Part shown: in pieces, positions 1 to 64,000 of the stretch | How the letters are laid out: each line of letters begins with the position of its first letter | How positions within the stretch are numbered: the first letter of the stretch is position 1 | Origin: Escherichia phage V18 | DNA: 64,000 nucleotides | Sequence record: NC_041937.1 | Reading direction: 5' to 3' (one strand) | Position numbers and translations under genes: made by a program | Notes under the pieces: generated by a model | Told to the model about the DNA's origin: nothing | Database searches by the model: none | What the model saw: only the letters and a program-made list of their open reading frames with translations

Positions 1-144
1 GTCACCTTCAAATATCAAGCAAGGACAGAAGACAACAACTACCAATTCCCGGAGTGGTGGGATGCTGTATGCGTCAGAAAATCCGCAGAATATGCAAAAC
101 ATGATGATTCGTTGGAAGAGTGGTTTAATCGGAGGTTTAAATGA
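1..144 (+). CDS. 3' end of an upstream gene, partial (runs off window start), product unknown
   Basis: Open frame from position 1 (…EWFNRRFK) ending at TGA 142-144, overlapping the endolysin ATG (ATGA arrangement). Confidence 0.35.
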   Translation, partial: VTFKYQARTEDNNYQFPEWWDAVCVRKSAEYAKHDDSLEEWFNRRFK

Positions 145-620
145 AGCTAGATAAAAATGTACAATTGAGAGCATTTTTTTCGATGATTTCACACTCAGAA
201 GGTACTGACAGGTATGGTGGCGAAGATGCTTCGTACCACATCCTTGTTGGTGGAAAATACATAGAGGATCTCAGCAGGCATCCCGGTATTTATGTCAAAT
301 TAAGACCGGGCCTTACCTCTTCAGCATTTGGCAGATACCAAATTCTGGAGAAATACGCTAAGCATTACATGAAGCAGCTTGGCTTAAGAGATTTTGGTCC
401 GGCAAGTCAAGATGCCATAGCAAAACAGTTGATCCGCGAATGTAAAGCCCTTGATGACATTTATGAAGGAAGGATCCGTTCAGCTATCTATAAATGCCGT
501 AGCCGTTGGGCAAGTTTCCCACCACCACCGGGGGCTGGTAAACTGTATGATCAGCGTGTAGAAAACATAGAGAAGATGCTGGACGTCTTCCGAAAAGCCG
601 GAGGCACAGTACTGGATTAA
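141..620 (+). CDS. endolysin, phage lambda R-like lytic transglycosylase
   Basis: 159 aa; SEGTD, GRYQ, KQLGLRDF, DAIAKQLI, WASFP and C-terminal AGGTV align by eye with lambda R lysozyme along its whole length. Confidence 0.85.
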   Translation: MKLDKNVQLRAFFSMISHSEGTDRYGGEDASYHILVGGKYIEDLSRHPGIYVKLRPGLTSSAFGRYQILEKYAKHYMKQLGLRDFGPASQDAIAKQLIRECKALDDIYEGRIRSAIYKCRSRWASFPPPPGAGKLYDQRVENIEKMLDVFRKAGGTVLD

Positions 621-683
621 TGGTTGACATAACCACACGGACGTGGTATTGTCACCTCATAAGATGTTCAGGAGGGTTTAACC

Positions 684-890
684 ATGAAAGATTTTCTGTT
701 GGCAATTTTGTTCATGGCGGCATGTCTGGCCTGTGGTGTAGTGTTTGCAGGTGAAACAGCGTATCTTGTCGATGTATATCGGGACAATGGTAAACGTATT
801 TGCCTTTATGAGACAAGCCAAGGTGAGCTCTACGAGCTTGTGAAACAAGGCGAGGCAGGTTCCTGCCCTCGCACCCATTTCTTTGAATAA
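684..890 (+). CDS. small secreted or lipoprotein-like protein next to the endolysin (possible lysis accessory)
   Basis: 68 aa; hydrophobic N-terminus LLAILFMAACLACG with Cys after the signal-like segment; position directly downstream of endolysin. Confidence 0.3.
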   Translation: MKDFLLAILFMAACLACGVVFAGETAYLVDVYRDNGKRICLYETSQGELYELVKQGEAGSCPRTHFFE

Positions 891-899
891 GGGGGATAC

Positions 900-1363
900 G
901 TGGAAGACGGACGTTTAATGAAGTCTGAACGCAGGCTTATTGTGCAACTGATCCCAGAAACAGCTTGGTATAATAACCTCCGAAACGCTGTGAAGGAGAG
1001 TGAGTGGGATAAGATCCGCAAGAAGTGCTATAGAGAAGCCAACTACACTTGTGAGGTGTGTGGCGGTAAAGGCAGCAAACACCCAGTGGAGTGTCATGAA
1101 CTTTACACTTTCGAAGAGGGAGTGATCCGGCTTGTCGGACTGATAGCGTTGTGCCAGATTGTCACACATCGGTGCATCCTGGGTTAGCAAATATTCGTGG
1201 AAAGTATGCTCAGGCAGTTAATCAGTTGGCTAAGGTGAATAAGATCACCAAAGGTATGGCAGAGGCGTATTACCGAGACTGCTTTGCAGAGTGGCGTGAG
1301 CTTAGTAAAGTTCCAGAGTGGAAGACTGACTTTTCGTGGATAGAGGGTTACCTTGATGGCTAA
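900..1363 (+). CDS. HNH-type zinc-finger endonuclease, reading frame interrupted near 1150-1160
   Basis: ORF 900..1187 carries CEVCGG…HPVECHELY and ends GLIALC; ORF 1151..1363 in the next frame starts PDCHTSVHPG. Joined they give the HNH signature LCPDCH; the break lies in a CC run. Confidence 0.5.
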
Positions 1364-1642
1364 GAGATCTGTAAAAGAGAAATTCGATAAGACAGCTTTT
1401 GTATTCGATACACCTCTGGACGATATCATCAGAGGTATGCAAGCCTTGTATCGGAAGGCTGAATCTGAGCAGTTGTCTGAATCAGAACTTTACTGGCTTG
1501 GTTGGTGGGAGTTAAACCTGCCTAAAGCTGAAAGTTCTTGTCTGAGAACTGTTAAAACGTGCGCCCAAGAAAACGCTGCACTTGGAATCTACCACAAAAG
1601 GAAAAGATCAACAAAAAGCTCTCCAAGAAAGACTAAAAAGTC

Positions 1643-1672
1643 TTGACAAAAGTGTTATTAATCTGATATTAT
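1643..1672 (+). promoter_or_regulatory. sigma70-like promoter
   Basis: TTGACA at 1643-1648, 17-18 bp spacer, ATATTAT at 1666-1672; upstream of 1747..2013. Confidence 0.4.
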
Positions 1673-2005
1673 CGGTCAGATATCTATAAACTAGGAGAAC
1701 TAGATATGCTTAAATTTTTATTGTTGAAGATAAAGATATTGTCCAGTTGTATGCAAACGAGAATCATAAAGGTATGATTCTAAAGAAGGCAAGCAACCTT
1801 CATGAAAACACAATTCAACCTGGTGATGTAATTAAGATCTGTGGTTATATGATACCAGACTCCTTGATGAAAATAACCCACCACTGGGGGTCTAATCCGT
1901 TCCTTTTTGAAAAGTATTGGGATGTTGAGTCACTTATTGCAGAGAGTGATGATGCCTTCCATTGCAGCATCCAACCATCTTGCAGAATAACTAACAGGAG
2001 GGTCT

Positions 2006-3145
2006 TTGAGTAGAGAATATCCACTTATTGAGTCCATAGATTGTCTGGCTGATCTTCTTGAACCTGACGCTATAGTTTATTATGACTTCGATCAGGTTGC
2101 ATATCAAGCTGCAGCAAGTTGTGAAAAAAGGACAATTGAGGTAACACACAAAGCCTCCGGACGTAAGAAGATGTTTAAAACACGAACAGAGTTCTGGGGG
2201 CGGCAGAAGAACACCGTTGGTGGTTGGTTAAAAGCTGAGAATACCAACCGTGAAGCTGCATGTAAAAAGGCTGGCAAGGAGTTTATTCCGTGGACACGAG
2301 AAGATTTCGATGTCTTGGATATCCAAACCCCTGATCCTGTAGAGAACTGCTTGCACACAATTAAGTGTAAAGCCAATGCAGTCCTTAATTATCTCGGTAT
2401 TCCGGAAGATCGGTGCGTGGGGGTACTTGGAGGCACAGGTAATTTCAGACTAGATCTTCCCATGCCGGAAAGATATAAAGCCAACCGTAACAATACTCTT
2501 CGACCACTGCTGCTTGGAGATGCAAGACAGTATCTCCAAAAGCAGTATAATGCTCAAGTGATCAACGGTATCGAGGCTGACGACTGGTTAGCTATCCAGC
2601 AATTTGAAGGTTGGAACCACTACCAAAAAACAGGTAAGTTCAACAAGTTTATTATCTCTATTGATAAGGACCAAAGAACACTACCGGGGCTTGTGTTCGA
2701 TCCCATGCGAAACGATAAGGGAGATTTTGTAAGGGAAACCCCTATGCTGATCGATAACGGTATGGGGAACATCTTCATGAAGCCTAATGGAGAGGTTGGT
2801 GGTTACGGAATGCTGTTCTTCGGATACCAAATGCTGTGTGGTGACTCTGCTGACAACATCAAGCCGTATCAAGGACTTATCGGTAAGGGTAAGTTCGGAG
2901 ATGCCTCAGCATTCTACCTACTGTCTCAGTGCAGCACTCCAAAGGAGATGTGGGTGGCTATTATTGATCAGTACAAGAAGTGGTTCCCGAAAGGTGTTGT
3001 TAAGTATACTGACTTCAATGGTATTGATCGTAGAATTTCCGTAGGTCAATGGATGAGTATAATTTTTGACTGTTTGTATATGAAGCGAACATTCAATGAT
3101 CAAACAAAACTTGTTAACGTTCTTAGAAATGTTGGAGCAATTTGA
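2006..3145 (+). CDS. 5'-3' exonuclease / flap endonuclease (T5 D15 / Pol I 5'-nuclease family)
   Basis: 379 aa; acidic clusters YYDFD, RYKANR, GIEADD, CGDSADNIKPYQGLIGKGKFGDA (helix-hairpin-helix region). Confidence 0.7.
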   Translation: MSREYPLIESIDCLADLLEPDAIVYYDFDQVAYQAAASCEKRTIEVTHKASGRKKMFKTRTEFWGRQKNTVGGWLKAENTNREAACKKAGKEFIPWTREDFDVLDIQTPDPVENCLHTIKCKANAVLNYLGIPEDRCVGVLGGTGNFRLDLPMPERYKANRNNTLRPLLLGDARQYLQKQYNAQVINGIEADDWLAIQQFEGWNHYQKTGKFNKFIISIDKDQRTLPGLVFDPMRNDKGDFVRETPMLIDNGMGNIFMKPNGEVGGYGMLFFGYQMLCGDSADNIKPYQGLIGKGKFGDASAFYLLSQCSTPKEMWVAIIDQYKKWFPKGVVKYTDFNGIDRRISVGQWMSIIFDCLYMKRTFNDQTKLVNVLRNVGAI

Positions 3146-3473
3146 TGACTAAAAATTCTGTAGATAACGCAATTATGGAAGCTGTTTTTGAGGATGATCA
3201 CACAACAGGGACACTTAAAACAAAAAATACATTCGTTGTTGCCACAGGTATGTGGCGGTTGTATGAAGATGACACCATTTCATACATCCTGTACACGGAT
3301 GATTACGCAGATGACCGTGTATGGTCTGCTGTTTTAAAAGAGGATTGTGAGCTGATTGAGGGCGAGCGGTTATGCATGTTCACCAGTGTGGAAACAGATG
3401 TTAAGCTTTGCTCTCTCGTCTTGTTCAAAGATAAGGCTTATGCTCCTGATGAAGGAGAGGAGGATGAGGAAGC

Positions 3474-4103
3474 ATGAGAGAGCGTCTATTATCCATAGAC
3501 CAGTCGTTGACACACACAGCTTGCGTTGTATGGGACGATGGAAAGCCTGTTCATAAGGTTGTGTTACGAACTCAAAGCTCATCTGCAAAAGAGATGAAAC
3601 CAGGGACGGTTTCTTTTGCAACAGCTGCTGAGCGTATTGACTGGATCTGCAAACAGGTCAGATATTATATCCACACGCACGGCGTTGACACCGTAGTTAT
3701 GGAAGGGCTTTCCTTTGGATCACGCGGGGATGCCACACGTGAACTGGCTGGGTTGTTTTACGGTCTTGAAGTTATGCTTTGGGATGCCTTAGCTGATTGT
3801 GAAAATGACGGCCTGTTTAAGGTCCACACAGTGACACCAACAACTGCCAAAAAGTTTGCTCGTAGTCATCTTCCTGAGGAACTTGCTTTCGAGGAGAAGA
3901 AAAAGCTTGACAAAAAGACAGGTAAAGAGCATACTGTGAAGAAACCTGTTACGATGGATAAAAAGTTGATGGTTAAGGCCTGCGAAGTATCTGAACCTGG
4001 GTTCCTAGATGGGATCAATTTGGTACAAGGTAAGGCCGATCTCGCAGATGCTTATTGGATAGGCAGGGCGCATCTGGAGGGATTATCGCAAAGCGTAAAA
4101 TAA
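3474..4103 (+). CDS. RuvC-like Holliday junction resolvase (putative)
   Basis: 209 aa; N-terminal LSIDQSLTHTACVVWDD, central VVMEGLSFGS, C-terminal DLADAYWIG, matching the spacing of RuvC-fold catalytic acidic residues. Confidence 0.45.
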   Translation: MRERLLSIDQSLTHTACVVWDDGKPVHKVVLRTQSSSAKEMKPGTVSFATAAERIDWICKQVRYYIHTHGVDTVVMEGLSFGSRGDATRELAGLFYGLEVMLWDALADCENDGLFKVHTVTPTTAKKFARSHLPEELAFEEKKKLDKKTGKEHTVKKPVTMDKKLMVKACEVSEPGFLDGINLVQGKADLADAYWIGRAHLEGLSQSVK

Positions 4104-4660
4104 GAAAGAAAGCTGTCAAAGCCCCCGTTCATAACGGGTGGTTAAAAGATTCTAAGGACATAGCCAACTTTCGAAAAGAATTGTCAGAGGAGCAGGATGG
4201 TCTTGATCCGATCTTGTGCGAGCCACTTCGTAAGCCTTGTTTGGATCATGACCATCTAACTGGTCGTTGCAGGGGTGTTTTGTCACAATGCACTAATACC
4301 TTTGAGGGGTATGTGCTTAAATACTGGATGAAATACTGTAACGAGTATACAGATTGCAGTTTATCAGAGGCGTTGCGCCGGATGGCTGACTATTTGGAGA
4401 AAGACTACAGCGACTTCCCGCTCCACAAAAACTACAGAGATGATATGACAAAGTTCTTGAGGAGATGCTCTAAAGCTACGATCATTGCACGAGCAGAATC
4501 AGATCTCAATCTTGTCATTAATCCAGAGTGCACCAAGCATGAGGCTATTGAGTTCTACATGCAGGAGTTTATAAAGAAAACTGAGGAGAGAGATTTCTAT
4601 GGGGATGAAAAAGGTATTCAATCCTTGCGATTCAGTTCTGATCAGGATGAAATACCGTAA
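4055..4660 (+). CDS. endonuclease VII-like (T4 gp49 family) protein
   Basis: Motif CEPLRKPCLDHDHLTGRCRGVLSQCTN (C..C…DHDH.TG..RG.L..C.N). The start is a non-ATG codon overlapping the upstream gene, so the true start is uncertain. Confidence 0.55.
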   Translation: MDRQGASGGIIAKRKIRKKAVKAPVHNGWLKDSKDIANFRKELSEEQDGLDPILCEPLRKPCLDHDHLTGRCRGVLSQCTNTFEGYVLKYWMKYCNEYTDCSLSEALRRMADYLEKDYSDFPLHKNYRDDMTKFLRRCSKATIIARAESDLNLVINPECTKHEAIEFYMQEFIKKTEERDFYGDEKGIQSLRFSSDQDEIP

Positions 4661-4826
4661 CTGGAAAGGTGTTGTTGCAGATCGCTGCGTTACTGAGCCT
4701 AATTTATGGTTTGGCTCTACAGAGTATCATAAAGAAGAGCAGTGGTTGATGCATGCCTTTGATGTAGACAAGGGCGAATATCGTGACTTCGCTTTAAAAG
4801 ACATTCTTCAGTTTTACTAAGGAATC

Positions 4827-5816
4827 TTGACGATGATGACAAAGTTAACTCTTGAGCAAATTTTAACACTAAAGCAACAGGGATACACTAATAGACAAAT
4901 TGCTCGTGAATTTTTAGGCCGTGAGTCACGTGAGAGCTGGATCCGACTACAGCTTAAACGTGCACAGGAGAATATGTCAGAGATTGTAGGAGAAGCAACG
5001 GAGCGCTTCCTTGAAGAGCACAAAGGTGCTAAAGTTTGGGTGTATGATACAGAGACATCTCCAACAAACGGCTGGTTCTTTGGGCACTATAAGACCAACA
5101 TTCAAACCTGCGGTATTGAAATTATGCCCTACATGCTAACTTTCGCAGGTAAGTGGTTAGACAGTCCTAGTGTGGTTGACTGCGCTCTTCCCGATTACAA
5201 AATGTGGGATGAGGATATTCACAATGATCTCGAATTGATTCAGGATTTGTGGTATTATCTGGATAAATGTGATGTCGCAGTAGCCCACAATTCAGGTTTT
5301 GACTGTGGGTGGGCCAACCAACGATTTGCATTTCACGGGTTGCCTCCAACAAGCCCCTACAAAGAGGTTGACACCCTTAAAATGATCAAGAAGGCATTCC
5401 GTTTGAATGCAAACACTTTGGAGTATGCATGCAAATACTTCCAACTGGCCCGACAGAAACTGATTGATCACACATTTGAAATGTGGATCAAGTGTGTCCA
5501 TGGTGATCTTGAGGCATTTAAACAGATGCGGGAGTATAATGTTGGTGATATCCTGTCTCTGGAAGGACTGTATTTGCTGGCTCGCCCGTTTGCTAAGCAG
5601 CACCCAAACATGTCATTGTACTATCAAGACGAGGAGCCAAAAGTTCGTTGTCCACGCTGTGGTGGAGAACACCTTCACGAGGAAGAAGCTTTGGCGTATA
5701 CTCAACTGAGTGCATTTAAAACATACCGCTGCGAAGGTTGTGGATCTGTTGTTCGTGACCGTAACAACATCCGCACCAGAGAAGAAATGAAAAATACCCT
5801 GATTCAGATAATCTAA
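4827..5816 (+). CDS. DEDD-family 3'-5' exonuclease with N-terminal HTH-like segment
   Basis: 329 aa; WVYDTETSP (Exo I), VAHNSGFDCGW (Exo II), YNVGDILSLEGLY (Exo III, YxxxD); N-terminal QGYTNRQIAREF; C-terminal CPRCGG…CEGCG zinc ribbon. Confidence 0.55.
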   Translation: MTMMTKLTLEQILTLKQQGYTNRQIAREFLGRESRESWIRLQLKRAQENMSEIVGEATERFLEEHKGAKVWVYDTETSPTNGWFFGHYKTNIQTCGIEIMPYMLTFAGKWLDSPSVVDCALPDYKMWDEDIHNDLELIQDLWYYLDKCDVAVAHNSGFDCGWANQRFAFHGLPPTSPYKEVDTLKMIKKAFRLNANTLEYACKYFQLARQKLIDHTFEMWIKCVHGDLEAFKQMREYNVGDILSLEGLYLLARPFAKQHPNMSLYYQDEEPKVRCPRCGGEHLHEEEALAYTQLSAFKTYRCEGCGSVVRDRNNIRTREEMKNTLIQII

Positions 5817-5824
5817 CAATTATA

Positions 5825-5850
5825 GGGAGGCTTGCGCCTCCCTTTTCCTT
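5825..5850 (+). terminator. rho-independent terminator
   Basis: GGGAGGC-ttgc-GCCTCCC stem-loop followed by TTTT, just after the stop of 4827..5816. Confidence 0.5.
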
Positions 5851-6678
5851 TTGGAGGCACTTTGAGCAAGAAAGAGTCCAACGACAAATACTACACAAAC
5901 CCTGAGTATGCAGAATATCTTGTTGGTAAAGTAAAAGATAAGTATGGGAATTGTGCATACGTTGAGCCTTCTGCTGGAAGGGGTTCTTTTTCAAAACTAT
6001 TTTCAGAGATACTGTCGTACGATTTAGTACCAGATCCTGAATTTGAAGGACCAACACCGTGCATTCAGGCAAACTTCTTGGAGGTGCATCCCAAGGCAGA
6101 TGTCTTCATAGGTAACCCACCATTTGGCAAGAATTCATCCTTAGCTTGCAAATTCTTTAACCATTGTGCATCATTGCTAGAGCTTGGAGGGGCTATAGCC
6201 TTCATCTTGCCACGGACATTTGAAAAAATTTTTTTCAAACAAACTGGACATGTCGATGCACCTTGTCTACAGCGAAAGGTGCCCTAAGAATTCGTTTTTA
6301 CTTAATGGCAAACCTTATGACGTGCCATGTGTTTTCCAAATTTGGGAGAAAAAGGCGTGCAATAGGGATCCTGTAGAGATTGGAGAGAATAAGTTATTTT
6401 CTTTTAGCACACCAGATGACTACGACTTCTGTGTAAGACGTGTTGGGTATAATGCTGGAAAAGTATTGGGGGATGATGACCCAAAATCTGAAGAATCAAC
6501 ATATTTCATAAAATCTTTAGTTAACGGTGTTGACAGAGTGTTTGCTGAATGCTATTCTTCTTTTCAAGAAGAAGCAGGTAAGACTGCTGGAATGAAGAGT
6601 ATAGGTAAGAAAGAACTACAATACATTTTGGAGACCAGGTATGATCAAAAGCATAGACTTGACCAAAGAACTTACTGA
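5832..6678 (+). CDS. N6-adenine DNA methyltransferase, frame interrupted near 6220-6290
   Basis: AdoMet motif EPSAGRGSF and catalytic IGNPPFGKN in ORF 5832..6287; continuation (…CVFQIWEKK) in ORF 6220..6678 in another frame; break in an A6T7 homopolymer stretch. Start codon uncertain. Confidence 0.5.
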
Positions 6679-7099
6679 TGCAAAAGCTTTTGGTGAGACA
6701 GCGGTACAAAGAGGACAGGCGATGGGACTGGCACTACCTTTCGTCTTAAAAGAGCACTTTACAGATTTTCAACTTATCAAAGGTGATAAGGGAATGCTTA
6801 TCCTGGAGCATAAGTTGAGTAAGAAACGCTATAAAGTCGTTTTTAATTCTAAAGCTCCAACAAAACTGGGATTCAGAACTTACAATCTTAACCCATCCTA
6901 CACTAAGGGTGTTGGAAGGGTAGAACAACAGCATTTCAGTGCCAGAGCTTCTTTAGCCCCTTTGATGCTAAATTTCTCAGGGGTGGCTTTAGGATACCTT
7001 GATAAGAAAAGGGTTCTTCATGTTCGTTTCACAGACTTTGTAACGCTTTTAGCTAACAACGAGGTTGATGAGAAGGGACGTGTAAAAACAAACTTCTAA
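6641..7099 (+). CDS. hypothetical protein
   Basis: 152-aa ORF, no recognisable motif. Confidence 0.3.
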   Translation: MIKSIDLTKELTDAKAFGETAVQRGQAMGLALPFVLKEHFTDFQLIKGDKGMLILEHKLSKKRYKVVFNSKAPTKLGFRTYNLNPSYTKGVGRVEQQHFSARASLAPLMLNFSGVALGYLDKKRVLHVRFTDFVTLLANNEVDEKGRVKTNF

Positions 7100-7325
7100 T
7101 AACGCATAGTATGATTGGAGACCGAAATGACACAATGACACTAGAGTTAACAATTCCAGACAGCTTTTCAGAAAACTTTATCCCAGAAATGATGAGTAAG
7201 ATGCGATCATTGCTTGATCAGATTGAGGAGGCTGTTTGGGAAGACGATGCTGTAGTGGCTAACGAGCTGGTAGATAAGTGTAAAAGTATTATTGATGCAG
7301 TTGAAGAATACCACGGAGGTTTTTA

Positions 7326-7940
7326 ATGGATATTATTGTTCTTAACGCCCCACCCAGCAGTGGTAAGGATCACATTGCAGATCTCTTGTTGGAAGCTATT
7401 CCTAACTCACACCACCGTGAGGTTAAGGAAATGCTCTTCAGTGTGGCAATTAAGGCAGCTGGTGTAACTCCTCAACTCTGGAATGCACTTTATGACCGCC
7501 ACTACAAAGAAGAGCCTTGCCCTTTCTTAATGATAGACGGCAAGCATGTTTCTCCGCGAGAATGGATGATCCATTGTAGTGAAAATCTGATTAAACCTAT
7601 CTTTGGTGAAGATGCTTTCGGTAAAGCCGCAGTCGCATCTTTGAAGAAAGATTTCCCTGAAGGTAAAGGGGTTATTGTTTACTCCGATGGGGGATTCAAA
7701 GAGGAGCTGGCATGCCTTAGCGAGTACGCATACAGCACAGGTGGAGATCTGTTGTTGTTCCGTATTCACCGTGTAGGATATGACTGGGGAAATGATTCCA
7801 GAACCTATCTAAGTCTGGAAAAGAACGGAATAAAAGGGGTTGAGTTTGATGTTGTAAACCCTGAAGGTGCACCTTGGGAGTGTGCATCGGAGATTGTGTG
7901 CAAGTATATTGATGTTAAAGAGGCCCAAGAAGAATGTTAA
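7326..7940 (+). CDS. P-loop deoxynucleoside monophosphate kinase-like protein (T4 gp1-like)
   Basis: N-terminal Walker-A-like LNAPPSSGKDHIAD, resembling the GxxxSGKD.xAD start of phage dNMP kinases; 204 aa. Confidence 0.45.
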   Translation: MDIIVLNAPPSSGKDHIADLLLEAIPNSHHREVKEMLFSVAIKAAGVTPQLWNALYDRHYKEEPCPFLMIDGKHVSPREWMIHCSENLIKPIFGEDAFGKAAVASLKKDFPEGKGVIVYSDGGFKEELACLSEYAYSTGGDLLLFRIHRVGYDWGNDSRTYLSLEKNGIKGVEFDVVNPEGAPWECASEIVCKYIDVKEAQEEC

Positions 7941-8527
7941 TCGGAATTGATGTAGATCTGACACTGGTAGATTCAGGAACAGCATGGTGGGAGTGGTTGG
8001 AGCGTTTGTATGGTCCAGCCAGTAAGACAGTAGCTAAACCTTCTAATGGGCTAATGTATTACGATCTGTCAAAGTATTGGCCTGATCGTCCCAAAGAAAA
8101 CATCATAGGACCTTTTGATTTCTGGAGTGATCCGTTCCTCTACGACTTCCTTAAGCCTGAAGAGGGGGCTATTGAGGTTATGAAAGATTTGGTGGCTCGT
8201 GGTCACAAGCTTGCATTTATCTCGGTATGCAAGAAAGGTCACCTTGCATCTAAATCAAGGTTCTTAAAGCGTTGGACCAGTGATTTTATGGATCTGGACG
8301 ACCACACCCAGGGCCACGGCTTCTACGCCACACATTTCAAAGGGAATGTGGCTGTAGATGTTATAATTGACGACAGGCATGAATACCTGAACCAATTCGC
8401 TTCACGACCTGAAGTTATTAAAATCCTAAAAGATACGCCTTATGAGCAATTCGAGGAGTTAAAGGTCAGTGTTGACTATACCGCTAATAGCTGGTATAAA
8501 ATAGGAAAATTTTTAGAAGGTATTTGA
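7934..8527 (+). CDS. HAD-superfamily phosphatase (putative 5'-deoxynucleotidase)
   Basis: N-terminal IGIDVDLTLVDS (DxDxT HAD motif I) and C-terminal VDVIIDDR (motif IV-like); 197 aa. Confidence 0.5.
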   Translation: MLIGIDVDLTLVDSGTAWWEWLERLYGPASKTVAKPSNGLMYYDLSKYWPDRPKENIIGPFDFWSDPFLYDFLKPEEGAIEVMKDLVARGHKLAFISVCKKGHLASKSRFLKRWTSDFMDLDDHTQGHGFYATHFKGNVAVDVIIDDRHEYLNQFASRPEVIKILKDTPYEQFEELKVSVDYTANSWYKIGKFLEGI

Positions 8528-8728
8528 AATGGGCAGATGTTCTAAAGGTGGCGATCCTGTAGTCAGATATGGTGACTGGCTAGAGGTGTATGATCTAGAA
8601 GGTAAGCTAGTGTATGCCTCTAGGATCACCCAAGATATGTGCTCTGACATGTTCAACAGATACCTTGCATTTAAGGCCAACATAAACCCAGACGAAATTT
8701 CCAAAATTAAAACAAGGAGAGCTAAATA

Positions 8729-9712
8729 ATGCTAAAACTGTGCACTGCAAAGATTATTGCTGACAGCATTTCCGAGAAAGGTAAGCGTATCACCACTTTT
8801 GAACTAGAGTATCCTCGAATTATTCACTCAGAGCTTATGACGCACCGAGTGTTCAGCCGAAACGCCATGTCTTCCCGTGCAGTACCTGTCGGCAAGATGC
8901 TGCAACAGATTGTGGAGAATCCGGCAATGCCAGTTCGCTTCGGTGTAAATAAGCGAGGAATGGAAGATGGTGGGGAACACGATCAAAAGATCCGTGTAGA
9001 GTACACTGACATGGAGCTAACTCCTGAAGAGTTTTGGAAAGAAGCTGCAAAAAACGCCGCTTGGCATGCAGAGAAGTTCGCCCTTGCTGGTTACCATAAG
9101 CAAGTATGTAACCGCTTAGTGGAGCCGTTCCAGCGCATGAAAACAGTTGTAACAAGCACCGAGTGGAATAATTTTTTCCACCTCCGTTGCTGGCACGATG
9201 CGGATCCTACGATTCAGATGTTAGCTAATTGTATGTGGGAGGCTCTTGAGAATAGCACTCCTGAAATCCTTAAACCGGGTCAATGGCACACCCCATATGT
9301 AGAGCACGTTTATTTGGACGGAGAGTTTAACTACGCTGTACGTGACACAGAAGGAAAGCTTTGCATTCTCGATACTAAAGAAGCTCTGTCTATCAGTGCT
9401 AGTTGCTGTGCACAAGTATCTTATCGAAATATTGACAGCACGTTTGAAAAGGCAGATAGTGTTGCTAAAAAATTGATTGGTGGGGATCGTATTCATGCAA
9501 GCCCTTACGAGCACCAGGCAACACCTATGGATCACGATAATGCAATGGAACGTTTAAACTACTACCTGTCTTCATGTGAAATCACACAAGACATCAGTAC
9601 TTGGCAGGAAGGTGTAACCCATCAAGACCGTGATGGTAAATTCTGGTCTGCCAACTTTTGTGGGTGGGTTCAGCACAGACAACTGCTTAATAACCACTTC
9701 GTGAAAGGTTAA
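8729..9712 (+). CDS. thyX: flavin-dependent thymidylate synthase
   Basis: ThyX signature MTHRVFSRNAMSSRAVP (RHR…S…S.R); 327 aa. Confidence 0.8.
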   Translation: MLKLCTAKIIADSISEKGKRITTFELEYPRIIHSELMTHRVFSRNAMSSRAVPVGKMLQQIVENPAMPVRFGVNKRGMEDGGEHDQKIRVEYTDMELTPEEFWKEAAKNAAWHAEKFALAGYHKQVCNRLVEPFQRMKTVVTSTEWNNFFHLRCWHDADPTIQMLANCMWEALENSTPEILKPGQWHTPYVEHVYLDGEFNYAVRDTEGKLCILDTKEALSISASCCAQVSYRNIDSTFEKADSVAKKLIGGDRIHASPYEHQATPMDHDNAMERLNYYLSSCEITQDISTWQEGVTHQDRDGKFWSANFCGWVQHRQLLNNHFVKG

Positions 9713-9741
9713 TCCTATCACAGCGATAGGTAACTTTTGTG

Positions 9742-9770
9742 TTGACTAATAGTATCAGATAATCTATAAT
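9742..9770 (+). promoter_or_regulatory. sigma70-like promoter
   Basis: TTGACT 9742-9747, 17 bp spacer, TATAAT 9765-9770. Confidence 0.5.
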
Positions 9771-9771
9771 A

Positions 9772-10272
9772 ATGGCTCACTTTGTTAGTGAGCCAGAAAT
9801 GGAGACAGATATGAGTAATGTTATGATTCCTAAAAAGACATTTATTTCAGTTACTTTGGATTTCCTATCTACCGTTCCAGGGTTTAACGTTCGCACACGA
9901 AACGGTCTCCGAGCTGCACTCTTTGCCGTAGGGTTTGATTTAAAAAGTATTGATGTTCTTCGTGGAAAAAACGTTCGATGCAAAAATAAGCCAACACATT
10001 ATCGAAAGGCAGATGTATTTGCTGGTGTCATGCGTGCAGACTTTAGATACCCGCAAATGTATAACGGTGTAGATATTTTAGATGTAGATAAAGCACCCGG
10101 TGAGGCAATGCTTGTTCAAGATCTTCCGTATGATATCCCTGTAGAGGATCGTGTTAATGTAAGAAAGTATACAAAACAATCTGAAAAGGCTGAAGATATT
10201 CATATTGTTGATGAACCTTTCAATTTTGAAGATCTGCATCGCCTGGAAAAATTATTCGGTATTGAAAGCTAA
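9772..10272 (+). CDS. hypothetical protein (true start probably at the internal ATG near 9811)
   Basis: The ORF ATG at 9772 lies 1 nt after the -10 box; GGAGA at 9802-9806 precedes the ATG at 9811. Confidence 0.35.
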   Translation: MAHFVSEPEMETDMSNVMIPKKTFISVTLDFLSTVPGFNVRTRNGLRAALFAVGFDLKSIDVLRGKNVRCKNKPTHYRKADVFAGVMRADFRYPQMYNGVDILDVDKAPGEAMLVQDLPYDIPVEDRVNVRKYTKQSEKAEDIHIVDEPFNFEDLHRLEKLFGIES

Positions 10273-10509
10273 GGTGGTGAAGATGAGTCATAACTCCAAG
10301 TGGAAGGATCTTGGTTTTGCAAGTCGGGCAGAGTATGTTGGTTGGCTTTGGTTCAACGGCCTGACAAACGATATTAAAATGTATGATGATGTTTATTATG
10401 ACGAGTATACAGGTAAAATTATAAATATCTCTGTAGAAGAGGATACCTTTATCCAGCAAGATACTGATACCTGCCTTGATAAATACGTTAATGAAGTGGA
10501 GGAAGCAAA

Positions 10510-12825
10510 TTGATCACCAAGGTAATTAAAAGCAACGGATGTGAAGTGGCATTCGATCCAGAACGTTTAAATAAGGCAGCTATTTTCGGTGACGACGGTA
10601 ACGGCAATTGGTCACATATTGCACTGGATGCCTACAAGCGGTTGTATGATGGATGTACAACCAAAGAAGTTAACCAAGCTATTATAGACTCTTGTGTTAG
10701 CCGTAAAGACGAAGCACATTCCCGTATGGCTGGTCGTGTTCTTATTGGTCAGATCTATAAAGAGGCTTTTGGAGGGTTTACAAAGATCCCTTCCTTACCA
10801 TCATTTTACAATGACATGGTTGAGAAAGGTTATTGGGAGGATATGGGTTATAGCTTTACCGAGCTAAACACTTTAGACGCTGTTATTGACCACAGTAAAG
10901 ATCTCGGTTATGGCTATGCAGTCCTTAAACAGTTTCGCGACAAATACGGGATCAAGGATACTCTTAAAGACACCTTGTTTGAATCTCCCCAGATGATGTT
11001 TATGGGGATAGCAATGGCTGTCATGAAGAATATGCCGAAAGAACGTCGTATCAACGATGTTGTAAAATTATACACTTATCTGTCCGACTTAAAGATCAAT
11101 GCCCCGACACCGTACTTAAACGGGCTGCGCACAGGTAAGACAGGGTATGCATCTTGTTGTGTAATAAAAGCTGACGATACAGCAAAATCTATTGGTGTGG
11201 CACGTGAAGTTGCGTACACAATGACGGTTAACCAAGCAGGTATCGGCTACTACTTATCCTCAAGATCTGCAGGCGATGGTGTTCGTGGTAACACTATTAA
11301 ACATATGGGTAAGATTCCATATTATCGAGGTATTGATGCTGGTGTTAAGGAGAACAGACAACAATCACGTGGCGGTTCTGCAACAGTATCATTCCTTGCA
11401 CTGGACCCGCAGATTGATGAGCTAATCCGTTTGAGAAACCCTATGACTGTTGCTTCAAAAAGAATCAACACCATGGACTACTCCATCGGTATTAATAGGT
11501 CGTTTATCAACCGTGTGGCTAAGAATTTAGATTGGATGCTTGTTTCTTATAAGCACGCTCCTCAACTGCATGAGGGTATCTTCACCATGTCTATGGAGGA
11601 GTTCGATGCAGAGGTTGAGCGTATTGCTAAAGATGACAGTATTCCTAAGACATGGATCCGGGCTAGAGATCTTGCTGTTGAGCTGATCACGCAGCGTACT
11701 GAGGTGGGAAGACTGTACGTATACTGGACAGATGAGATGAATAGACATACACCTTTTAAAGATGTGATCTATTCAAGCAACCTGTGTGCAGAAATAGCCC
11801 TCCCGACAAAAGGCTATTCAGATATGCGTAATATCTTCAAGTACGATGTTGATGATGGTGAGGTTGCATTGTGCTTCCTGTCATCTCTTGTAGCTGGAAG
11901 GGTTACCCCAGAGGAGTATGAGGATGTTGCATACTACACGGTGCTTATGATTGACAATGTTATGGAAATCATGACATATCCGTATGAAAACATGGAGAGT
12001 ACTGTTAAAAAACGCAGATCCATCGGGGTTGGCCTTACCAATGTTGCACATTTTATTGCCAGCCACAAGGTTACTTACGGATCTCCTGAAAGTAAACAGC
12101 TTGTTCACGATCTTGCAGAACTTCACAGCTACAGCTTGCATAAGGCAAGTTTACGGTTGGCAAAAGAGCGTGGTGTCTGCGAGTGGATGTATAAAACAAA
12201 ATATCCAGAAGGTTGGTTACCAATCGACACTTATAACAAAGAGGTCGATAGTGTGGTGAAAGATCCTTCTCTTAAACAGGATTGGGAAGGGTTACGTAAA
12301 GAAATCATTGAAAATGGTGGGCTACGTAATAGCGTTCTTGAAGCATATATGCCTAATGAAAGCTCTTCGCTGGCAACAAACACCACTAACGGGGTTTATC
12401 CTGTCCGTGAGCACATTATCTTTAAAAAGTCGCCACAAGGGCAGGTGCTGTTTATCGTTCCTGAATACGATGAGTTGAAAGAGTATTACACTTCGGCTTG
12501 GGACGTTGATACTAACGACATGATCGATATGTATGCTGTGATTCAAAAATTCACAGGTCAGGCAATCAGCGCGGATTTATACATAGACTACACCAAGTTG
12601 AAAGATGGTAAAATTTCAATGAAGGAGCAGCTAGGGTACCTTATCCGTGCCACTAAATTCGGGATGAAGACATGGTATTATTTAAACTCTAGGGTTGGTG
12701 CTGGTGACTCCTTGGCAGAGGAACTTCATGCCAAGAAACAGGCTGAAGATGAAACCAGAAAGAACTATCCTTTGATTGCAGATAGTTCAGTTGAAGATCC
12801 GTATTGCGAAAGTTGTGCACTATAA
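10510..12825 (+). CDS. nrdA: ribonucleotide reductase class Ia large subunit
   Basis: 771 aa; N-terminal ATP-cone-like VIKSNGCEVAFDPERLNKA, SSNLCAEIALP active-site region, C-terminal CESCAL redox Cys pair. Confidence 0.85.
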   Translation: MITKVIKSNGCEVAFDPERLNKAAIFGDDGNGNWSHIALDAYKRLYDGCTTKEVNQAIIDSCVSRKDEAHSRMAGRVLIGQIYKEAFGGFTKIPSLPSFYNDMVEKGYWEDMGYSFTELNTLDAVIDHSKDLGYGYAVLKQFRDKYGIKDTLKDTLFESPQMMFMGIAMAVMKNMPKERRINDVVKLYTYLSDLKINAPTPYLNGLRTGKTGYASCCVIKADDTAKSIGVAREVAYTMTVNQAGIGYYLSSRSAGDGVRGNTIKHMGKIPYYRGIDAGVKENRQQSRGGSATVSFLALDPQIDELIRLRNPMTVASKRINTMDYSIGINRSFINRVAKNLDWMLVSYKHAPQLHEGIFTMSMEEFDAEVERIAKDDSIPKTWIRARDLAVELITQRTEVGRLYVYWTDEMNRHTPFKDVIYSSNLCAEIALPTKGYSDMRNIFKYDVDDGEVALCFLSSLVAGRVTPEEYEDVAYYTVLMIDNVMEIMTYPYENMESTVKKRRSIGVGLTNVAHFIASHKVTYGSPESKQLVHDLAELHSYSLHKASLRLAKERGVCEWMYKTKYPEGWLPIDTYNKEVDSVVKDPSLKQDWEGLRKEIIENGGLRNSVLEAYMPNESSSLATNTTNGVYPVREHIIFKKSPQGQVLFIVPEYDELKEYYTSAWDVDTNDMIDMYAVIQKFTGQAISADLYIDYTKLKDGKISMKEQLGYLIRATKFGMKTWYYLNSRVGAGDSLAEELHAKKQAEDETRKNYPLIADSSVEDPYCESCAL

Positions 12826-12832
12826 TTTTAAA

Positions 12833-12852
12833 GGGGCTTCGGCCCCATTTTA
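12833..12852 (+). terminator. hairpin with UUCG tetraloop after nrdA
   Basis: GGGGC-ttcg-GCCCC followed by ATTTTA. Confidence 0.4.
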
Positions 12853-12864
12853 GAGGTTAGAATA

Positions 12865-13953
12865 ATGGCTGTATTTAATGCTGAGAACACCGCTCATAAA
12901 ACTGGTGACTATCCGCTGTTTTTAGGACAGCAAATGGGTATGTACGACTCTATCAACAAAAAATATCCACAACTGTTTGAACTATACAAAAAACAAAAAG
13001 AACAAGATTGGGCAGAGGATGAAGTGGATTTGTCGCAATCTATTTCAGATTTTGTAACATGCTCAAAGTCAACTTATGACGTGATGGTACAGACCTTGAT
13101 GTGGCAATGGGAGGCTGATAGCGTTGCGGCAAGATCGATCATCTGCCTCTTTTCACCGTTCATCACTAATAGTGAGCTTTTCACTCTATTGATGAAACAG
13201 TCGGAGATTGAAGTTCTTCACGCACTAACTTACTCAGAGATTGTTAGACAATGCCTCCCCAATGCCCGTGAGATTATAGAAGAGATTCAGGAAAACCAAA
13301 ACGTTCTGAGCAGATCCGGTGTTATTGTCAAATACATGCAAGAGCTAGAGGTTATTGGTGCAAAATACCGACTGGATCCTTCTAGTGTTGAAGAAGATGT
13401 TGTGCGGAAATGCATTCTTAGAGCGCTTTTTGCACTTTTAGCTCTGGAAAGTATTGAGTTTATTGCAAGTTTTGCATGCACTTTCGCAGTAGCTGAACAG
13501 GGTATCTTTGTTCAGGTGGCGCAGCTTGTTCAAAAAATCATGCTTGACGAAATGCTACATTCGAAAGGTGATTTTGCCATCATTGATATCTTGCTTAACG
13601 ATCCCGCATGGGAGAAAAGCTTCCTGGAGATAAAAGGGGAGTTAAAAGAGATTCTTGATGAAGTACGAACCAAAGAGTACGGTTGGAGTGACTATATTTT
13701 CAGCGAAGGAAGAGCGATTATAGGTCTTAACTCACCGTTGCTTAAAGAATGGGTTGACTATAACTGCTCACCGATTTATGATTACTACGACATCGACAAA
13801 GACTTTGTGCCGCCAACAAAGGACCCGCTACCGTTTATGCAGGTGTGGATGAAACCTTCATTGCAACAGACGGCGAACCAAGAAATGTCGAACACTGACT
13901 ACCGCGTCAACACAACTGTTAACGACGCTGAAGAAGAAATTTGGGAGTTTTAA
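12865..13953 (+). CDS. nrdB: ribonucleotide reductase class Ia small subunit
   Basis: 362 aa directly downstream of nrdA; ferritin-like E/H-rich helices (EIEVLHALTYSEI), acidic C-terminal tail …EEEIWEF. Confidence 0.8.
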   Translation: MAVFNAENTAHKTGDYPLFLGQQMGMYDSINKKYPQLFELYKKQKEQDWAEDEVDLSQSISDFVTCSKSTYDVMVQTLMWQWEADSVAARSIICLFSPFITNSELFTLLMKQSEIEVLHALTYSEIVRQCLPNAREIIEEIQENQNVLSRSGVIVKYMQELEVIGAKYRLDPSSVEEDVVRKCILRALFALLALESIEFIASFACTFAVAEQGIFVQVAQLVQKIMLDEMLHSKGDFAIIDILLNDPAWEKSFLEIKGELKEILDEVRTKEYGWSDYIFSEGRAIIGLNSPLLKEWVDYNCSPIYDYYDIDKDFVPPTKDPLPFMQVWMKPSLQQTANQEMSNTDYRVNTTVNDAEEEIWEF

Positions 13954-13956
13954 TAT

Positions 13957-14235
13957 ATGAGCTGCGAAAAATCTTTTTTCATCATCATTTACGGTAAGGA
14001 TAACTGCCCACACTGTGTCAGAGCAAAAGAATTTGCAATCAGCAAAGGTCTGCCTTTTGTATATAAGACACTTGGCGATGGCTACACAAAAGAAGAGCTT
14101 ATTGAGAAGTGTAGTCCAATTGTCCCCAGAACGTTGCCGCAGATCTTCTTAGAAAGCGATCTTGACAGTATCCATATAGGCGGTGCCGACGATTTCATCT
14201 CTTTTGTTAAGAATGGTTTTGGAGAGAAAAAGTGA
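13957..14235 (+). CDS. glutaredoxin / NrdH-like redoxin
   Basis: 92 aa; CPHC active site in IYGKDNCPHCVRAKEF; between the aerobic and anaerobic RNR genes. Confidence 0.7.
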   Translation: MSCEKSFFIIIYGKDNCPHCVRAKEFAISKGLPFVYKTLGDGYTKEELIEKCSPIVPRTLPQIFLESDLDSIHIGGADDFISFVKNGFGEKK

Positions 14236-16354
14236 AAGTTGTAAAACGGGACGGTAGAGAAGAGTTCTATAACGGAATTAAGGTGATCAAGGCGGCAGAG
14301 TCCGCCTTACTTGAGTCTGGACATACTGAAGAAGAAGCTTACCGGATCGCCTGCGCGGTTAATGAAGTTGTTGCTAACAATCTACCAACCGACCAGTGCA
14401 CGATCTCTGTAAAAAATATCCATATCCTTGTTGAAGATGCTCTTATGGATATGGGTTTAAAATGTGCAGCCAGAGAATACATCCAGTATAGACAGACAAG
14501 AGATAATAACAGAGAGGCAGGTGGAAAACTGCTTGCAGATATTAGTGGCTTCTTGGATCGAACTTGTGATGAATTTACAAAAGAAAACGCAAATAAGCCC
14601 ACTAATCATGTACACACTCATCGTGACCTGCTTGCAGGCATCCTTAGCAAACACCTTGCATCAACACAGATCCTGCCAGACCGTGTTTCAGAAGAGCACA
14701 ATAAAGGCTTCATCCATGTGCATGATCTTGACTACTTGATCAGTCCGTTAACAAACTGTTGTTTGGTAAATTATCCAGATATGTTGGAAAACGGATTCAA
14801 CATTGGCAACGCCCATGTCAGTAAGCCGAAGTCAATAGGGGTTGCAACAACAATCCTTAGCCAAATCTCTAGTGCGGTAGCTAGTGCTCAATATGGTGGT
14901 CAGACTATGAGCCATATTGATCATTATCTGGCACAGTATGCTGAAGCGACCTATGAGAAGAACCTTAAATTTTGCCAGGAACATTGGTTGCCAGATGCTG
15001 AGACTGTTGCAATGCAAATGACAGATAAAGACGTGTTTGACAGCATGCAGACGTTGCTTTATCAGATCAACACACTAACCTCGGTAAACGGTAACCCCTT
15101 TTATCACATTAAGTTTAGGTTTGGACACTTCGGTCTTTGGTAGAATGATTACCAAAAACTACCTGAAAGTCCACAAAATGGGTCTTGGTGAAGAACGTAT
15201 TACACCTGTGTTCCCTAAAGTGCTGTTCTTCCTAGAAGAGGGTGTCAACATGAACCCTGGGGATCCTAACTACGATTTGAAACGATTAGCTCTGGAATGC
15301 TGTGCAGAACGTATCTACCTGACTTCGTATCTGTACCACTAAATAGAAAAGTGACAGGCTCGACAGATGGCAAAGTAACGAGCATGGGATATGTAGAAGT
15401 TTCTTATCGAAATATAGCGACCCTGTAACAGGCGAGGAGAAATACCTTGGCAGATTTAACTTAGGCGTTGTTAGCCTTAACCTGCCAATGATTGCGGCAA
15501 AAGCTAAGACGGAAGGTGTTGATTTCTTTGCAGTTCTTGACGAATACTTGGATCTTGCATACGAGGCTCACCTTGTAAGGGTTAATCGTCTAAAAGGAAC
15601 AAAGGCGGGGCAGAACCCCATCATGTGGTGTGAAGGCGCTCTTGCTCGCCTGGATCCCGAAGAGAGTATTGATAAACTCTTCTATGACGGGTACGCTTCC
15701 ATCAGTATTGGGTATATCGGTGTGTATGAAACCTGTCAGATTTTGGGTAGAGAAGGCGACAAGGCTTTAGCTCTTGGAATCCTTCAGCACATGAGAGATG
15801 CTTGTGAGCGATACAAGAAGGAAAGTAGACTAGCATTTAGCTTGTACGGCACTCCTTCTGAGAGTCTATGCTATAAAGCTGCAACCTGTCTGGATCGTGA
15901 ATATCCGGAAGTGTTGAAGCACGAGCATGAATATCTCACCAACAGTTTCCATCAGCCAGTATGGATAAATAGCTCTCCTTTTGATAAGTGGGAGTATGAG
16001 GAAGGTTTTGCTATGATCTCCTCTGGTGGCAACATCGGATACGTAGAGACACCTAACCTGAAAAACAACCTGGATGCTTTAGAGGCCCTTGTTGACTTCG
16101 GGTATAAACACATTATGTATTTTGGTATTAACCAACCTGTAGATAAATGTCTCAAGTGTGGTTTCTCTGGTGAGTTCAGTGCAACAGCTAAAGGCTTTGT
16201 ATGCCCAGAGTGTGGAAACCATGAAGAGGGAACGATCAGTGTAATTCGACGTGTGTCTGGATACCTTTCCAGTCCTAACTCCCGTCCTTACAATAAAGGT
16301 AAGCAAGCGGAAGTTATCGAGCGAGTTAAGCACTACGGAAGTTGTGGTTGCTGA
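14232..16354 (+). CDS. nrdD: anaerobic ribonucleotide reductase (class III), reading frame broken in three places (possible pseudogene or indel errors)
   Basis: N-terminal ATP cone in frame 0 (14232..15143); middle segment …ITLSLGLDTSVFGRMITK…CCAERIY in frame +1; …PDFVSVPLNRKVTGSTDGKVTSMG in frame 0; C-terminal …CRSFLS…GRFNLGVVSLNLP…RVSGY (glycyl radical) and CLKCG…CPECG in frame +2 to 16354. Fragments sum to about 700 aa. Confidence 0.75.
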
Positions 16355-16530
16355 TTCTTGACAAAAGCCACAAGGATGTGGCATATTATTGACACACAGT
16401 GAGCTAGGAGGTGCAGTATGTCATCAGGTATTTATAAAATTTGCAAGTGTGGTTGTCGTTGCAATCTTCGTTGGTGCAAGGCACTAGACGATTTTATTTG
16501 GCATTGCCCTAAATGTGATGCGGAGTATCT

Positions 16531-17004
16531 ATGAACATTGTCGGATACACAGAAATATCTTACACCGAAGGGCCAGGTATTAGAACTGCCTTGTGGGTAT
16601 CTGGGTGCCCACACGCTTGCCCTGGTTGCTTTAATCAGGCATTTTGGTCAAAAGATAAGGGGAGGGAGTTCACTGAAGAAGATTTGCAAAAAATCTTGTC
16701 AGATTTAGATAACCTGTCTGTGTGCGGTATCTCTCTGCTGGGTGGAGAACCCTTAGCATACTATAATGAGCCAGATATTATTAGCCTGATGGAGAAAATT
16801 AAGGAAAAATTTGGTGACAAGAAAACTATTCTTGTATATACTGGGTTCACATTTGACCATATCTCTAGTGATGTTCTTAAACTGGCTGATATCATCATTG
16901 ACGGTAAGTATGTAAAAGATTTACCAACCAAGAAACCGTTCCGAGGCAGCGATAACCAAAGAATGTTTAAAAAAGTAGCAGGCGGTTGGGTTCAGGTAGA
17001 CTAG
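16531..17004 (+). CDS. nrdG: anaerobic RNR activating enzyme (radical SAM)
   Basis: 157 aa; CPHACPGC (CxxxCxxC radical SAM cluster motif); directly downstream of nrdD. Confidence 0.8.
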   Translation: MNIVGYTEISYTEGPGIRTALWVSGCPHACPGCFNQAFWSKDKGREFTEEDLQKILSDLDNLSVCGISLLGGEPLAYYNEPDIISLMEKIKEKFGDKKTILVYTGFTFDHISSDVLKLADIIIDGKYVKDLPTKKPFRGSDNQRMFKKVAGGWVQVD

Positions 17005-17007
17005 TTG

Positions 17008-17037
17008 TTGACAAAGCTTGGTTTAGATAGGTATAAT
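17008..17037 (+). promoter_or_regulatory. sigma70-like promoter
   Basis: TTGACA 17008-17013, 18 bp spacer, TATAAT 17032-17037; shares extended similarity with the promoter at 18400. Confidence 0.5.
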
Positions 17038-17068
17038 TATCGTAAAATGAAAGCAGAGGAGGTGCCAA

Positions 17069-17182
17069 ATGGCTAAAAAAGCCTTGAAGAAGGCGTACAA
17101 AAAAGAGATTGCGCTTGAGCTTAAGAAAAAACACAAGCGTGAAAAGAAACATCATGAAGATGAAGAGGGGGTGCAACAGTGA
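17069..17182 (+). CDS. small lysine-rich basic protein (37 aa)
   Basis: ATG at 17069 preceded by AGAGGAGG; translation MAKKALKKAYKKEIALELKKKHKREKKHHEDEEGVQQ; below the 60-aa ORF-track cutoff. Confidence 0.3.
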   Translation: MAKKALKKAYKKEIALELKKKHKREKKHHEDEEGVQQ

Positions 17183-17567
17183 CACAAGAACGTATCGATT
17201 TGGCTAATAAGTTTGTAGATCTCATTTTGCCACGGTTAGTTACTCAACATGCAGATGCTATTTCTACTAATCTTGATGGCTTACGCCTAATGCTGAATCG
17301 CACAGATGACCCTCGTATTCGGGCTGATTTAGAAGCCTCTGCCAACAAACTGGAAAAGTTCTTGCAAGTAGACACGCAAGAAGCCTTACACAAGATTATG
17401 GTGGAAGGTTTCTCTAAAGAATTTACCATTAAAGAGCTTAAGGAGCTGATCCACCAAGAAGAGATGAATATCCGAGTTCAGGCTGTTGCAAGCAGCATGG
17501 AAGCGGCTATTGAAAAACTGTTGCAGTAAAAGTACTTGGCACATCTCAATCTGAAAGGAGTCCCAAC

Positions 17568-18355
17568 ATGGGTCGAGCTAAAGAAACAAAACGCATGCGT
17601 GATGAAGCTAGAGAGGCTCGCAAATCTGATCGCCTGCGTAAGGCTGCTGAGAAATTTGCTGACGAACGAGAGCACACTGCTCCAGCTCTCCGACCAATGA
17701 ATAAGAAGCAGCAAAAGTATCTTGATTACCTAGGGTCGCGTAAAATTATCATTGTAAACGGAGTGTTTGGGTCTGGTAAAACATTCATGGCATCTGCTAT
17801 GCAGGTGACCTTCTGCGTAAGAATGAAATTGATAAGATCATTGTTGCACGTCCTTACGTTCAGACAGGAAAGACTTCAGGATTTAAACCTGGAAATGCAA
17901 TGCAGAAACTGTGGCCCTATCTTCGAAGCATGATGGACACGATTTGTCGTCGTGTTGGCAAAGGTGCTTTTGCCGCAATGCTGGGAGACGGTCAGAACAG
18001 CCGTATCGAGATTTGTGAAGTTGAAAGCATTCGTGGTCGTAGTTTCGATGAGCGATGCTTTGTCCTGATTGACGAGGCACAGCAAACTAACCCTGAAGAA
18101 ATGTTGTCAATTATCACAAGGATCTCTGATCAAGCCACCCTTGTAATTATGGGTGATAATAGCCAACGTGACATCCCTGGTAAATCTGGCCTTGCATGGG
18201 TGACGGATTTCTTTACTCGTCATCCAGATCCTGAGGTTGGAATGATCAGCTTTGATAGTCCAGACGATGTCGTTCGTTCTGGGTTGGGTCGTCAGATCGC
18301 ACTCAATCTTATTGAGGATCGTGCAAATCATATTTGGACCCCTGTTTCCGAGTAA
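17568..18355 (+). CDS. phoH: PhoH-like ATPase, frame interrupted near 17795-17815
   Basis: Walker A GVFGSGKTFMAS in ORF 17568..17933; the PhoH-like continuation (…KIIVARPYVQTGKTSGF…LIDEAQQT…VIMGD) is in the next frame and joins ORF 17900..18355. Confidence 0.65.
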
Positions 18356-18360
18356 TACAG

Positions 18361-18381
18361 AAGGGTGGTTATTCCACCCTT
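18361..18381 (+). terminator. hairpin after phoH
   Basis: AAGGGTGG-ttat-TCCACCCTT perfect stem. Confidence 0.4.
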
Positions 18382-18399
18382 AAATATCTAAAACAGTTG

Positions 18400-18428
18400 T
18401 TGACAAATAGGTAAGCTTTAGATATTAT
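18400..18428 (+). promoter_or_regulatory. sigma70-like promoter
   Basis: TTGACA 18400-18405, 17 bp spacer, TATTAT 18423-18428. Confidence 0.5.
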
Positions 18429-18828
18429 TATCGGACAAAACAGAGAGAAGGACAGTATGGCTACAATACAAGAGAAACTGAATAAAATATACTGCCTGTT
18501 TGTCTATAACGGCGAGACAATTTTGGCAAATAAAGGATCCAAGAATGTGTGGACCAAGGACAGCGGTGGTAATATAATTAACTTAGCGTTGCTACGTGAG
18601 CGCCGACACAGATTCTTTATCGAGTCTCGAATTATTGAAAGCAGCACTTGCTACAGAACAGGCGATAAAGTAATTGTTGACAATGATACGTGGTATGTGG
18701 TAGACTGGCAATCATTGAGTTGTGATGCTTCTGACAATCGTAAGTATTCCATAGTGATTGCTAAATAAAGGTAAATGTGAATCAGGTTTAAATAAATAGC
18801 TTTCAACTTCCAATATTAAGGATTTCTC

Positions 18829-19875
18829 ATGAATTTAACACCTCGCAGCACCATGGTACACGGCATGAAAGAAAAACAGAACGGTTTCGAACCTATGAGT
18901 AATAAAATGTTTGGTATGCCGGGTGGTATCATGGAAACATACAGCTACCCAACACCTGTTGTTGACCACGTTCTTTATATCGACGATTTGGAAGACCTGC
19001 AGGATCATATGTCTCGTCTGCAGACGATCCGTATGGCTCAGCCGGAAGAAAGCATTCGGGTGATCATCAATAGCCCTGGGGGTTGCGTGCACATTGCAAT
19101 GGCTTATCTACAGGCATTCCGCGAGTCTCAGGCAAGCGTTGTTGCACATGCTGAAGGGATGTGCTGCTCTGCGGGAACAATCTTATGGCTGGGTTGTAAA
19201 GAACGCACTGTGGCTCCGGACACAGAATTTATGTTCCACTACTATCAAGGTGGCACTTATGGTAATGGTGTGAACATGAATACTCAGGTCAGCTACTGGA
19301 AAAAACGTTTTGAACGCCTGATCGAAAAATACTACGGTGGGGTGCTGACAGAAGATGAGATCGCATCCATCACAGCTGGTGGTGAAGTGTGGTTGGACGG
19401 AGAGGAGCTGGCAGCTCGAACTGGAGCCATCATTCTGGATGAAGGCAACATACAACGCATCCAGAATGGACAAAAACCTAAAAAGCTTCTGGCAAAAGGT
19501 GATGAAGGCGTGTTAGGTGAAGCAGGTCTTCCGGAGATTCACCAGTGCACCTCTTTAGATGAGCTAGTTCATGCTGTTGAATCTGCGAAAGCGGTTGGTT
19601 CGAAAGGTGATGTTCACACTGTGTTCCTGAATCTGCAGATGGAAAGTGGTGAGACCATTAAGATTGCCTTAGGTGAGATTACCTCAGAAGATCTGCAGCG
19701 ATTCTCTGTCGTTGAACTTCAAGACATTCTGTCCCAATTGAAGACAACCCTGAACGGCGGTGAAGAGGTTAAGGTAAAAGATAAGACTCGCAAGCGTCTG
19801 GTGGACAATATTATTAAAACAGCAAAAGAACTCAATGAAAAAATCCTGGGTGCAGGAATTGTCGAAGAAGCTTAA
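18829..19875 (+). CDS. ClpP-family serine peptidase with about 150-aa C-terminal extension
   Basis: 348 aa; INSPGGCVHIAMA and AEGMCCSAGTILWLG correspond to the ClpP INSPGG and active-site Ser segments. Confidence 0.5.
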   Translation: MNLTPRSTMVHGMKEKQNGFEPMSNKMFGMPGGIMETYSYPTPVVDHVLYIDDLEDLQDHMSRLQTIRMAQPEESIRVIINSPGGCVHIAMAYLQAFRESQASVVAHAEGMCCSAGTILWLGCKERTVAPDTEFMFHYYQGGTYGNGVNMNTQVSYWKKRFERLIEKYYGGVLTEDEIASITAGGEVWLDGEELAARTGAIILDEGNIQRIQNGQKPKKLLAKGDEGVLGEAGLPEIHQCTSLDELVHAVESAKAVGSKGDVHTVFLNLQMESGETIKIALGEITSEDLQRFSVVELQDILSQLKTTLNGGEEVKVKDKTRKRLVDNIIKTAKELNEKILGAGIVEEA

Positions 19876-19887
19876 ACATTAATTCTA

Positions 19888-19910
19888 AAGCCCTCTTCGG
19901 AGGGCTTTTA
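19888..19910 (+). terminator. rho-independent terminator
   Basis: AGCCCTC-ttcg-GAGGGCT followed by TTTTA. Confidence 0.5.
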
Positions 19911-19926
19911 TGATCTGGAGATTTGC

Positions 19927-20460
19927 ATGACTTGTGCTAGAAAACCTGATGAACAACGTAACGCCTACGATGAGTATGTGACACCGGAGTGGTGTGCAGA
20001 AGGGCTGTATGACCTTATTCCGTTCCCAGAAGACTGGACCTACTTAGAGCCTTGCAGGAATAGTGCCTCAGGTGTGTTCTACTCCCGTATGCCGTTAGGA
20101 TCTGCATGGGGAGAAATCCAAGAAGGTGTTGACTATCTGAATACAGAATACAACCATGTTGACTGTATTATCACCAACCCACCATACAGTTTGGCTCGTG
20201 AGTTTGTAGACAAGGCGTTGAAAGATGCTGACGTAGTTATTATGCTTTTGCGTCTTAATTTTCTGGAAAGCAAAGCCAGATTTGAATGGTGGCTTGATAA
20301 TGCACCTACCACTGTGATCACAATATCTAAGCGTCCATCTTTTCAATCAAATGGCAGAACTGACGGGCAAGCATATGCATATTTTGTGTGGGATAAGAAA
20401 AACCGTTTAGGCTTGCCGCCATTTATGTGGTTGGCACCACCAGAGGTAGACCTGAAATGA
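19927..20460 (+). CDS. small N6-adenine DNA methyltransferase (phage Dam-like)
   Basis: 177 aa; catalytic motif CIITNPPYSLAREF (NPPY). Confidence 0.5.
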   Translation: MTCARKPDEQRNAYDEYVTPEWCAEGLYDLIPFPEDWTYLEPCRNSASGVFYSRMPLGSAWGEIQEGVDYLNTEYNHVDCIITNPPYSLAREFVDKALKDADVVIMLLRLNFLESKARFEWWLDNAPTTVITISKRPSFQSNGRTDGQAYAYFVWDKKNRLGLPPFMWLAPPEVDLK

Positions 20461-21013
20461 AGATGAGTGCTAAGGACAAATTACACCAGTTAGCGCTAAA
20501 ACGTCCTGTAACGCTCCCTGACGAGCTTAACTCCATTTATGATGCGATTGTAGGGGAGATACAAAATAAAGCGTTAGCAGGCTTTCTGGGATGCGGATTT
20601 TCGATAAATCTACCCTCGCATCTCTCAGATTACTTCCCGCACATTGTTGGAGATTTGAGAGCAGGAGGTCTGCAGGTAGATGTTGTTGGCATCTCCCCAG
20701 AGAAAAATAACACGGTTGCCTACTTGACAGTAACCTGGTAGTTGTGTATTGTTGTTCTCAACAAGGGGGAGTCATTTATGTACAAGTCATTTTCAATTTA
20801 CTCAAGACAGGGGAAACACTACACAGAGATCCTGATCACTCAGAAAAAATCTGTAGAAGGTGAGTGGGAATATCACCATAAAATGTTGCGTCCAGATTGG
20901 GTTTTTGATAGACTTATTGCCATGATCCCTCTTGGAGAAGTATATCCTCTGACAGGCGGGAGGGATGTTTGGGATTTAATTGCTTACATAGATTCATTTA
21001 AGGAGCCCAGTGT

Positions 21014-21415
21014 ATGAAGATTGAGATCACCAAAGAAGGCAAGAAAGTGTCTGGCGACTATGCAACAGTAATTCGGGATTTAATGTTTGAAGCCACCAAG
21101 ATCGGTACATCTAAAGTTGGTCAAACTGTTAGTGTGCAAAGTAATATCGCCACAGGAGAGAAGGTATTCATTGTGGTCAAAGGGCAGGATCCTGTGGAAG
21201 GAACAGTGGGCCGAGGAGGTTACCTGTGCATTTCTGAAGAGCCTCGTATGCTAGTGGCTGACTCCGCTACTATAGGTGGGAAACGTGTGTGCGAGGCGGA
21301 TGAGGTAATGATTATCCAGCCTGTTGACCCAGATGATCCAGCAACTTGGGTGGTAGGAAATGAAATCTTCTCTTTAGAAGAGTTATCCTTCCCAGCCCCG
21401 CGCTCTGTTCAGTAA
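21014..21415 (+). CDS. hypothetical small acidic protein (MKIEIT N-terminus group)
   Basis: 133 aa; N-terminus resembles 25218, 27368 and 30797. Confidence 0.35.
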   Translation: MKIEITKEGKKVSGDYATVIRDLMFEATKIGTSKVGQTVSVQSNIATGEKVFIVVKGQDPVEGTVGRGGYLCISEEPRMLVADSATIGGKRVCEADEVMIIQPVDPDDPATWVVGNEIFSLEELSFPAPRSVQ

Positions 21416-21454
21416 TAATTTATCTTACCAGGGACGGTAGAAGCAGGAGGTAGC

Positions 21455-21688
21455 ATGAAAGTTAAATTTCTTACAGATTTAGGGTACCCTTCCTTGGTTG
21501 ACTGTGTTGGTAAAATTGTGGAAGCAAAACGGCTATCTGCAAACGAGAATGTTGTCCTGGTTAAAGGGAAGGATTTACTAGCTGCAGGTGCAGAGTCTGG
21601 CAGGATCTCTCCTGATTATATGTATTACCTATCTTTAAGTAATCTGCCAGAGCGAGGCGGTAAAGGCCTTGAAGTTGTGGAGGAGTGA
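21455..21688 (+). CDS. small acidic protein, paralog family A (DL[IL]AAGA motif)
   Basis: 77 aa; MKVKFLTD… KDLLAAGAESG …EVVEE. Confidence 0.45.
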   Translation: MKVKFLTDLGYPSLVDCVGKIVEAKRLSANENVVLVKGKDLLAAGAESGRISPDYMYYLSLSNLPERGGKGLEVVEE

Positions 21689-22072
21689 CAGGTATGCTTC
21701 TGATTAACTGGGAAGACCTCTATGGGCCTTTATGGGAAAAGAGCATGTATTTAAAATGGTGCGTTAATTTAGGGAGGCCTTCCAGTGTTTCAAGCCATGT
21801 TTATTGAGATGCTATCTGGGGTATTGTTACTGGTAGCCATCTTAGGTGGTGCAGTTCTGATGTATAACTATCTTGAAAAAGGAGACAGCAATGGTAAAAA
21901 ATAAATCTTTAGAGCAGGCTGAAAACCTTCTCCACGAGCTGGTAAAGGAGTGGAAAGTTGAATACTCAGATTTTAATGCACGAGAGGGTGAAGATTATTG
22001 GCCTACGGAGCGCTCAGAGGGCGAATGGTATCAAGATTTTATAGAGTGGTTATATCAGACGTGCGATGAGGG

Positions 22073-22537
22073 GTGACGATGTTTGTTAAATATGTAAAAA
22101 CGTGCCTCAACAGTCTTGGCAGAGAGCATTGGTACACCTTGCTTGAAAAAGGGGAAATTTTAACAAAATCTGGAAAGATAACTTTTATACATAGTAAAGG
22201 TAAAGACCCGTCACGACTTGTTATAGATGATTACGTTACAGGTGTGACGTTCGAGGTCTCTGTGGAGAGGTTAATACGCAGAGCTGGCGGCCCTTATGAC
22301 CGAAGAGAGTATGTTTTCGATTCCGTTACAGAGATGGGGGAGCATCCGTCTTTAATGTTCAGGATGGTAATCAGAGATATGAGGTCATCTATAGATAGGA
22401 TTGTAAAGGACATTAAGGAACCTTTTAGAGTAAAAGTTAAGAAGTTTTTCGATTCTAAGATTAACATACTCGCCGTTGCACTAGGTGTAGTTCAACTTCT
22501 GTTAATTTTGCACTATTTTGAACTACTATTTAAGTAG
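22073..22537 (+). CDS. hypothetical protein with C-terminal transmembrane segment
   Basis: 154 aa; C-terminal ILAVALGVVQLLLILHYF hydrophobic helix. Confidence 0.35.
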   Translation: MTMFVKYVKTCLNSLGREHWYTLLEKGEILTKSGKITFIHSKGKDPSRLVIDDYVTGVTFEVSVERLIRRAGGPYDRREYVFDSVTEMGEHPSLMFRMVIRDMRSSIDRIVKDIKEPFRVKVKKFFDSKINILAVALGVVQLLLILHYFELLFK

Positions 22538-22599
22538 TAGTTGAGATATGGCACAAAGGATGTGCCATAGTGAAATAAACTAAGAAAGAGGTAGAGAGA

Positions 22600-22947
22600 A
22601 TGCCAAAGATTAAAACGTTATTACTGTGGGTAACTGTTTTAGCTTTTATAGGGTACTGGACTTGGGAAACTGAATTAAAAGATATAGGATATACCAGTCT
22701 TGAGAGCAAGGCGTGCATTGGCATAACCGATGCGTTCAGGCAAAATGCTATGGATCACGAATGTGTTGATGCAGATATAGATGAGAAACTGTCTAAGGAC
22801 AAAGATTTTTACCATGGGCATGCTTTACTTGATAGTGGTGACACTGTAGAGTTCTGGTCGTGGTTTCGTGAAGATGGAACAATAAAAACAGCAGTAAAGA
22901 TCTCTAACAAAGAGTTAATGCTGTTGCAGCAAAAGGAGGCTCAATGA
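22600..22947 (+). CDS. hypothetical protein with N-terminal signal/TM segment
   Basis: 115 aa; LLLWVTVLAFIGYW hydrophobic N-terminus. Confidence 0.35.
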   Translation: MPKIKTLLLWVTVLAFIGYWTWETELKDIGYTSLESKACIGITDAFRQNAMDHECVDADIDEKLSKDKDFYHGHALLDSGDTVEFWSWFREDGTIKTAVKISNKELMLLQQKEAQ

Positions 22948-23484
22948 TCTGGATATCCTATGCTGATGGCACCATGCTGTATACTGCAGGTACCAGATAT
23001 GAAGTTCAGGAGAACGATAAAAAATTTATCGTAAAAACATTTGACAAGGACGACAACCTTTTGCTAGAATTGACTTACAAGGTTGGAGAGGTATCCAATA
23101 TCCAATTGGATTGTGGTCATAAAGATAACCCACTCAAAAAACCTGGAATAGGCAAGGCTTCAGAAGAACGTTTGTCTCGTATTGCAGAAAGCGTTTCTAC
23201 ACAAAAATCTAAGAAGGGGACTAGAAAATGAAAAACTTACGTTTTAACACTGGCGCAATGGAAGAAGCAATATTCTAAACCAGGCGGGAGGGTTTTATGA
23301 AGCACTATTGCCTGTCTGGTAGAATGGGTACAGATTGTGATTGGGTTTTCTTAAAACTTGTCAGCATTCGAGAGTTCATCCCAGAGGAAGAGCAAGAAAG
23401 CGAGCTGATGTCATGGATCAACCATTACGGTAACACTTTTCGGCATGTTAAGGTAGAAGAGTTGCCAAGCGAGGCTGATTGACT

Positions 23485-23574
23485 ATGATTGCATCAATAT
23501 TAACGTTTATGGGTGGCGTGGCATTCGGATTCATTGTTTGCCTGTTTATAGTGATTATGTCTATGCGAGGCTGA
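23485..23574 (+). CDS. 29-aa hydrophobic peptide (putative)
   Basis: ATG at 23485; MIASILTFMGGVAFGFIVCLFIVIMSMRG; fills the gap between 23297..23482 and 23578..23949. Confidence 0.25.
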   Translation: MIASILTFMGGVAFGFIVCLFIVIMSMRG

Positions 23575-23945
23575 ATTATGAAACTTTTTGAGTGGTTTAA
23601 AAAGTTTAAATATAAAGCTGTAGCCATCGTGCCGTGGTCAATTCAGTGGGTTGATGAAGGTGGTCTACCAATACCTGGTGACAAAGATACTGGGTACTGG
23701 ATTATGATGGAGAACGGGTTTGGAAAGCGAAAGTATACGTGCACAAACTCTACTCGATCTGCCACTAACTGGTCTAAATTCTACTGGGGAGCCAACGAGT
23801 GGGGAAGATACGCCACCAAATCAATGGCACTTATTGGTATAGCAGAGTACATTGCAGCCAGAGATAGGGTTGGAGACACTTATTACTATACTGCGGACGA
23901 TATTCGTAACAGTGTTTACGTCCCACAACCACCTGATGGAGACCG

Positions 23946-24173
23946 TTGATGAAAGTTAAAGTTTTAGATTCAAGCTTCTATATTGGTCAGGAGCCCTTAG
24001 TGGGGAAAGTGTTTACTGCTGTCCCTAACGAAGATTACCCCGACCTTTTAAAAATAAAAGGGGCAGATCTTATTGCCGCTGGTGCATCTCATGAATGCTT
24101 TGACAGTCAGTGGACCTACAACTTTGCCCTAGGTGAGGATGTAGAGATAGTGGAGGACGATCATGAAGGTTAA
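23946..24173 (+). CDS. small acidic protein, paralog family A
   Basis: 75 aa; MMKVKVLD… ADLIAAGASHE …VEIVEDD. Confidence 0.45.
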   Translation: MMKVKVLDSSFYIGQEPLVGKVFTAVPNEDYPDLLKIKGADLIAAGASHECFDSQWTYNFALGEDVEIVEDDHEG

Positions 24174-24417
24174 AATTCTTGATTCTAACGTCTACTTGGG
24201 ACAATCCTTCCTGAAGGGAAAGGTAGTTCCTGCGGTATACTTTGAAGGGTTGCCGTGGGATGATCCTGTGCGGCAACATCACAGTTATGTAGGCCACAAC
24301 GTAGTGTTTATCTTAGGATCAGACCTGATCGCTGCTGGTGCACCGGAATATTATTTCGGGGAAGAATCCTATTATGCCTTTGGGGCAGGGTCAGATGCAG
24401 ATATTGTAGAGCTGTGA
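24163..24417 (+). CDS. small acidic protein, paralog family A
   Basis: 84 aa; MKVKILD… SDLIAAGAPEY …DADIVEL. Confidence 0.45.
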   Translation: MKVKILDSNVYLGQSFLKGKVVPAVYFEGLPWDDPVRQHHSYVGHNVVFILGSDLIAAGAPEYYFGEESYYAFGAGSDADIVEL

Positions 24418-24429
24418 TGGGTAACCGTT

Positions 24430-24825
24430 GTGAAAAATAAACTGTTCAAAGTTACAATGAAAATTCGCGGAGCTTGGAGCGTAAAGCAAGGGCGTATCCC
24501 AGAATTTGAGAAAGACTTCTACGTAGTCTCCACCTCGGAGGAGGCTGCATGCTGGCAGGCTGGCTATGCCTATGCAAGAACCTGGTACGAAGGATACCAG
24601 ACTGGGGGCTATGACGGAGAAATTATCAGCAAGGGTGTGGAAGAAATTAATGTGTTGACAAGTAAAAATTTTGTTATAGTGCATCCAGATTCCAGAGTGA
24701 AGCATTACTGGAATGCCAGAACAAAAACTTGGACACCGTTTGCAGATTCTGCTACACCACTTTTAAACCAAAAAGCTCTTGACTCTGCCCCGAGCTACGG
24801 GGTTGTTGAAGAAAAGCTAGACTGA
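24430..24825 (+). CDS. 131-aa protein, paralog family B
   Basis: …VIVHPDSRVKHYWNARTKTWTP…; paralog of 26635..27030. Confidence 0.45.
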   Translation: MKNKLFKVTMKIRGAWSVKQGRIPEFEKDFYVVSTSEEAACWQAGYAYARTWYEGYQTGGYDGEIISKGVEEINVLTSKNFVIVHPDSRVKHYWNARTKTWTPFADSATPLLNQKALDSAPSYGVVEEKLD

Positions 24826-25139
24826 AACAGTGAGGTGCCACTATGATGGATTTAGTTCTGAATATTGATAACGCAGGGGAGTTTAAAGACGATGGTGTAA
24901 CAAGCATTGACCAACCATGCTCTGCCAAGATTGACTCAAAATGGGCCTACAAGTTTGACGGAGAGATCTTCGCAAATGATGAGAAGGTTGTAGATGCTGC
25001 AGCCATTTTGAACGCTCTAGGGTACGACCCTGTGAATTCTTTGATCAAGGATCCTGTTGAGTTTGCAGAGTATGTTCGAAAAATGGCAGATCTTGCTGTA
25101 GATATTTTAGATACTATCGATAATAAGCTGTAAAAACTG

Positions 25140-25168
25140 TTGACACAACGCTTCAGATTTAGTATCAT
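25140..25168 (+). promoter_or_regulatory. sigma70-like promoter
   Basis: TTGACA 25140-25145, 17 bp spacer, TATCAT 25163-25168. Confidence 0.4.
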
Positions 25169-25217
25169 TGTTTTCAAAGAGAGATAGTTATTCCCTCTTC
25201 CTTAAAAGGAACACGTT

Positions 25218-25538
25218 ATGCAAATTGAAATCACTGGCAACAATGTAGAAATCACAGAAGGTATGGTATCTTTTATTTCCCGCAAAATGTCCAAGCTGGA
25301 GCGTTTACATCCCTCTGTCAACTATGCACGTGTGAGTGTAAAAGTTGAAAATGATCACCAGGAAGTTATGGCGTTCATTTTTGACAATTCTGGAAAAGAA
25401 GTTATTGCCAAAGCTAAAGGCAGTGATGCTTACGAGGCAACTGACCGTATGGTAGATGTTGCAGCACGTCAGCTGGCTAAATGCGGTGGAAAGAAAGGTA
25501 AGGGGAAAGGCAAAGTAAAGATTGACTTTGGAGAATGA
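25218..25538 (+). CDS. hypothetical protein with lysine/glycine-rich C-terminus
   Basis: 106 aa; MQIEITGNN…; C-terminal GGKKGKGKGKVK. Confidence 0.35.
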   Translation: MQIEITGNNVEITEGMVSFISRKMSKLERLHPSVNYARVSVKVENDHQEVMAFIFDNSGKEVIAKAKGSDAYEATDRMVDVAARQLAKCGGKKGKGKGKVKIDFGE

Positions 25539-25675
25539 GGTGCTACAATGGGTGTGATTAAGAAATTAGTCACAAATGTAGAGATTGCATGCTTTGAAAT
25601 TATGTTTGCAATCGCAGTTGTAGTTAATGTGTTAGGTTACGGCTATTAATATCAAATAATTGAGGAGACCTCTAA

Positions 25676-25945
25676 ATGAAAATTAAATTATTCAAAACTG
25701 AGCTGGCAGACAAAAACTGTGGACTGGTTGAAGGCATGATTGTTGAAGCACAACCAGTGGACTATATGAAGGTGGTTCGTGATGCCCTAGGTGAAGGTTT
25801 TGATCTGATGGAGCCAGCTCTGCGAGAAGATGTTATCGAGATGGCTAAAAAGCACACACCTGAAGGTTTGGTGGTGTTTGTTGCACCGGGTAACGGAGAA
25901 GAGTTGATTGTAACTCCGGATGTGTATGAGATTGTAGAGGAATAA
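25676..25945 (+). CDS. small acidic protein (family A-like architecture)
   Basis: 89 aa; MKIKLFKTE… ending YEIVEE. Confidence 0.4.
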   Translation: MKIKLFKTELADKNCGLVEGMIVEAQPVDYMKVVRDALGEGFDLMEPALREDVIEMAKKHTPEGLVVFVAPGNGEELIVTPDVYEIVEE

Positions 25946-26276
25946 TCCTGCTTGGATTAGCATACTTCCTCGATAAGGAAGATTTGTAATTATTTGTGGG
26001 AAAGGAATCCCAATCTCTTACCAGAGGTGATACTATATGATTGTTTATTTTAAAACTTCAGGTGGATACCCTGATTCTCAAAGCTTGATCGGAAAAACGT
26101 GCACAGCATACTCACCTCTTGATGAGGAGGTAAGCGATATTCTACGAAATATGTATCGGATTGACCCCCAAGAAGCTTTGATCAAAACCTTGTATTTGTC
26201 AAGGGCTCAGATATGAAGTCTTTGGGAGCATTCCCTGAAGCAGATGATGATGCCGTTTATTCGTTCATGACTCCTT

Positions 26277-26636
26277 TTGAAGCTATGGTTGTTGGGTGAT
26301 AATATGAAAGTACGCTTTATTGGTGAAACAATTCCTGTGCATCTCCGGTCTCCTGAGGATTCTGCAGATCTTGCATCTCAAAAGGCGAGAGGTTATGATA
26401 AGAAAGTAACCTCAACCGATGTAGTGCTTGAGGCTACTAGCTACCTGACCCTGCTGCATTCTTTAATCATTATGGGTACTATTTCAGCAACCTGATGAAT
26501 ATCGGTGAGCTTGTATTTATTAGTGGTGGAGAAATTGTTAGCAAGCTCGGTGGCGATCCAGATGTCTTTCATGAAACCTGTCCTTTTGCATTTGTGGTAG
26601 GTTCAGATGTGGAAGTTATTGAGGAGGTGCGGTAAT
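26277..26636 (+). CDS. family A paralog, apparently frame-disrupted
   Basis: N-terminus MKVRFIGE… in ORF 26277..26495; C-terminal half LVFISGGEIVSKLGGDPDVF…VVGSDVEVIEE in a small ORF 26496..26636 in another frame; mirrors 24163..24417. Confidence 0.35.
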
Positions 26637-27030
26637 GGTAAGCCTATACCGTGTCGAGTATAGCTCGGATACTGTATACAACGTAAGAAGCAAAGATCGC
26701 AGCGACAGAGTGCAAGAAATGTATGTTCTTGCCGACAGTCCGTTATCTGCAGCGTTCAAGGCAGGGGCTCTTGCATCTCGTTGGAAATTTGAAGGTGGAT
26801 CTTTCTATGAAGAAACCCTTGAAGATTCTGTTGTTATTTCTTCTGTAGAGGTTTCAGATGACTACGAAGGGAAAAAGTTCGTAATGCGGCACCCACACAG
26901 CAATATTGCGTACTACTGGGACGTTCTGAACAACGAGTGGACCCCAGATCTTCAGAAGGCTACTGTGCTAACACCGTTTTTGGCAGATAAGTTCCCACCA
27001 GAAGGTAATTTATCTGCACTGTTTCAGTAA
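26635..27030 (+). CDS. 131-aa protein, paralog family B
   Basis: …VMRHPHSNIAYYWDVLNNEWTP…; paralog of 24430..24825, same length. Confidence 0.45.
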   Translation: MVSLYRVEYSSDTVYNVRSKDRSDRVQEMYVLADSPLSAAFKAGALASRWKFEGGSFYEETLEDSVVISSVEVSDDYEGKKFVMRHPHSNIAYYWDVLNNEWTPDLQKATVLTPFLADKFPPEGNLSALFQ

Positions 27031-27048
27031 TTTTCTTGCACACAGGTG

Positions 27049-27077
27049 TTGACAACGCCAACCCTGTGTGAAATAAT
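27049..27077 (+). promoter_or_regulatory. sigma70-like promoter flanked by inverted repeat
   Basis: TTGACA 27049-27054, 17 bp spacer, AATAAT 27072-27077; CACAGG…CCTGTG inverted repeat brackets the -35 element. Confidence 0.35.
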
Positions 27078-27106
27078 ACCTTCATCTTAACAAGACAGGA
27101 GACCGA

Positions 27107-27367
27107 TTGATGAAGATTAAATTGAAAAACCTTGAAACGGCAGAGATTCAGGACGGTGTTGATTTCCGTTCTAAAGATGGTGACATCTTAGAGGTAAATA
27201 TTCCAACCTACGATCTGATCAAAGGTTTTGGCAACGTCCCCGAGGAAGGTATCGCAGACGTTCTTCTAATGTTAATCGTTAGTGGGACAGTGTTCTTGGG
27301 TGAAGGTGAGAACGCTATTGCAATCCCAAGCCATTTTTATGAAGTAGTTGACGAAGAGGTGCTGTAA
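27107..27367 (+). CDS. small acidic protein
   Basis: 86 aa; MMKIKLKN… ending YEVVDEEVL. Confidence 0.4.
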   Translation: MMKIKLKNLETAEIQDGVDFRSKDGDILEVNIPTYDLIKGFGNVPEEGIADVLLMLIVSGTVFLGEGENAIAIPSHFYEVVDEEVL

Positions 27368-27718
27368 ATGAAAGTAGAAATTACTGGTTTTGATGTGAAT
27401 GCGGTTCCGGAAGATATTTTAGCTAAACTTCCGGAAGGTTTTGGTAACGGTGTTGTGGTGGATGCTGTTCCTCCTACCAAAGACATTCTGCTGCAGTATG
27501 GTGTAGCAGAGGAAGATGTCGATAAAGTTCTTACAATGATGGCAATCGATCGTGTTGTCGTTGTTAAAGGTCTCGATAATTTTGAGAGTGATCCCCTGAT
27601 TATTCGTGGAGATGACTACAAAATCATCGATAATGAAGGCCAAGAGTTCTATGAACCTTGTGCAGAAGATATTCTTAACTTATTACTGGAAGCAGGCACC
27701 GAAGAGGAGGACGAATAA
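27368..27718 (+). CDS. small acidic protein
   Basis: 116 aa; MKVEITGF…; acidic C-terminus GTEEEDE. Confidence 0.4.
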   Translation: MKVEITGFDVNAVPEDILAKLPEGFGNGVVVDAVPPTKDILLQYGVAEEDVDKVLTMMAIDRVVVVKGLDNFESDPLIIRGDDYKIIDNEGQEFYEPCAEDILNLLLEAGTEEEDE

Positions 27719-28047
27719 TGAAGATTGACCCGTTACTGAAGGCTCGTGCAGAAAAAGCGTACACCATTAAGCTGACCACCCTGGTTCCTGCTTGTCATCC
27801 GGATGTAGGTTGGCCCGAAGGTCTGGTAGAGGGGACTGTAACAGCCGCATACCTTCCTAACATCAAATACCTTATGGAAATCTTAGAGATGGATGAGGAA
27901 ACTGCAGAACAGTTCCAGTTGGATATGAAACAAAGTGGGACTTTGGTTATTCACGGGTGGTATAATACTAAAGATGCAGAAGACCCTCTGGTAACTTCTA
28001 ATCTGGCATATGAAATCTTAGGGCCTTTGAACCTGGGGGAAGACTAA
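27718..28047 (+). CDS. hypothetical protein
   Basis: 109-aa ORF, start overlaps the preceding stop (ATGA). Confidence 0.35.
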   Translation: MKIDPLLKARAEKAYTIKLTTLVPACHPDVGWPEGLVEGTVTAAYLPNIKYLMEILEMDEETAEQFQLDMKQSGTLVIHGWYNTKDAEDPLVTSNLAYEILGPLNLGED

Positions 28048-28334
28048 TGAAAGATCTGGTTAAGATTAAGATTAAAGATACCAATGGAGAACTCAGCCAT
28101 TTTGGAATTAATGATGGTGACGAGCTGATCGCACACTTGCCTACCAAGGAAGTTGTAAGCAAAGCGGTTGCCGGAGAAGAAGCTGCAATGCAGGCTGCAG
28201 GTGTGGATGAAAACTATGTAGCCATGTGCATGTGCCGAGATCAGGTTGTTCTGTATAAAGCGTATCGACCAAACGGAGCCACGGAGTGGCTTGTATTCCG
28301 ACCTGAAGGATATGAAATCTTAGAGGCACTATGA
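28047..28334 (+). CDS. hypothetical protein
   Basis: 95-aa ORF, start overlaps the preceding stop. Confidence 0.35.
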   Translation: MKDLVKIKIKDTNGELSHFGINDGDELIAHLPTKEVVSKAVAGEEAAMQAAGVDENYVAMCMCRDQVVLYKAYRPNGATEWLVFRPEGYEILEAL

Positions 28335-28714
28335 TAAATCTTGCCAAGGTTGCAATGGTCCTGCTAATTATTTGCTGGTCAGTAACCTTAACACTGTGTC
28401 TTGTATTTCAGTAAGGTGCTTATATGAACATCCTGATGTGGGTTGTAGCAGTGGCGTTTGTTGCATGTTTTTGCTGCTGGGTTGCGGTGAGGATTTCTGT
28501 AGCTACCTTCGGAAGTTGGGGTTCTCAGAGTGGGATATTAATATCCTTTCTTTTCGCAATGAAACAATCTCAGCCGCCCTGCTCTGTAAGAAATTCAAGT
28601 GGGAACCTTGTGAGGTCATGAACTATCTAAGAACGGGGGATATCCCTGAAAGATTTAAAAAAGTTCTTGACGGCAAGGATAAATGATAGTATAGTGACTA
28701 ACAAGAGGTGAGGA

Positions 28715-28855
28715 ATGACTGATTTTACTGAAGCTTTGATGATGGCCTTGTCTGTTTTAGCGCTATCGGTATGTTTTGGGGCGTTATTCACATCTCTGGT
28801 TAAAGTTTTACATACAGTATTATTACCCAAGGAGCGCAGTAATGACGAAGATTGA
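28715..28855 (+). CDS. 46-aa membrane peptide (putative)
   Basis: ATG 28715; MTDFTEALMMALSVLALSVCFGALFTSLVKVL…; overlaps the start of the next gene. Confidence 0.25.
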   Translation: MTDFTEALMMALSVLALSVCFGALFTSLVKVLHTVLLPKERSNDED

Positions 28856-29093
28856 CTTGAATGCTGGCGACCATGTTGTTGTCAAATGCATCGGAGATTA
28901 TCTTGGATTCACAATCGGCAATACTTACGAGGCGGTAGTGTCGAAGGTTTATCATGATAAAGTCCTCAGTCTTGTATTTGACTGCGATGATGATGGGGAT
29001 GACCGATACGTCTGTGAGGTGCTGGCACGAGACGATAGTGAAGACCAGAAATTCCTGGTTATTGAACTGAACGGTATTTTTGTAGAACGTTAA
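28842..29093 (+). CDS. hypothetical acidic protein
   Basis: MTKIDLNAGD… preceded by AAGGAG at 28829-28834; within ORF-track entry 28776..29093. Confidence 0.4.
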   Translation: MTKIDLNAGDHVVVKCIGDYLGFTIGNTYEAVVSKVYHDKVLSLVFDCDDDGDDRYVCEVLARDDSEDQKFLVIELNGIFVER

Positions 29094-29121
29094 TTTAAAA
29101 CAACATAAGGAGACTCTTACT

Positions 29122-29427
29122 ATGGCTAAATCTAAAGTTGAACTGTTCACCTCTCTTCCTTCTGACACTGCAGAACGTGATCGCCTTCGCAAAACAATCG
29201 AAGAACTGGTGGAACTCCAGCTTCAGATTAAAGACCTGAAAGATGCCATCAAGGATATCATTCTCGTTGAGAAGCAGGATCATCTATATTCTCCTAAATT
29301 CATCAAATCTCTGGTGGCTACAGAGTTTGATATCCGCTACGAAGCTGAAAAACGTCGCGCTAAGATTGAAGAAGAGGTTGAGCACATGTCTGAGGCAGAC
29401 ATTCTGTTCAAACGCTCTGTAGAATAA
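29122..29427 (+). CDS. hypothetical protein, predicted helical/coiled
   Basis: 101 aa; charged heptad-like sequence; followed by terminator. Confidence 0.4.
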   Translation: MAKSKVELFTSLPSDTAERDRLRKTIEELVELQLQIKDLKDAIKDIILVEKQDHLYSPKFIKSLVATEFDIRYEAEKRRAKIEEEVEHMSEADILFKRSVE

Positions 29428-29433
29428 TGACAA

Positions 29434-29460
29434 AAAGAGGGGCCCAAGCCCCTCTTTTTA
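29434..29460 (+). terminator. rho-independent terminator
   Basis: AGAGGGG-cccaag-CCCCTCT followed by TTTTT. Confidence 0.55.
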
Positions 29461-29482
29461 CTATCTATGAAGGAGATTTGAG

Positions 29483-29809
29483 ATGGGTATACCGATCACT
29501 GTAAAAGAATTGAATGAACGTGATGCAGGCGGTCTATGGCCTGCACGAAAAATACGCTGCGTCTATATGAAAGAGAATCTTGAACATCTTGATCAACAGA
29601 TAAAGGTCGGCGATATTTTCGAGGTCTTCTATTCCAATCGGCGCAACTGGGAAACCATTCAGCCTTCTGGTTTTGTTCTTGCCAAACTTGACACTGGAGA
29701 AGTGATTATCCCTGGGTTGGATATTGTCTTCGAAATTATCCAGGAGTGGGATCCGGATAAGATTAGATACGAAGAACTATTCGGTAAAGGTATTATCAAA
29801 CCTGTGTGA
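29483..29809 (+). CDS. hypothetical protein
   Basis: 108-aa ORF. Confidence 0.35.
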   Translation: MGIPITVKELNERDAGGLWPARKIRCVYMKENLEHLDQQIKVGDIFEVFYSNRRNWETIQPSGFVLAKLDTGEVIIPGLDIVFEIIQEWDPDKIRYEELFGKGIIKPV

Positions 29810-30796
29810 GGTGGATTATGTCTACAAAGGCGGCTAAATACTCTTACATGCCATCAACCTCTGCAGAGGTAGACTTTAGTTTCGATGTGTTTCCACTGTT
29901 TGAGGTGGTTCTGGCATACCCAACAATACTATCTACTCCTGAATCACTTGTGCCTGTTAAGTTGCAGAACGCTATGCATTCTATGCACTACAACAATAAA
30001 TGTAGGCACAGATGGTGTCAAGACGAGGAAAAAGATTTGGATAGTTTGAGGGATTTTGACAGTCACCTTTTGACACCTTTCAGCTACTCCAACCTTGATA
30101 AGCCTCATGGGTATAGCAAAATATCAAATTTAAGACACCTAGGACGCTCTGTGGCGTCCTTTTCTTTATCTGGTGCACGATTGCATACCTTGGACAGATA
30201 ATCCCGTTACAGAGCGTTTAAGAGCTTCCTACAAACAAATCTCTCTTTCGAGCGTAGCGAGAACGCACGTCCGTTTTGACCCAAATCACCATACGCTCGG
30301 ATTTTAACCAAACCCTCGCGGCGTTTCTGTTGACACATTACCGCTACCGTGATAGTATCCACACAGTTTGGAGAATATGGAATACACAATGAGAACATTG
30401 TCTGAAGTTTTAGTGGTGATCCTGATGATCATTACGTCTATAGCGGCTGTTGCCGGAATACTCACGGGTGGAACATGATCAACACACATGCATCTGAAGG
30501 AGTGACGACATGTAGCCTGGATGAGCCAGTTAAAGAGGAAAACTTAGATTCTGATGACTCTTCATCTTCGTCCCAGACAGATCCTGAGGCTGATGACCTA
30601 ACGTGGGAAGACATCGTAGACATCTGGTTCTCTATTATGCCTGAGCACGAAGAGTTCAGAGGTGGTAGACTATGAAGCACCGAGCCCACACAGATTCCTC
30701 ATGCTAAAGCATGGCCTGAAGAGGCAAACGTGCATAATTCCAGCGTATTGGAACGTATAAAACCCTGTTCACACTCTCATTTCCAGAGGAGATTTC

Positions 30797-31012
30797 ATGA
30801 AGATAGAAATATTTGGTGGAGCTGACAACACTCGTGGCCTGATTTACCTTGAATTTGATGAATCATACCTGCCAGAGGTGTTAAATATAGACTCTGTTGC
30901 TGAGGCTTTGGGAGTAAACCCTAAAGAACTCCACTCTTGTGCTGAGATCGATGGTTGGGAAGAGACCATGAACATTGATTTCAGTGAAGTGGAGGATGAA
31001 CCGCTAGACTGA
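30797..31012 (+). CDS. small acidic protein, last gene of the plus-strand arm
   Basis: 71 aa; MKIEIFGG…; acidic C-terminus. Confidence 0.4.
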   Translation: MKIEIFGGADNTRGLIYLEFDESYLPEVLNIDSVAEALGVNPKELHSCAEIDGWEETMNIDFSEVEDEPLD

Positions 31013-31362
31013 CGCACAATTAGCTGCCCGGCTAAAGTGCTGGAAGCACCTATAACACATCTTTCAACTAAATTTCCTACCACCACAATCACTTACCTCC
31101 CGCACATGACTGTTTGCTTGTTTAGTGAGCAGTCATGCCTTGACATTCTTGCCTATCCTGATAAAATTAAGTTCTTCTCTTTTCTTTTACCGAGTAATTC
31201 GGGTTTTCTGTTCTCTTCGGTTTGAAGGGGTATGGAGATACACCTGAGTGAACAGGGTGAACAACCGAACCATTAGCTATGGCATTAGCATGGCGAAGCG
31301 GACGGGTGACGAAAGAGGGGCCGGAGGACACCAGTCACTGCCATATGATATATGGGTGATAA

Positions 31363-31902
31363 CCTGAAGAGTCTGAATAAGTGTTTAAGTACCAGTCAGA
31401 GGAAAAGGTGAATGGTAGCCGAAGGGGGGAGGGGGGTTTCTTGTATCTTTAATTTGTATATTATGTATACACTTGTAAACCAATCTAATCTGAATCTGTT
31501 TACCACACAAAGCGGATAGAGACAAATATTGCCTATTAAACTTGAATTATTTATAGAAAATACCACAACACCCCTTAAGTCTTTGATTTACACACAAATC
31601 CTACAGATATTCAACCTCCATATTTAACATACTTGTAACATATTCCATACTCTACCTGTCTGATCAATTTCCCAACTACATTCTCATATTTTCCCTGTCT
31701 GTACTACCCCTGCCCCGCCGGGAGTCCCGTCATATCTGGCTTTCCAGCAAATATCACACCCACAAATATCATTGCCTGAAGAGGGTTTCATCCCATAATA
31801 CCTGCCTTACCTGAAGAGCGCTTCATACACCACGTAAATTTTTTAATTGACCTCCCCCTGCCCCTCCGGAGAGGTTGGCTTTTCCCACACAGACCTGAAG
31901 AG
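31363..31902. repeat. dispersed CCTGAAGAG repeat family in the inter-arm non-coding region
   Basis: Exact 9-mer at 31363-31371, 31775-31783, 31810-31818, 31894-31902; also CCCTGCCCCGCCGGGAG (about 31708) and CCCTGCCCCTCCGGAGAG (about 31853). Confidence 0.5.
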
Positions 31903-32495
31903 TCAGCCAGAAATATCTGAATAGGCCCGATCTGCCCAGTCAGGAGCCAGTAGCGACTGGAGTGCTGCCAGGCGGACGGAATGGGAATACTTCTCATTCT
32001 TATAACAATTCTCAAATATCGAGGCAGTGAGAGAAATTAATAGGCCAGGCCGTTCACACAGTGGCACAACATTTGCAACCTATCCTGTGGGGATGAATGA
32101 GAATACCTATCATTGTGAGAACTATTATCATTACGGGCAATTTAACATAATACCCATTATGCGCACCACTGGCGATACATACAGGGATTGATACCATGAG
32201 TTACAGTTTACACACATAACAATTATATTTCTTACTATTTGTGTGGGATATAGTTAGCAGCCAATAGATTAGATATTGACCTGTAGACTTCCAACCGTCT
32301 GGACGTCTAAACGCCCACACACCAAGGGTTATACATACATCGCTGAATGTAAACAGGGCCGCAAAAATGCTACCATACCAGTTTGTAAATTTTTCATGCA
32401 GCACTTGACAAAGAGGAGAAAAACTTGTCTGACACAATGTCACACAATATGACACTTTACACTGGACACACTAGGCACAAAAAAAAAAAACTGCA

Positions 32496-32720
32496 GTGAC
32501 TAGGTCACCCCTTCAGGTGTTTCTATGACATAATATAAAAGCAGGGCAACTATTACAAATCTAAAGTTGCCTTGCTTGTTATGTCATGATTAACTAAATA
32601 CAAGGCAACTATGATCTGATTAATAGTTTGCAGACAAACTATCACGGGGGTGATGGTTACTGCTTTTATATTATGTCGCGACTCCGTCGCGCCATGCCAT
32701 TCGTTTGCATAGTTGCCTTA
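32496..32720. repeat. iteron-like locus: nested inverted repeats and GGCAACT repeats (candidate origin/operator)
   Basis: Palindrome GTGACTAGGTCAC 32496-32508; 18-bp perfect inverted repeat GACATAATATAAAAGCAG 32527-32544 vs 32660-32677; CAAGGCAACT(T/A) at 32601-32610 (+) and 32564-32574 (-); AAGGCAACTATG at 32602-32613 (+) and 32708-32719 (-). Confidence 0.55.
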
Positions 32721-33370
32721 TTGTTACAGATAAAATAATTGTATTGTTAATTATTTCTTATCTTTCTATTAGTCATCTAATGATTCCAGTTAGTATAGTA
32801 ACGTATAGTAAACATTAGACGACTAAATATTTCTCTGTTTATGATAACTCACCGTAATAATTTCGGACTGTTTACGAAAAATGTTGACACCCTGGCTGAT
32901 TTATGTTATGCAATTTAAACGAATAATTATTTTATGCAGGTATTGACTATTCCGTTATTCTATGGTTGGAATAAATACTTAGCAGGCTATAGAATGGTGA
33001 GCGTACGTAAATTCTGAGATCTGTCGGCTATAGTTATACCCGATTTTTCACGTAGAACACGCTTTCGATGCTGTGTAAGTGTATGACTTATAAAGATTTT
33101 TAGTTGTTGACAAGATATTGGAGATGTGCATCAGGTTAAAATTTGTGCAATAGCGGCATTACGTGCACTTTTGGGAGAGAAAACGGGTAAAAATGGACTT
33201 GCTACCACACAATGAAAAATTATGCAATAGCTATTTTACATGTATGTTTGTACAGTGCGGGCAATTGATGGCTCGTCAATTATTCCACTTGCCAGGTAGG
33301 GCCGTTTATGGTAGGGGGAAGAGCAGACAAAAAGAAAGGGGCCTAAGCCCTTGATAATTCAGTTAAAAAA

Positions 33371-33790
33371 TTATAATGATTCGTATATTTCAAAAATCCG
33401 ATTTGCCAGGTCGTTACGGTAGCGGAATTTTTCCTCACGTTTGATCATCAGATCTTTAAAGCCATATTCTTTAAGCACTTCATTAACTTTATGGCGGCAC
33501 ACCTTCATATTATCTTGAGCGTCACCAATAAACTTGTTGCTGTGGTGCATTGCTTTAATTTCTTCTTCCAGGACCAGGGCAACTACCCGGACCGGATCAA
33601 GCTGGTAGGCGGTAACATCGATGCGGCATTGTAGACGGCTTTTAACGTCTGCCACCGGATATACTGCAACCTCTTCCCCGTCAACATTGACAATAACTAG
33701 TTTACCATCGATCTCGAATCCTTTCGCCGCCGGACCGTGACAAAAAGCGTTATCAAAGCTATATGCCGGATTATTAGATTTAATGTTCAT
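33371..33790 (-). CDS. hypothetical protein, first gene of the minus-strand arm
   Basis: 139-aa ORF; hairpin GGGGCC-taa-GCCC at about 33330-33350 downstream. Confidence 0.4.
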   Translation of the reverse strand: MNIKSNNPAYSFDNAFCHGPAAKGFEIDGKLVIVNVDGEEVAVYPVADVKSRLQCRIDVTAYQLDPVRVVALVLEEEIKAMHHSNKFIGDAQDNMKVCRHKVNEVLKEYGFKDLMIKREEKFRYRNDLANRIFEIYESL

Positions 33791-34945
33791 GGTGTTTTTA
33801 CCTCTTAGTTAATTTTCTTACAACTTCCCTTCAAAAAAGAATATAGCAAAACTGCCGATCCCTGTCAACCAAGGATGGCATAATTTTTATGTGATCAAGG
33901 GGCTTTATTGCCCCTGACCATGTAACTTGTTGTATTATTTGTTATTCATCCAGTTTTCCCAAGCTGCCTGATAATCTGCCTCACTGCGGCGGATCTCTTC
34001 TTGCTCTTCAAGCCGGATCTCTTCTTCCAGGTACCCCAAGATATCGGCTTTTTTGGTCTGGCGTAACATCCAATCATCTTTTTTACGGGTAAAGATCTTA
34101 TATGCTTTCTCGCAAACCTCTTTTTTGCTACCTTTTTGGACTTTAAGAACTTTGTAGGCCATGTACTGAACTAGTTTGAGCTGATCAAGACGTTTCATGA
34201 TGTTTACCTCTTTATGAGGTTCTGGTTTGGTGTGGGCCTTTTGGCCCGTGTCATTATCTTATTACTTACGGCGGCAAAATTCAAGTGTTTTTAATTGATA
34301 ATCTTCCTCAGCTTGGAGTACAACCGCTCGATCATTTCGTTGGCATTGGTGAAGCCATACCCTTGAGCGAACTCATCCGCGCCACCTTCGTGATCATGTT
34401 CTGCGTTCATCGCTTCCACAAAATGGAATTCAAGATTATTGAGGTAAGGGCTTGATGTTCCGTCCTCTTTTTCGATGAGATCCCAGATAGCATTAAAACG
34501 TGATTCAACTTCTTGATTAATCCAGCTTGACATAATGTTTTCCTCTCTTCTGGTTGTTGTGTGGGCACTTTTGCCCCTTCAAGATAAATAATATCCCACC
34601 ACCTGGCAGATGTCAACGGTTTTTATAGTTTTTATATAACAGGCACCCCCGGTGATTGTCTCCCCCCGTCGCCAGGTGCCACCCGTGAAACAAGTATAAC
34701 AAAAAACAGGACAAAAACAAGCCCTGTTTTGTAGATATAAGGATTATATTTTTTCGCCTATGTAGTCCGGCCTATTCTTTTCGGTCATACGCTTAAGCAT
34801 TTTTTGCAAAGAGTTAATATATAACACCAGATCGCTGACTACCAGGACAACATTAATCAGCACATACCTAACCATAAAGGGAAAGATCGCCAACATTGCC
34901 GCCACGATCCCCATGGTAATAATTACCTTTCTCATGGTTAGCGGT

Positions 34946-35221
34946 TTACGTAGCTTTACCGTTTACGGTTATCGGCAGATCCTCCAGGTCTGGATCTTCT
35001 TTAAGGTCGCGAGCAAGTTCACCGCACCGAACGCCCTCGAATCCGTAGTACTCTGTCGTGCCATCCTGGAAAGTTTTAGCGGCAAGGCATAGGCGATAAG
35101 TAACACCGATTTGATTGACGGCATGGATATCAGTTAGATCTACCTCTTTTGCCAGCTCTTTGGCCATTACAGGCGCATTAAGTCCAACAACCAGGGCAAC
35201 CACTGCGATCATCTTTTTCAT
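34946..35221 (-). CDS. small secreted protein (signal peptide)
   Basis: 91 aa; MKKMIAVVALVVGLNAPVMA N-terminal signal-like segment. Confidence 0.4.
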   Translation of the reverse strand: MKKMIAVVALVVGLNAPVMAKELAKEVDLTDIHAVNQIGVTYRLCLAAKTFQDGTTEYYGFEGVRCGELARDLKEDPDLEDLPITVNGKAT

Positions 35222-35537
35222 TGTATCTATCCTCTTTCTGCTACGTTTAAGGCGGCGGCAACCGCCTGTTTATGCTTTGTTGGTTAATTTTCGGGTATCG
35301 GTATAAATTAAACTATGCTGTACGCTCAACTATAACAACGGCTTGAGGGATCTCACCTTCCACCACTATCAAGGCTTTTTTCTGCGTAATGGATATCTTT
35401 ACCCGCTTCAGCGTGGCGGTAAAGTCTTTCATTTCGTCACGTGGTGTTTTAGTGCAATACCAGATCTCAGGCTTGCCGATCTGTAAGTTGCGTAAAAATT
35501 CCGTTTTGCCTGTTTTGTTAGTGATCATTTGCCAACC

Positions 35538-35642
35538 TCACCCGATACCGTTGGAAGACAAGATCACATTAGCCATGGTTGCAATCAGGCCAATACCCAG
35601 GGCAATAACCAGGATCACCGCATCAATTAATTTCTGTTTCAT
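35538..35642 (-). CDS. 34-aa hydrophobic peptide (putative)
   Basis: ATG (minus) at 35642; MKQKLIDAVILVIALGIGLIATMANVILSSNGIG. Confidence 0.25.
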   Translation of the reverse strand: MKQKLIDAVILVIALGIGLIATMANVILSSNGIG

Positions 35643-36326
35643 GGTGTTTATCCTCTTCCTGTTGCGTTTAATGGGGCGCTTGTCTCCCCTACTTATTATG
35701 TTTTAATCTTCTTGTTCCAGGTGGCGGACCATTCCACCGCCTTATGTATTATGCTTTGTAAGATGGTTGTTTGTTTTCAAACTATTTTAACGATAATCAT
35801 CGTACGCTTTATTAACCTGGCGAATATAACATTCAAAAGCCAGATCAATAGATTTATATTCACGGATATACTCACCATAGGAAACCACATACATTTCTAT
35901 AGCTTCCTCATATGCGAGGAGAGTAGAATCCAAGCCTACGATCTCAGTCTTTGCAATAATAGCCATGATTTTTATCCTCTTTGTGGTTGGTGGGCTTGCC
36001 CCTTTGATTTATATACTACAGTCTTATATGGTCATGTCAACTATTTTCAAAAAATTTTTCTGCCGTGATATTCTTCCCGGTGGGGTTCGCCACCTTCAAA
36101 ATTTTATCATGCACTGGACGCCCAAAAGAATAAGCGCCGTACGCAGTAAGCCAATAATCCCCGTCAGGCTGTACTATTACCGCCGCATATGGTACGCCTT
36201 TTTCGTTTTTGCTGACAAAATAGATCACATTGCCATTAATAGCCTCAGCGCGTTTAATTTGTTCCATCATGATGATTCACCTATCTTTATTTTTAATAGT
36301 TTCAGGCCTTTTTGGCCCCGCCAGGT

Positions 36327-36611
36327 TTATTTATTGATAGCGTGCAACGGGAAAGGTACGCCAGGTTGATAGATAACTTTTACAACCTCATCGGGGCAAA
36401 AGAAATTACAAAATTCACCCCGATAAGCTTCATCTTCTTTTAATTCTTCATCAACATACTCAAAAAAGTAGTCGATGCTTGGATAATCCTGACCGGGATT
36501 ATAGTCAACCATTGTCAGGACTAGTTCAAGATCGTTGCGTAGGATATGCATACCTGCTTTTAAGTATTTTGCTTCCATTTCTACTACATCGCCAACGGTA
36601 ACAATAGCCAT
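36327..36611 (-). CDS. hypothetical protein
   Basis: 94 aa; a 17-nt poly-C/G tract lies 37 nt upstream of its start codon. Confidence 0.4.
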   Translation of the reverse strand: MAIVTVGDVVEMEAKYLKAGMHILRNDLELVLTMVDYNPGQDYPSIDYFFEYVDEELKEDEAYRGEFCNFFCPDEVVKVIYQPGVPFPLHAINK

Positions 36612-36647
36612 GATTTTAACTCCTATCTATCCGGTTAATGATTGGAG

Positions 36648-36664
36648 CCCCCCCCCCCCCCCCC
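36648..36664. repeat. homopolymeric C17 (G17 on minus strand) tract
   Basis: 17 consecutive C at 36648-36664 in the 5' region of gene 36327..36611. Confidence 0.8.
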
Positions 36665-36844
36665 GACACCCTTTATTATCCATATTGTAGGGCTTGATGC
36701 AAGTACTTCTTTAAAAATTTTTTAAGCGCCTTGGGGGCCGCTGTAGCGCTAAAATAATAAAGGCCATGCAACCGCATAGCTTTATGTGATTATATCGCTG
36801 CAGGCCCTACCATGGGCCTTATTTTGCATCATTTGCTGGAATTA

Positions 36845-37162
36845 TTAAGAGAAAACATCGTTCACAATAGCGATCACAATGCCGCCCACCTTGTCACGGT
36901 CAACAATGCACAAATCACCATAGATCATGTGGTAGTCTGGATGATCTTTCACGGAATAGTCAATGAGTGTCTTCTTATCGTCCAGCTTACTAACTTCCAT
37001 TCTCATAAAGATATGAGAATCATCAAAGGCATTATTCCGAAAAGTCATAACCTGACCGCCAGGGCACCCGGTGATTTCCACCTCCACGCCGTCTACGATC
37101 TGACCATCAAAGAAATAAAGATTATTAGCGGGTATAAACATGATCATTGCTCCTTTTTGCAC
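36845..37162 (-). CDS. hypothetical protein
   Basis: 105-aa ORF. Confidence 0.35.
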   Translation of the reverse strand: MQKGAMIMFIPANNLYFFDGQIVDGVEVEITGCPGGQVMTFRNNAFDDSHIFMRMEVSKLDDKKTLIDYSVKDHPDYHMIYGDLCIVDRDKVGGIVIAIVNDVFS

Positions 37163-37185
37163 TGATTATTTTAACAGGGTTTAAA

Positions 37186-37230
37186 TTTACTTTATTGATG
37201 GCCCTGGAGTCAAGGCCATCTAAAAATAAA
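37186..37230 (-). promoter_or_regulatory. repeated promoter/operator-like element, copy 1
   Basis: Inverted repeat GATGGCC…GGCCATC (37197-37203 / 37214-37220); minus-strand reading gives TTGACT-N18-TAAATT; upstream of 36845..37162. Confidence 0.4.
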
Positions 37231-37910
37231 TTTTACAGGCCTACAATCTCTTTATTCGTTTTACTGCTGCCTCAGCGCCTTGAGGGTAAAAATTATGGTA
37301 ACCAATCACGCGGGTAATACTGATCGCCGCCTGATGATCTTCATAATACCCCTTGAATATTTCTTGACCATCAACCAGCACAGCAATTTTTTCTTCTTTT
37401 TTGAAGTTAATAACGCGGATATTGTTGCTCATTTTGTTTCTCCTTTTGGAACTTTGTCTGTGTGGTGGGGAGTGTCTCCCCGTTGATTGTTATTATCCAT
37501 ATTCAGGACCGGATTGCAACACCCAGGGAGAAAAAATTTGAAAAGTTAGGCCCCAGGGATCGGGGCCGTTATCAGGCACGTACAGCGATAAAATACATCC
37601 CTACGCCTAACAATATTTCAAGGGCGATGATCTCCAGCCATACCATAACACGGCGCGCCTTATCGGTGCTGGGCTTATCCTTGGGTGTCATCGTCTCCCC
37701 CTTTCCTCCTGTTAGTAGTGACGTGGTTTGTAATGGTCCCCAGGAGTATTATCACCACGCACATTACAAGAAAAATTATCTCTGTCGTTGTTCGATCCAT
37801 TGTTATAAAACTCCTTAAGATCAGGCCTGAAAATAAAGCTTTCGTTATTGAATCCATCCCGCCAGGCGGCTGGCTTCAAATCTTCACTAAATGGATTAAT
37901 TAACGTGGTA

Positions 37911-38315
37911 TTATTTAAACGGCTGGCCCACATATTTTCTATTCCTCTCAAATAAGCGATCCGCCTCAGTTAAACAAATCTCATGGGCGTGATCTCTGGT
38001 TTTAGCTTCATCGAAAACCTGTTGTGCAAGGCTGCAACGTAGGGAGACTGGAAGATCACTATAATAGGCGTTGACAAACGTTTGAGCGTCGTACAGGTCT
38101 GAAAATACTTTACCCTTTCTATTATTCCCCTTGTCAACAATTGCAAGGATAACCAATACAATAGTTGCAACCACCCCCAGGAAAATAGATATAATAAACC
38201 ATAAAAAGGCGGATCTTCCCATCTTGCCAGCGATCCAGGCGTTAAACAAGGCAACCAATACAGCCAAAATAATAAATTCCATTCTATGTACCTCTTTTAC
38301 AGTTCTGATTAACAA
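37911..38315 (-). CDS. membrane protein
   Basis: 134 aa; two hydrophobic helices (ILAVLVALFNAWIA, FLWFIISIFLGVVATIVLVILAIV). Confidence 0.4.
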   Translation of the reverse strand: MLIRTVKEVHRMEFIILAVLVALFNAWIAGKMGRSAFLWFIISIFLGVVATIVLVILAIVDKGNNRKGKVFSDLYDAQTFVNAYYSDLPVSLRCSLAQQVFDEAKTRDHAHEICLTEADRLFERNRKYVGQPFK

Positions 38316-39043
38316 TAAGGCGGCAAATATGCCGCCTGTTACCTGATTAAAAATTATCGCCGTAAAGCTTTCCGCTTTCTGCCCATACCACCACGCGAGG
38401 CATACTATCCCACACGTCTTGTTTTAGATTAACGCGTGCAATTCTTCGGTGGTGCTCATACCGGGCACGGGCTGATTGTATACTGCAAAACGACCGCCTG
38501 CATAATCATAGGCCAGGGTTAAATCACACTGGATCATCTTTTTGATCATGGCATTAAGCATGGCGTTAGCCGCATATTGATCACGTTTTAAAGGCAACTC
38601 TTTGATTAGTTTGCGATAGTTTTCGATATGGTCGCACACTGTTTCACGAGGAAGATCTTTCATATCCTCGCGAAAGGTAACCAGGTTAAACATAACGGTG
38701 TCAATAGCTTTGGTAGTGTTTTTCATGATGTTATCCTCTTTGTTTTGTGTGGGGCAAATCATCGCCCCCTTGAGTTTTAATATAGCAGGTTTTTAGGTTA
38801 TTGCAACACTTTATTTATGAAAAAGTCATCTCACCATATTCATCGACATCAAACCGCCAATCATTGGCCTCGATAAGGCCGATCAGGTTTTCTGCGGTGA
38901 ACTGTTCTAGATAGGCCTCCTCCAGGTCTACGTAAACCTTGCGGGATAGCTCCCGTACCGTCTCGGTGATCAGTTCTTCCAGTCTTCCACTTTGTTTTCT
39001 TGTTTGGCGGTCAGATCTAGCCAAGTGGTATCAATGTACCCGC

Positions 39044-39436
39044 TTACAGTGTTTTCATGGCTGTAATGGCTGTACTTGTCGCGTTCAACACTGGCTGATA
39101 ACTCGCATCGTGCATTGTGCCGAACAAGTGACGAATTGATCGGAACTTGGTCAGGGCCCTTACTTTACGCAAAAATTTTTCTAAATCCACGTTTTCAGCA
39201 CTGATTGAAGCGCCGTCACCCTGGCACCAAAAGCCGGACCAATGTACTTCGGTATCTTCAAGGCCGTACTCTGGAAAGATATATTCTTTGTAGTGTTCAA
39301 TTACACTTTCTGCAAAAAAGTCATCCCCGCTGCGTTCTTCTCTTTCGCGGACCATTTCAATGGCTTTTTCTTTTTGTTCGTCGGTCAGCACGTCGAAAGA
39401 TAAATTGCAACCTGTAGTAATGTTAACGGTAGTCAT
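39044..39436 (-). CDS. hypothetical protein
   Basis: 130 aa; conserved 5'-leader hairpin CGGGAAGTTTTCCCG at 39466-39480 and promoter-like TTGACA-N16-TATACT (minus) at about 39493-39522. Confidence 0.4.
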   Translation of the reverse strand: MTTVNITTGCNLSFDVLTDEQKEKAIEMVREREERSGDDFFAESVIEHYKEYIFPEYGLEDTEVHWSGFWCQGDGASISAENVDLEKFLRKVRALTKFRSIRHLFGTMHDASYQPVLNATSTAITAMKTL

Positions 39437-40625
39437 GATGTTTTCTCCTATTTTCTTTGTTAGTGGCGGGAAGTTTTCCCGTTTACGTGTTTAAGTATAC
39501 TTATCAAGATTTACTTGTCAACACTATTTTTTAAATTATTGTGGCGCAAAATGTTTAAAATCTCCTCAACGTCATCAACACGGCGGCAATTTTTAAACGC
39601 TACCAATTGCCCCATGATTTTAATCACTGGGCGGCCTTGCCAGTGCCCCTGGAGAAAGCGCGCCTTGACTTTATCGGTGGAACTATCACGCCACCAAATA
39701 GCCTTGTTGTTGCAGTAGTAAAAATTATTCAGGACAACATCAACTTTATCAAAATTTTTTAATTTACGCATGGCGTTTACTCCTTTCTCTCTTTGATGTG
39801 GTTAGTATAGCTAACCTGTTGACGATGTCAAGGTTAAATAAAAAACTGTCAATGATATTTTTAACGCCATAAAACGGCCCTAAGCGATGTTTTCAGGTTA
39901 AAGGGGGGGCGATTGCATAGGTGGGGCCTTTTTGGCGCTTACAGGGCCAACCAGGGGCGCTATTCGTAGGATAGAAATAAAAAGCCCCGCACAATGGCGG
40001 GGCGTTGGTTGTTATTTGTCTTTATGGCGGTATCGTTCTGCCTGTCGTTCACGTTCCAAAAGTAGGCCGGGCAATTTACGATCATAATGATTGCGCCAGA
40101 TCTTCCCAAACCTTTTTGGCTTATTCAGTTTATTGTTACGCTGGCGGCGTTCTGGCAGCTCTTCGGAATCATGAGGGCGCTTTACAATTTTCTCGAAATT
40201 AATTTTCATATATTCCCCCCTTGCTAACTTCAATATTGGCCTGAATAGCCGATACGGCGCTTTATAACTTCCTGATCTGTGTGGTCATATCCCCAAAAGT
40301 CTACGATTTTTGCGCCTCCAGCCTTTAGGCGGTATAGTGTTTCTTGCATCTTGTAAGCTGGGATCGGTCGCGGTGTTACCTGGTCGCCTCTCTCATCCTT
40401 GTACTTGATAATGTAGTCTTCGTTGTCGTTGAATGCCCAAAATGGGTATTCTGTGAGCGCGTTGCTATCTTTTTCGTTTTTAGATTGGATCTTGTTTACA
40501 ATTAAAGCCGTAGCAATAGCGCCAATGATAAAACTAGCCCCGCTAATCATGTACTTTCTCCTTTCATGGTGTTAATAAATTATCTTTATAGATGGCCCTG
40601 CAACCAGGACCACCGAAAAAACAGC

Positions 40626-40871
40626 TTATTTGACGATACCGACAAAACAGATCCCGCCTTCCCCTATATAGGCAATATCGGTAATTTTATAATTTGTCAA
40701 GATCTGCTTATTTAGTTCATTAATAAAATCGGTCATTGCGTTGGTGTAGTTGTCTTCCGTGTCTAAGGCATAATCCCAGGTGTACACCTTTTTACGTCCG
40801 AAGCCTTTTACCATGATACGGGCGCTTTTGGTGTTGGTAGGGGCATAATATTTGGTGATTAGTGCTGCCAT
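40626..40871 (-). CDS. hypothetical protein
   Basis: 81 aa; same RBS/start context as 36327..36611 (ATAGGAGTTAAAAnCATGGC). Confidence 0.4.
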   Translation of the reverse strand: MAALITKYYAPTNTKSARIMVKGFGRKKVYTWDYALDTEDNYTNAMTDFINELNKQILTNYKITDIAYIGEGGICFVGIVK

Positions 40872-40912
40872 GGTTTTAACTCCTATGCATTAGTTCAGTG
40901 TTAACAGTATAA

Positions 40913-40962
40913 AGTTTACTTTATTGATGGCCCTGGTGTCAAGGCCATCTAAAAATAAGCTT
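40913..40962 (-). promoter_or_regulatory. repeated promoter/operator-like element, copy 2
   Basis: Near-identical 50 bp to 41533-41582; GATGGCC/GGCCATC inverted repeat bracketing a TTGACA on the minus strand. Confidence 0.4.
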
Positions 40963-41301
40963 ACTCGTTTTCTTCCAGCTCCGCAAGCTCTTCTTTTGCT
41001 TCTTCCAACCCTGTCTGTAATTCCTGGTATTCTTCATCGTCCTCAATATCCAGCTGTCGATGTAGTCGCTAAATCCGCAGCGGTAAGCGATAGGATCTAG
41101 CTCCTTGAGGATACGCGACGGAAGAAAAGAAATGTTTCCGATCATAATTTCGCCGTAGATCTCGTCTAACCATTCATCATAGTTTTCGTCGTACTTGTCC
41201 TCGTCGATTTCAAAGTTATCGATCTTATTCTCAAGGTCTGCGATCTGTTTTTTCAGCGCGGCGATCTGCATGGCTTTTTCTGCGGCGGTCATAGTAGTCA
41301 T
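40939..41301 (-). CDS. hypothetical coiled-coil/acidic protein (C-terminal part possibly out of frame)
   Basis: 120 aa; N-terminal KKQIADLENKIDNFEIDEDKYDENYDEW; leader hairpin GGGAAGTTTTCCCG at 41328-41341. Confidence 0.35.
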   Translation of the reverse strand: MTTMTAAEKAMQIAALKKQIADLENKIDNFEIDEDKYDENYDEWLDEIYGEIMIGNISFLPSRILKELDPIAYRCGFSDYIDSWILRTMKNTRNYRQGWKKQKKSLRSWKKTSKLIFRWP

Positions 41302-41380
41302 GGTGTTTTTCTCCTTTTGTGTGTTCTGGGAAGTTTTCCCGTTTATGTGCTTATTATAGCGATTTAAGTTAGCTTGTCAA

Positions 41381-41500
41381 TTAAAAGTTTAAGAAAAATT
41401 TTGCGACACCGTTGGCGCTACCCATCAACATTTGCGCCAGGATGTACCCAATGATGCAAACGATGATGGTTACCTTTGTGTGCTGGCGTGTAGTGCTCAT
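41381..41500 (-). CDS. 39-aa hydrophobic peptide (putative)
   Basis: ATG (minus) at 41500 preceded by GGAGGC; MSTTRQHTKVTIIVCIIGYILAQMLMGSANGVAKFFLNF. Confidence 0.25.
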   Translation of the reverse strand: MSTTRQHTKVTIIVCIIGYILAQMLMGSANGVAKFFLNF

Positions 41501-41532
41501 CTTCAAGCCTCCTTTTTCGCTTAATTGAGATT

Positions 41533-41582
41533 AGTTTACTTTATTGATGGCCCTGGTGTCAAGGCCATCTAAAAATAAGCTT
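41533..41582 (-). promoter_or_regulatory. repeated promoter/operator-like element, copy 3
   Basis: Inverted repeat GATGGCC 41546-41552 / GGCCATC 41563-41569; upstream of the 41381..41500 peptide ORF. Confidence 0.4.
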
Positions 41583-42024
41583 AGTAAATTTTCAGTACTT
41601 TACCGTCCAACCTGTCAAGCTGGATCTCGATAGCTGCAGAAAACCTATTGTACACCACGTCGCCCATAGAATCCAACCAGTCTATGACGTTATACACTTG
41701 CTCTTTGTTCTTGCAGGTCCGGATCCGTTTCATGATGTAAGCCGGATCAATATTGGTACTCTCGTTGGGGCCTTTACCACCACCTGGAATGGCTTTAAGG
41801 TGCCTTTTGCGTTCATCTCACGCGCTTTTGCGGCGCGGTTGTTATATGTTACACAACGGCGGCAAATGTTGATCAAATGCATGTCAATAATTTTTTCATC
41901 GTTTGCCAACTCGTTCATGATGCGGCGTACGTTCTTATTCATGATCTTTTTCCTTTGTGCTGGCGGGAAACATTCCCGCCTTTTGTGTCTAGTTTACTTA
42001 AATTTTGCAGCGTGTCAATGATTT

Positions 42025-42423
42025 TTATTCGTGGGCGCATGTTACAATGTGCTTTTTATAACCCAGGTGGTCAGCAAGTGCCGACAAAAACTCTTCTTCG
42101 TAGATCCAGCCGTCGGCAGTGATCCCCATAGCATCTAATGCGCTTTCAAGTGCTGCGTTGGCTTTATCGTAACCGTGACCGCTCGCCTTGCCGCCAGTAT
42201 AACCGTACTTATTGTTCTTGTTGTCGTGAATCCAAAACACGCAGTAGTAAGTGTTCCCGCTGGCTGCGGCATAATACCGGATCTCAGCTACTTCGTGCAA
42301 ATTATTGTCATCGTCCAGGCCCACCAGATTATAAGCCTTGTAAAATCCACGATCACGGCGGCAGTTCTTAACATCAGAAAAAGAGAAGTTAGCATTATCA
42401 AAATTAAAGGTAGTGGTTTTCAT
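42025..42423 (-). CDS. hypothetical protein
   Basis: 132-aa ORF. Confidence 0.35.
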   Translation of the reverse strand: MKTTTFNFDNANFSFSDVKNCRRDRGFYKAYNLVGLDDDNNLHEVAEIRYYAAASGNTYYCVFWIHDNKNNKYGYTGGKASGHGYDKANAALESALDAMGITADGWIYEEEFLSALADHLGYKKHIVTCAHE

Positions 42424-43031
42424 GATTTTATCCTCTTAGTGTCTTTTGTGCTTTCAGTGTATTTTGTGTCAGACTATATGTCAATACTTATTTTTTATTA
42501 AACCAGTGGTTGATCTGACCTTTTGTCAGGGCGCAACGGTTAAGCTGTTGCAGGGTATAGCTATGACCGCGACGGAATTTATAAAGGCCTTGCCCGTTGT
42601 TGATGGTTACATCCACCCGGCAAATCACTTGATTGGTGACCACCTGGCGAGTATTGCGACGTACTTTAATTCCGTAGGCGTTCATGATTTTTATCCTCTC
42701 TGTTAATTAGTGTGGTGTTGTTCACCTTGCGAGGATAAGAATAACAGAACTATCCGAGCTGTCAACCATTGGTTAGAATTATTTTTTGGGCAGAATCCCC
42801 GCCCAGGTTAACCATCATTTTTTCGTACTCTTCTTTATGTTCCAATGCTTCCGTTTTAGCCTTTTCGACCAGGGTGATAGCCTCAGCGTCATTAATCGCT
42901 ACATTTCCCAGGTGAGTAGCATTACCTTTCATTTTTGTACCTCCTCTTCAATTGTTTACCCTACAGCATGGGCCTACCAGGTTTGCAAGATTTCACCCTC
43001 TCCCACCTGGTCAGTTAGGTCCTGCCAGGCT

Positions 43032-43320
43032 GGCCCCGCCAGGTTGCAGCGGTTGGCGCATTATGTTAGAAAAAAAATTTTGAAAAGGTGTTGACAGCGG
43101 CCCCGCCAGGTGGCACAATATACCTATCGAAAGGACGGCAGGCACCGGTGACGGGGGAGACAACCACCGGGGATGGGCGCTGCATAAAATGAGAACGGTT
43201 ATCATTATCATTTAAAAATTTATGCAAAAAATCCTTGCTTTCTTTGTCCTGTGTGATACTATAATAACAAGCCGGGGCAACAGGGGCCGGGAGACAATCA
43301 CCGGGCCTGCCCGTTATTCT
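43032..43320. repeat. non-coding repeat block: GGCCCCGCCAGGT copies and GGGAGACAAYCACCGGG units
   Basis: 13-mer at 43032-43044 and 43099-43111 (third copy at 36314-36326); 17-mer GGGAGACAA(C/T)CACCGGG at 43155-43171 and 43289-43305, exact reverse complement at 34648-34664; each 17-mer followed by a GAGAAYGRTTATCATT…AAAA segment. Confidence 0.5.
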
Positions 43321-43380
43321 GCAAACGAGAATGATTATCATTCAAAATTCTAAATGAGAACTCCTCGCATTTAACAAATT

Positions 43381-43900
43381 TAATTAGCATGCTAATTACC
43401 TTCCGTAACAATTTCCTATAAAATAGTACCCCATAAAATATTCCCATATAGAAATTTTAAAAATCCATTTCTGAAAACGAAAAATCGATTTCGTTCCCAA
43501 AAATTTTAGACCTGGTGCTGGACCAATTTCAAGAAAATCCGATTCAGAAAACGAAAAACAGATCGAGTACCGAAAAATTTATCGAGAAAAATTTTCAGAA
43601 AATTCAATCTTTGAAACGAAAAACAGATCGAGTACTTGGAAAGCTGTGCCGCAACTTCAAGATAGTGGTTGGATTATTACCATAAAAGGTCAAGGGTAAG
43701 CGGAGGAAGTTCCCGTAGAAGGGTGTGAGCATGTGCGGGAAATCTGTAATGGTGATCTGGAATATGGTGCAAACGATAGGATGAGTGATTCATCTCGTCG
43801 TGCCTGCTCTGAAAAATCCATTTTAGTTTTCGATCCATTTTCTGATTTTCTAAGGATTTTAAAATATCCGGGCAGGTAAAATATCAAAAGGAGGAAATCC
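43381..43900. repeat. direct-repeat array and palindrome in non-coding DNA
   Basis: Perfect 16-bp palindrome AATTAGCATGCTAATT 43381-43396; GAAAACGAAAAA(C/T)(A/C)GAT(C/T)G units at 43472-43492, 43546-43569, 43612-43634; AAATCCATTTT recurring near 43460, 43802, 43883. Confidence 0.5.
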
Positions 43901-45798
43901 ATTTTAGAAATCCCCCTTACACTTGATATGCCAGGAATTTTCAAGTATCAGCTGTTTTTGTTTTTAGGTTTGTACATGCGCAGAGGTATGGTCGTAACAG
44001 TCCATCTCCCCAGCCCTTCCCAGTTCCAGTTGTAGGCATGGTACCCGGTTATGCATGCACTGCTAGAGTGGTCATAGGCATAAGAGAACGCTATACGCAC
44101 CAAATGGAACCAGTCTTTCCACGGTTGTGGTCCGTAAGCTTTTCTCCAACACCGACACAAACTAAATGTCTCAAGAATAGGCAGGATAACAAATCCATAC
44201 ACCGCCACCAGAATAGCCAGCGCAATGATTGTCAGGAATACATACCCTGCAGTTGAAACGATGATCTCTGTCATTTGTCGTCCCCTTTCTTACGGATATA
44301 GATGTGAGAGCCTGCCTGTATATAAATTTCTCGACCATCTTCTGCAAAGATATGAAATACACGATCACCTTCATACTCGATACGTGATATCTTCATAATG
44401 GTCTTTCCACCTGGGATGCGGATCTCGTCCCCCACAGCGATGTTCCATGCAGATTTAAGCTTAAACATCTGCACCCTCCTTTGGGAGCTCTAACTCTGGC
44501 ATAGCCATATACGCCACAACAGGGTTGTAATCAAAGTAGAAATGACCGTTAATTATCCCAGTTTTGTGAGCATAGTCACCAGATCCTGCAAGAACAACCT
44601 CGCAAACTCCGAAATCCACCTTGCCATTCTCATCTGCCATGGCTACAATATACTTTCCTAGAGGCATGTTTTTAACGCCGTCTACAAATGTCCACCCTTT
44701 GTTCATACTTTATCTCCTGCATTCTCTTAAGGTAACCAGTAAACAATCTCGCCTTTCAGCTTCATGTCGTTTCCAACATAAATTTGCCAGCCATCCATCT
44801 TAGCAGCTGCAGGCCCAAAGTCATCCGCACCCCTTACCTCTTTCCAGGTCCCGTAGTCAGGTTGCCAGATGTAAAATCCACCATCTTTATCCCATGCTCC
44901 GTACACTACGTTTAACAGGTTTCCCATTGCAACAATGGTGGGCCGTGGGAATAATACATCTACAGATGCGCCACAATTTCTGGTATCTTTTAAGTTGCAA
45001 TCCCAAAAGATGTCTGCCAGTGTGGCGGCGATAGCTTTACGTCTTTCCAATGTTACCATATCATACTCACTTTGTTAATAAGTTCTAAAACTTTCTGTCT
45101 TACTTTGTCAAGGTCTGTGGATTCAAAAACTGTACGGTATCCCCAACTTTGCCCATAGGAGTGACTGCAATCCCCGTAGCACCATTGCTCAATTTGATAG
45201 TATTCAAGGAACGGGTGCTGTCTAACTATGATACCATCTCGGTTAAAAATTACCATAATACATCGCTCTCTGTTAGTTTATGCGTATATTATACACTGCA
45301 GTCTTCAGATGTCAACCTCTTACAGATTGCTCCAGTACAATCGGCATTTACATTTTGGGCAATGAGGTTCTTTTATGTAATAACCGTCAGTCTTTGGAAC
45401 ACTTTTTGGTGCAGTTTTAAGATTGTACCTGGTAAAACATCGGAAGCAGGTTACCTCTCCCACCTGTTGATCGTTGATCCACTCACCAGAGTAAAGTTCT
45501 TTCTTGTTTCTCATAATTCTCTCCCAAATCATCTGCAATCTTATACCAAAATCTCCAGCCAGAAAGCACACGGGAACACTTTGAGGATTGAATCTTTACT
45601 TGGCTCGGAAGTTCTTTTCCGTATGGTAGGTAGAAATACCCTCCTGCAGATTCGAATATAGCTCCTTCGGTTGTATCTACCACAGCAAGAATTAAGATTT
45701 TAGTCTCCACAGTGCTCTCCTCTCTTAGTTGTTGTGGAAACTATATCACCTCAGAAGATGGTCGTCAACACTTTTAACCTTTCATGATTGAAAAGTAT

Positions 45799-46107
45799 TC
45801 AGCATTGGGTCCTGGGTAGAACTGGGTATACAGCTAGATTGCCATAAGCAGTCTCTTTGTCGGCTGCCAGTGCTTGAGGGAACTCACGGGCAATATCTTT
45901 CGCTATACCTGCACCCATTGTGTGAAAGCAGTTACAACCGTGGATCATGTGGCCTGACCCTTTCTTGAAAATGGAGATTAGATCTCCCTTTACAGTATCA
46001 ATAATCACGGTATGCCAACTCCTCTTCCGCAATTTCAAAAAACTCAGTCCAGCACTGTGGCATATTGGAGTTACCGAAGTGGCTTTCATAGTAAAGGTTC
46101 TCACCAC
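45799..46107 (-). CDS. macro-domain-like fragment (possibly truncated or frame-disrupted)
   Basis: Segment IIDTVKGDLISIFKKGSGHMIHGCNCFHTMGAGIAKDIAREFP resembles the N-terminal ADP-ribose-binding core of macro domains; ORF is too short for a full domain and overlaps 45998..46423. Confidence 0.3.
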   Translation of the reverse strand: MVRTFTMKATSVTPICHSAGLSFLKLRKRSWHTVIIDTVKGDLISIFKKGSGHMIHGCNCFHTMGAGIAKDIAREFPQALAADKETAYGNLAVYPVLPRTQC

Positions 46108-47221
46108 TTGGAAGGTAGAAATCTGTTACCTCATAGAATCCACAATCGTCGCACTCACCTTCTTCAAACTTGGCCTCAACCTTAATACCGAGGAAGGTAA
46201 AAAGTTTATGGATATCTTCAGTTTCGAACTCCCAGTGAATGTTGTTTTCCGCATCGGTATAGAACTGGATCAGCAGACCATTGTCCAGTTTACCAAAATA
46301 CTCTGTGAAGTAACTTCCTTCCCAGAAATCTTTATGACAAATAATATCCATGCGTTTACCCATAATAATGGTGTGAGCGTTTTGGGCATCGTCACGAATC
46401 AGTTTTGGCATTTCATAGCTCATCTTAGTTCTCCGGGTTCAACAGGTGGTGGCGCTACAGGAAGATCATAAAACATGGCTATCACAGTCTCTTACACAGG
46501 AATTGCTTCAAATAGACCGTTATCTATACCGTCCTTCAGGTAGAGGTTATATTCTATGTCGGTATCTGTATAAAGGGCAGCATCCAGCATTCTATCCGTG
46601 AGTCCATCCATCGGGGGGAGAAACCACCACCCACGCCAGTCAAAGTAACAGCCTGGTGCATCTTCTCTTACACGGATTCGATAAATCATGAGCAGTGGCC
46701 TCCTGTTAGTTATACATCCCAGTTTTCTTCGTTCATCACGTCCTCCCGTTCTATGAAGTTATAATTGCACACCTTTCAACCTGTGTCAACAGAAAACTTC
46801 AACAAATTCTTCCACAGTTTTAATGTCGTGGGAAAAAGGTTTACGGCTATAACGGGCAATAGCACTATCAACCACCGCCCGGTACTCCAAATCTTCAGAA
46901 TATTTCATGAAGCATTGTAGCGTCTCTGGACAGATAGCTAAATAGCTCCACCACCCCTCTTCAGATTGGTAGTCGAATCCCATACTCTCCAACCATGAAG
47001 CATATACGCCTGCACCCTCAAGCCAGTGAGTGTTTTCATCCAGGAACTTGTTAACAGACATGTGGGCTTCCAAGCATTTATCCAACTCTTTTCCGTTAAC
47101 CAGCCACGCACTGACCGTGGCGCATCCAAGGTCTACAGATTGAGTTGACAGGTTGTATTGGTCATAGTTCTCAGGCTTAACAATGATATCTTCTAATGTC
47201 ATTTTTCAGATCTCCTTATAC

Positions 47222-47250
47222 AAAAATGCCCCACCCTTTCGGGCAGGGCT
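47222..47250 (-). terminator. rho-independent terminator (minus strand)
   Basis: GCCCCACCCTTTCGGGCAGGGC hairpin 47228-47249 followed on the minus strand by a U-run; identical hairpin at 57908-57929. Confidence 0.45.
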
Positions 47251-47264
47251 ATGTCAGTTAGGTG

Positions 47265-47699
47265 CTAAAAGTATTCATAGAAGTATCCATCTGGAGCTGG
47301 AATTTTTTCATGAATGTAGTAACCAATATATATTCCGGTTTCTCTGCTACAAGAGTTGTGGGATACCCATTCTTTAAGAACGTTACCATTCATGTCCAAC
47401 CTCCTTACATTTTTGCACCGTCTACCGCTGGTGCTTCTATGCAACAGAATATCCTCCGTCTGCTTATCTTTATTTTCTCCCCAAGTCGTTAAACGGATAT
47501 TATCAAAAGAGTACCCTTTGAAATCATCTATCCTGTCACAAGAAGGCTTTTTCCTTTTGTCGTATCCGCTGGCTACCCACTGATCATACAACTCTTTGTA
47601 ACCGTTTAGGTATAGCCACTCCTTAAACTCTTTTTTGGTGTAAGTCGGAGGAGGGTGACCTCTTTGCTTGCTGTTGCACTTTTGAGCCTTGTACAACAC
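47265..47699 (-). CDS. hypothetical protein, weak HNH-like resemblance
   Basis: 144 aa; CDRIDDFKGYSFDNIRLTTWGEN loosely resembles the HNH_3 pattern H-IDGN…N-R—T-EN but lacks the first His. Confidence 0.25.
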   Translation of the reverse strand: MLYKAQKCNSKQRGHPPPTYTKKEFKEWLYLNGYKELYDQWVASGYDKRKKPSCDRIDDFKGYSFDNIRLTTWGENKDKQTEDILLHRSTSGRRCKNVRRLDMNGNVLKEWVSHNSCSRETGIYIGYYIHEKIPAPDGYFYEYF

Positions 47700-47809
47700 A
47701 CGTATTACACCTTTTTCTGAAGAGTCTTTAGCAAATTGGTCAGCCTCCCTGCTGGCCTTCTTGCAACACTCTTTGCACGTTGATTTGTTGCTGGTATAGA
47801 AGTCGGACC

Positions 47810-49036
47810 TTAGAAAGGGATCGAGTCATCGAACTCATACTGTGCTGGATTCTGATCCATTGGGTCATCTTCCTCATCATTTACAGGAGGAGCGTCTACA
47901 GTGTTTTGCTGTGGAGCTGCTTCCTGTTTGGCAGCTTGAGGTTCTTGATGGTCAGTGGACCCAGCACCGTTCTTGATCCAATCGTACAACGGCTCAGCCA
48001 GATTAGTCAAGACATCTTTTGCTTCTGCAGTAATTGCCGCTGCAAAATCATCAACTTTCGTTTTCTTGTCAATACGGCGACAAGCGTTCAACACCGCATT
48101 GCCGACACTGGCACCTACTTCATCTTCAGTTCGGTTGGTGGCTTGAGCATACTCTTTCTTAAGCTCAATGGTGACTACGTGCAGTGTTTTAGCCACGCCT
48201 AGTGGGTCGTCCACCTTAAACCCGCGATCCAGGATGATCTGCAACGCATTGATGCTATGTCCCGTCTCCACACCGATAGGGTCGTAAGAGGATTTACGCT
48301 TGCCACCAGAGCCTTGAGTGCCGTTCTCTGCCTTAGGAGGATAGGCCTTGAAACCACTGATAATGTTTCCGGTGTCTTTGTCAACAATGGCTGCAACACG
48401 ACCACCTACCACCAGGTCTTTAAGCTGCTCATCAGTGACAACCATAGCACCTTCGCCAATCTTGTGGTCATTAACAGTAACCACGTTGCCAACAATCTGA
48501 GTCACATCACCATAGATGCGTAAAACGTCCTGATTGGCATTCTGCTGAGGTTTCTGCTTCTGGCCTTGTGATTGTGCACCTTGTTGCTGTTTTTGCTGCT
48601 GAGTCGCTGCTGGAGCCTCTCCTGCACCCAGCTTAACCATCTTAGCCAGTGAGCCTTTGTAATAGGTCTTACCGTTATGCTCGTTTGCCTTCAAAGGGAT
48701 ATTTACGATCCATCCTGGCGTTACGGTTTCCCACTTGTCATCAATCTTAACAGAGACAGAGTCTTGATGACCCGGTTTAAGCAGTTTATCACCCATGCTG
48801 ATCCAGACTTCTTCACCACCTTGAAGCAGGTTATCAGAGGAATCCAGTTCAGAAATCAGTAAAGAGATGGTGTGGCTGGATTCAATTTTCTTACCTTGCC
48901 ACACAGTGGTTTTAATACCTGTTGTAGGATCAGTACCTTTGATAGGCTTGATGCTGACACGTTTAATCATGCCGTGAGCCAGTAAAACAGTTTCACGCGG
49001 ATTCATCGGGTTAGCGAATTGTTGAATAACGCTCAT
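47810..49036 (-). CDS. ssb: single-stranded DNA-binding protein
   Basis: 408 aa; Gln/Gly-rich linker; C-terminal acidic tail …EFDDSIPF matching the SSB C-terminal D-D-D-I-P-F type motif. Confidence 0.6.
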   Translation of the reverse strand: MSVIQQFANPMNPRETVLLAHGMIKRVSIKPIKGTDPTTGIKTTVWQGKKIESSHTISLLISELDSSDNLLQGGEEVWISMGDKLLKPGHQDSVSVKIDDKWETVTPGWIVNIPLKANEHNGKTYYKGSLAKMVKLGAGEAPAATQQQKQQQGAQSQGQKQKPQQNANQDVLRIYGDVTQIVGNVVTVNDHKIGEGAMVVTDEQLKDLVVGGRVAAIVDKDTGNIISGFKAYPPKAENGTQGSGGKRKSSYDPIGVETGHSINALQIILDRGFKVDDPLGVAKTLHVVTIELKKEYAQATNRTEDEVGASVGNAVLNACRRIDKKTKVDDFAAAITAEAKDVLTNLAEPLYDWIKNGAGSTDHQEPQAAKQEAAPQQNTVDAPPVNDEEDDPMDQNPAQYEFDDSIPF

Positions 49037-50427
49037 TATTTGTCTCCTTGTTCTTCGTTAGTGTTTGCCGTGTGTGCAAACCCTGCCTGAATTAATTTGT
49101 CCTGAACTTGAGCCAACAGGCCCATTGCAAAACTTGTGGTCCCAGAGAGAGCCATCAGCATATCTCGTTGTTGAGCTACCCAACCTAAGGCATAGTCCAA
49201 ACGACGATATTTTTCTTCTTCGCGCAGAGCCTGAAATAATTGTTCAGCCTCCGGTTGTTGTGTGAGCTCCTGAAGTCTTCCCATGAAAGAAGAAAGCACT
49301 AGCAAAAGAGACACTTGATCTTTACTTAACCCTAAGAAAAATTCTTGAGGTTGTTCTTGCTCGTTCATTGCAACCGACGTTTGATCGTTCATTTGTTCCA
49401 TTATGGAATCTCCGATTTTATTTGAACAACATAGAAGGAGACACTATTTTAGCATCCCCTTCTGCAAATTACAATAGGTATTTGTTAGCCAATCACTTCA
49501 AAAGTTCCCCAATTCCCGTCCAGCAGGCAGGTGATCGGATCCCCATCGTCGTCAAAGATTTCAAAGTTTTCAGCATCCAGGATGTGACCCTCGAACACGA
49601 TACTTTCGTCTCCACCACCAGAAATAACAGCGTATTCCTTACCTTGAGTCAAGTTTTGACACCCTTTGCCACCAAAACCTACTTCAACACAACGTACTTT
49701 CTGTCCTGCGCGAGCAACTGCTTCAGTCATCTTAAGGTCTCCTGATATTAATCGTCAAGTTCAAAATAGATTTTAACAGCTTCATCAAAGATTGGAATCC
49801 CGATGTTGTTGATAAGCTGCCAAACTACCATATCTTTACCTGGATCTGGGAGAATGTCAACCTTTCTCCATGCGCTGTATACCCAGTTCGGACCGCCTTC
49901 TGCACTAACTGGCAGATTTTCACCAGCTTCTTGTAGATACTTATACAGCAAAAGATATTCTGGATACTCTAGAACACTGTCCTCTGTAGTATATAGCAGT
50001 TCACGGTATACTTTTAAGAACCCTGCTGGGGTAATGTTTTCAGTCTTCATTTGCCGCTTCTCCTGCATTCATCAGGTCTGCCATAGCGTCACCCACGAAG
50101 AGGACAACCACATCGTTGACAGCGTCAGCATCATCTTTGTTGACGTTGCTGAATTTAGGACACACAGCAATGATCATATAGACACCGTTACCAACCTGAA
50201 CTGTCCGTGTGGTGCACATCATGGCGGTATTTGTGCCTTCTTTGAAGGCGAAGCTTGAAGACGCTCCTCTAAAGTGTTACCGGTAGATTTCAGAAGCGCC
50301 AGCTCGTCCAAGGCATAGATGATATCTCCGGAAGTTAGTGTTGCCTTGCCATCAGACACCATAATCACTCCATCAGCACCGTCAAGCTTAGAGGCTTCAA
50401 AGATATCAATATCCCAAATATTTTTCA

Positions 50428-50760
50428 TTACGCTTCCTCGTCGTCTAAGTAATCATCAAGAGAGGTGAAGATTTCACCGAAGTATTCTAAGATTTCTAGC
50501 TCACGTGTGGTGCAGCAAACATAATCTCCTTGGTCGTCCTTAATAGTGGCCTCTTTACCCAGAACATCTACTTCAAATTCATCGTTCAGCAGGACGGCCC
50601 CTGTGTAAACTTTGTCAGCTGTGCAGTCCCGAAAAGCAGAGTCCTTTTCCAGATAGTCTGGCTTAACCTTGGCTTTAATTCGTTGATATTGTTTGGTCAT
50701 TGCTGTGGTCTCCTTTCGTTTTGATAGGGCCATTATATTAGGCCCCATCACTGTTGTCAA
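50428..50760 (-). CDS. small acidic protein, tandem paralog 1
   Basis: 110 aa; KPDYLEKDSAFRDCTADKVYTGA… vs KPECVANDRAFKDCTVGAIYEA… in 50764..51018. Confidence 0.4.
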   Translation of the reverse strand: MTTVMGPNIMALSKRKETTAMTKQYQRIKAKVKPDYLEKDSAFRDCTADKVYTGAVLLNDEFEVDVLGKEATIKDDQGDYVCCTTRELEILEYFGEIFTSLDDYLDDEEA

Positions 50761-50763
50761 GTA

Positions 50764-51018
50764 TTAATGTTCAGGTTTTACAAAAACTACTTCATTAACA
50801 GTGCACCAGACAGAGTCTCCTTCGTCATCTTTAAAGGTAAGGCACTGTGCTGAGTTTTCCAGCTCATCAATCTCTTCTTGTGATAAAGGGGCCCCTTCTT
50901 CCAGAAGGGCTTTTACCAGAGGGTTCTCACAAAACTCTGCTTCATAAATTGCACCGACTGTGCAATCTTTAAAAGCTCGGTCATTTGCAACGCATTCTGG
51001 CTTCAAAGTAATTTTCAT
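50764..51018 (-). CDS. small acidic protein, tandem paralog 2
   Basis: 84 aa; see 50428..50760. Confidence 0.4.
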   Translation of the reverse strand: MKITLKPECVANDRAFKDCTVGAIYEAEFCENPLVKALLEEGAPLSQEEIDELENSAQCLTFKDDEGDSVWCTVNEVVFVKPEH

Positions 51019-52225
51019 CTTGGCAGTCTCCTTAGTTATTTAAAAATCAACGCTCTGTTTGTGTGAAGCATCTTATATCTAATCTTACTTCTTGTCAATG
51101 ACTATTTTCAATCAGCCACACAGGGTCGAGGTAGATTTGTTGGCGTGTTGCCCAATGACAAACTTCATTGTACATCTGCACCTCTTTGTCTGTCAATTCA
51201 CGAATAGGCTCATCTATACCCTCATTTTTGTGGTAATCCCAGTCGGCATCGATTTCCCACAGCCATGACTTGTTGTCACCACGCTTACGCACACAGAAGT
51301 CACCAGGACGGCCTGCCAGTGCATTTAAGAACTCGTTCTCTGCTCGCTCTTGAAGAATGCTAAGGAGCAAAACGTTGGAGCATGACCGTAAAATATGCTT
51401 CAGCTCACAATCATCAATCTCAACTTCAATACGTTGTTTGACTGTGTGGGTACCTTTTACTAACATCCTACCTCCTCTAAACGAACTCTGCAAGGGTTGT
51501 GTTGTTCACTGCACCACAGTAAATGGAGTATCCCAGCCCATTAGAGTGCAGAAACCACGGCGTGCCGAAATTATCTTTCACGTAGACATCGCCGTTGCTT
51601 GTAAAGGGCCAATATTCTTCACCAAGGGTGAAATACCTACTCATACCCTCAGCCAGATACTTTACTTTCATAGGTCCTCTTCAACAGCTACAAACTTGGC
51701 AAGCAGGGTGGTTCCGTAGATATGATACTCACCGTTTGCCAGATGGGAGATAAACCAGGCAATCCCTTCCTCGTCTTTAATCATCTTGTTTGCACGATTT
51801 TTATCGTAATAAACCTCGTAGGTCTTTCCTTCTTTAAAGAAGGACAGGTCTGTCATCTTTTCTTCTACAAAAGTAGCTTTAACCAAAGTTGTCATTGATC
51901 GGTCTCCTTCTTGTTAAGTCTGAATACTGCAATAATAGCATTCCCAAGGTGCAGTGTCAAATCATTTCCAAGATACCACAGCATCCCACGGTCATCTTTA
52001 ATGAAAGGGTAACAATCTGGTGCCTTCCAGACATTGTACACTTTGCCAACCTGAAAGAAATCAGGCCCTGTTGGGATTTTAGTTCCAGGCCACACTTGAG
52101 ATACCTGAACACATTCCACCTGCATAATAACAGGGATAGTCATGGATGTAAATGTTTTTGTTGGTTCTACTACCATAAAAGTCTCCTCTTTGCTCAACAA
52201 CACTTCCATGTGTTGATAGTTTACA

Positions 52226-55003
52226 TTAGTGACAATCACCCCAATTACGACCACACAAGTATTCACCTGTGATCTGGAACGGGACTCCCATCATTTTAGA
52301 AGCTTGCCAGAAGCAATGCACCACCATTTCACCCACAGGGCTCCAGATAAGCTCAAGCTTTCCGTCATCGTTCAGGATAGGATCGTACACCGTGTTTCCG
52401 TCTCTGTCAACCACTTCGTTTCCGTCCTCATCCTTGCGTGCCTTTTTGTACTTATGACCGTCGAACACATGAAGTTTGGCCTCCTGCTCTGCCTTAAATG
52501 CTTCCAGTTCTTCGATTGTGTCGAAGGTGTACACAGTCTTATACTTCGGTGTGTCAGGGACTTGAAGCTGATATTCGTCATGGTAATAGATAATACGACG
52601 AACACCTTCATCGTACCACCCACGCTTCACCATTTGGTGGTGCATGAGTATCCCAACTAAGTCACACAGCGATGCACCACCATTCTGTTGGTATGCATTA
52701 AGTAAAGAGTGTTTAGATCGGGTCCAGATAGCATGACCATCAAAAGAGTAGATAAACTTCTTACCCGTTGCTTCCCAGAATTTCTCCAGATCTTCTTTAC
52801 GCCCCTTAAGACCGGGGTTGGCATCCCAAAGTGCATCGATTACCCTTTGTCCCAACTCTGGAGAGATGTCCAGCATATCTGCAACTTTATCTTTTTGTGC
52901 CCCATACATAACCCCATACGTGATAGGTTTACCGTCGTTACGAGACACCTCTCTGCCTGCTACTTTTGTATATGCTTCAGCATTGTTTTGGTGTGCGTCC
53001 CCGTTACTTACAACATCATAATACAATCCGTTGTCGAACTCAAAGGCACCCCAAGCCCCGATAAGCTGCTCTAAGTTGGACCCGTCAATACCGATCTCAA
53101 AGTATCCTGGAGGAACACCCCACAGACTACGCATCTCTTTACCCATGACCACTTTAGGAGATGGTTTAGGCATGTTTGCACAAATACTGTGTTTCTGTCG
53201 GGAAGTGTTTGTTAACCCAGAGCTTTTAGCAGGAAGCTTATGGTCAATCTTCAAACGTGGATGATTAAGAAGACCAGTATCAACCTTATCCTCCTTGATT
53301 GGATCAAGTACCGATCTGCGGTTTCGCAATGATAACCACAAGACGATATCTTTAGCCATCTCTCCGTTCAATTTTTCAAGATTCGGGCATAGGTGTCCAA
53401 ACGTATCTTTCAGTTGCGGAGAAGTAATAAGTGCCCTAGCTTTTCTACGTATTTTCCCGAATACTTCCTTTTTAATCCTTTCGGAGTTAGGAAAGCTTCG
53501 GAACTTGTGCACGGTTGTCTGGAACTTAGCATCAGTTTTGTTCCAGAAGTTGATAATCAGGTCACAATACTCTGACTCTAAAAGCTCGTCCATATATGCA
53601 TATACTCGTGCATCAACATCTGCATCAGGTAGAGCTTTCTTCTTGCTGTCTTTAGTTACATCCTTAGTTCTCCACATTGTCGGAAGCCAACCAGCACTGA
53701 TCAGGTATCGCTTAATGTCGTCCTGGTTGCTGATTTTCATAGGTATCTTGCAGTCCGGCATTCGCTTCTGCTGTAGATCACTTATTGCCTGATCCATTAG
53801 CTCTTTAGGTAAAGGTTGTGGTGTGGAGGTGCCCTTAATATAGCCTCTCAAGAAATCAGCCATCTTATCGGGGTCTTTGCAGCCCATCTCTTCACACCAT
53901 TTTATCCCCATCTTACTGACATCTCCTGTAGAGGTAAATGCTCGCTTAGGCGGGGCTTTGAACTCTAAAGCGCTCATATCTACAGGATAGCCAAGCTTAT
54001 CTTTTAACCATTTCCAACCATTATTGGAGATTGTCCCATCTTGGTTAAACGGCTTTTCAGGGAACTTGGGCCGCTGAGACATTGACAGCTCTTTTAAAGG
54101 TAGTTGCGGTTCAACACGATCAGCGATTTCTTTCATCCACGCATCGCAACGGTCACGTAAAGCAATAGCTCCATCTATGTCAAAATACACACCCTGACGG
54201 GCCTGCAGCTCCATCAGGAAGTGCTGCAGCATGCCTCGGCGTAATGCGTTCTTCCAGGTGATCTTCTTGAACCCTTTCGGCTTCTCTTTGGCAGGATCGT
54301 ACATAAAGTTCTGCATGTCAGATTTGCCGTAGAATACACCTTTTGATTCCGCTACCAGCTCTTTCCAGAGCAGCTCCTGGATGATAACGTCCTCGAATAC
54401 ACGATCCACATACTTCCACAACGGAAGATCGCGCCAGTCATCAATTTGAACTTTCTGGTTACCAAGGGCGTAGCCCCATGCCATAAGGCCGTGAGGACCA
54501 ACAGGTTGCATTTTCTTAGTAACCGGGTTGAATACAGCGTCCGGACAACCTTTTGGTAAAGGGCGATCAGGCCACAAGATTCGGCTCATAGCCAACGTAT
54601 CAAACAGGTTAACCTGGTGGTCGTTGATAGTCCCCATGCATTTAGGATCACGGAACATATCAAAATGAATACCGGATAATCTTTCCATCAGCATAAAGTC
54701 ATAACTGTAGCAGTTATGGCAGTTCAAAGCTGTTGGTGACCAGTCGGAATTGCCTGTAAGCCAACCTTCCAACTCCGAAAAATCTGCTATGCGAACTTCA
54801 AAATCTTTATAAAGAGTTTTCTTTGCCAGAATAAAGTTCTTAGCCTTTTCTATATCCTCCTCGGAGTAGTGTGTGCGGCTATTTAGAGGAAGGAACAGCA
54901 TAAAACGGTTCTTATTCAGCTCTTTAAACAGACCGCAGTGATAATAAAGATCTGGGTCTTCCAGCAAACCGGATGACTCAAAATCGAACGACCACATACT
55001 CAT
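52226..55003 (-). CDS. DNA polymerase, family A, with N-terminal 3'-5' exonuclease domain
   Basis: 925 aa; N-terminal FDFESSGL (Exo I); polymerase motif B …KPITYGVMYGAQ and motif C YYHDEYQLQV. Confidence 0.85.
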   Translation of the reverse strand: MSMWSFDFESSGLLEDPDLYYHCGLFKELNKNRFMLFLPLNSRTHYSEEDIEKAKNFILAKKTLYKDFEVRIADFSELEGWLTGNSDWSPTALNCHNCYSYDFMLMERLSGIHFDMFRDPKCMGTINDHQVNLFDTLAMSRILWPDRPLPKGCPDAVFNPVTKKMQPVGPHGLMAWGYALGNQKVQIDDWRDLPLWKYVDRVFEDVIIQELLWKELVAESKGVFYGKSDMQNFMYDPAKEKPKGFKKITWKNALRRGMLQHFLMELQARQGVYFDIDGAIALRDRCDAWMKEIADRVEPQLPLKELSMSQRPKFPEKPFNQDGTISNNGWKWLKDKLGYPVDMSALEFKAPPKRAFTSTGDVSKMGIKWCEEMGCKDPDKMADFLRGYIKGTSTPQPLPKELMDQAISDLQQKRMPDCKIPMKISNQDDIKRYLISAGWLPTMWRTKDVTKDSKKKALPDADVDARVYAYMDELLESEYCDLIINFWNKTDAKFQTTVHKFRSFPNSERIKKEVFGKIRRKARALITSPQLKDTFGHLCPNLEKLNGEMAKDIVLWLSLRNRRSVLDPIKEDKVDTGLLNHPRLKIDHKLPAKSSGLTNTSRQKHSICANMPKPSPKVVMGKEMRSLWGVPPGYFEIGIDGSNLEQLIGAWGAFEFDNGLYYDVVSNGDAHQNNAEAYTKVAGREVSRNDGKPITYGVMYGAQKDKVADMLDISPELGQRVIDALWDANPGLKGRKEDLEKFWEATGKKFIYSFDGHAIWTRSKHSLLNAYQQNGGASLCDLVGILMHHQMVKRGWYDEGVRRIIYYHDEYQLQVPDTPKYKTVYTFDTIEELEAFKAEQEAKLHVFDGHKYKKARKDEDGNEVVDRDGNTVYDPILNDDGKLELIWSPVGEMVVHCFWQASKMMGVPFQITGEYLCGRNWGDCH

Positions 55004-55061
55004 ATACAGTTCTCCTTAAAGGGGAGGCGGTTGTACTACCCCTCCCACTCTTTGTTAAACA

Positions 55062-57055
55062 TTAAAAAGGCGTTTCATCATCCTCAAAACCAGGGACCGG
55101 GTCAGAGGATGGATCATCGTACTGGAGGTCTTCCTGCGTGTCAACAGGCTTAACAGTAGGAGTTACAACCTTATCAGCCACAACCTTGCCCATAGGTGTT
55201 TCTACAACTGCATGCTCCTGATCCTCAAACATAGCCTGAGGTCTCCAAACAACCTCCCCGCCTTCTCCGTCTGTAAACATTTGCATTTCTTTGTCCCAGT
55301 ACCAATTACTGGCATCATGGAACTTACCTGTGTGCGGGTCCATAACCAAAGTGTCAGCAATACCTAGAGTTTTTGCTGGACGGTTTTTAAGACCTACCAG
55401 ACGGACACGTCCACGAGAACGATCCACCATTTCTTCGGCCTCGACACCTATGACTACCCAACTCAACTGTTCAAGCCCAGCCGATCCTCGCAAATTCTCT
55501 TTTCGCACAGGATACCAGAAAGGTAACGGGTTACCATCCTTGTCCTTAGGAGGCACAATCTCTGTACGTTTGAGGTGAGCGATCACCAAGATAAACACAT
55601 TAAACTGCTTACAAAACGCAGCCAGTTGGGTCATAGCCATGTCCAGTTCTTTTCGCTCATCCTTAACATTAAGCCCTGAAATTACCATGGACAGGTGATC
55701 CAGCACAATATAACGACAATGGTACAGGCAAACCATTTGCTTAAGCTTGGTAATCAACTCGTCCACCGGAATAGACCCGAAATGTTTGAACACTTTGATT
55801 TTTCCAGCTTTTGCCCATGATTGGTGAATCTCTGCGTGTTCTTGATCAGTTAAAAACTGGCTAGGATCTTCAACAAACTCTTTAACATCAAACCCTAACT
55901 GGTTTGCATACAAGGAGTTAATTGCTTCCTCTGGGTCCTCCTCAAGATGGATCATGCATAGACGATCATCCTCTTCATAGTCATCAGCCTTCGGGCATGT
56001 CGGGTCCATTAGGTATCTTGCAATACAGTGTTCCAGTTTTTTAGCCACGGTTGTTTTACCGCCCCCTGATGGCCCTGTAAGCATTACGAGTGTCCCTTTG
56101 TGCAAGCCTTTTAGCATTTTTTGCAGTTTTGGGAACTCTGCGCTGATATCTACCCCGTTGGAAGTCTTTTTCCGCAAAGACTCGATAGAGAAGTCTTCTA
56201 AATCCGACACAGCATCAGGCACATATTTAACAGGATGCCGGAACATGTTGACAATATCTTCCAGCTTTTTAGCCTTCAGCATGTCACGGATATCTTTTAC
56301 ACCGTCAGGATCGTTTACCTCACCGGGGTATTCTACGTGGTAAACGTTATCAGCCATCAAAAATGCTGCAATATTGTGCGTGGCCTCGACACCTTTAATG
56401 ACGTGTTTTTGCTTCTCTACCTCGTTAGCTGCATCGTTATCCATTGCCAGCACAACTGTTCCATAGCTACGGATAAACTTCTCATTGTTTGCAAAAGTAT
56501 CTACTGCGTTTGCACATCCACAGTTAATTCCAACAAAAGGTAGGCAAGGTTTTCCTGCCAGATCACCACCGTTGATAACTGCGTCGATCCCGTCCTGGAC
56601 CTCTTTAGCCCACTGCTTCACCTTTGCCGGGGCTTTAGCGTTGGTGAGAATCCCTTTTACTTGTATCTGATATGCAGCCTGCCATGCTGCAATAACATCA
56701 CCTTCTCCCTCACAAACGTTAATCTGCTTACGGTTGTTGGAAGATGCACACAGCTTTTGACCAAACATCTGGGAGTTGGCCTTTACTATGCTACTACAGA
56801 CCAGTGCCCTTTCTGCTCTTTCGGCTTAGACCAGTCACGCTTTTTGAAACCAGACAGATTTCCGTAGCGGTCGTAATATGGGAAATATGTTGCAGTGACT
56901 GTCACACCGTCTTCTTGGGACAATGCTGATCGCACACCAAAATATTGTGCAGCCATCAGACCGATATTTTGTTGTGGGACAGGGACAATTTTAGTATTTT
57001 CTAAAACAGTCTCTACAGTTTCAACCTCTTTTTCATCACGATAGTCTCGTTTCAT
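55062..57055 (-). CDS. primase-helicase (TOPRIM primase domain + DnaB-family helicase), N-terminal part in a different frame
   Basis: ORF 55062..56768: TOPRIM EGEGD and LAMDNDAAN; Walker A LTGPSGGGKTT; Walker B-like FILVIAHL. A separate 89-aa ORF 56786..57055 immediately upstream ends 18 nt before it in another frame; I did not identify a primase motif in it, so the join is positional. Confidence 0.65.
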
Positions 57056-57128
57056 ACTACCCCCACTTTTGTATCTTGTTGCAACTGGGTTAGGTTCTCC
57101 ATAGCGGCTATATGCAGAGGATATAAAC

Positions 57129-57914
57129 TTATTCCCCTCTCCTTACTACAGGCTCGTTTGCTAAGAATACAGCTTTTGCCCAGCCACGTGGTGTGAGGCT
57201 TCGAATCATCTTCGTTCTTGCACTCTTTCCACCAAGCTTGGCGTGTTGCATGGAATACCCGCTAACCACGTCAACTATTTGCGGGACAGGTTTTGTGTCC
57301 GGGATTATAAATCCATTACCTATCCAGCCGCAAGTTATTTTTGGATAGGCATCACGTGGAGCTATAAATTCAGGAAACCATGGGTTTACATCATCCTCAG
57401 GTAAATACCCGCCATAGTCAGAAGGATGAAAACGGTAATCAGGTTTGCGCCACAGTGTGGACATAACACCAACAGGATTCTCTACATGCCACGGGCAATC
57501 GTAAATCTCTCCCAGCTCTTCCGCAACCCGAGCATCCTTTACAGCATTAATTTGGATCATGGGGTCCTTAGCCAGCTTTTTCTTAAAATGTGCAGCACCC
57601 GATACCGCTAAATGCGTGCACGGAGGAAATGCAAGAATAAAGTCTGGAGCTGGATACATGCAAAAAGTTTCCTGAGGGAACCACGGGTCAATCCAATAGT
57701 CAACATAGTGAATGTTGGGATGATCGGTTATCACCTCTGCATAACTGCCGTGATCAGCACCTTCTGCGTTAAAGCACAGGCACAGATATCCAGCTTTTGC
57801 CCAGTCAATGACTGCACCACCAGACCCGTCAAATAGACTCCACACAACACCTTTGTGGTAGTGTTCTTTGTAGATAAATTTCAATTTGCTGTCTCCTAAT
57901 GCAAAAAGCCCCAC
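57129..57914 (-). CDS. C5-cytosine DNA methyltransferase-like protein
   Basis: 261 aa; LFDGSGG (motif I F.G.GG), FPPCTH (motif IV PC), HVENPVG (motif VI ENV); shorter than typical Dcm-type enzymes. Confidence 0.35.
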   Translation of the reverse strand: MGLFALGDSKLKFIYKEHYHKGVVWSLFDGSGGAVIDWAKAGYLCLCFNAEGADHGSYAEVITDHPNIHYVDYWIDPWFPQETFCMYPAPDFILAFPPCTHLAVSGAAHFKKKLAKDPMIQINAVKDARVAEELGEIYDCPWHVENPVGVMSTLWRKPDYRFHPSDYGGYLPEDDVNPWFPEFIAPRDAYPKITCGWIGNGFIIPDTKPVPQIVDVVSGYSMQHAKLGGKSARTKMIRSLTPRGWAKAVFLANEPVVRRGE

Positions 57915-57930
57915 CCTTTCGGGCAGGGCC
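57902..57930 (-). terminator. rho-independent terminator (minus strand), identical to 47228-47249
   Basis: GCCCCACCCTTTCGGGCAGGGC at 57908-57929 followed by a U-run on the minus strand. Confidence 0.45.
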
Positions 57931-57935
57931 TAGTG

Positions 57936-58418
57936 TTAAACCCGGATACCTATTGTATACTCGGTGGATACCAATGTCAAATCTAAATTTAAAATTTCTT
58001 GCATCTCATAATATGCGTCCAGGGTGAGATACATTTCCCCATCCTTTTCTACATACTTGTCCAAGTGCTTGAGGCATTTCGGATAACTATCAAGTGCAGC
58101 TTTCAGACACTCAAATTCTGTGCTGTTGATGAATCCTTCCATCTTAGCTACCCGTTCTGGAGTAACGATAGCACTGTAGTGAGATTTAGCTTCCTGAATG
58201 CAATGGGTCCAAGCATCAACTTTCTCTTCAAAAAGTCCGAAGAACTTCTTTTTGGTGAGCTTCAGATTCTTTAAGTGCTTAAGCACTCGGTTGCCGATCA
58301 CAGCTACATCACGAAACTTAAGGATCACTTTGTCGATATCCTCGCGGCCTATTTTCACAAAGCAAGCCTCGCACATTTCAGGAGTGGCATAGCCTACTTT
58401 CCACATAAAATCTGACAT
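57936..58418 (-). CDS. hypothetical protein
   Basis: 160-aa ORF between two methyltransferase-like genes. Confidence 0.35.
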   Translation of the reverse strand: MSDFMWKVGYATPEMCEACFVKIGREDIDKVILKFRDVAVIGNRVLKHLKNLKLTKKKFFGLFEEKVDAWTHCIQEAKSHYSAIVTPERVAKMEGFINSTEFECLKAALDSYPKCLKHLDKYVEKDGEMYLTLDAYYEMQEILNLDLTLVSTEYTIGIRV

Positions 58419-58430
58419 AGCACTCTCTCC

Positions 58431-58826
58431 TTATTCCTGAAAAGCAACGATATCATATGAACTTGCAGATGATCCTGGTGAAGAATGACTCCAGTCTAGG
58501 TCATCAGAGTAGTCAGCGTACTGTGCACCACTACGTAGTTTGTATTTTACCCACTTACCTGGTGCAGGGTTTTCACCACCTTCCCATACTTCCCAGCCTT
58601 CTGGCAGGCCGTCCTGGGGGTAGTCATCCACCTCACTAATAATCTTAGGGTTTGGCACCAAGATCCCCGCAGGCTCTTCCTTCCGGATAAGTGTCCACAC
58701 AGCGCAGGTGTCTGAGCAGGCGCATGATAGCAAAGTATATCCACTATTCAGAACTTCTGCAAGCTCTTTTTCAGCATCTTCTAATTTGGTTAAGTGGTAT
58801 TGGATAATCTTCACACCTGTAATCAT
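58431..58826 (-). CDS. hypothetical protein
   Basis: 131-aa ORF. Confidence 0.35.
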   Translation of the reverse strand: MITGVKIIQYHLTKLEDAEKELAEVLNSGYTLLSCACSDTCAVWTLIRKEEPAGILVPNPKIISEVDDYPQDGLPEGWEVWEGGENPAPGKWVKYKLRSGAQYADYSDDLDWSHSSPGSSASSYDIVAFQE

Positions 58827-59170
58827 CAGAAACCTCCCACTTCTTCAGCAAATGCAGCTGCTGTCGTCGCTGCATCCAGATAGGACTCTAGTTCACGGGA
58901 TGCACGTTTGTAAATTGAGTGGCGCATATCGTTTGGCAGTTGGTGGAAGTCCACCTCTTCACCGTTGTGGTAAACATGCACATCGGTAATTTGTCTAAAT
59001 CCGTAATAGTCAACATCAGAATCACGGCACTCTGGGTCTGGCAACTGGACAACTGCCTGAGCTTCCACAGTGAACATATCGTCAAGTTCGAAATCGATTT
59101 CAAAAGTGTATGGTTTATAACGTTTCATCATTTGATTGTGCTCTTTATTGATCAGACTTATCTTTCGCAA
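58826..59170 (-). CDS. hypothetical protein
   Basis: 114-aa ORF. Confidence 0.35.
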   Translation of the reverse strand: MRKISLINKEHNQMMKRYKPYTFEIDFELDDMFTVEAQAVVQLPDPECRDSDVDYYGFRQITDVHVYHNGEEVDFHQLPNDMRHSIYKRASRELESYLDAATTAAAFAEEVGGF

Positions 59171-60470
59171 TTAAGGTCGGGGTAAGTTTGTAATAACGGA
59201 AGCCACCACCACCTTTCCAGTTTACAGACTTAGAAATACCACCTTGATCTTCGCCATCGATCACTTTTTCCAAGCGCGGAATAATATGGGTATGACAATG
59301 ATCACCTAGCTCGATTGAGATCCAACGTCTTTTCATCTTGTGAGCTACAGCAGCAGTAGTTCCCGAACCACCGAATGAATCCAATACCAAATCGCCTTCT
59401 CGCGTACACATTTCTAAAATCCGCTTCAAAAGAGCTTCTGGTTTTTTCCCATTTTTGAAACTGACGCCGCCTTCATTTGCTATTCCATTCCAACTAATGT
59501 CTGTCCAAACATCAGTTATTAGTTCCGCAGGTTGCATCTCACCGTCAATTTCCAAAAGTCTATTGGAGTAAAAGACCATTTGCCTACCATTTGCGATATA
59601 AAATCCTTCAACATCCTCATTTGGATGTACATAAACCTTATCCCTATCTTTCTTTGACTTCTCGATAGTTTCTTTTCTCTTTATTTTAGCACCACCACCA
59701 ATTGCAACAGATTGAAATACACGTTCTGCATTATCAGTTGCGAATTGTGCTAATTCATCATCGAATGTATCAGGCAGTTTTTTCTTGGCTTCTTTTGCAT
59801 CTTTATAACCATTGGCCTTTGCAAACGCATCGGCAATACCGCACCACGTCCAATTTTTATAATGGTCATCCGGGTTTAATAGGTATTTGTTATATCCTGT
59901 ATCATACCCTTTAGGTATATAGATTTTGTTAAGCGGTTTCTGGGTGCGATCTTTTGCATATACAAGCAAAAAGTTTGCTGTGGAGAAAACTGTGGCTCCT
60001 GTTGCCTTAAATCCCGAAGGGGAATTTGTGGTCATCGATATGGTATTTAACTGATTTGCACGACCAAAAATCTCGTCCATCAAAACTTTTAAATACGCCA
60101 TTTCGCAATCATCTAAGTGAACGAATATTACCCCATCATCACTTAGAAGATTACGAATTATTTCTAACCTATCCCTCATTAAGCCCAGCCAAATGGAATG
60201 CTCCAGGCTATCATCGTAGTGCTCAAAAGCCCTTCCGGTATTGAATGGTGGGTCTATGTAAACACACTTCACTTTGCCTGCATACTCTTGCTCTAGCGCC
60301 TTCAATGCTAATAAGTTATCTCCAAAAATCAGTTTATTATCAAAAATATCGTTTTCGGTCACTTTCTGGCTGTGGTAAGACTTGCTAGAATCCTCTAACA
60401 AAATGTGCGGCTCTAACTTTTTGCGCTCGTTTTTACCTATCCAGGTAAGTTCTAATTTGGTTTTGCTCAT
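59145..60470 (-). CDS. DNA methyltransferase, beta-class N6-adenine/N4-cytosine type
   Basis: 441 aa; catalytic VYIDPPFNTG upstream of the AdoMet motif VLDSFGGSGTTAAVA (beta-class order). Confidence 0.7.
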   Translation of the reverse strand: MSKTKLELTWIGKNERKKLEPHILLEDSSKSYHSQKVTENDIFDNKLIFGDNLLALKALEQEYAGKVKCVYIDPPFNTGRAFEHYDDSLEHSIWLGLMRDRLEIIRNLLSDDGVIFVHLDDCEMAYLKVLMDEIFGRANQLNTISMTTNSPSGFKATGATVFSTANFLLVYAKDRTQKPLNKIYIPKGYDTGYNKYLLNPDDHYKNWTWCGIADAFAKANGYKDAKEAKKKLPDTFDDELAQFATDNAERVFQSVAIGGGAKIKRKETIEKSKKDRDKVYVHPNEDVEGFYIANGRQMVFYSNRLLEIDGEMQPAELITDVWTDISWNGIANEGGVSFKNGKKPEALLKRILEMCTREGDLVLDSFGGSGTTAAVAHKMKRRWISIELGDHCHTHIIPRLEKVIDGEDQGGISKSVNWKGGGGFRYYKLTPTLIAKDKSDQ

Positions 60471-60531
60471 CGTTTGGTGCTCTCCTTAGTTTTTGTGGGG
60501 AGGAGTGCCTCCCCTTTATACTCACATCTTA

Positions 60532-60873
60532 CTACTCAAGGTCTTCAGAGTCAAGCTCAAAAAGAATCAAACTGTGCATGCCTGCAGAGAGATTAACACA
60601 CCCTGCAACAATAAGGGTTTGATAGTAAGGTTCAGCACCCTCAATGTCTTCGTTAAAATCCACAACAAGGTAGTCACCTTTGTTAAAGGTGTATTTGTCC
60701 GATGTAAACGCAAAACCTGCCCAGTCCCCTACTGCAGGATCTTTATCAGTCACCTTTGTTAGCAGTAGATCTTTTTCACGAGATCTTTTAGTAAAATCGT
60801 GAATCACAACATCCTTCTCTTCAGGAGTCGGATTGCCACACACGTAGTTAACGATATTTCTCCACAAACTCAT
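60532..60873 (-). CDS. hypothetical protein
   Basis: 113-aa ORF. Confidence 0.35.
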   Translation of the reverse strand: MSLWRNIVNYVCGNPTPEEKDVVIHDFTKRSREKDLLLTKVTDKDPAVGDWAGFAFTSDKYTFNKGDYLVVDFNEDIEGAEPYYQTLIVAGCVNLSAGMHSLILFELDSEDLE

Positions 60874-62240
60874 ACGTCCCCCTCTTCTGCTCTGGTTTCA
60901 AAATCTTTCCTGACAATTTTGTCTAAGTCAGGGAATGTTGTATTGTAAAACTCTACGACTCGCGGGTCAACAATAATGTCAACTTCTCTTAGCGGACGCA
61001 ACAAGTTTATTCCTTGTATTGTCTTAACTCTACTCAAAGCGACATACGTCATCCCAGGAGAGAAAGCTCCGTTCTTTCCAAGGTCTAGGTTGTAACAATC
61101 TAGCGTAAGTCCTTGACTTTTATGAGATGTTACGGCGTACCCAGATTTCAGAGGAAGTTGCTTGTATGACCCAATCACTACCCTCTCTATAAACTTCTCC
61201 ATCTTCCTTTCTGCAATGTTGTATCTCTGAGATGGCTTATACTCGTTATTCTCCCACAACCTCTGCTCTATGTCAACCTGTGTTCCATCTTCAAGCTCTA
61301 CCACCACCGCCTTGTTCTTAAATTTAACAATCGTGGCACGTGTTCCGTTAACATAATAAGGTACTTTGTGCGTCGGGTCAACATCGTTGGCGGTTATCAT
61401 AACTTTCATGCCAATTTTCAACTTCATCTCCTGCTCAACTGGCAGGGTGGAGGGAAACTTACCCTTCATTTCACCAGTGTATACCTTCTCTGGGGCGTTG
61501 ATGGCATCATAGAACCTTCTGTTCACTTCCTCTGCTTGTTTGTTGGTGGCGCAAATTGTGAGAGCATCTGTTGGTACACCACCTTTGTAACAGCGAGCAT
61601 TAAGTTCTGCTACAACCTCTTTTATGCGACGACCCTCACGAACACAGTTGAGCATTGTGGCAAATCGAATAGACTCCTGTCGGAACTGATCTATTAGGGC
61701 TATGTTGTGGAGGTCAAGCTCTTTCCAAGATTCGGTATAGCAACACAGGTCCGTATGGTAGAAGTTGAAATAGGCTTCCTTCTCCATAGAAGAGACAACA
61801 GGAGGTGCCTGGTAAAAATCGCCAAACAATATGACCTGTATGCCTCCGAAAGGTTTGTCATTTTTTCGAAGGAAGCGGAGTTTCCTATCCATCTCTATAA
61901 ACTTATCAGCGCGGATCATAGAGATTTCATCGATAATTAGGATGGTAAATGCCTTGCTTTTCAAAGGCTTTGCTGTTTTTGCCCTTATTGCGGTCCAGTC
62001 TGACTCCATGCTCACACCTGCTGCAAGATCGAAGGTTCGGTGTGCTGTTGCTCCATTAACGTTTAAAGCGGCTACCCCTGTCGGGGCAACCGTTATGCAA
62101 GAGTCTCCATACATTGACTGGATCATGTTGATGAGATACGTCTTCCCACAACCTGCAGGCCCTGAAACGAAGACATTCTCACCACTCATGATTGCAACGA
62201 GGGCAGCATCTGTGCCTACATCATACTGCCCTTTTTCCAT
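60870..62240 (-). CDS. superfamily 1 DNA helicase, Dda/RecD/Pif1-like
   Basis: 456 aa; Walker A VSGPAGCGKTYL, Walker B ILIIDEISM, further SF1 motifs (VILFGDFYQ, GYAVTSHKSQGLTL, VALSRV). Confidence 0.7.
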   Translation of the reverse strand: MEKGQYDVGTDAALVAIMSGENVFVSGPAGCGKTYLINMIQSMYGDSCITVAPTGVAALNVNGATAHRTFDLAAGVSMESDWTAIRAKTAKPLKSKAFTILIIDEISMIRADKFIEMDRKLRFLRKNDKPFGGIQVILFGDFYQAPPVVSSMEKEAYFNFYHTDLCCYTESWKELDLHNIALIDQFRQESIRFATMLNCVREGRRIKEVVAELNARCYKGGVPTDALTICATNKQAEEVNRRFYDAINAPEKVYTGEMKGKFPSTLPVEQEMKLKIGMKVMITANDVDPTHKVPYYVNGTRATIVKFKNKAVVVELEDGTQVDIEQRLWENNEYKPSQRYNIAERKMEKFIERVVIGSYKQLPLKSGYAVTSHKSQGLTLDCYNLDLGKNGAFSPGMTYVALSRVKTIQGINLLRPLREVDIIVDPRVVEFYNTTFPDLDKIVRKDFETRAEEGDV

Positions 62241-63481
62241 TACGCCTCCTCGTAAAGAATGTCGATAGTGTTACCGTCACGATCAACTACATATTCAATA
62301 GGGTCTCCATCTTTGCGTGCTTCCGGAGCTACCACAATCTCATAGCGGCATGCACGGCACTTAGCGCTATTGTGTTGGTATGGCACACTAACCACATCTG
62401 CAGGGTCAACCATAACAGTCATTACAGTGCCGTAGCTCTTTGCATACTCTTTGCTGGCGCAGTGTAGGCCATAGGAGCACGCAGCTTCAGGATCATCCTC
62501 TACAAAGTTACGAGGCATGGATACAAAAGCACCTTGGTATTGTGGGACTTTACCACTGTGCCAATCCACCCACTTGCTGCCGTTAAACTGAACCCCTTTG
62601 TAGCAAATGATTCGACCATCTTCTGCAATCTGGATATCGTTGGCCTGCATAAAGTCGTAGAGCATGTTTACAGATTTTGCAGAAGGATTGCGTAGCAGGC
62701 GAACGAGGAATTTCACATAGCGGTCATCTAGTGTTCCGTCTGCATAATCTTTCTCAATTTTCTTTGCAATGGTGGATCGCATCTCTACACCGTAGTAGTA
62801 GAGCTTACCATCTTTCATAATCAGGTTGTCTGCAAGTGTGGTGAACTCATTCTTGCGTTCCAGCCAGACAAGGATTTCACCAATTGCCTCATCATATTCC
62901 TGAACAGAGATATGGTCGAAGACTTTCTGGTAAACTTCCTCACTTTCGCTGCGGCGAATTTCAAAAATGCCTTCGTTGCAGGTGATCTGGAGAAGTTCCC
63001 CGCAAATAACTACCAAAGGCTCGATGCTTCGAGTCTGTTGCTGAGACACACTGCTCACCACCTCCAGCACCGGATCTTTGACTTCTACTAAAGGTTCTTC
63101 TGACTTGATTGCTACTCCAGTTAACCCCACACCGTGAACAACACACAGTGGGTATACCACGCCCCAACGTTTAACGGAACCTTCGCCTAAATCTAAGATC
63201 ATGGCGTACTTACCGTTATCTTCCAGACCGTATCGAAATAAACGGGCCTCTTCGCGGGTTTCAAAATCCTCACGGGTGTAGCAGACGCTGTCACGGTCAG
63301 GATCGAACAACTCTGGGGCACCCACTGCCAGTGTCCAGGTTGTGTCGCCTTTCTCAATAGCACATGTGAAACCCTTCTTCTCAAGTTCTGCACGGCGGTC
63401 GCGTGCTTCTTTACGAGTTTTGAAGTGTTCGTAGATGAAAATCATAACTGTCTCCTTATTTGGTGTTATTCTTTGTATCAA
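62240..63481 (-). CDS. hypothetical 413-aa protein
   Basis: Long ORF, start overlaps the helicase stop; no motif I can assign with confidence. Confidence 0.45.
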   Translation of the reverse strand: MIQRITPNKETVMIFIYEHFKTRKEARDRRAELEKKGFTCAIEKGDTTWTLAVGAPELFDPDRDSVCYTREDFETREEARLFRYGLEDNGKYAMILDLGEGSVKRWGVVYPLCVVHGVGLTGVAIKSEEPLVEVKDPVLEVVSSVSQQQTRSIEPLVVICGELLQITCNEGIFEIRRSESEEVYQKVFDHISVQEYDEAIGEILVWLERKNEFTTLADNLIMKDGKLYYYGVEMRSTIAKKIEKDYADGTLDDRYVKFLVRLLRNPSAKSVNMLYDFMQANDIQIAEDGRIICYKGVQFNGSKWVDWHSGKVPQYQGAFVSMPRNFVEDDPEAACSYGLHCASKEYAKSYGTVMTVMVDPADVVSVPYQHNSAKCRACRYEIVVAPEARKDGDPIEYVVDRDGNTIDILYEEA

Positions 63482-63531
63482 TCAGCTCACGGTATTCAAT
63501 CATAGCAGGGGTGTCCCAATATTTCAAGCGA

Positions 63532-64000
63532 AAGCTAGATAAAAATGTACAATTGAGAGCATTTTTTTCGATGATTTCACACTCAGAAGGTACTGACAGG
63601 TATGGTGGCGAAGATGCTTCGTACCACATCCTTGTTGGTGGAAAATACATAGAGGATCTCAGCAGGCATCCCGGTATTTATGTCAAATTAAGACCGGGCC
63701 TTACCTCTTCAGCATTTGGCAGATACCAAATTCTGGAGAAATACGCTAAGCATTACATGAAGCAGCTTGGCTTAAGAGATTTTGGTCCGGCAAGTCAAGA
63801 TGCCATAGCAAAACAGTTGATCCGCGAATGTAAAGCCCTTGATGACATTTATGAAGGAAGGATCCGTTCAGCTATCTATAAATGCCGTAGCCGTTGGGCA
63901 AGTTTCCCACCACCACCGGGGGCTGGTAAACTGTATGATCAGCGTGTAGAAAACATAGAGAAGATGCTGGACGTCTTCCGAAAAGCCGGAGGCACAAGAC
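63532..64000 (+). CDS. second copy of the endolysin coding sequence (partial; runs off window end)
   Basis: 63532-63996 matches 144-608 by eye; lacks the ATG (CGA at 63529-63531); in-frame GTG at 63511 or TTG at 63460 upstream; diverges at 63997-63998. Confidence 0.45.

Follow-up and report, generated by a model that had tools for sequence, protein, structure and literature searches.

Stand-alone DNA methyltransferases carried by lytic and temperate phages, such as the Dam enzymes of T4/T2 and P1 and the Dam and Dcm enzymes of T1-like phages, occur with no nuclease and are generally read as self-protection against cognate restriction–modification (RM) systems. Escherichia coli K-12 itself supplies Dam and Dcm, so phage copies could be redundant in that host. 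C5-cytosine methyltransferases and Type III Mod enzymes alike have their target-recognition region built in. The closest described relative of the first enzyme considered here comes from the Drexlerviridae: the Dcm of phage K42, near-identical to that of KarlJaspers (Bas06), produces 5-methylcytosine (5mC), detected by LC-MS, at CCWGG sites, is active alone from a plasmid, and triggers retron Ec86 (also Eco1) (bioRxiv 10.1101/2023.08.16.553469). For the second enzyme, the closest described systems are the Type III Mod proteins of EcoP15I, EcoP1I, and Helicobacter pylori.

We analyzed a window of 64,000 nucleotides from Escherichia phage V18 (NC_041937.1), an rV5-like (Vequintavirus) E. coli myovirus that is 97–98% identical at the nucleotide level to EmilHeitz, WalterGehring, and other Vequintavirus genomes. 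Positions 57129–60470 contain five open reading frames (ORFs) where an earlier note on this DNA had placed them, all on the minus strand. The two outer genes, which encode a Dcm-like and a Type III Mod-like protein, belong to a replication-gene module ordered rIIB, Pif1/Dda helicase, small genes, primase/helicase, and DNA polymerase. The earlier note counted four methyltransferase-like genes in the window, two of them bracketing three genes of unknown function. Three of the four are intact but the fourth (5832–6678) is a frameshifted copy, and the bracketing holds as a gene order but not, in genome comparisons, as a conserved unit. All four lack a nuclease partner and are therefore orphans, as that note had it, and a regex scan for [DNS]PP[YFW] across all ORFs of the window returned no further real methyltransferase candidates. 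Both bracketing enzymes are already known: more than 100 published genomes, near-identical to one another, carry annotations for them.

The Dcm-like gene (57129–57884, minus strand) lies in an ORF (57129–57914, 261 aa) that is open up to a GTG at 57914 and encodes the motifs FDGSGG, FPPC, and ENPV. The real start is likely a TTG at 57884 that follows an AGGAG ribosome-binding site, which gives a protein of 251 aa. Its assignment to the C5-cytosine class is borne out by BLASTP against KarlJaspers Dcm (bas06_0055, a 711-bp gene), which gives 54% identity over 235 aa (E = 4e-86), and by aligned residues: C99, E145, and K192 correspond to C82, E128, and K175, three of the four positions (K176 being the other) mutated in the inactive K42 control (bioRxiv 10.1101/2023.08.16.553469). 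The likeness to the KarlJaspers and K42 enzymes runs over the full length and extends to the catalytic Cys, the Glu of ENPV, and the first of the two Lys, to a compact size (about 230–250 aa), the PHROG family (phrog_757, matched at 9e-87), and the BASEL annotation; the same gene in Vequintavirus relatives is annotated ‘Dcm-like C5 cytosine methyltransferase’. The enzymes differ in phage family, in gene neighborhood, in the variable segment that precedes GGKS, and at the K176 position, which is Ile in V18.

More remote comparisons point the same way. Among 25 homologs, FPPC (P97, P98, C99) and ENPV (E145–V148) are invariant and the motif I glycine (G30) is nearly so; searches of the PDB by phmmer and with the 25-sequence profile reached only E of about 0.2–1, but each match of the profile was a C5 methyltransferase. 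An AF2 model (pLDDT 86) likewise has only C5 methyltransferases as its top fold matches, so the predicted fold is that of a C5 methyltransferase and not the different Rossmann-fold enzyme that the earlier note had named as the alternative. The protein has no match at E ≤ 0.1 to Pfam PF00145 or to NCBIfam models, and a few of its homologs carry a precomputed PF00145 flag. Aligned with E. coli Dcm by hhalign, the profile matched motif IV alone, a Smith–Waterman comparison of the C-terminus was not significant, and neither method identified a motif X there. The protein shares motifs I, IV, and VI and, judged by eye, a motif IX-like LTPR with canonical C5 methyltransferases (M.HhaI, M.HaeIII, DNMT3A/B, and E. 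coli Dcm), but has PPC for the usual (G)FPC(Q), a very short target-recognition region, and no recognizable motif X. By predicted fold and catalytic motifs, then, it represents a divergent clade of the C5 superfamily rather than a member of the PF00145 model.

In the mechanism we propose, Cys99 of the PPC motif would attack C6 of cytosine and Glu145 of the ENPV motif would protonate N3, and the likely product, predicted from sequence, is 5mC. By analogy with the characterized homolog the target may be CCWGG; for an rV5-type enzyme this specificity is a guess, because its variable region, VPQIVDVVSGYSMQH, is unlike the corresponding one in the K42/KarlJaspers enzyme. The window contains 120 CCWGG sites against 78 expected; the motif is not avoided, which is uninformative. 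The Dcm-like family is widespread among enterobacterial phages, with homologs of the protein in 1504 phage records, compared with about 114–129 for the three intervening genes, and the position of dcm is identical across the genera of the subfamily. Within the subfamily, dcm is a constant part of the replication module.

The gene at the other end (59145–60470, minus strand) encodes a predicted Type III Mod-like, beta-class N6-adenine DNA methyltransferase of 441 aa. The earlier reading of it as a beta-class DPPF enzyme is confirmed by a match to PF01555 at 1.2e-42 (146.8 bits; cut-off 26.7), by the motif order (DPPF at residues 73–76, then FGGSGTT at 367–373), and by homology to known Mod proteins. 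PDB entries matched by sequence include H. pylori Mod (6e-29), EcoP15I Mod (1e-24), and Mbo45V; identity is 34% to P1 Mod over the N-terminal 175 aa and 38–42% to methylases of Campylobacter phages, and Vequintavirus relatives carry the annotation ‘putative N6 adenine methyltransferase / type III RM methylation subunit’. With Type III Mod proteins it has in common this motif order, the N-terminal ‘LELTWIGK’, the catalytic core, and PF01555, but it is shorter (441 aa versus about 620–645), with a reduced central region and no C-terminal extension. No res gene, expected as an SF2 helicase-nuclease of about 900–1000 aa, lies beside it. Its neighbors are the genes for 101-, 131-, and 160-aa proteins downstream and, upstream, those for a 113-aa protein and the Pif1/Dda helicase; these are too small or, in the last case, an SF1 helicase, so the gene is an orphan Mod-like methyltransferase rather than part of a Type III system. 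The enzyme would most likely make N6-methyladenine at a short target of its own, a prediction from its sequence.

This gene differs from Type III Mod genes also in its behavior, which in a lytic phage is that of a mobile cassette of one gene. Phage I29 lacks positions 59134–60466 of the window, an ORF-precise segment of 1333 bp that contains the Mod-like gene, while both flanks align at 95–99%. Junction sequences place imperfect direct repeats of the RBS–ATG region at the borders of this cassette. Of about 115 Vequintavirus records, about 86 carry the gene and about 25% lack it, and these comparisons indicate that it is an accessory cassette, recently gained or lost. A swap of target-recognition regions between Mod alleles was also considered and rejected, the differences from FV3 being scattered.

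The earlier note had also listed two adenine methyltransferase genes with NPPF or NPPY motifs, of which the one at 19927–20460 is an intact ORF but the one at 5832–6678 is not a single ORF. The latter gene (5862–6675, plus strand) has a gamma-type order, EPSAGRGSF then NPPF, and two single-base deletions, at 6230 and 6236, leave it as separate ORFs at 5832–6287 and 6220–6678, with the protein matching in two reading frames. The primase start codon also appears to be lost in this sequence; the apparent frameshifts and this loss concern positions 6230, 56791, and 57137. WalterGehring, the sole relative aligned base by base, has an intact 272-aa ORF; no record among 118 matches the stretch at 100% identity, and each of the 12 best listed has two extra bases. 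The protein matches phrog_5172 at 2e-128 and, partially, phrog_799 at 4e-13. The NPPY gene (plus strand, 177 aa) matches phrog_799, ‘DNA methyltransferase’, at 5.5e-67, with sub-threshold Pfam matches to Dam and EcoRI_methylase; in Bas51 it carries the annotation ‘putative N6 adenine methyltransferase’. For both proteins, every Pfam or NCBIfam match falls under the curated cut-off, and neither has PDB relatives by sequence.

The three intervening genes, all on the minus strand, show no informative homology and no useful Pfam or NCBIfam match. The first, u160 (57936–58418, 160 aa), is restricted to the genus and matches phrog_12900 only; it has counterparts in 114 phage records, each with 95% identity or more, and 5 matches among 1.84 billion representative proteins in an exhaustive HMMER search. 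A zinc finger was rejected for it, since its CxxC pair is not conserved. A candidate sigma-70-like promoter (57952–57980, minus strand; TTGACA-17-TACAAT, 11/12) lies in the last u160 codons, overlapping a C-terminal peptide, DLTLVSTEYTIGIRV, that is identical in a homolog about 45% identical overall. Scanning and folding energy also placed a terminator-like hairpin (57906–57931, minus strand; an 11-bp stem then UUUUU; −21.8 kcal/mol, z −3.3) in the gap that separates the stop codon of u160 from the ribosome-binding site of dcm. The second gene, u131 (58431–58826), encodes an acidic protein (pI 4.4, 131 aa) of phrog_11995 with 39 near-identical homologs; it is found in Vequintavirus, with weak C-terminal matches in Wifcevirus phages. 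Its AF2 model is unusable (pLDDT 50), and the only Pfam or NCBIfam hit is an unrelated sub-threshold match to Auto_anti-p27 (E = 0.0047). The third, u101 (58826–59131), also acidic (pI 4.5), matches phrog_4240 at 5e-33. Its ORF is open up to a TTG at 59170 (58826–59170); a database homolog has 101 aa, and translation most likely starts at the ATG at 59131, which gives 101 aa and no overlap with the Mod-like gene. A word-indexed search with u101 returned 2 near-identical proteins only, and its weak relatives lie in Erwinia phages, with one, syntenic, in Salmonella phage SSE121.

We consider it probable, with good confidence, that the locus holds two unrelated stand-alone phage methyltransferases, each expected to protect only narrowly, and three independent small genes. 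Each bracketing enzyme would methylate replicating phage DNA, and protection would be expected only against restriction enzymes of matching specificity. The earlier suggestion of broad anti-restriction protection is contradicted by the BASEL study, in which the Vequintavirinae were ‘exceptionally’ sensitive to every one of the six RM systems tried, EcoKI, EcoCFT_I, EcoRI, EcoRV, EcoP1_I, and EcoCFT_II (PMC8594841). Given this sensitivity, any protective benefit is putative, and in this respect the Vequintavirinae differ from other carriers of orphan phage methyltransferases, protection not being evident experimentally. The literature searched gave no methylation data for V18 or Vequintavirus, and the rV5 genome paper mentions neither methylation nor restriction. 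Our analysis shows what the genes are, their folds and distribution, and the polymorphism of the cassette; we infer the target sequences of these enzymes, their activity in V18, and their protective role.

It is possible, though unlikely, that the methyltransferases serve the phage internally rather than in evading restriction, perhaps by setting when replication or packaging occurs, by affecting gene expression, or by marking phage DNA apart from that of the host. The location of the genes within the replication module, by helicase, primase, and polymerase, would suit such a role, as would the constancy of the dcm position across genera and the lack of effective RM protection under laboratory conditions. 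The Mod-like gene is nevertheless dispensable in nature, as its absence from about a quarter of genomes attests, the NPPF gene is frameshifted in this sequence, and no methylation-dependent step has been described for rV5-like phages in the literature searched.

Less probable still is that the small acidic proteins u131, u101, and u113 (60532–60873, pI 4.4) are anti-defense factors. For instance, they could block retron Eco1/Ec86, type IV restriction, or another host system that senses phage methyltransferase activity or methylated DNA. All that points to this reading is the position, acidity, and strict within-genus conservation of the small proteins. A phage dcm can be a liability, because a homolog triggers retron Ec86, and anti-defense proteins, if that is what these are, would offset the liability of carrying it.

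The earlier note had suggested that the sandwiched proteins could be specificity or regulatory partners. On this view they would serve one or both of the methyltransferases, and all five genes would make up a single functional module. The genes are adjacent, co-oriented, and kept in all Vequintavirus genomes, and u101 has a weak match (5e-5) to phrog_1573, a small family labeled ‘DNA methyltransferase’, which we discounted because a 138-aa family is too small for a methyltransferase. Their distribution, however, is uncoupled from that of both enzymes. I29 retains u160, u131, and u101 unchanged, together with dcm, despite having no Mod-like gene; SSE121 and ESCO25 keep dcm and lack u160, u131, and the Mod-like gene; and about 1,400 other phages with the Dcm-like gene have none of the three. 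The profile searches that the note had called for found no specificity (HsdS), HTH, or controller-protein domain in Pfam or NCBIfam. Because the genes persist where the Mod-like gene is missing and are missing elsewhere where the Dcm-like gene is present, and because the hairpin separates them from dcm, the partnership is unsupported; the K42 Dcm homolog, moreover, needs no partner when expressed from a plasmid. The distribution largely refutes a five-gene module, which we regard as very improbable, and identifies the three genes, at the level of sequence comparison, as small phage proteins that are independent and confined to the genus or subfamily, and not as methyltransferase subunits.

The least probable reading, that the C5-like enzyme transfers a different group, for example carboxymethyl from Cx-SAM in the manner of phage CmoX, for its neighbors to elaborate, draws on the PPC motif of the Dcm-like family (the CmoX signature is SPPC) and on the presence of Cx-SAM as a native E. 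coli metabolite (PMC12783734), but we reject it: the motif is FPPC rather than SPPC, the C-terminal segment RSLTPRGWAKAV, assigned by eye, resembles motif IX (compare RRLTPRECARLM of E. coli Dcm) and not the place of CmoX R350 in motif X, an Arg at the HhaI-N304 position of motif X could not be assigned, the 101–160-aa neighbors include no CmoA- or CmoY-like enzyme, no amide ligase, and no protein with any enzyme match, and the K42 homolog makes 5mC.

With both methyltransferases already annotated and the small genes linked to neither, the arrangement of two stand-alone enzymes around three independent genes is an ordinary one, and its discovery value is low, the C5 family already having an experimentally characterized member. 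For phage biology it means that the number of methyltransferase genes a phage carries does not predict its resistance to restriction, this subfamily being highly sensitive to RM systems. The natural pairs of Vequintavirus with and without the Mod-like gene offer a ready comparison for the benefit that an orphan Type III Mod may bring to a lytic phage.

The 56700–60900 interval of Escherichia phage V18 matches 116 phage records at 90–99% identity by megablast, nearly all of them Vequintavirus (rV5-like) E. coli myoviruses, including EmilHeitz and WalterGehring/Bas51 (97–98%). The annotated order in Bas51 runs DNA polymerase, primase/helicase, ‘Dcm-like C5 cytosine methyltransferase’, three hypothetical proteins, ‘putative N6 adenine methyltransferase’, a hypothetical protein, DNA helicase, rIIB, and rIIA. 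Because the same genes lie there between polymerase/primase and helicase/rII, this stretch lies in the replication module of a well-sampled genus; all of these genes are already annotated in public genomes, and its interest is therefore low. Some 16–20 GenBank ‘Campylobacter phage’ records (MG0656xx) are 95–99% identical to E. coli rV5-like phages and are probably mislabelled or contaminant assemblies.

The earlier note's methyltransferase assignments of the two bracketing genes are right, and the open reading frames that it listed at 57129–60470 are present at its positions on the minus strand, but one gene elsewhere is frameshifted and two start codons need revision. The Dcm-like frame (57129–57914, −) is open to GTG 57914; its probable start is TTG 57884 (251 aa), which is preceded by an AGGAG ribosome-binding site and matches the position where homologues begin. 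The protein has no Pfam or NCBIfam match; it does match phrog_757 ‘DNA methyltransferase’ (9e-87) and has 3543 homologues, mostly 226–250 aa and of phage or prophage origin. By tblastn, the gene occurs in 1504 phage records, including Drexlerviridae, Dhillonvirus, RB49-like, Klebsiella and other phages. Its FDGSG, FPPC and ENPV correspond to C5 methyltransferase motifs I, IV and VI; among 25 aligned homologues, FPPC (C99) and ENPV (E145) do not vary, and the FDGSG glycine (G30) hardly does. A PDB profile search returned only C5 methyltransferases (DNMT3B, M.HaeIII), with weak E-values, and with the confident AF2 model (pLDDT 86, pTM 0.85) all 48 Foldseek matches at E ≤ 0.001 were DNMT3-family complexes or a prophage cytosine methyltransferase. 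Since motifs, profile and structure all indicate a C5 methyltransferase, the different Rossmann-fold enzyme that the note had named as its refuter does not apply.

A characterised relative is the 711-bp ‘Dcm-like’ gene of the KarlJaspers-type phage K42, the trigger of retron Ec86, whose product acts at CCWGG, yields 5mC on msDNA by LC-MS, and is inactivated by the combined C82A/E128A/K175A/K176A mutation (preprint, 10.1101/2023.08.16.553469). The 711-bp dcm gene of KarlJaspers encodes a protein 54% identical to that of the window (E 4e-86), and its C82, E128 and K175 align with C99, E145 and K192, whereas the K176 position is Ile. The two enzymes also differ in the variable segment that precedes the GGKS motif, so for the rV5-type enzyme a CCWGG target can only be inferred. 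Carboxymethyl transfer from Cx-SAM, as by the SPPC-motif CmoX enzymes, is unlikely: the motif is FPPC, the homologue's product is 5mC, the C-terminal RSLTPRGWAKAV resembles motif IX rather than motif X (E. coli Dcm counterpart, RRLTPRECARLM), and the neighbours include no cmoA- or ligase-like genes.

The 441-aa Mod-like protein (59145–60470, −) matches PF01555 (1.2e-42), with DPPF at residues 73–76 and FGGSGTT at 367–373, the beta-class order. Its closest sequence relatives in the PDB belong to the Type III Mod subunits (H. pylori 6k0w, 6e-29; EcoP15I Mod, 1e-24; Mbo45V), although true Mod subunits are ∼180–200 aa longer. Beyond Vequintavirus, the phage proteins nearest to it are methylases of Campylobacter phages (38–42% identity) and P1 Mod (34% over the first 175 aa). 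No res gene lies nearby, which makes the gene an orphan. The gene is accessory too, and its presence/absence polymorphism within Vequintavirus is ORF-precise: ∼86 of ∼115 records carry it, and phage I29 (L003 5058–5066) lacks exactly 59134–60466, with both flanks aligning at 95–99%. Imperfect 17–20-nt direct repeats over the ribosome-binding site and start codon (AGAGCACCAAACGATGA / AGAGCACAATCAAATGATGA) bound the cassette, and in I29 the upstream ribosome-binding region is joined directly to the u101 start codon. We rejected a target-recognition swap between Mod-like alleles, as differences from FV3 are scattered. Directly upstream of the cassette lies a fourth small acidic protein (60532–60873, −; 113 aa, pI 4.4, phrog_11869), conserved in I29 and FV3.

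Elsewhere in the window, the NPPY methyltransferase-like gene (19927–20460) is intact. The NPPF methyltransferase-like gene, given in the note as one gene at 5832–6678, spans 5862–6675 (+). Within the tract GAAAAAAT(A)TTTTTT(G)C it has lost two single bases, at 6230 and 6236, and so falls into two frames; WalterGehring, aligned base by base, has an intact 272-aa frame. None of 118 related records matches this stretch at 100% identity, and each of the best 12 matches listed carries two extra bases; the cause is a private mutation or else a sequencing error. When all ORFs were scanned by regex, no other genuine amino-methyltransferase motif came up.

The note had also suggested that the three genes between dcm and the Mod-like gene, u160 (57936–58418), u131 (58431–58826) and u101 (58826–59131), could be specificity or regulatory partners, a proposal that their distribution argues against. 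I29 keeps all three without the Mod-like gene, SSE121 and phAPEC8-like ESCO25 retain dcm without u160, u131 or Mod, and plasmid-borne K42 Dcm works alone (10.1101/2023.08.16.553469). None of the three unknowns has an above-threshold Pfam or NCBIfam match (u131 has one sub-threshold, unrelated match). u160 is confined to Vequintavirus, where 114 records carry it at 95% identity or more, and only five of 1.84 billion representative proteins are related to it; u131, whose AF2 model is unusable (pLDDT 50), is genus-restricted save for weak C-terminal matches in Wifcevirus phages; and u101 is weakly related to proteins of Erwinia phages and to one at a syntenic position in Salmonella phage SSE121. 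Both u131 and u101 are acidic (pI ∼4.4–4.5). The u101 start is most likely ATG 59131 (−; 101 aa), giving the length of its homologue P0121 and no methyltransferase-gene overlap. A strong terminator-like hairpin followed by U5 (−; −21.8 kcal/mol, z −3.3), placed after the stop codon of u160 and ahead of the ribosome-binding site of dcm, suggests a transcript boundary within the supposed module. An 11/12 sigma-70 promoter match lies, in odd order, just upstream of this hairpin, within the last u160 codons (57936–57980, −); the C-terminal peptide there, DLTLVSTEYTIGIRV, is shared unchanged by a homologue of only ∼45% overall identity, a hint that it is constrained both as coding and as regulatory sequence.

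Homing endonuclease content varies among close relatives across the replication module. The DNA polymerase (52226–55003, −) is a single 925-aa frame in the window and is annotated in WalterGehring and EmilHeitz as a two-piece join with a homing endonuclease between. Relative to EmilHeitz, the window lacks, at 57134–57140, a 666-bp segment that carries a free-standing homing endonuclease gene, a junction shared by no record in the phage collection; its loss also takes the primase ATG and alters the last Dcm residues. With a 1-bp deletion at 56791 that shifts frame after residue 116, the essential primase/helicase gene (55062–57136, −) appears disrupted in the window.

The simplest reading is of independent orphan methyltransferases, each of which would methylate phage DNA at its own short motif. 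Experiments contradict the broad anti-restriction role envisaged in the note: when the BASEL study challenged phages with six RM systems (EcoKI, EcoCFT_I, EcoRI, EcoRV, EcoP1_I and EcoCFT_II), Vequintavirinae proved exceptionally sensitive (PMC8594841). For Drexlerviridae, the same study saw no simple relation of methyltransferase genes to restriction resistance. Any putative protection would therefore be narrow, and a phage dcm gene can even be a liability through retron sensing (10.1101/2023.08.16.553469).

Follow-up and report, generated by a model that had tools for sequence, protein, structure and literature searches.

A rIIB homologue next to a Dda-like helicase gene in Escherichia phage V18

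The rIIA/rIIB gene pair enables phages such as T4 to grow in bacteria with the RexAB defence system. Knock-down of RIIA or RIIB in T4, MM02, EdH4, SUSP1 and N4 lowered plating only on cells expressing RexAB, and the growth of these five phages, one of which is a Vequintavirus, was unimpaired on hosts without Rex (PMC11879866). RIIB can also itself trigger other defence systems, namely a CARD/gasdermin system and Tmn (PMC10312443, PMC13001434). Older work on T4, as cited in PMC13001434, places RIIB in membrane-bound replication complexes and describes it as replisome-associated and membrane-anchoring.

Identity as an rIIB gene

The ORF studied here is located on the minus strand of a 64,000-nucleotide stretch of the genome of Escherichia phage V18 (NC_041937.1), hereafter called the window. 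The ORF call, counted from the first TTG, comprises 413 amino acids (62240..63481), and an earlier note on this DNA had described the product as a protein without an assignable family. Judged by its sequence, however, the ORF is the rIIB gene of an rV5-like Vequintavirus, and thus an already annotated gene rather than one for an unknown protein. The protein shows 99.8% amino acid identity to rV5 ORF238, the “rIIB protector” (ABI79303.1), and it matches PHROG 609 (RIIB; E=1.3e-61 over residues 132-375) as well as four further RIIB PHROGs. T4 RIIB was recovered by BLASTP (E=4e-39, 37% identity over 204 amino acids), and the Pfam family PF26926 (Phage_T4_rIIB) is precomputed on an identical database protein (P0001). 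The gene has counterparts at 92-99% nucleotide identity in 118 Vequintavirus-type records, most of which are labelled rIIB or “membrane integrity protector”. Scans of Pfam-A (in a copy without PF26926), NCBIfam and PADLOC gave no significant match to the core of the protein.

The residues that define the family are conserved. An alignment of 49 diverse family members has 13 invariant columns, among them N253, G326, H328, Y334, P348, D350, S353, K362 and R364, and the V18 protein keeps every one of these, as well as all 32 columns that are invariant over four phage families. The family-invariant motif set (N-P-S, C-S-x-G-L-H, Y, P-x-D-V-V-S, K-x-R and Y) is present. The C-terminal region that had looked conserved to the earlier reader consists of signatures of the RIIB family: the strings quoted from it (GLHCAS… and CRACRY) coincide with the family-invariant columns C323, S324, G326, L327, H328 and Y334 and, further on, K362, R364 and Y368. 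The earlier note had named a clear match to a characterised family unrelated to replication as evidence against its reading; the match to RIIB, a family not defined by replication, is essentially a match of that kind. The rIIB label has been attached to the rV5 gene since 2006 and is also found in more than 100 close relatives. Neither the “unknown protein” label nor the replication reading should be carried forward.

Gene layout and synteny

The coding sequence of rIIB and the features at its two borders are as follows:

62240..63445, minus strand: rIIB coding sequence, 401 amino acids and a TAA stop at 62242-62240
63452..63457, minus strand: Shine-Dalgarno sequence AAGGAG of rIIB, with a 6-nt spacer to the ATG at 63445 (read from the sequence)
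62242-62238, minus strand: TAATG stop/start overlap of rIIB and the helicase gene (read from the sequence)
62245..62250, minus strand: Shine-Dalgarno sequence AGGAGG of the helicase gene, inside the last rIIB codons
60870..62240, minus strand: PIF1/Dda-like SF1B helicase of 456 amino acids, directly downstream of rIIB (PF05970, E=1.1e-32; phrog_325, E=6.4e-112)

The ATG at 63445, and not the TTG at 63481, is almost certainly the real start of rIIB, because it is preceded by AAGGAG 6 nt upstream, corresponds to the annotated start in rV5 and slur16, and encodes a methionine that is invariant in an alignment of 27 homologues. The TTG would fall within the rIIA reading frame of the relatives, and the Shine-Dalgarno sequence of rIIB overlaps the rIIA stop codon (63458-63456). 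At the other border, the ORF does end where the helicase gene starts, as had been noted, with its length corrected to 401 amino acids: the TAA (62242-62240) and the ATG (62240-62238) have one A in common. The description of the helicase as Dda-like was likewise borne out by the matches listed above.

The rIIB gene, the helicase gene, an ORF of 113 amino acids and a methyltransferase gene form one minus-strand run. [quoted passage not shown] Stop/start overlaps of 1 or 4 nt are routine and occur at about 16 of the 90 same-strand junctions in a crude gene set of the window. By itself, the overlap is not unusual in the V18 genome. A scan for promoters and terminators gave counts equal to chance expectation.

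The operon of close relatives runs from endolysin through rIIA and rIIB to helicase. In all four phage families sampled, rIIA is adjacent to rIIB, and it precedes rIIB directly in Vequintavirus, Seunavirus, Straboviridae, Ounavirinae and Ackermannviridae. The linkage between rIIB and the helicase is not present in T4, phiE142, CBA120 and EP1. The neighbour that characterises rIIB is rIIA; only in Vequintavirinae does a helicase gene lie beside rIIB. In the Seunavirus FENT2, the overlap with the helicase gene is kept, with a length of 8 nt, although its RIIB is just 33% identical; this would fit some functional link between the two.

The position of rIIA in the relatives is occupied by a gene for an RIIA protein of 660 amino acids with a GHKL ATPase domain. 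At this position, the V18 window contains two adjoining segments:

63456..63530, minus strand: rIIA remnant, the last 24 codons and the stop, identical to slur16 up to 63529
63532..63996, plus strand: exact direct copy of positions 144-608 of the window, where the endolysin ORF (141..620) is copied from codon 2

The rIIA tail (75 nt including the stop) sits 10 nt before the ATG of rIIB; the remaining part of rIIA is absent, and no other rIIA was found within the 64 kb of the window. The duplicated endolysin segment, which the earlier note had correctly placed next to the ORF, abuts this remnant. The junction between the two was not found in 50,697 phage records, nor in IMG/VR, and a search for the exact protein returned no contig. 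If it is real and not an assembly artefact, RIIB would here be without its partner RIIA.

Domain architecture and predicted function

The protein can be divided into the following segments, all encoded on the minus strand:

63320..63439, minus strand: N-terminal module 1 (residues 3-42), beta-alpha-beta-beta, with invariant R11, A14, R15 and W37
63137..63289, minus strand: N-terminal module 2 (residues 53-103), beta-alpha-beta-beta, with invariant F61, R64, E66, A67, R68, F70, D85, R93 and W94
63023..63136, minus strand: variable linker (residues 104-141), pLDDT 25-30, of different length among homologues
62330..63016, minus strand: conserved RIIB core (residues 144-372), from the PHROG 609 match, alignments and the AF2 model
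62243..62329, minus strand: C-terminal beta-hairpin extension (residues 373-401), found in Vequintavirinae-type RIIB and not in T4 RIIB

Each of the 27 Vequintavirinae-type sequences retains both beta-alpha-beta-beta modules. The first half of the core is beta-hairpin/helical, with the NPS motif at residues 253-255, and the beta-rich half (277-372) contains K283, R312, C323-S-x-G-L-H328, Y334, P348-x-D-V-V-S353, K362-x-R364 and Y368. The AF2 model of the core alone (residues 165-401) has a pLDDT of 92.9.

The protein is probably soluble or peripherally membrane-associated in the cytoplasm, with a pI of 4.9 calculated from the sequence. No segment is hydrophobic enough to make a transmembrane protein convincing, and this possibility was rejected; the highest Kyte-Doolittle score of any 19-mer is 1.75, and the model shows this stretch as a strand plus a loop. 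A zinc site formed by C323, H328, C363 and C366 was also rejected as a family feature, as C363 and C366 are not conserved and are replaced by M and C in T4 and by M and S in EP1.

It is very probable that the gene is the second in the Vequintavirus rIIA-rIIB early operon and that its product, with RIIA, permits growth despite RexAB. RIIA and RIIB together would enable the phage to multiply in cells equipped with RexAB, the abortive-infection system of lambda-type prophages, and RIIB would be dispensable on hosts without Rex. The core (residues 144-372) would carry the common function of the family, most likely with the GHKL ATPase RIIA, and keep Rex-type systems from firing. The N-terminal part may direct the protein or bind a partner, by means of a helix-turn-helix (HTH) domain in T4-type RIIB and of the two Arg-rich modules in V18. 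The presence of either an HTH domain or these modules ahead of a constant core suggests an exchangeable N-terminal domain for targeting or binding. The overlap with the helicase gene would be a product of how the operon is packed in Vequintavirinae and not the sign of a dedicated machine formed by RIIB and the helicase.

The statement that RIIB and RIIA jointly block Rex is genetic and not biochemical in nature, even for T4. The role against RexAB has already been tested genetically in a congener of V18: EdH4 is a Vequintavirus, and the rIIB gene of its species-mate Murica shows 93% nucleotide identity to the V18 gene. Furthermore, rIIB appears to be dispensable, because it is interrupted by an IS2 insertion in phage BP9, and a Logan contig carries it as two separate ORFs. 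The variable N-terminal domain and the weak resemblance of the core to ADP-ribosyltransferase folds could be of interest for the rII mechanism.

For the core, which is modelled with confidence, there is no close relative among solved structures, and the only structural neighbours that recur, although weak, are ADP-ribosyltransferase folds. It is conceivable, but unlikely, that the core has diverged very far from an ADP-ribosyltransferase-fold (NAD-binding) domain and that RIIB modifies a host or defence component or binds NAD or a nucleotide. A more specific version, in which RIIB has a highly diverged core with a non-canonical invariant K/H/Y set and neutralises Rex-type defences through a target that it modifies or binds and to which the N-terminal domain directs it, is quite unlikely. 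To the fold as seen in AcrF11, the PARP catalytic domain, Tpt1/KptA, Arr and the diphtheria-toxin group, the RIIB core shows a resemblance with no significant structural score, and nothing in a Foldseek search against the PDB was below E=0.26. Sequence searches of the PDB, with a single sequence and with a profile, returned no relative, and the profile search retrieved no ADP-ribosyltransferase family. The Pfam families of this fold had no match in the 49 RIIB members at E<=10, and hhalign of RIIB against T4 ModA and ModB gave probabilities of 0.2-0.3%. Neither the canonical H-Y-E nor the R-S-E triad can be read from the RIIB alignment, in which the candidate E369 is not conserved.

Another explanation is that the protein serves as an accessory or loader of the Dda/PIF1-like helicase, to which it would be translationally coupled, and acts in replication. 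The 1-nt stop/start overlap, its persistence in FENT2 and the older T4 work cited in PMC13001434, which puts RIIB at the replisome and membrane, all point in this direction. We consider it very unlikely, however, as the adjacency is missing in Straboviridae, Ounavirinae and Ackermannviridae, such overlaps are routine in the genome, and some viable or assembled relatives have a disrupted rIIB. Knock-down of the rII genes in five phages, including a Vequintavirus, moreover left growth on Rex-less hosts intact (PMC11879866).

The RIIB orthologues have also been called specific transcription factors (Iyer et al. 2021; PMC7824862), and many family members do contain an N-terminal HTH. A role of V18 RIIB in regulating phage transcription is nevertheless highly improbable: HTH Pfam families match 6-8 of the 49 family members and none matches the V18 protein, which has the two beta-alpha-beta-beta modules instead, and what the family conserves is the core and not the HTH. 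Finally, a SPOR-type peptidoglycan-binding “lysis inhibitor” acting on the cell wall is hardly credible, as the SPOR domain (PF05036) is matched only over residues 8-42 with 19.3 bits (E=1.4e-3), under the gathering threshold of 21, and no signal peptide or membrane anchor for export to the periplasm was found, module 1 beginning at residue 3.

Comparison with known RIIB systems

The core of V18 RIIB is homologous to that of T4 RIIB (NP_049889.1, 312 amino acids), and all invariant motifs (NPS, CSxGLH, PxDVVS and KxR..Y) are shared between the two. The rIIB gene of T4, too, is encoded directly after rIIA; unlike in V18, no helicase gene follows it. The two proteins differ at both ends, in that T4 RIIB has an N-terminal HTH where V18 RIIB contains two Arg-rich beta-alpha-beta-beta modules followed by a disordered linker, and V18 RIIB extends beyond T4 RIIB with a C-terminal hairpin of 30 amino acids. 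The loop that corresponds to D219, the residue of T2 sensed by Tmn, carries an insertion of three residues in V18.

The Seunavirus/phAPEC8-type RIIB proteins (Enterobacter phage FENT2 and Klebsiella phage KP12; 405-411 amino acids) consist of two modules, linker, core and hairpin, as in V18, and their genes are found in the same order of rIIA, rIIB and helicase, including the overlap. They are only 33-37% identical to V18 RIIB, and both their module 2 and their linker contain longer insertions.

The most similar genes are rV5 ORF238 and its orthologues in Vequintavirus (slur16 gp059, Murica, EdH4 and the “membrane integrity protector” of the BASEL phages), which represent the same gene as that of V18. 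The V18 window differs from the rV5 group in that only the last 75 nt of rIIA are left, joined to a duplicated endolysin fragment, but the length of 401 amino acids, the start, the 1-nt overlap with the helicase gene, and the downstream 113-amino-acid ORF and methyltransferase gene are the same.

Identification of the gene as rIIB

The window belongs to an rV5-like coliphage (Vequintavirus), and across 60000-63530 it shares 90-99% nucleotide identity with 118 phage records. The gene at 62240..63445 on the minus strand is rIIB, which is known and already annotated. The earlier note had presented it as an unknown protein without a family and had proposed profile-HMM and structure-based searches. 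The profile search assigns the protein to RIIB, with a match to PHROG 609 over aa 132-375 (E=1.3e-61) and matches to four other RIIB PHROGs. It has 99.8% identity to rV5 ORF238, whose deposited name is ‘rIIB protector’, and in relatives it is named ‘RIIB lysis inhibitor’, ‘rIIB protein’ or ‘membrane integrity protector’. BLASTP aligns it with T4 RIIB over 204 residues (37% identity, E=4e-39), and PF26926, named Phage_T4_rIIB in a later look-up, is assigned to the identical database protein, P0001. The conserved part of RIIB (aa 144-372, here called the core) had no match in the Pfam-A copy searched, NCBIfam or PADLOC, which is probably why the family seems unassignable without phage-specific libraries.

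An alignment of 49 diverse family members showed that N253, F265, G277, D294, G326, H328, Y334, P348, D350, V352, S353, K362 and R364 are invariant, and that C323, S324, R312, C366 and Y368 are nearly so. The C-terminal region previously noticed as conserved-looking is indeed conserved: its segments GLHCAS and CRACRY coincide with the columns of highest conservation in the family.

Two observations concern the database records. A 498-aa ENA protein (P0005), in which TPR repeats precede a RIIB C-terminus of 99% identity as a fusion, probably results from chimeric assembly. Furthermore, some 16-20 GenBank records numbered MG0656xx (‘Campylobacter phage C5, D1, A142, ...’) share 97-98% identity with E. 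coli Vequintavirus over this region; their host label looks doubtful, and the source may be contaminating coliphage.

Gene start, gene order and the junction upstream of rIIB

The open reading frame extends over 62240..63481 on the minus strand, as described before, but its length of 413 aa is a mechanical maximum counted from a TTG. Translation almost certainly begins at the ATG at 63445, because this codon follows an AAGGAG with a spacer of 6 nt, serves as the start in the rV5 and slur16 annotations, and encodes a Met that is invariant in 27 Vequintavirinae-type homologs. RIIB thus has 401 aa (45.7 kDa, pI 4.9). A promoter-like sequence, TTGAAA-17-TATGAT with an extended -10 TG, is located at 63499-63527 (minus strand), within what is left of rIIA and some 55 nt before the rIIB start; the total from the scan equals the chance count, so it may mean nothing.

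The gene ends where the helicase begins, as had been stated: the last base of the TAA stop (62242-62240, minus strand) is shared with the helicase ATG (62240-62238), and that ATG has an AGGAGG 4 nt before it, within the last codons of rIIB. The 456-aa product that follows is a PIF1/Dda-like SF1B helicase (PF05970, E=1e-32; phrog_325 ‘Dda-like helicase’, E=6e-112). The coupling proposed from this arrangement is tight and real but ordinary, since about 16 of 90 same-strand junctions in a crude gene set of the window have 1- or 4-nt stop/start overlaps, and the overlap is nothing special for the V18 genome.

The minus-strand gene order in close relatives is endolysin (Hydrolase_2), RIIA (660 aa, GHKL-type HATPase_c_3), RIIB, helicase, a 113-aa ORF and a type-III-like methyltransferase. 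While rIIA is directly upstream of rIIB in every lineage sampled, namely Vequintavirus, Seunavirus, Straboviridae (T4, phiE142), Ounavirinae (EP1) and Ackermannviridae (CBA120), only Vequintavirinae have the helicase after rIIB. The defining partner of rIIB is therefore rIIA, and the helicase adjacency is subfamily-level synteny, in which the overlap is kept down to 33% RIIB identity (FENT2, 8-nt overlap).

Downstream, the 113-aa ORF (60532-60873, minus strand) has a 4-nt overlap (ATGA) with the helicase stop, is hypothetical in all annotations of relatives and gave no match in a PADLOC scan. The same gene run contains a 441-aa type-III-like N6-adenine methyltransferase (59145-60470, minus strand; PADLOC MTase_III, E=1.5e-204). 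No restriction partner lies close to it, and it is presumably an orphan methylase with a self-protecting role.

Of rIIA, the window retains just the final 75 nt (63456-63530), and the gene was not found elsewhere in it. At 63530/63531 the sequence turns into a second, directly oriented copy of the endolysin ORF (141..620), taken up at its codon 2: positions 63532-63996 repeat 144-608 exactly, in agreement with the duplication reported earlier. The copies differ only at 63997-63998, among the last four bases of the window. Positions 1-63530 are collinear with normal Vequintavirus genomes, and the junction occurs in none of 50,697 phage records nor in any IMG/VR contig. The junction has the appearance of a unit of 63,388 nt linked head to tail, by mis-assembly, a circularisation artefact or a sub-genomic rearrangement. 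The endolysin ORF is adjoined by an HNH-type homing-endonuclease-like ORF (900-1187, plus strand), which is found in some relatives only: the best-matching records align in two pieces and have a ‘putative homing endonuclease’ annotated at this place.

Function of RIIB

Classically, rIIA and rIIB are the genes with which T4 overcomes RexAB and so can grow on lambda lysogens (PMC8594841; PMC10312443). Knock-down of RIIA or RIIB in T4, MM02, EdH4, SUSP1 and N4 left plating on Rex-less E. coli unchanged, and plating fell on RexAB-expressing cells (Adler et al., PMC11879866). EdH4 is a Vequintavirus, and the rIIB of its species-mate Murica has 93% nucleotide identity to the window gene. RIIB most likely acts with RIIA against Rex-type abortive-infection systems, a role supported by these experiments, which include a phage of the same genus. 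RIIB is also the sensed trigger of a Lysobacter CARD/gasdermin system (PMC10312443), and the membrane NTPase Tmn senses it via residue D219 of T2 RIIB (PMC13001434).

A link to replication is not absurd, given older T4 work, as cited in the Tmn paper (PMC13001434), in which RIIB was described as replisome-associated and membrane-anchoring. The knock-down data (PMC11879866) nevertheless argue that replication does not require RIIB. In keeping with a dispensable gene, an IS2 element interrupts rIIB in phage BP9 (PP488543.1, H133), and in a Logan contig (SRR14695910_5003, 2571-3777) rIIB is split into ORFs of 161 and 258 aa.

Domain layout and fold of the core

The full-length AF2 model was based on an alignment of 27 sequences (pLDDT 72) and the core-only model on 49 sequences (pLDDT 92.9, pTM 0.82).

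Domain layout of RIIB in the AF2 models
aa 3-42 and aa 53-103 (window 63137-63439), minus strand: N-terminal beta-alpha-beta-beta modules 1 and 2
aa 104-141, minus strand: disordered, variable linker
after the linker, minus strand: beta-hairpin and helical half with the NPS motif
aa 277-372, minus strand: beta-rich half with most of the invariant residues
aa 373-401, minus strand: C-terminal hairpin

The two N-terminal modules are detectable repeats of each other (E=3e-4), both Arg-rich and with the invariant motif F-x-[ST]-R-x-x-A-R ... W in common. They also gave a sub-threshold SPOR match, and in the GenBank record of ECML-10 the protein is named ‘SPOR domain-containing protein’.

The structure-based search with Foldseek against the PDB gave nothing below E=0.26 for the core. 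About 20 of the 60 top weak matches are ADP-ribosyltransferase (ART)-fold proteins from both major clades, a list far from random that was also seen with the first model. They include AcrF11 (4.1), PARP15 (4.0), Tpt1 (3.6), Scabin (3.6), TreX (3.6), Arr (3.5), diphtheria toxin (3.4), CARDS (3.3), several PARPs, RhsP2, Vis, TreTu and ArtA, aligned over 70-100 residues at 3-4 Å. However, the sequences lend this lead no support: none of the 49 members matched an ART Pfam family at E<=10, ARTs were absent from the results of a profile search against PDB sequences, and hhalign against T4 ModA and ModB gave probabilities of 0.2-0.3%. A canonical H-Y-E or R-S-E triad cannot be seen, and the sole candidate Glu, E369, is not conserved. 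In the light of these sequence comparisons, it is improbable that the modeled core would be a highly diverged ART-fold domain.

The C-terminal hairpin of the window RIIB is absent from T4 RIIB. The RIIBs of the T4, Ounavirinae and Ackermannviridae types start with an HTH, and HTH Pfam families match six to eight of the 49 members but not the window RIIB, whereas Vequintavirinae-type proteins have the two beta-alpha-beta-beta modules at this site. Thus, the N-terminal domain is swappable, while the core is constant.
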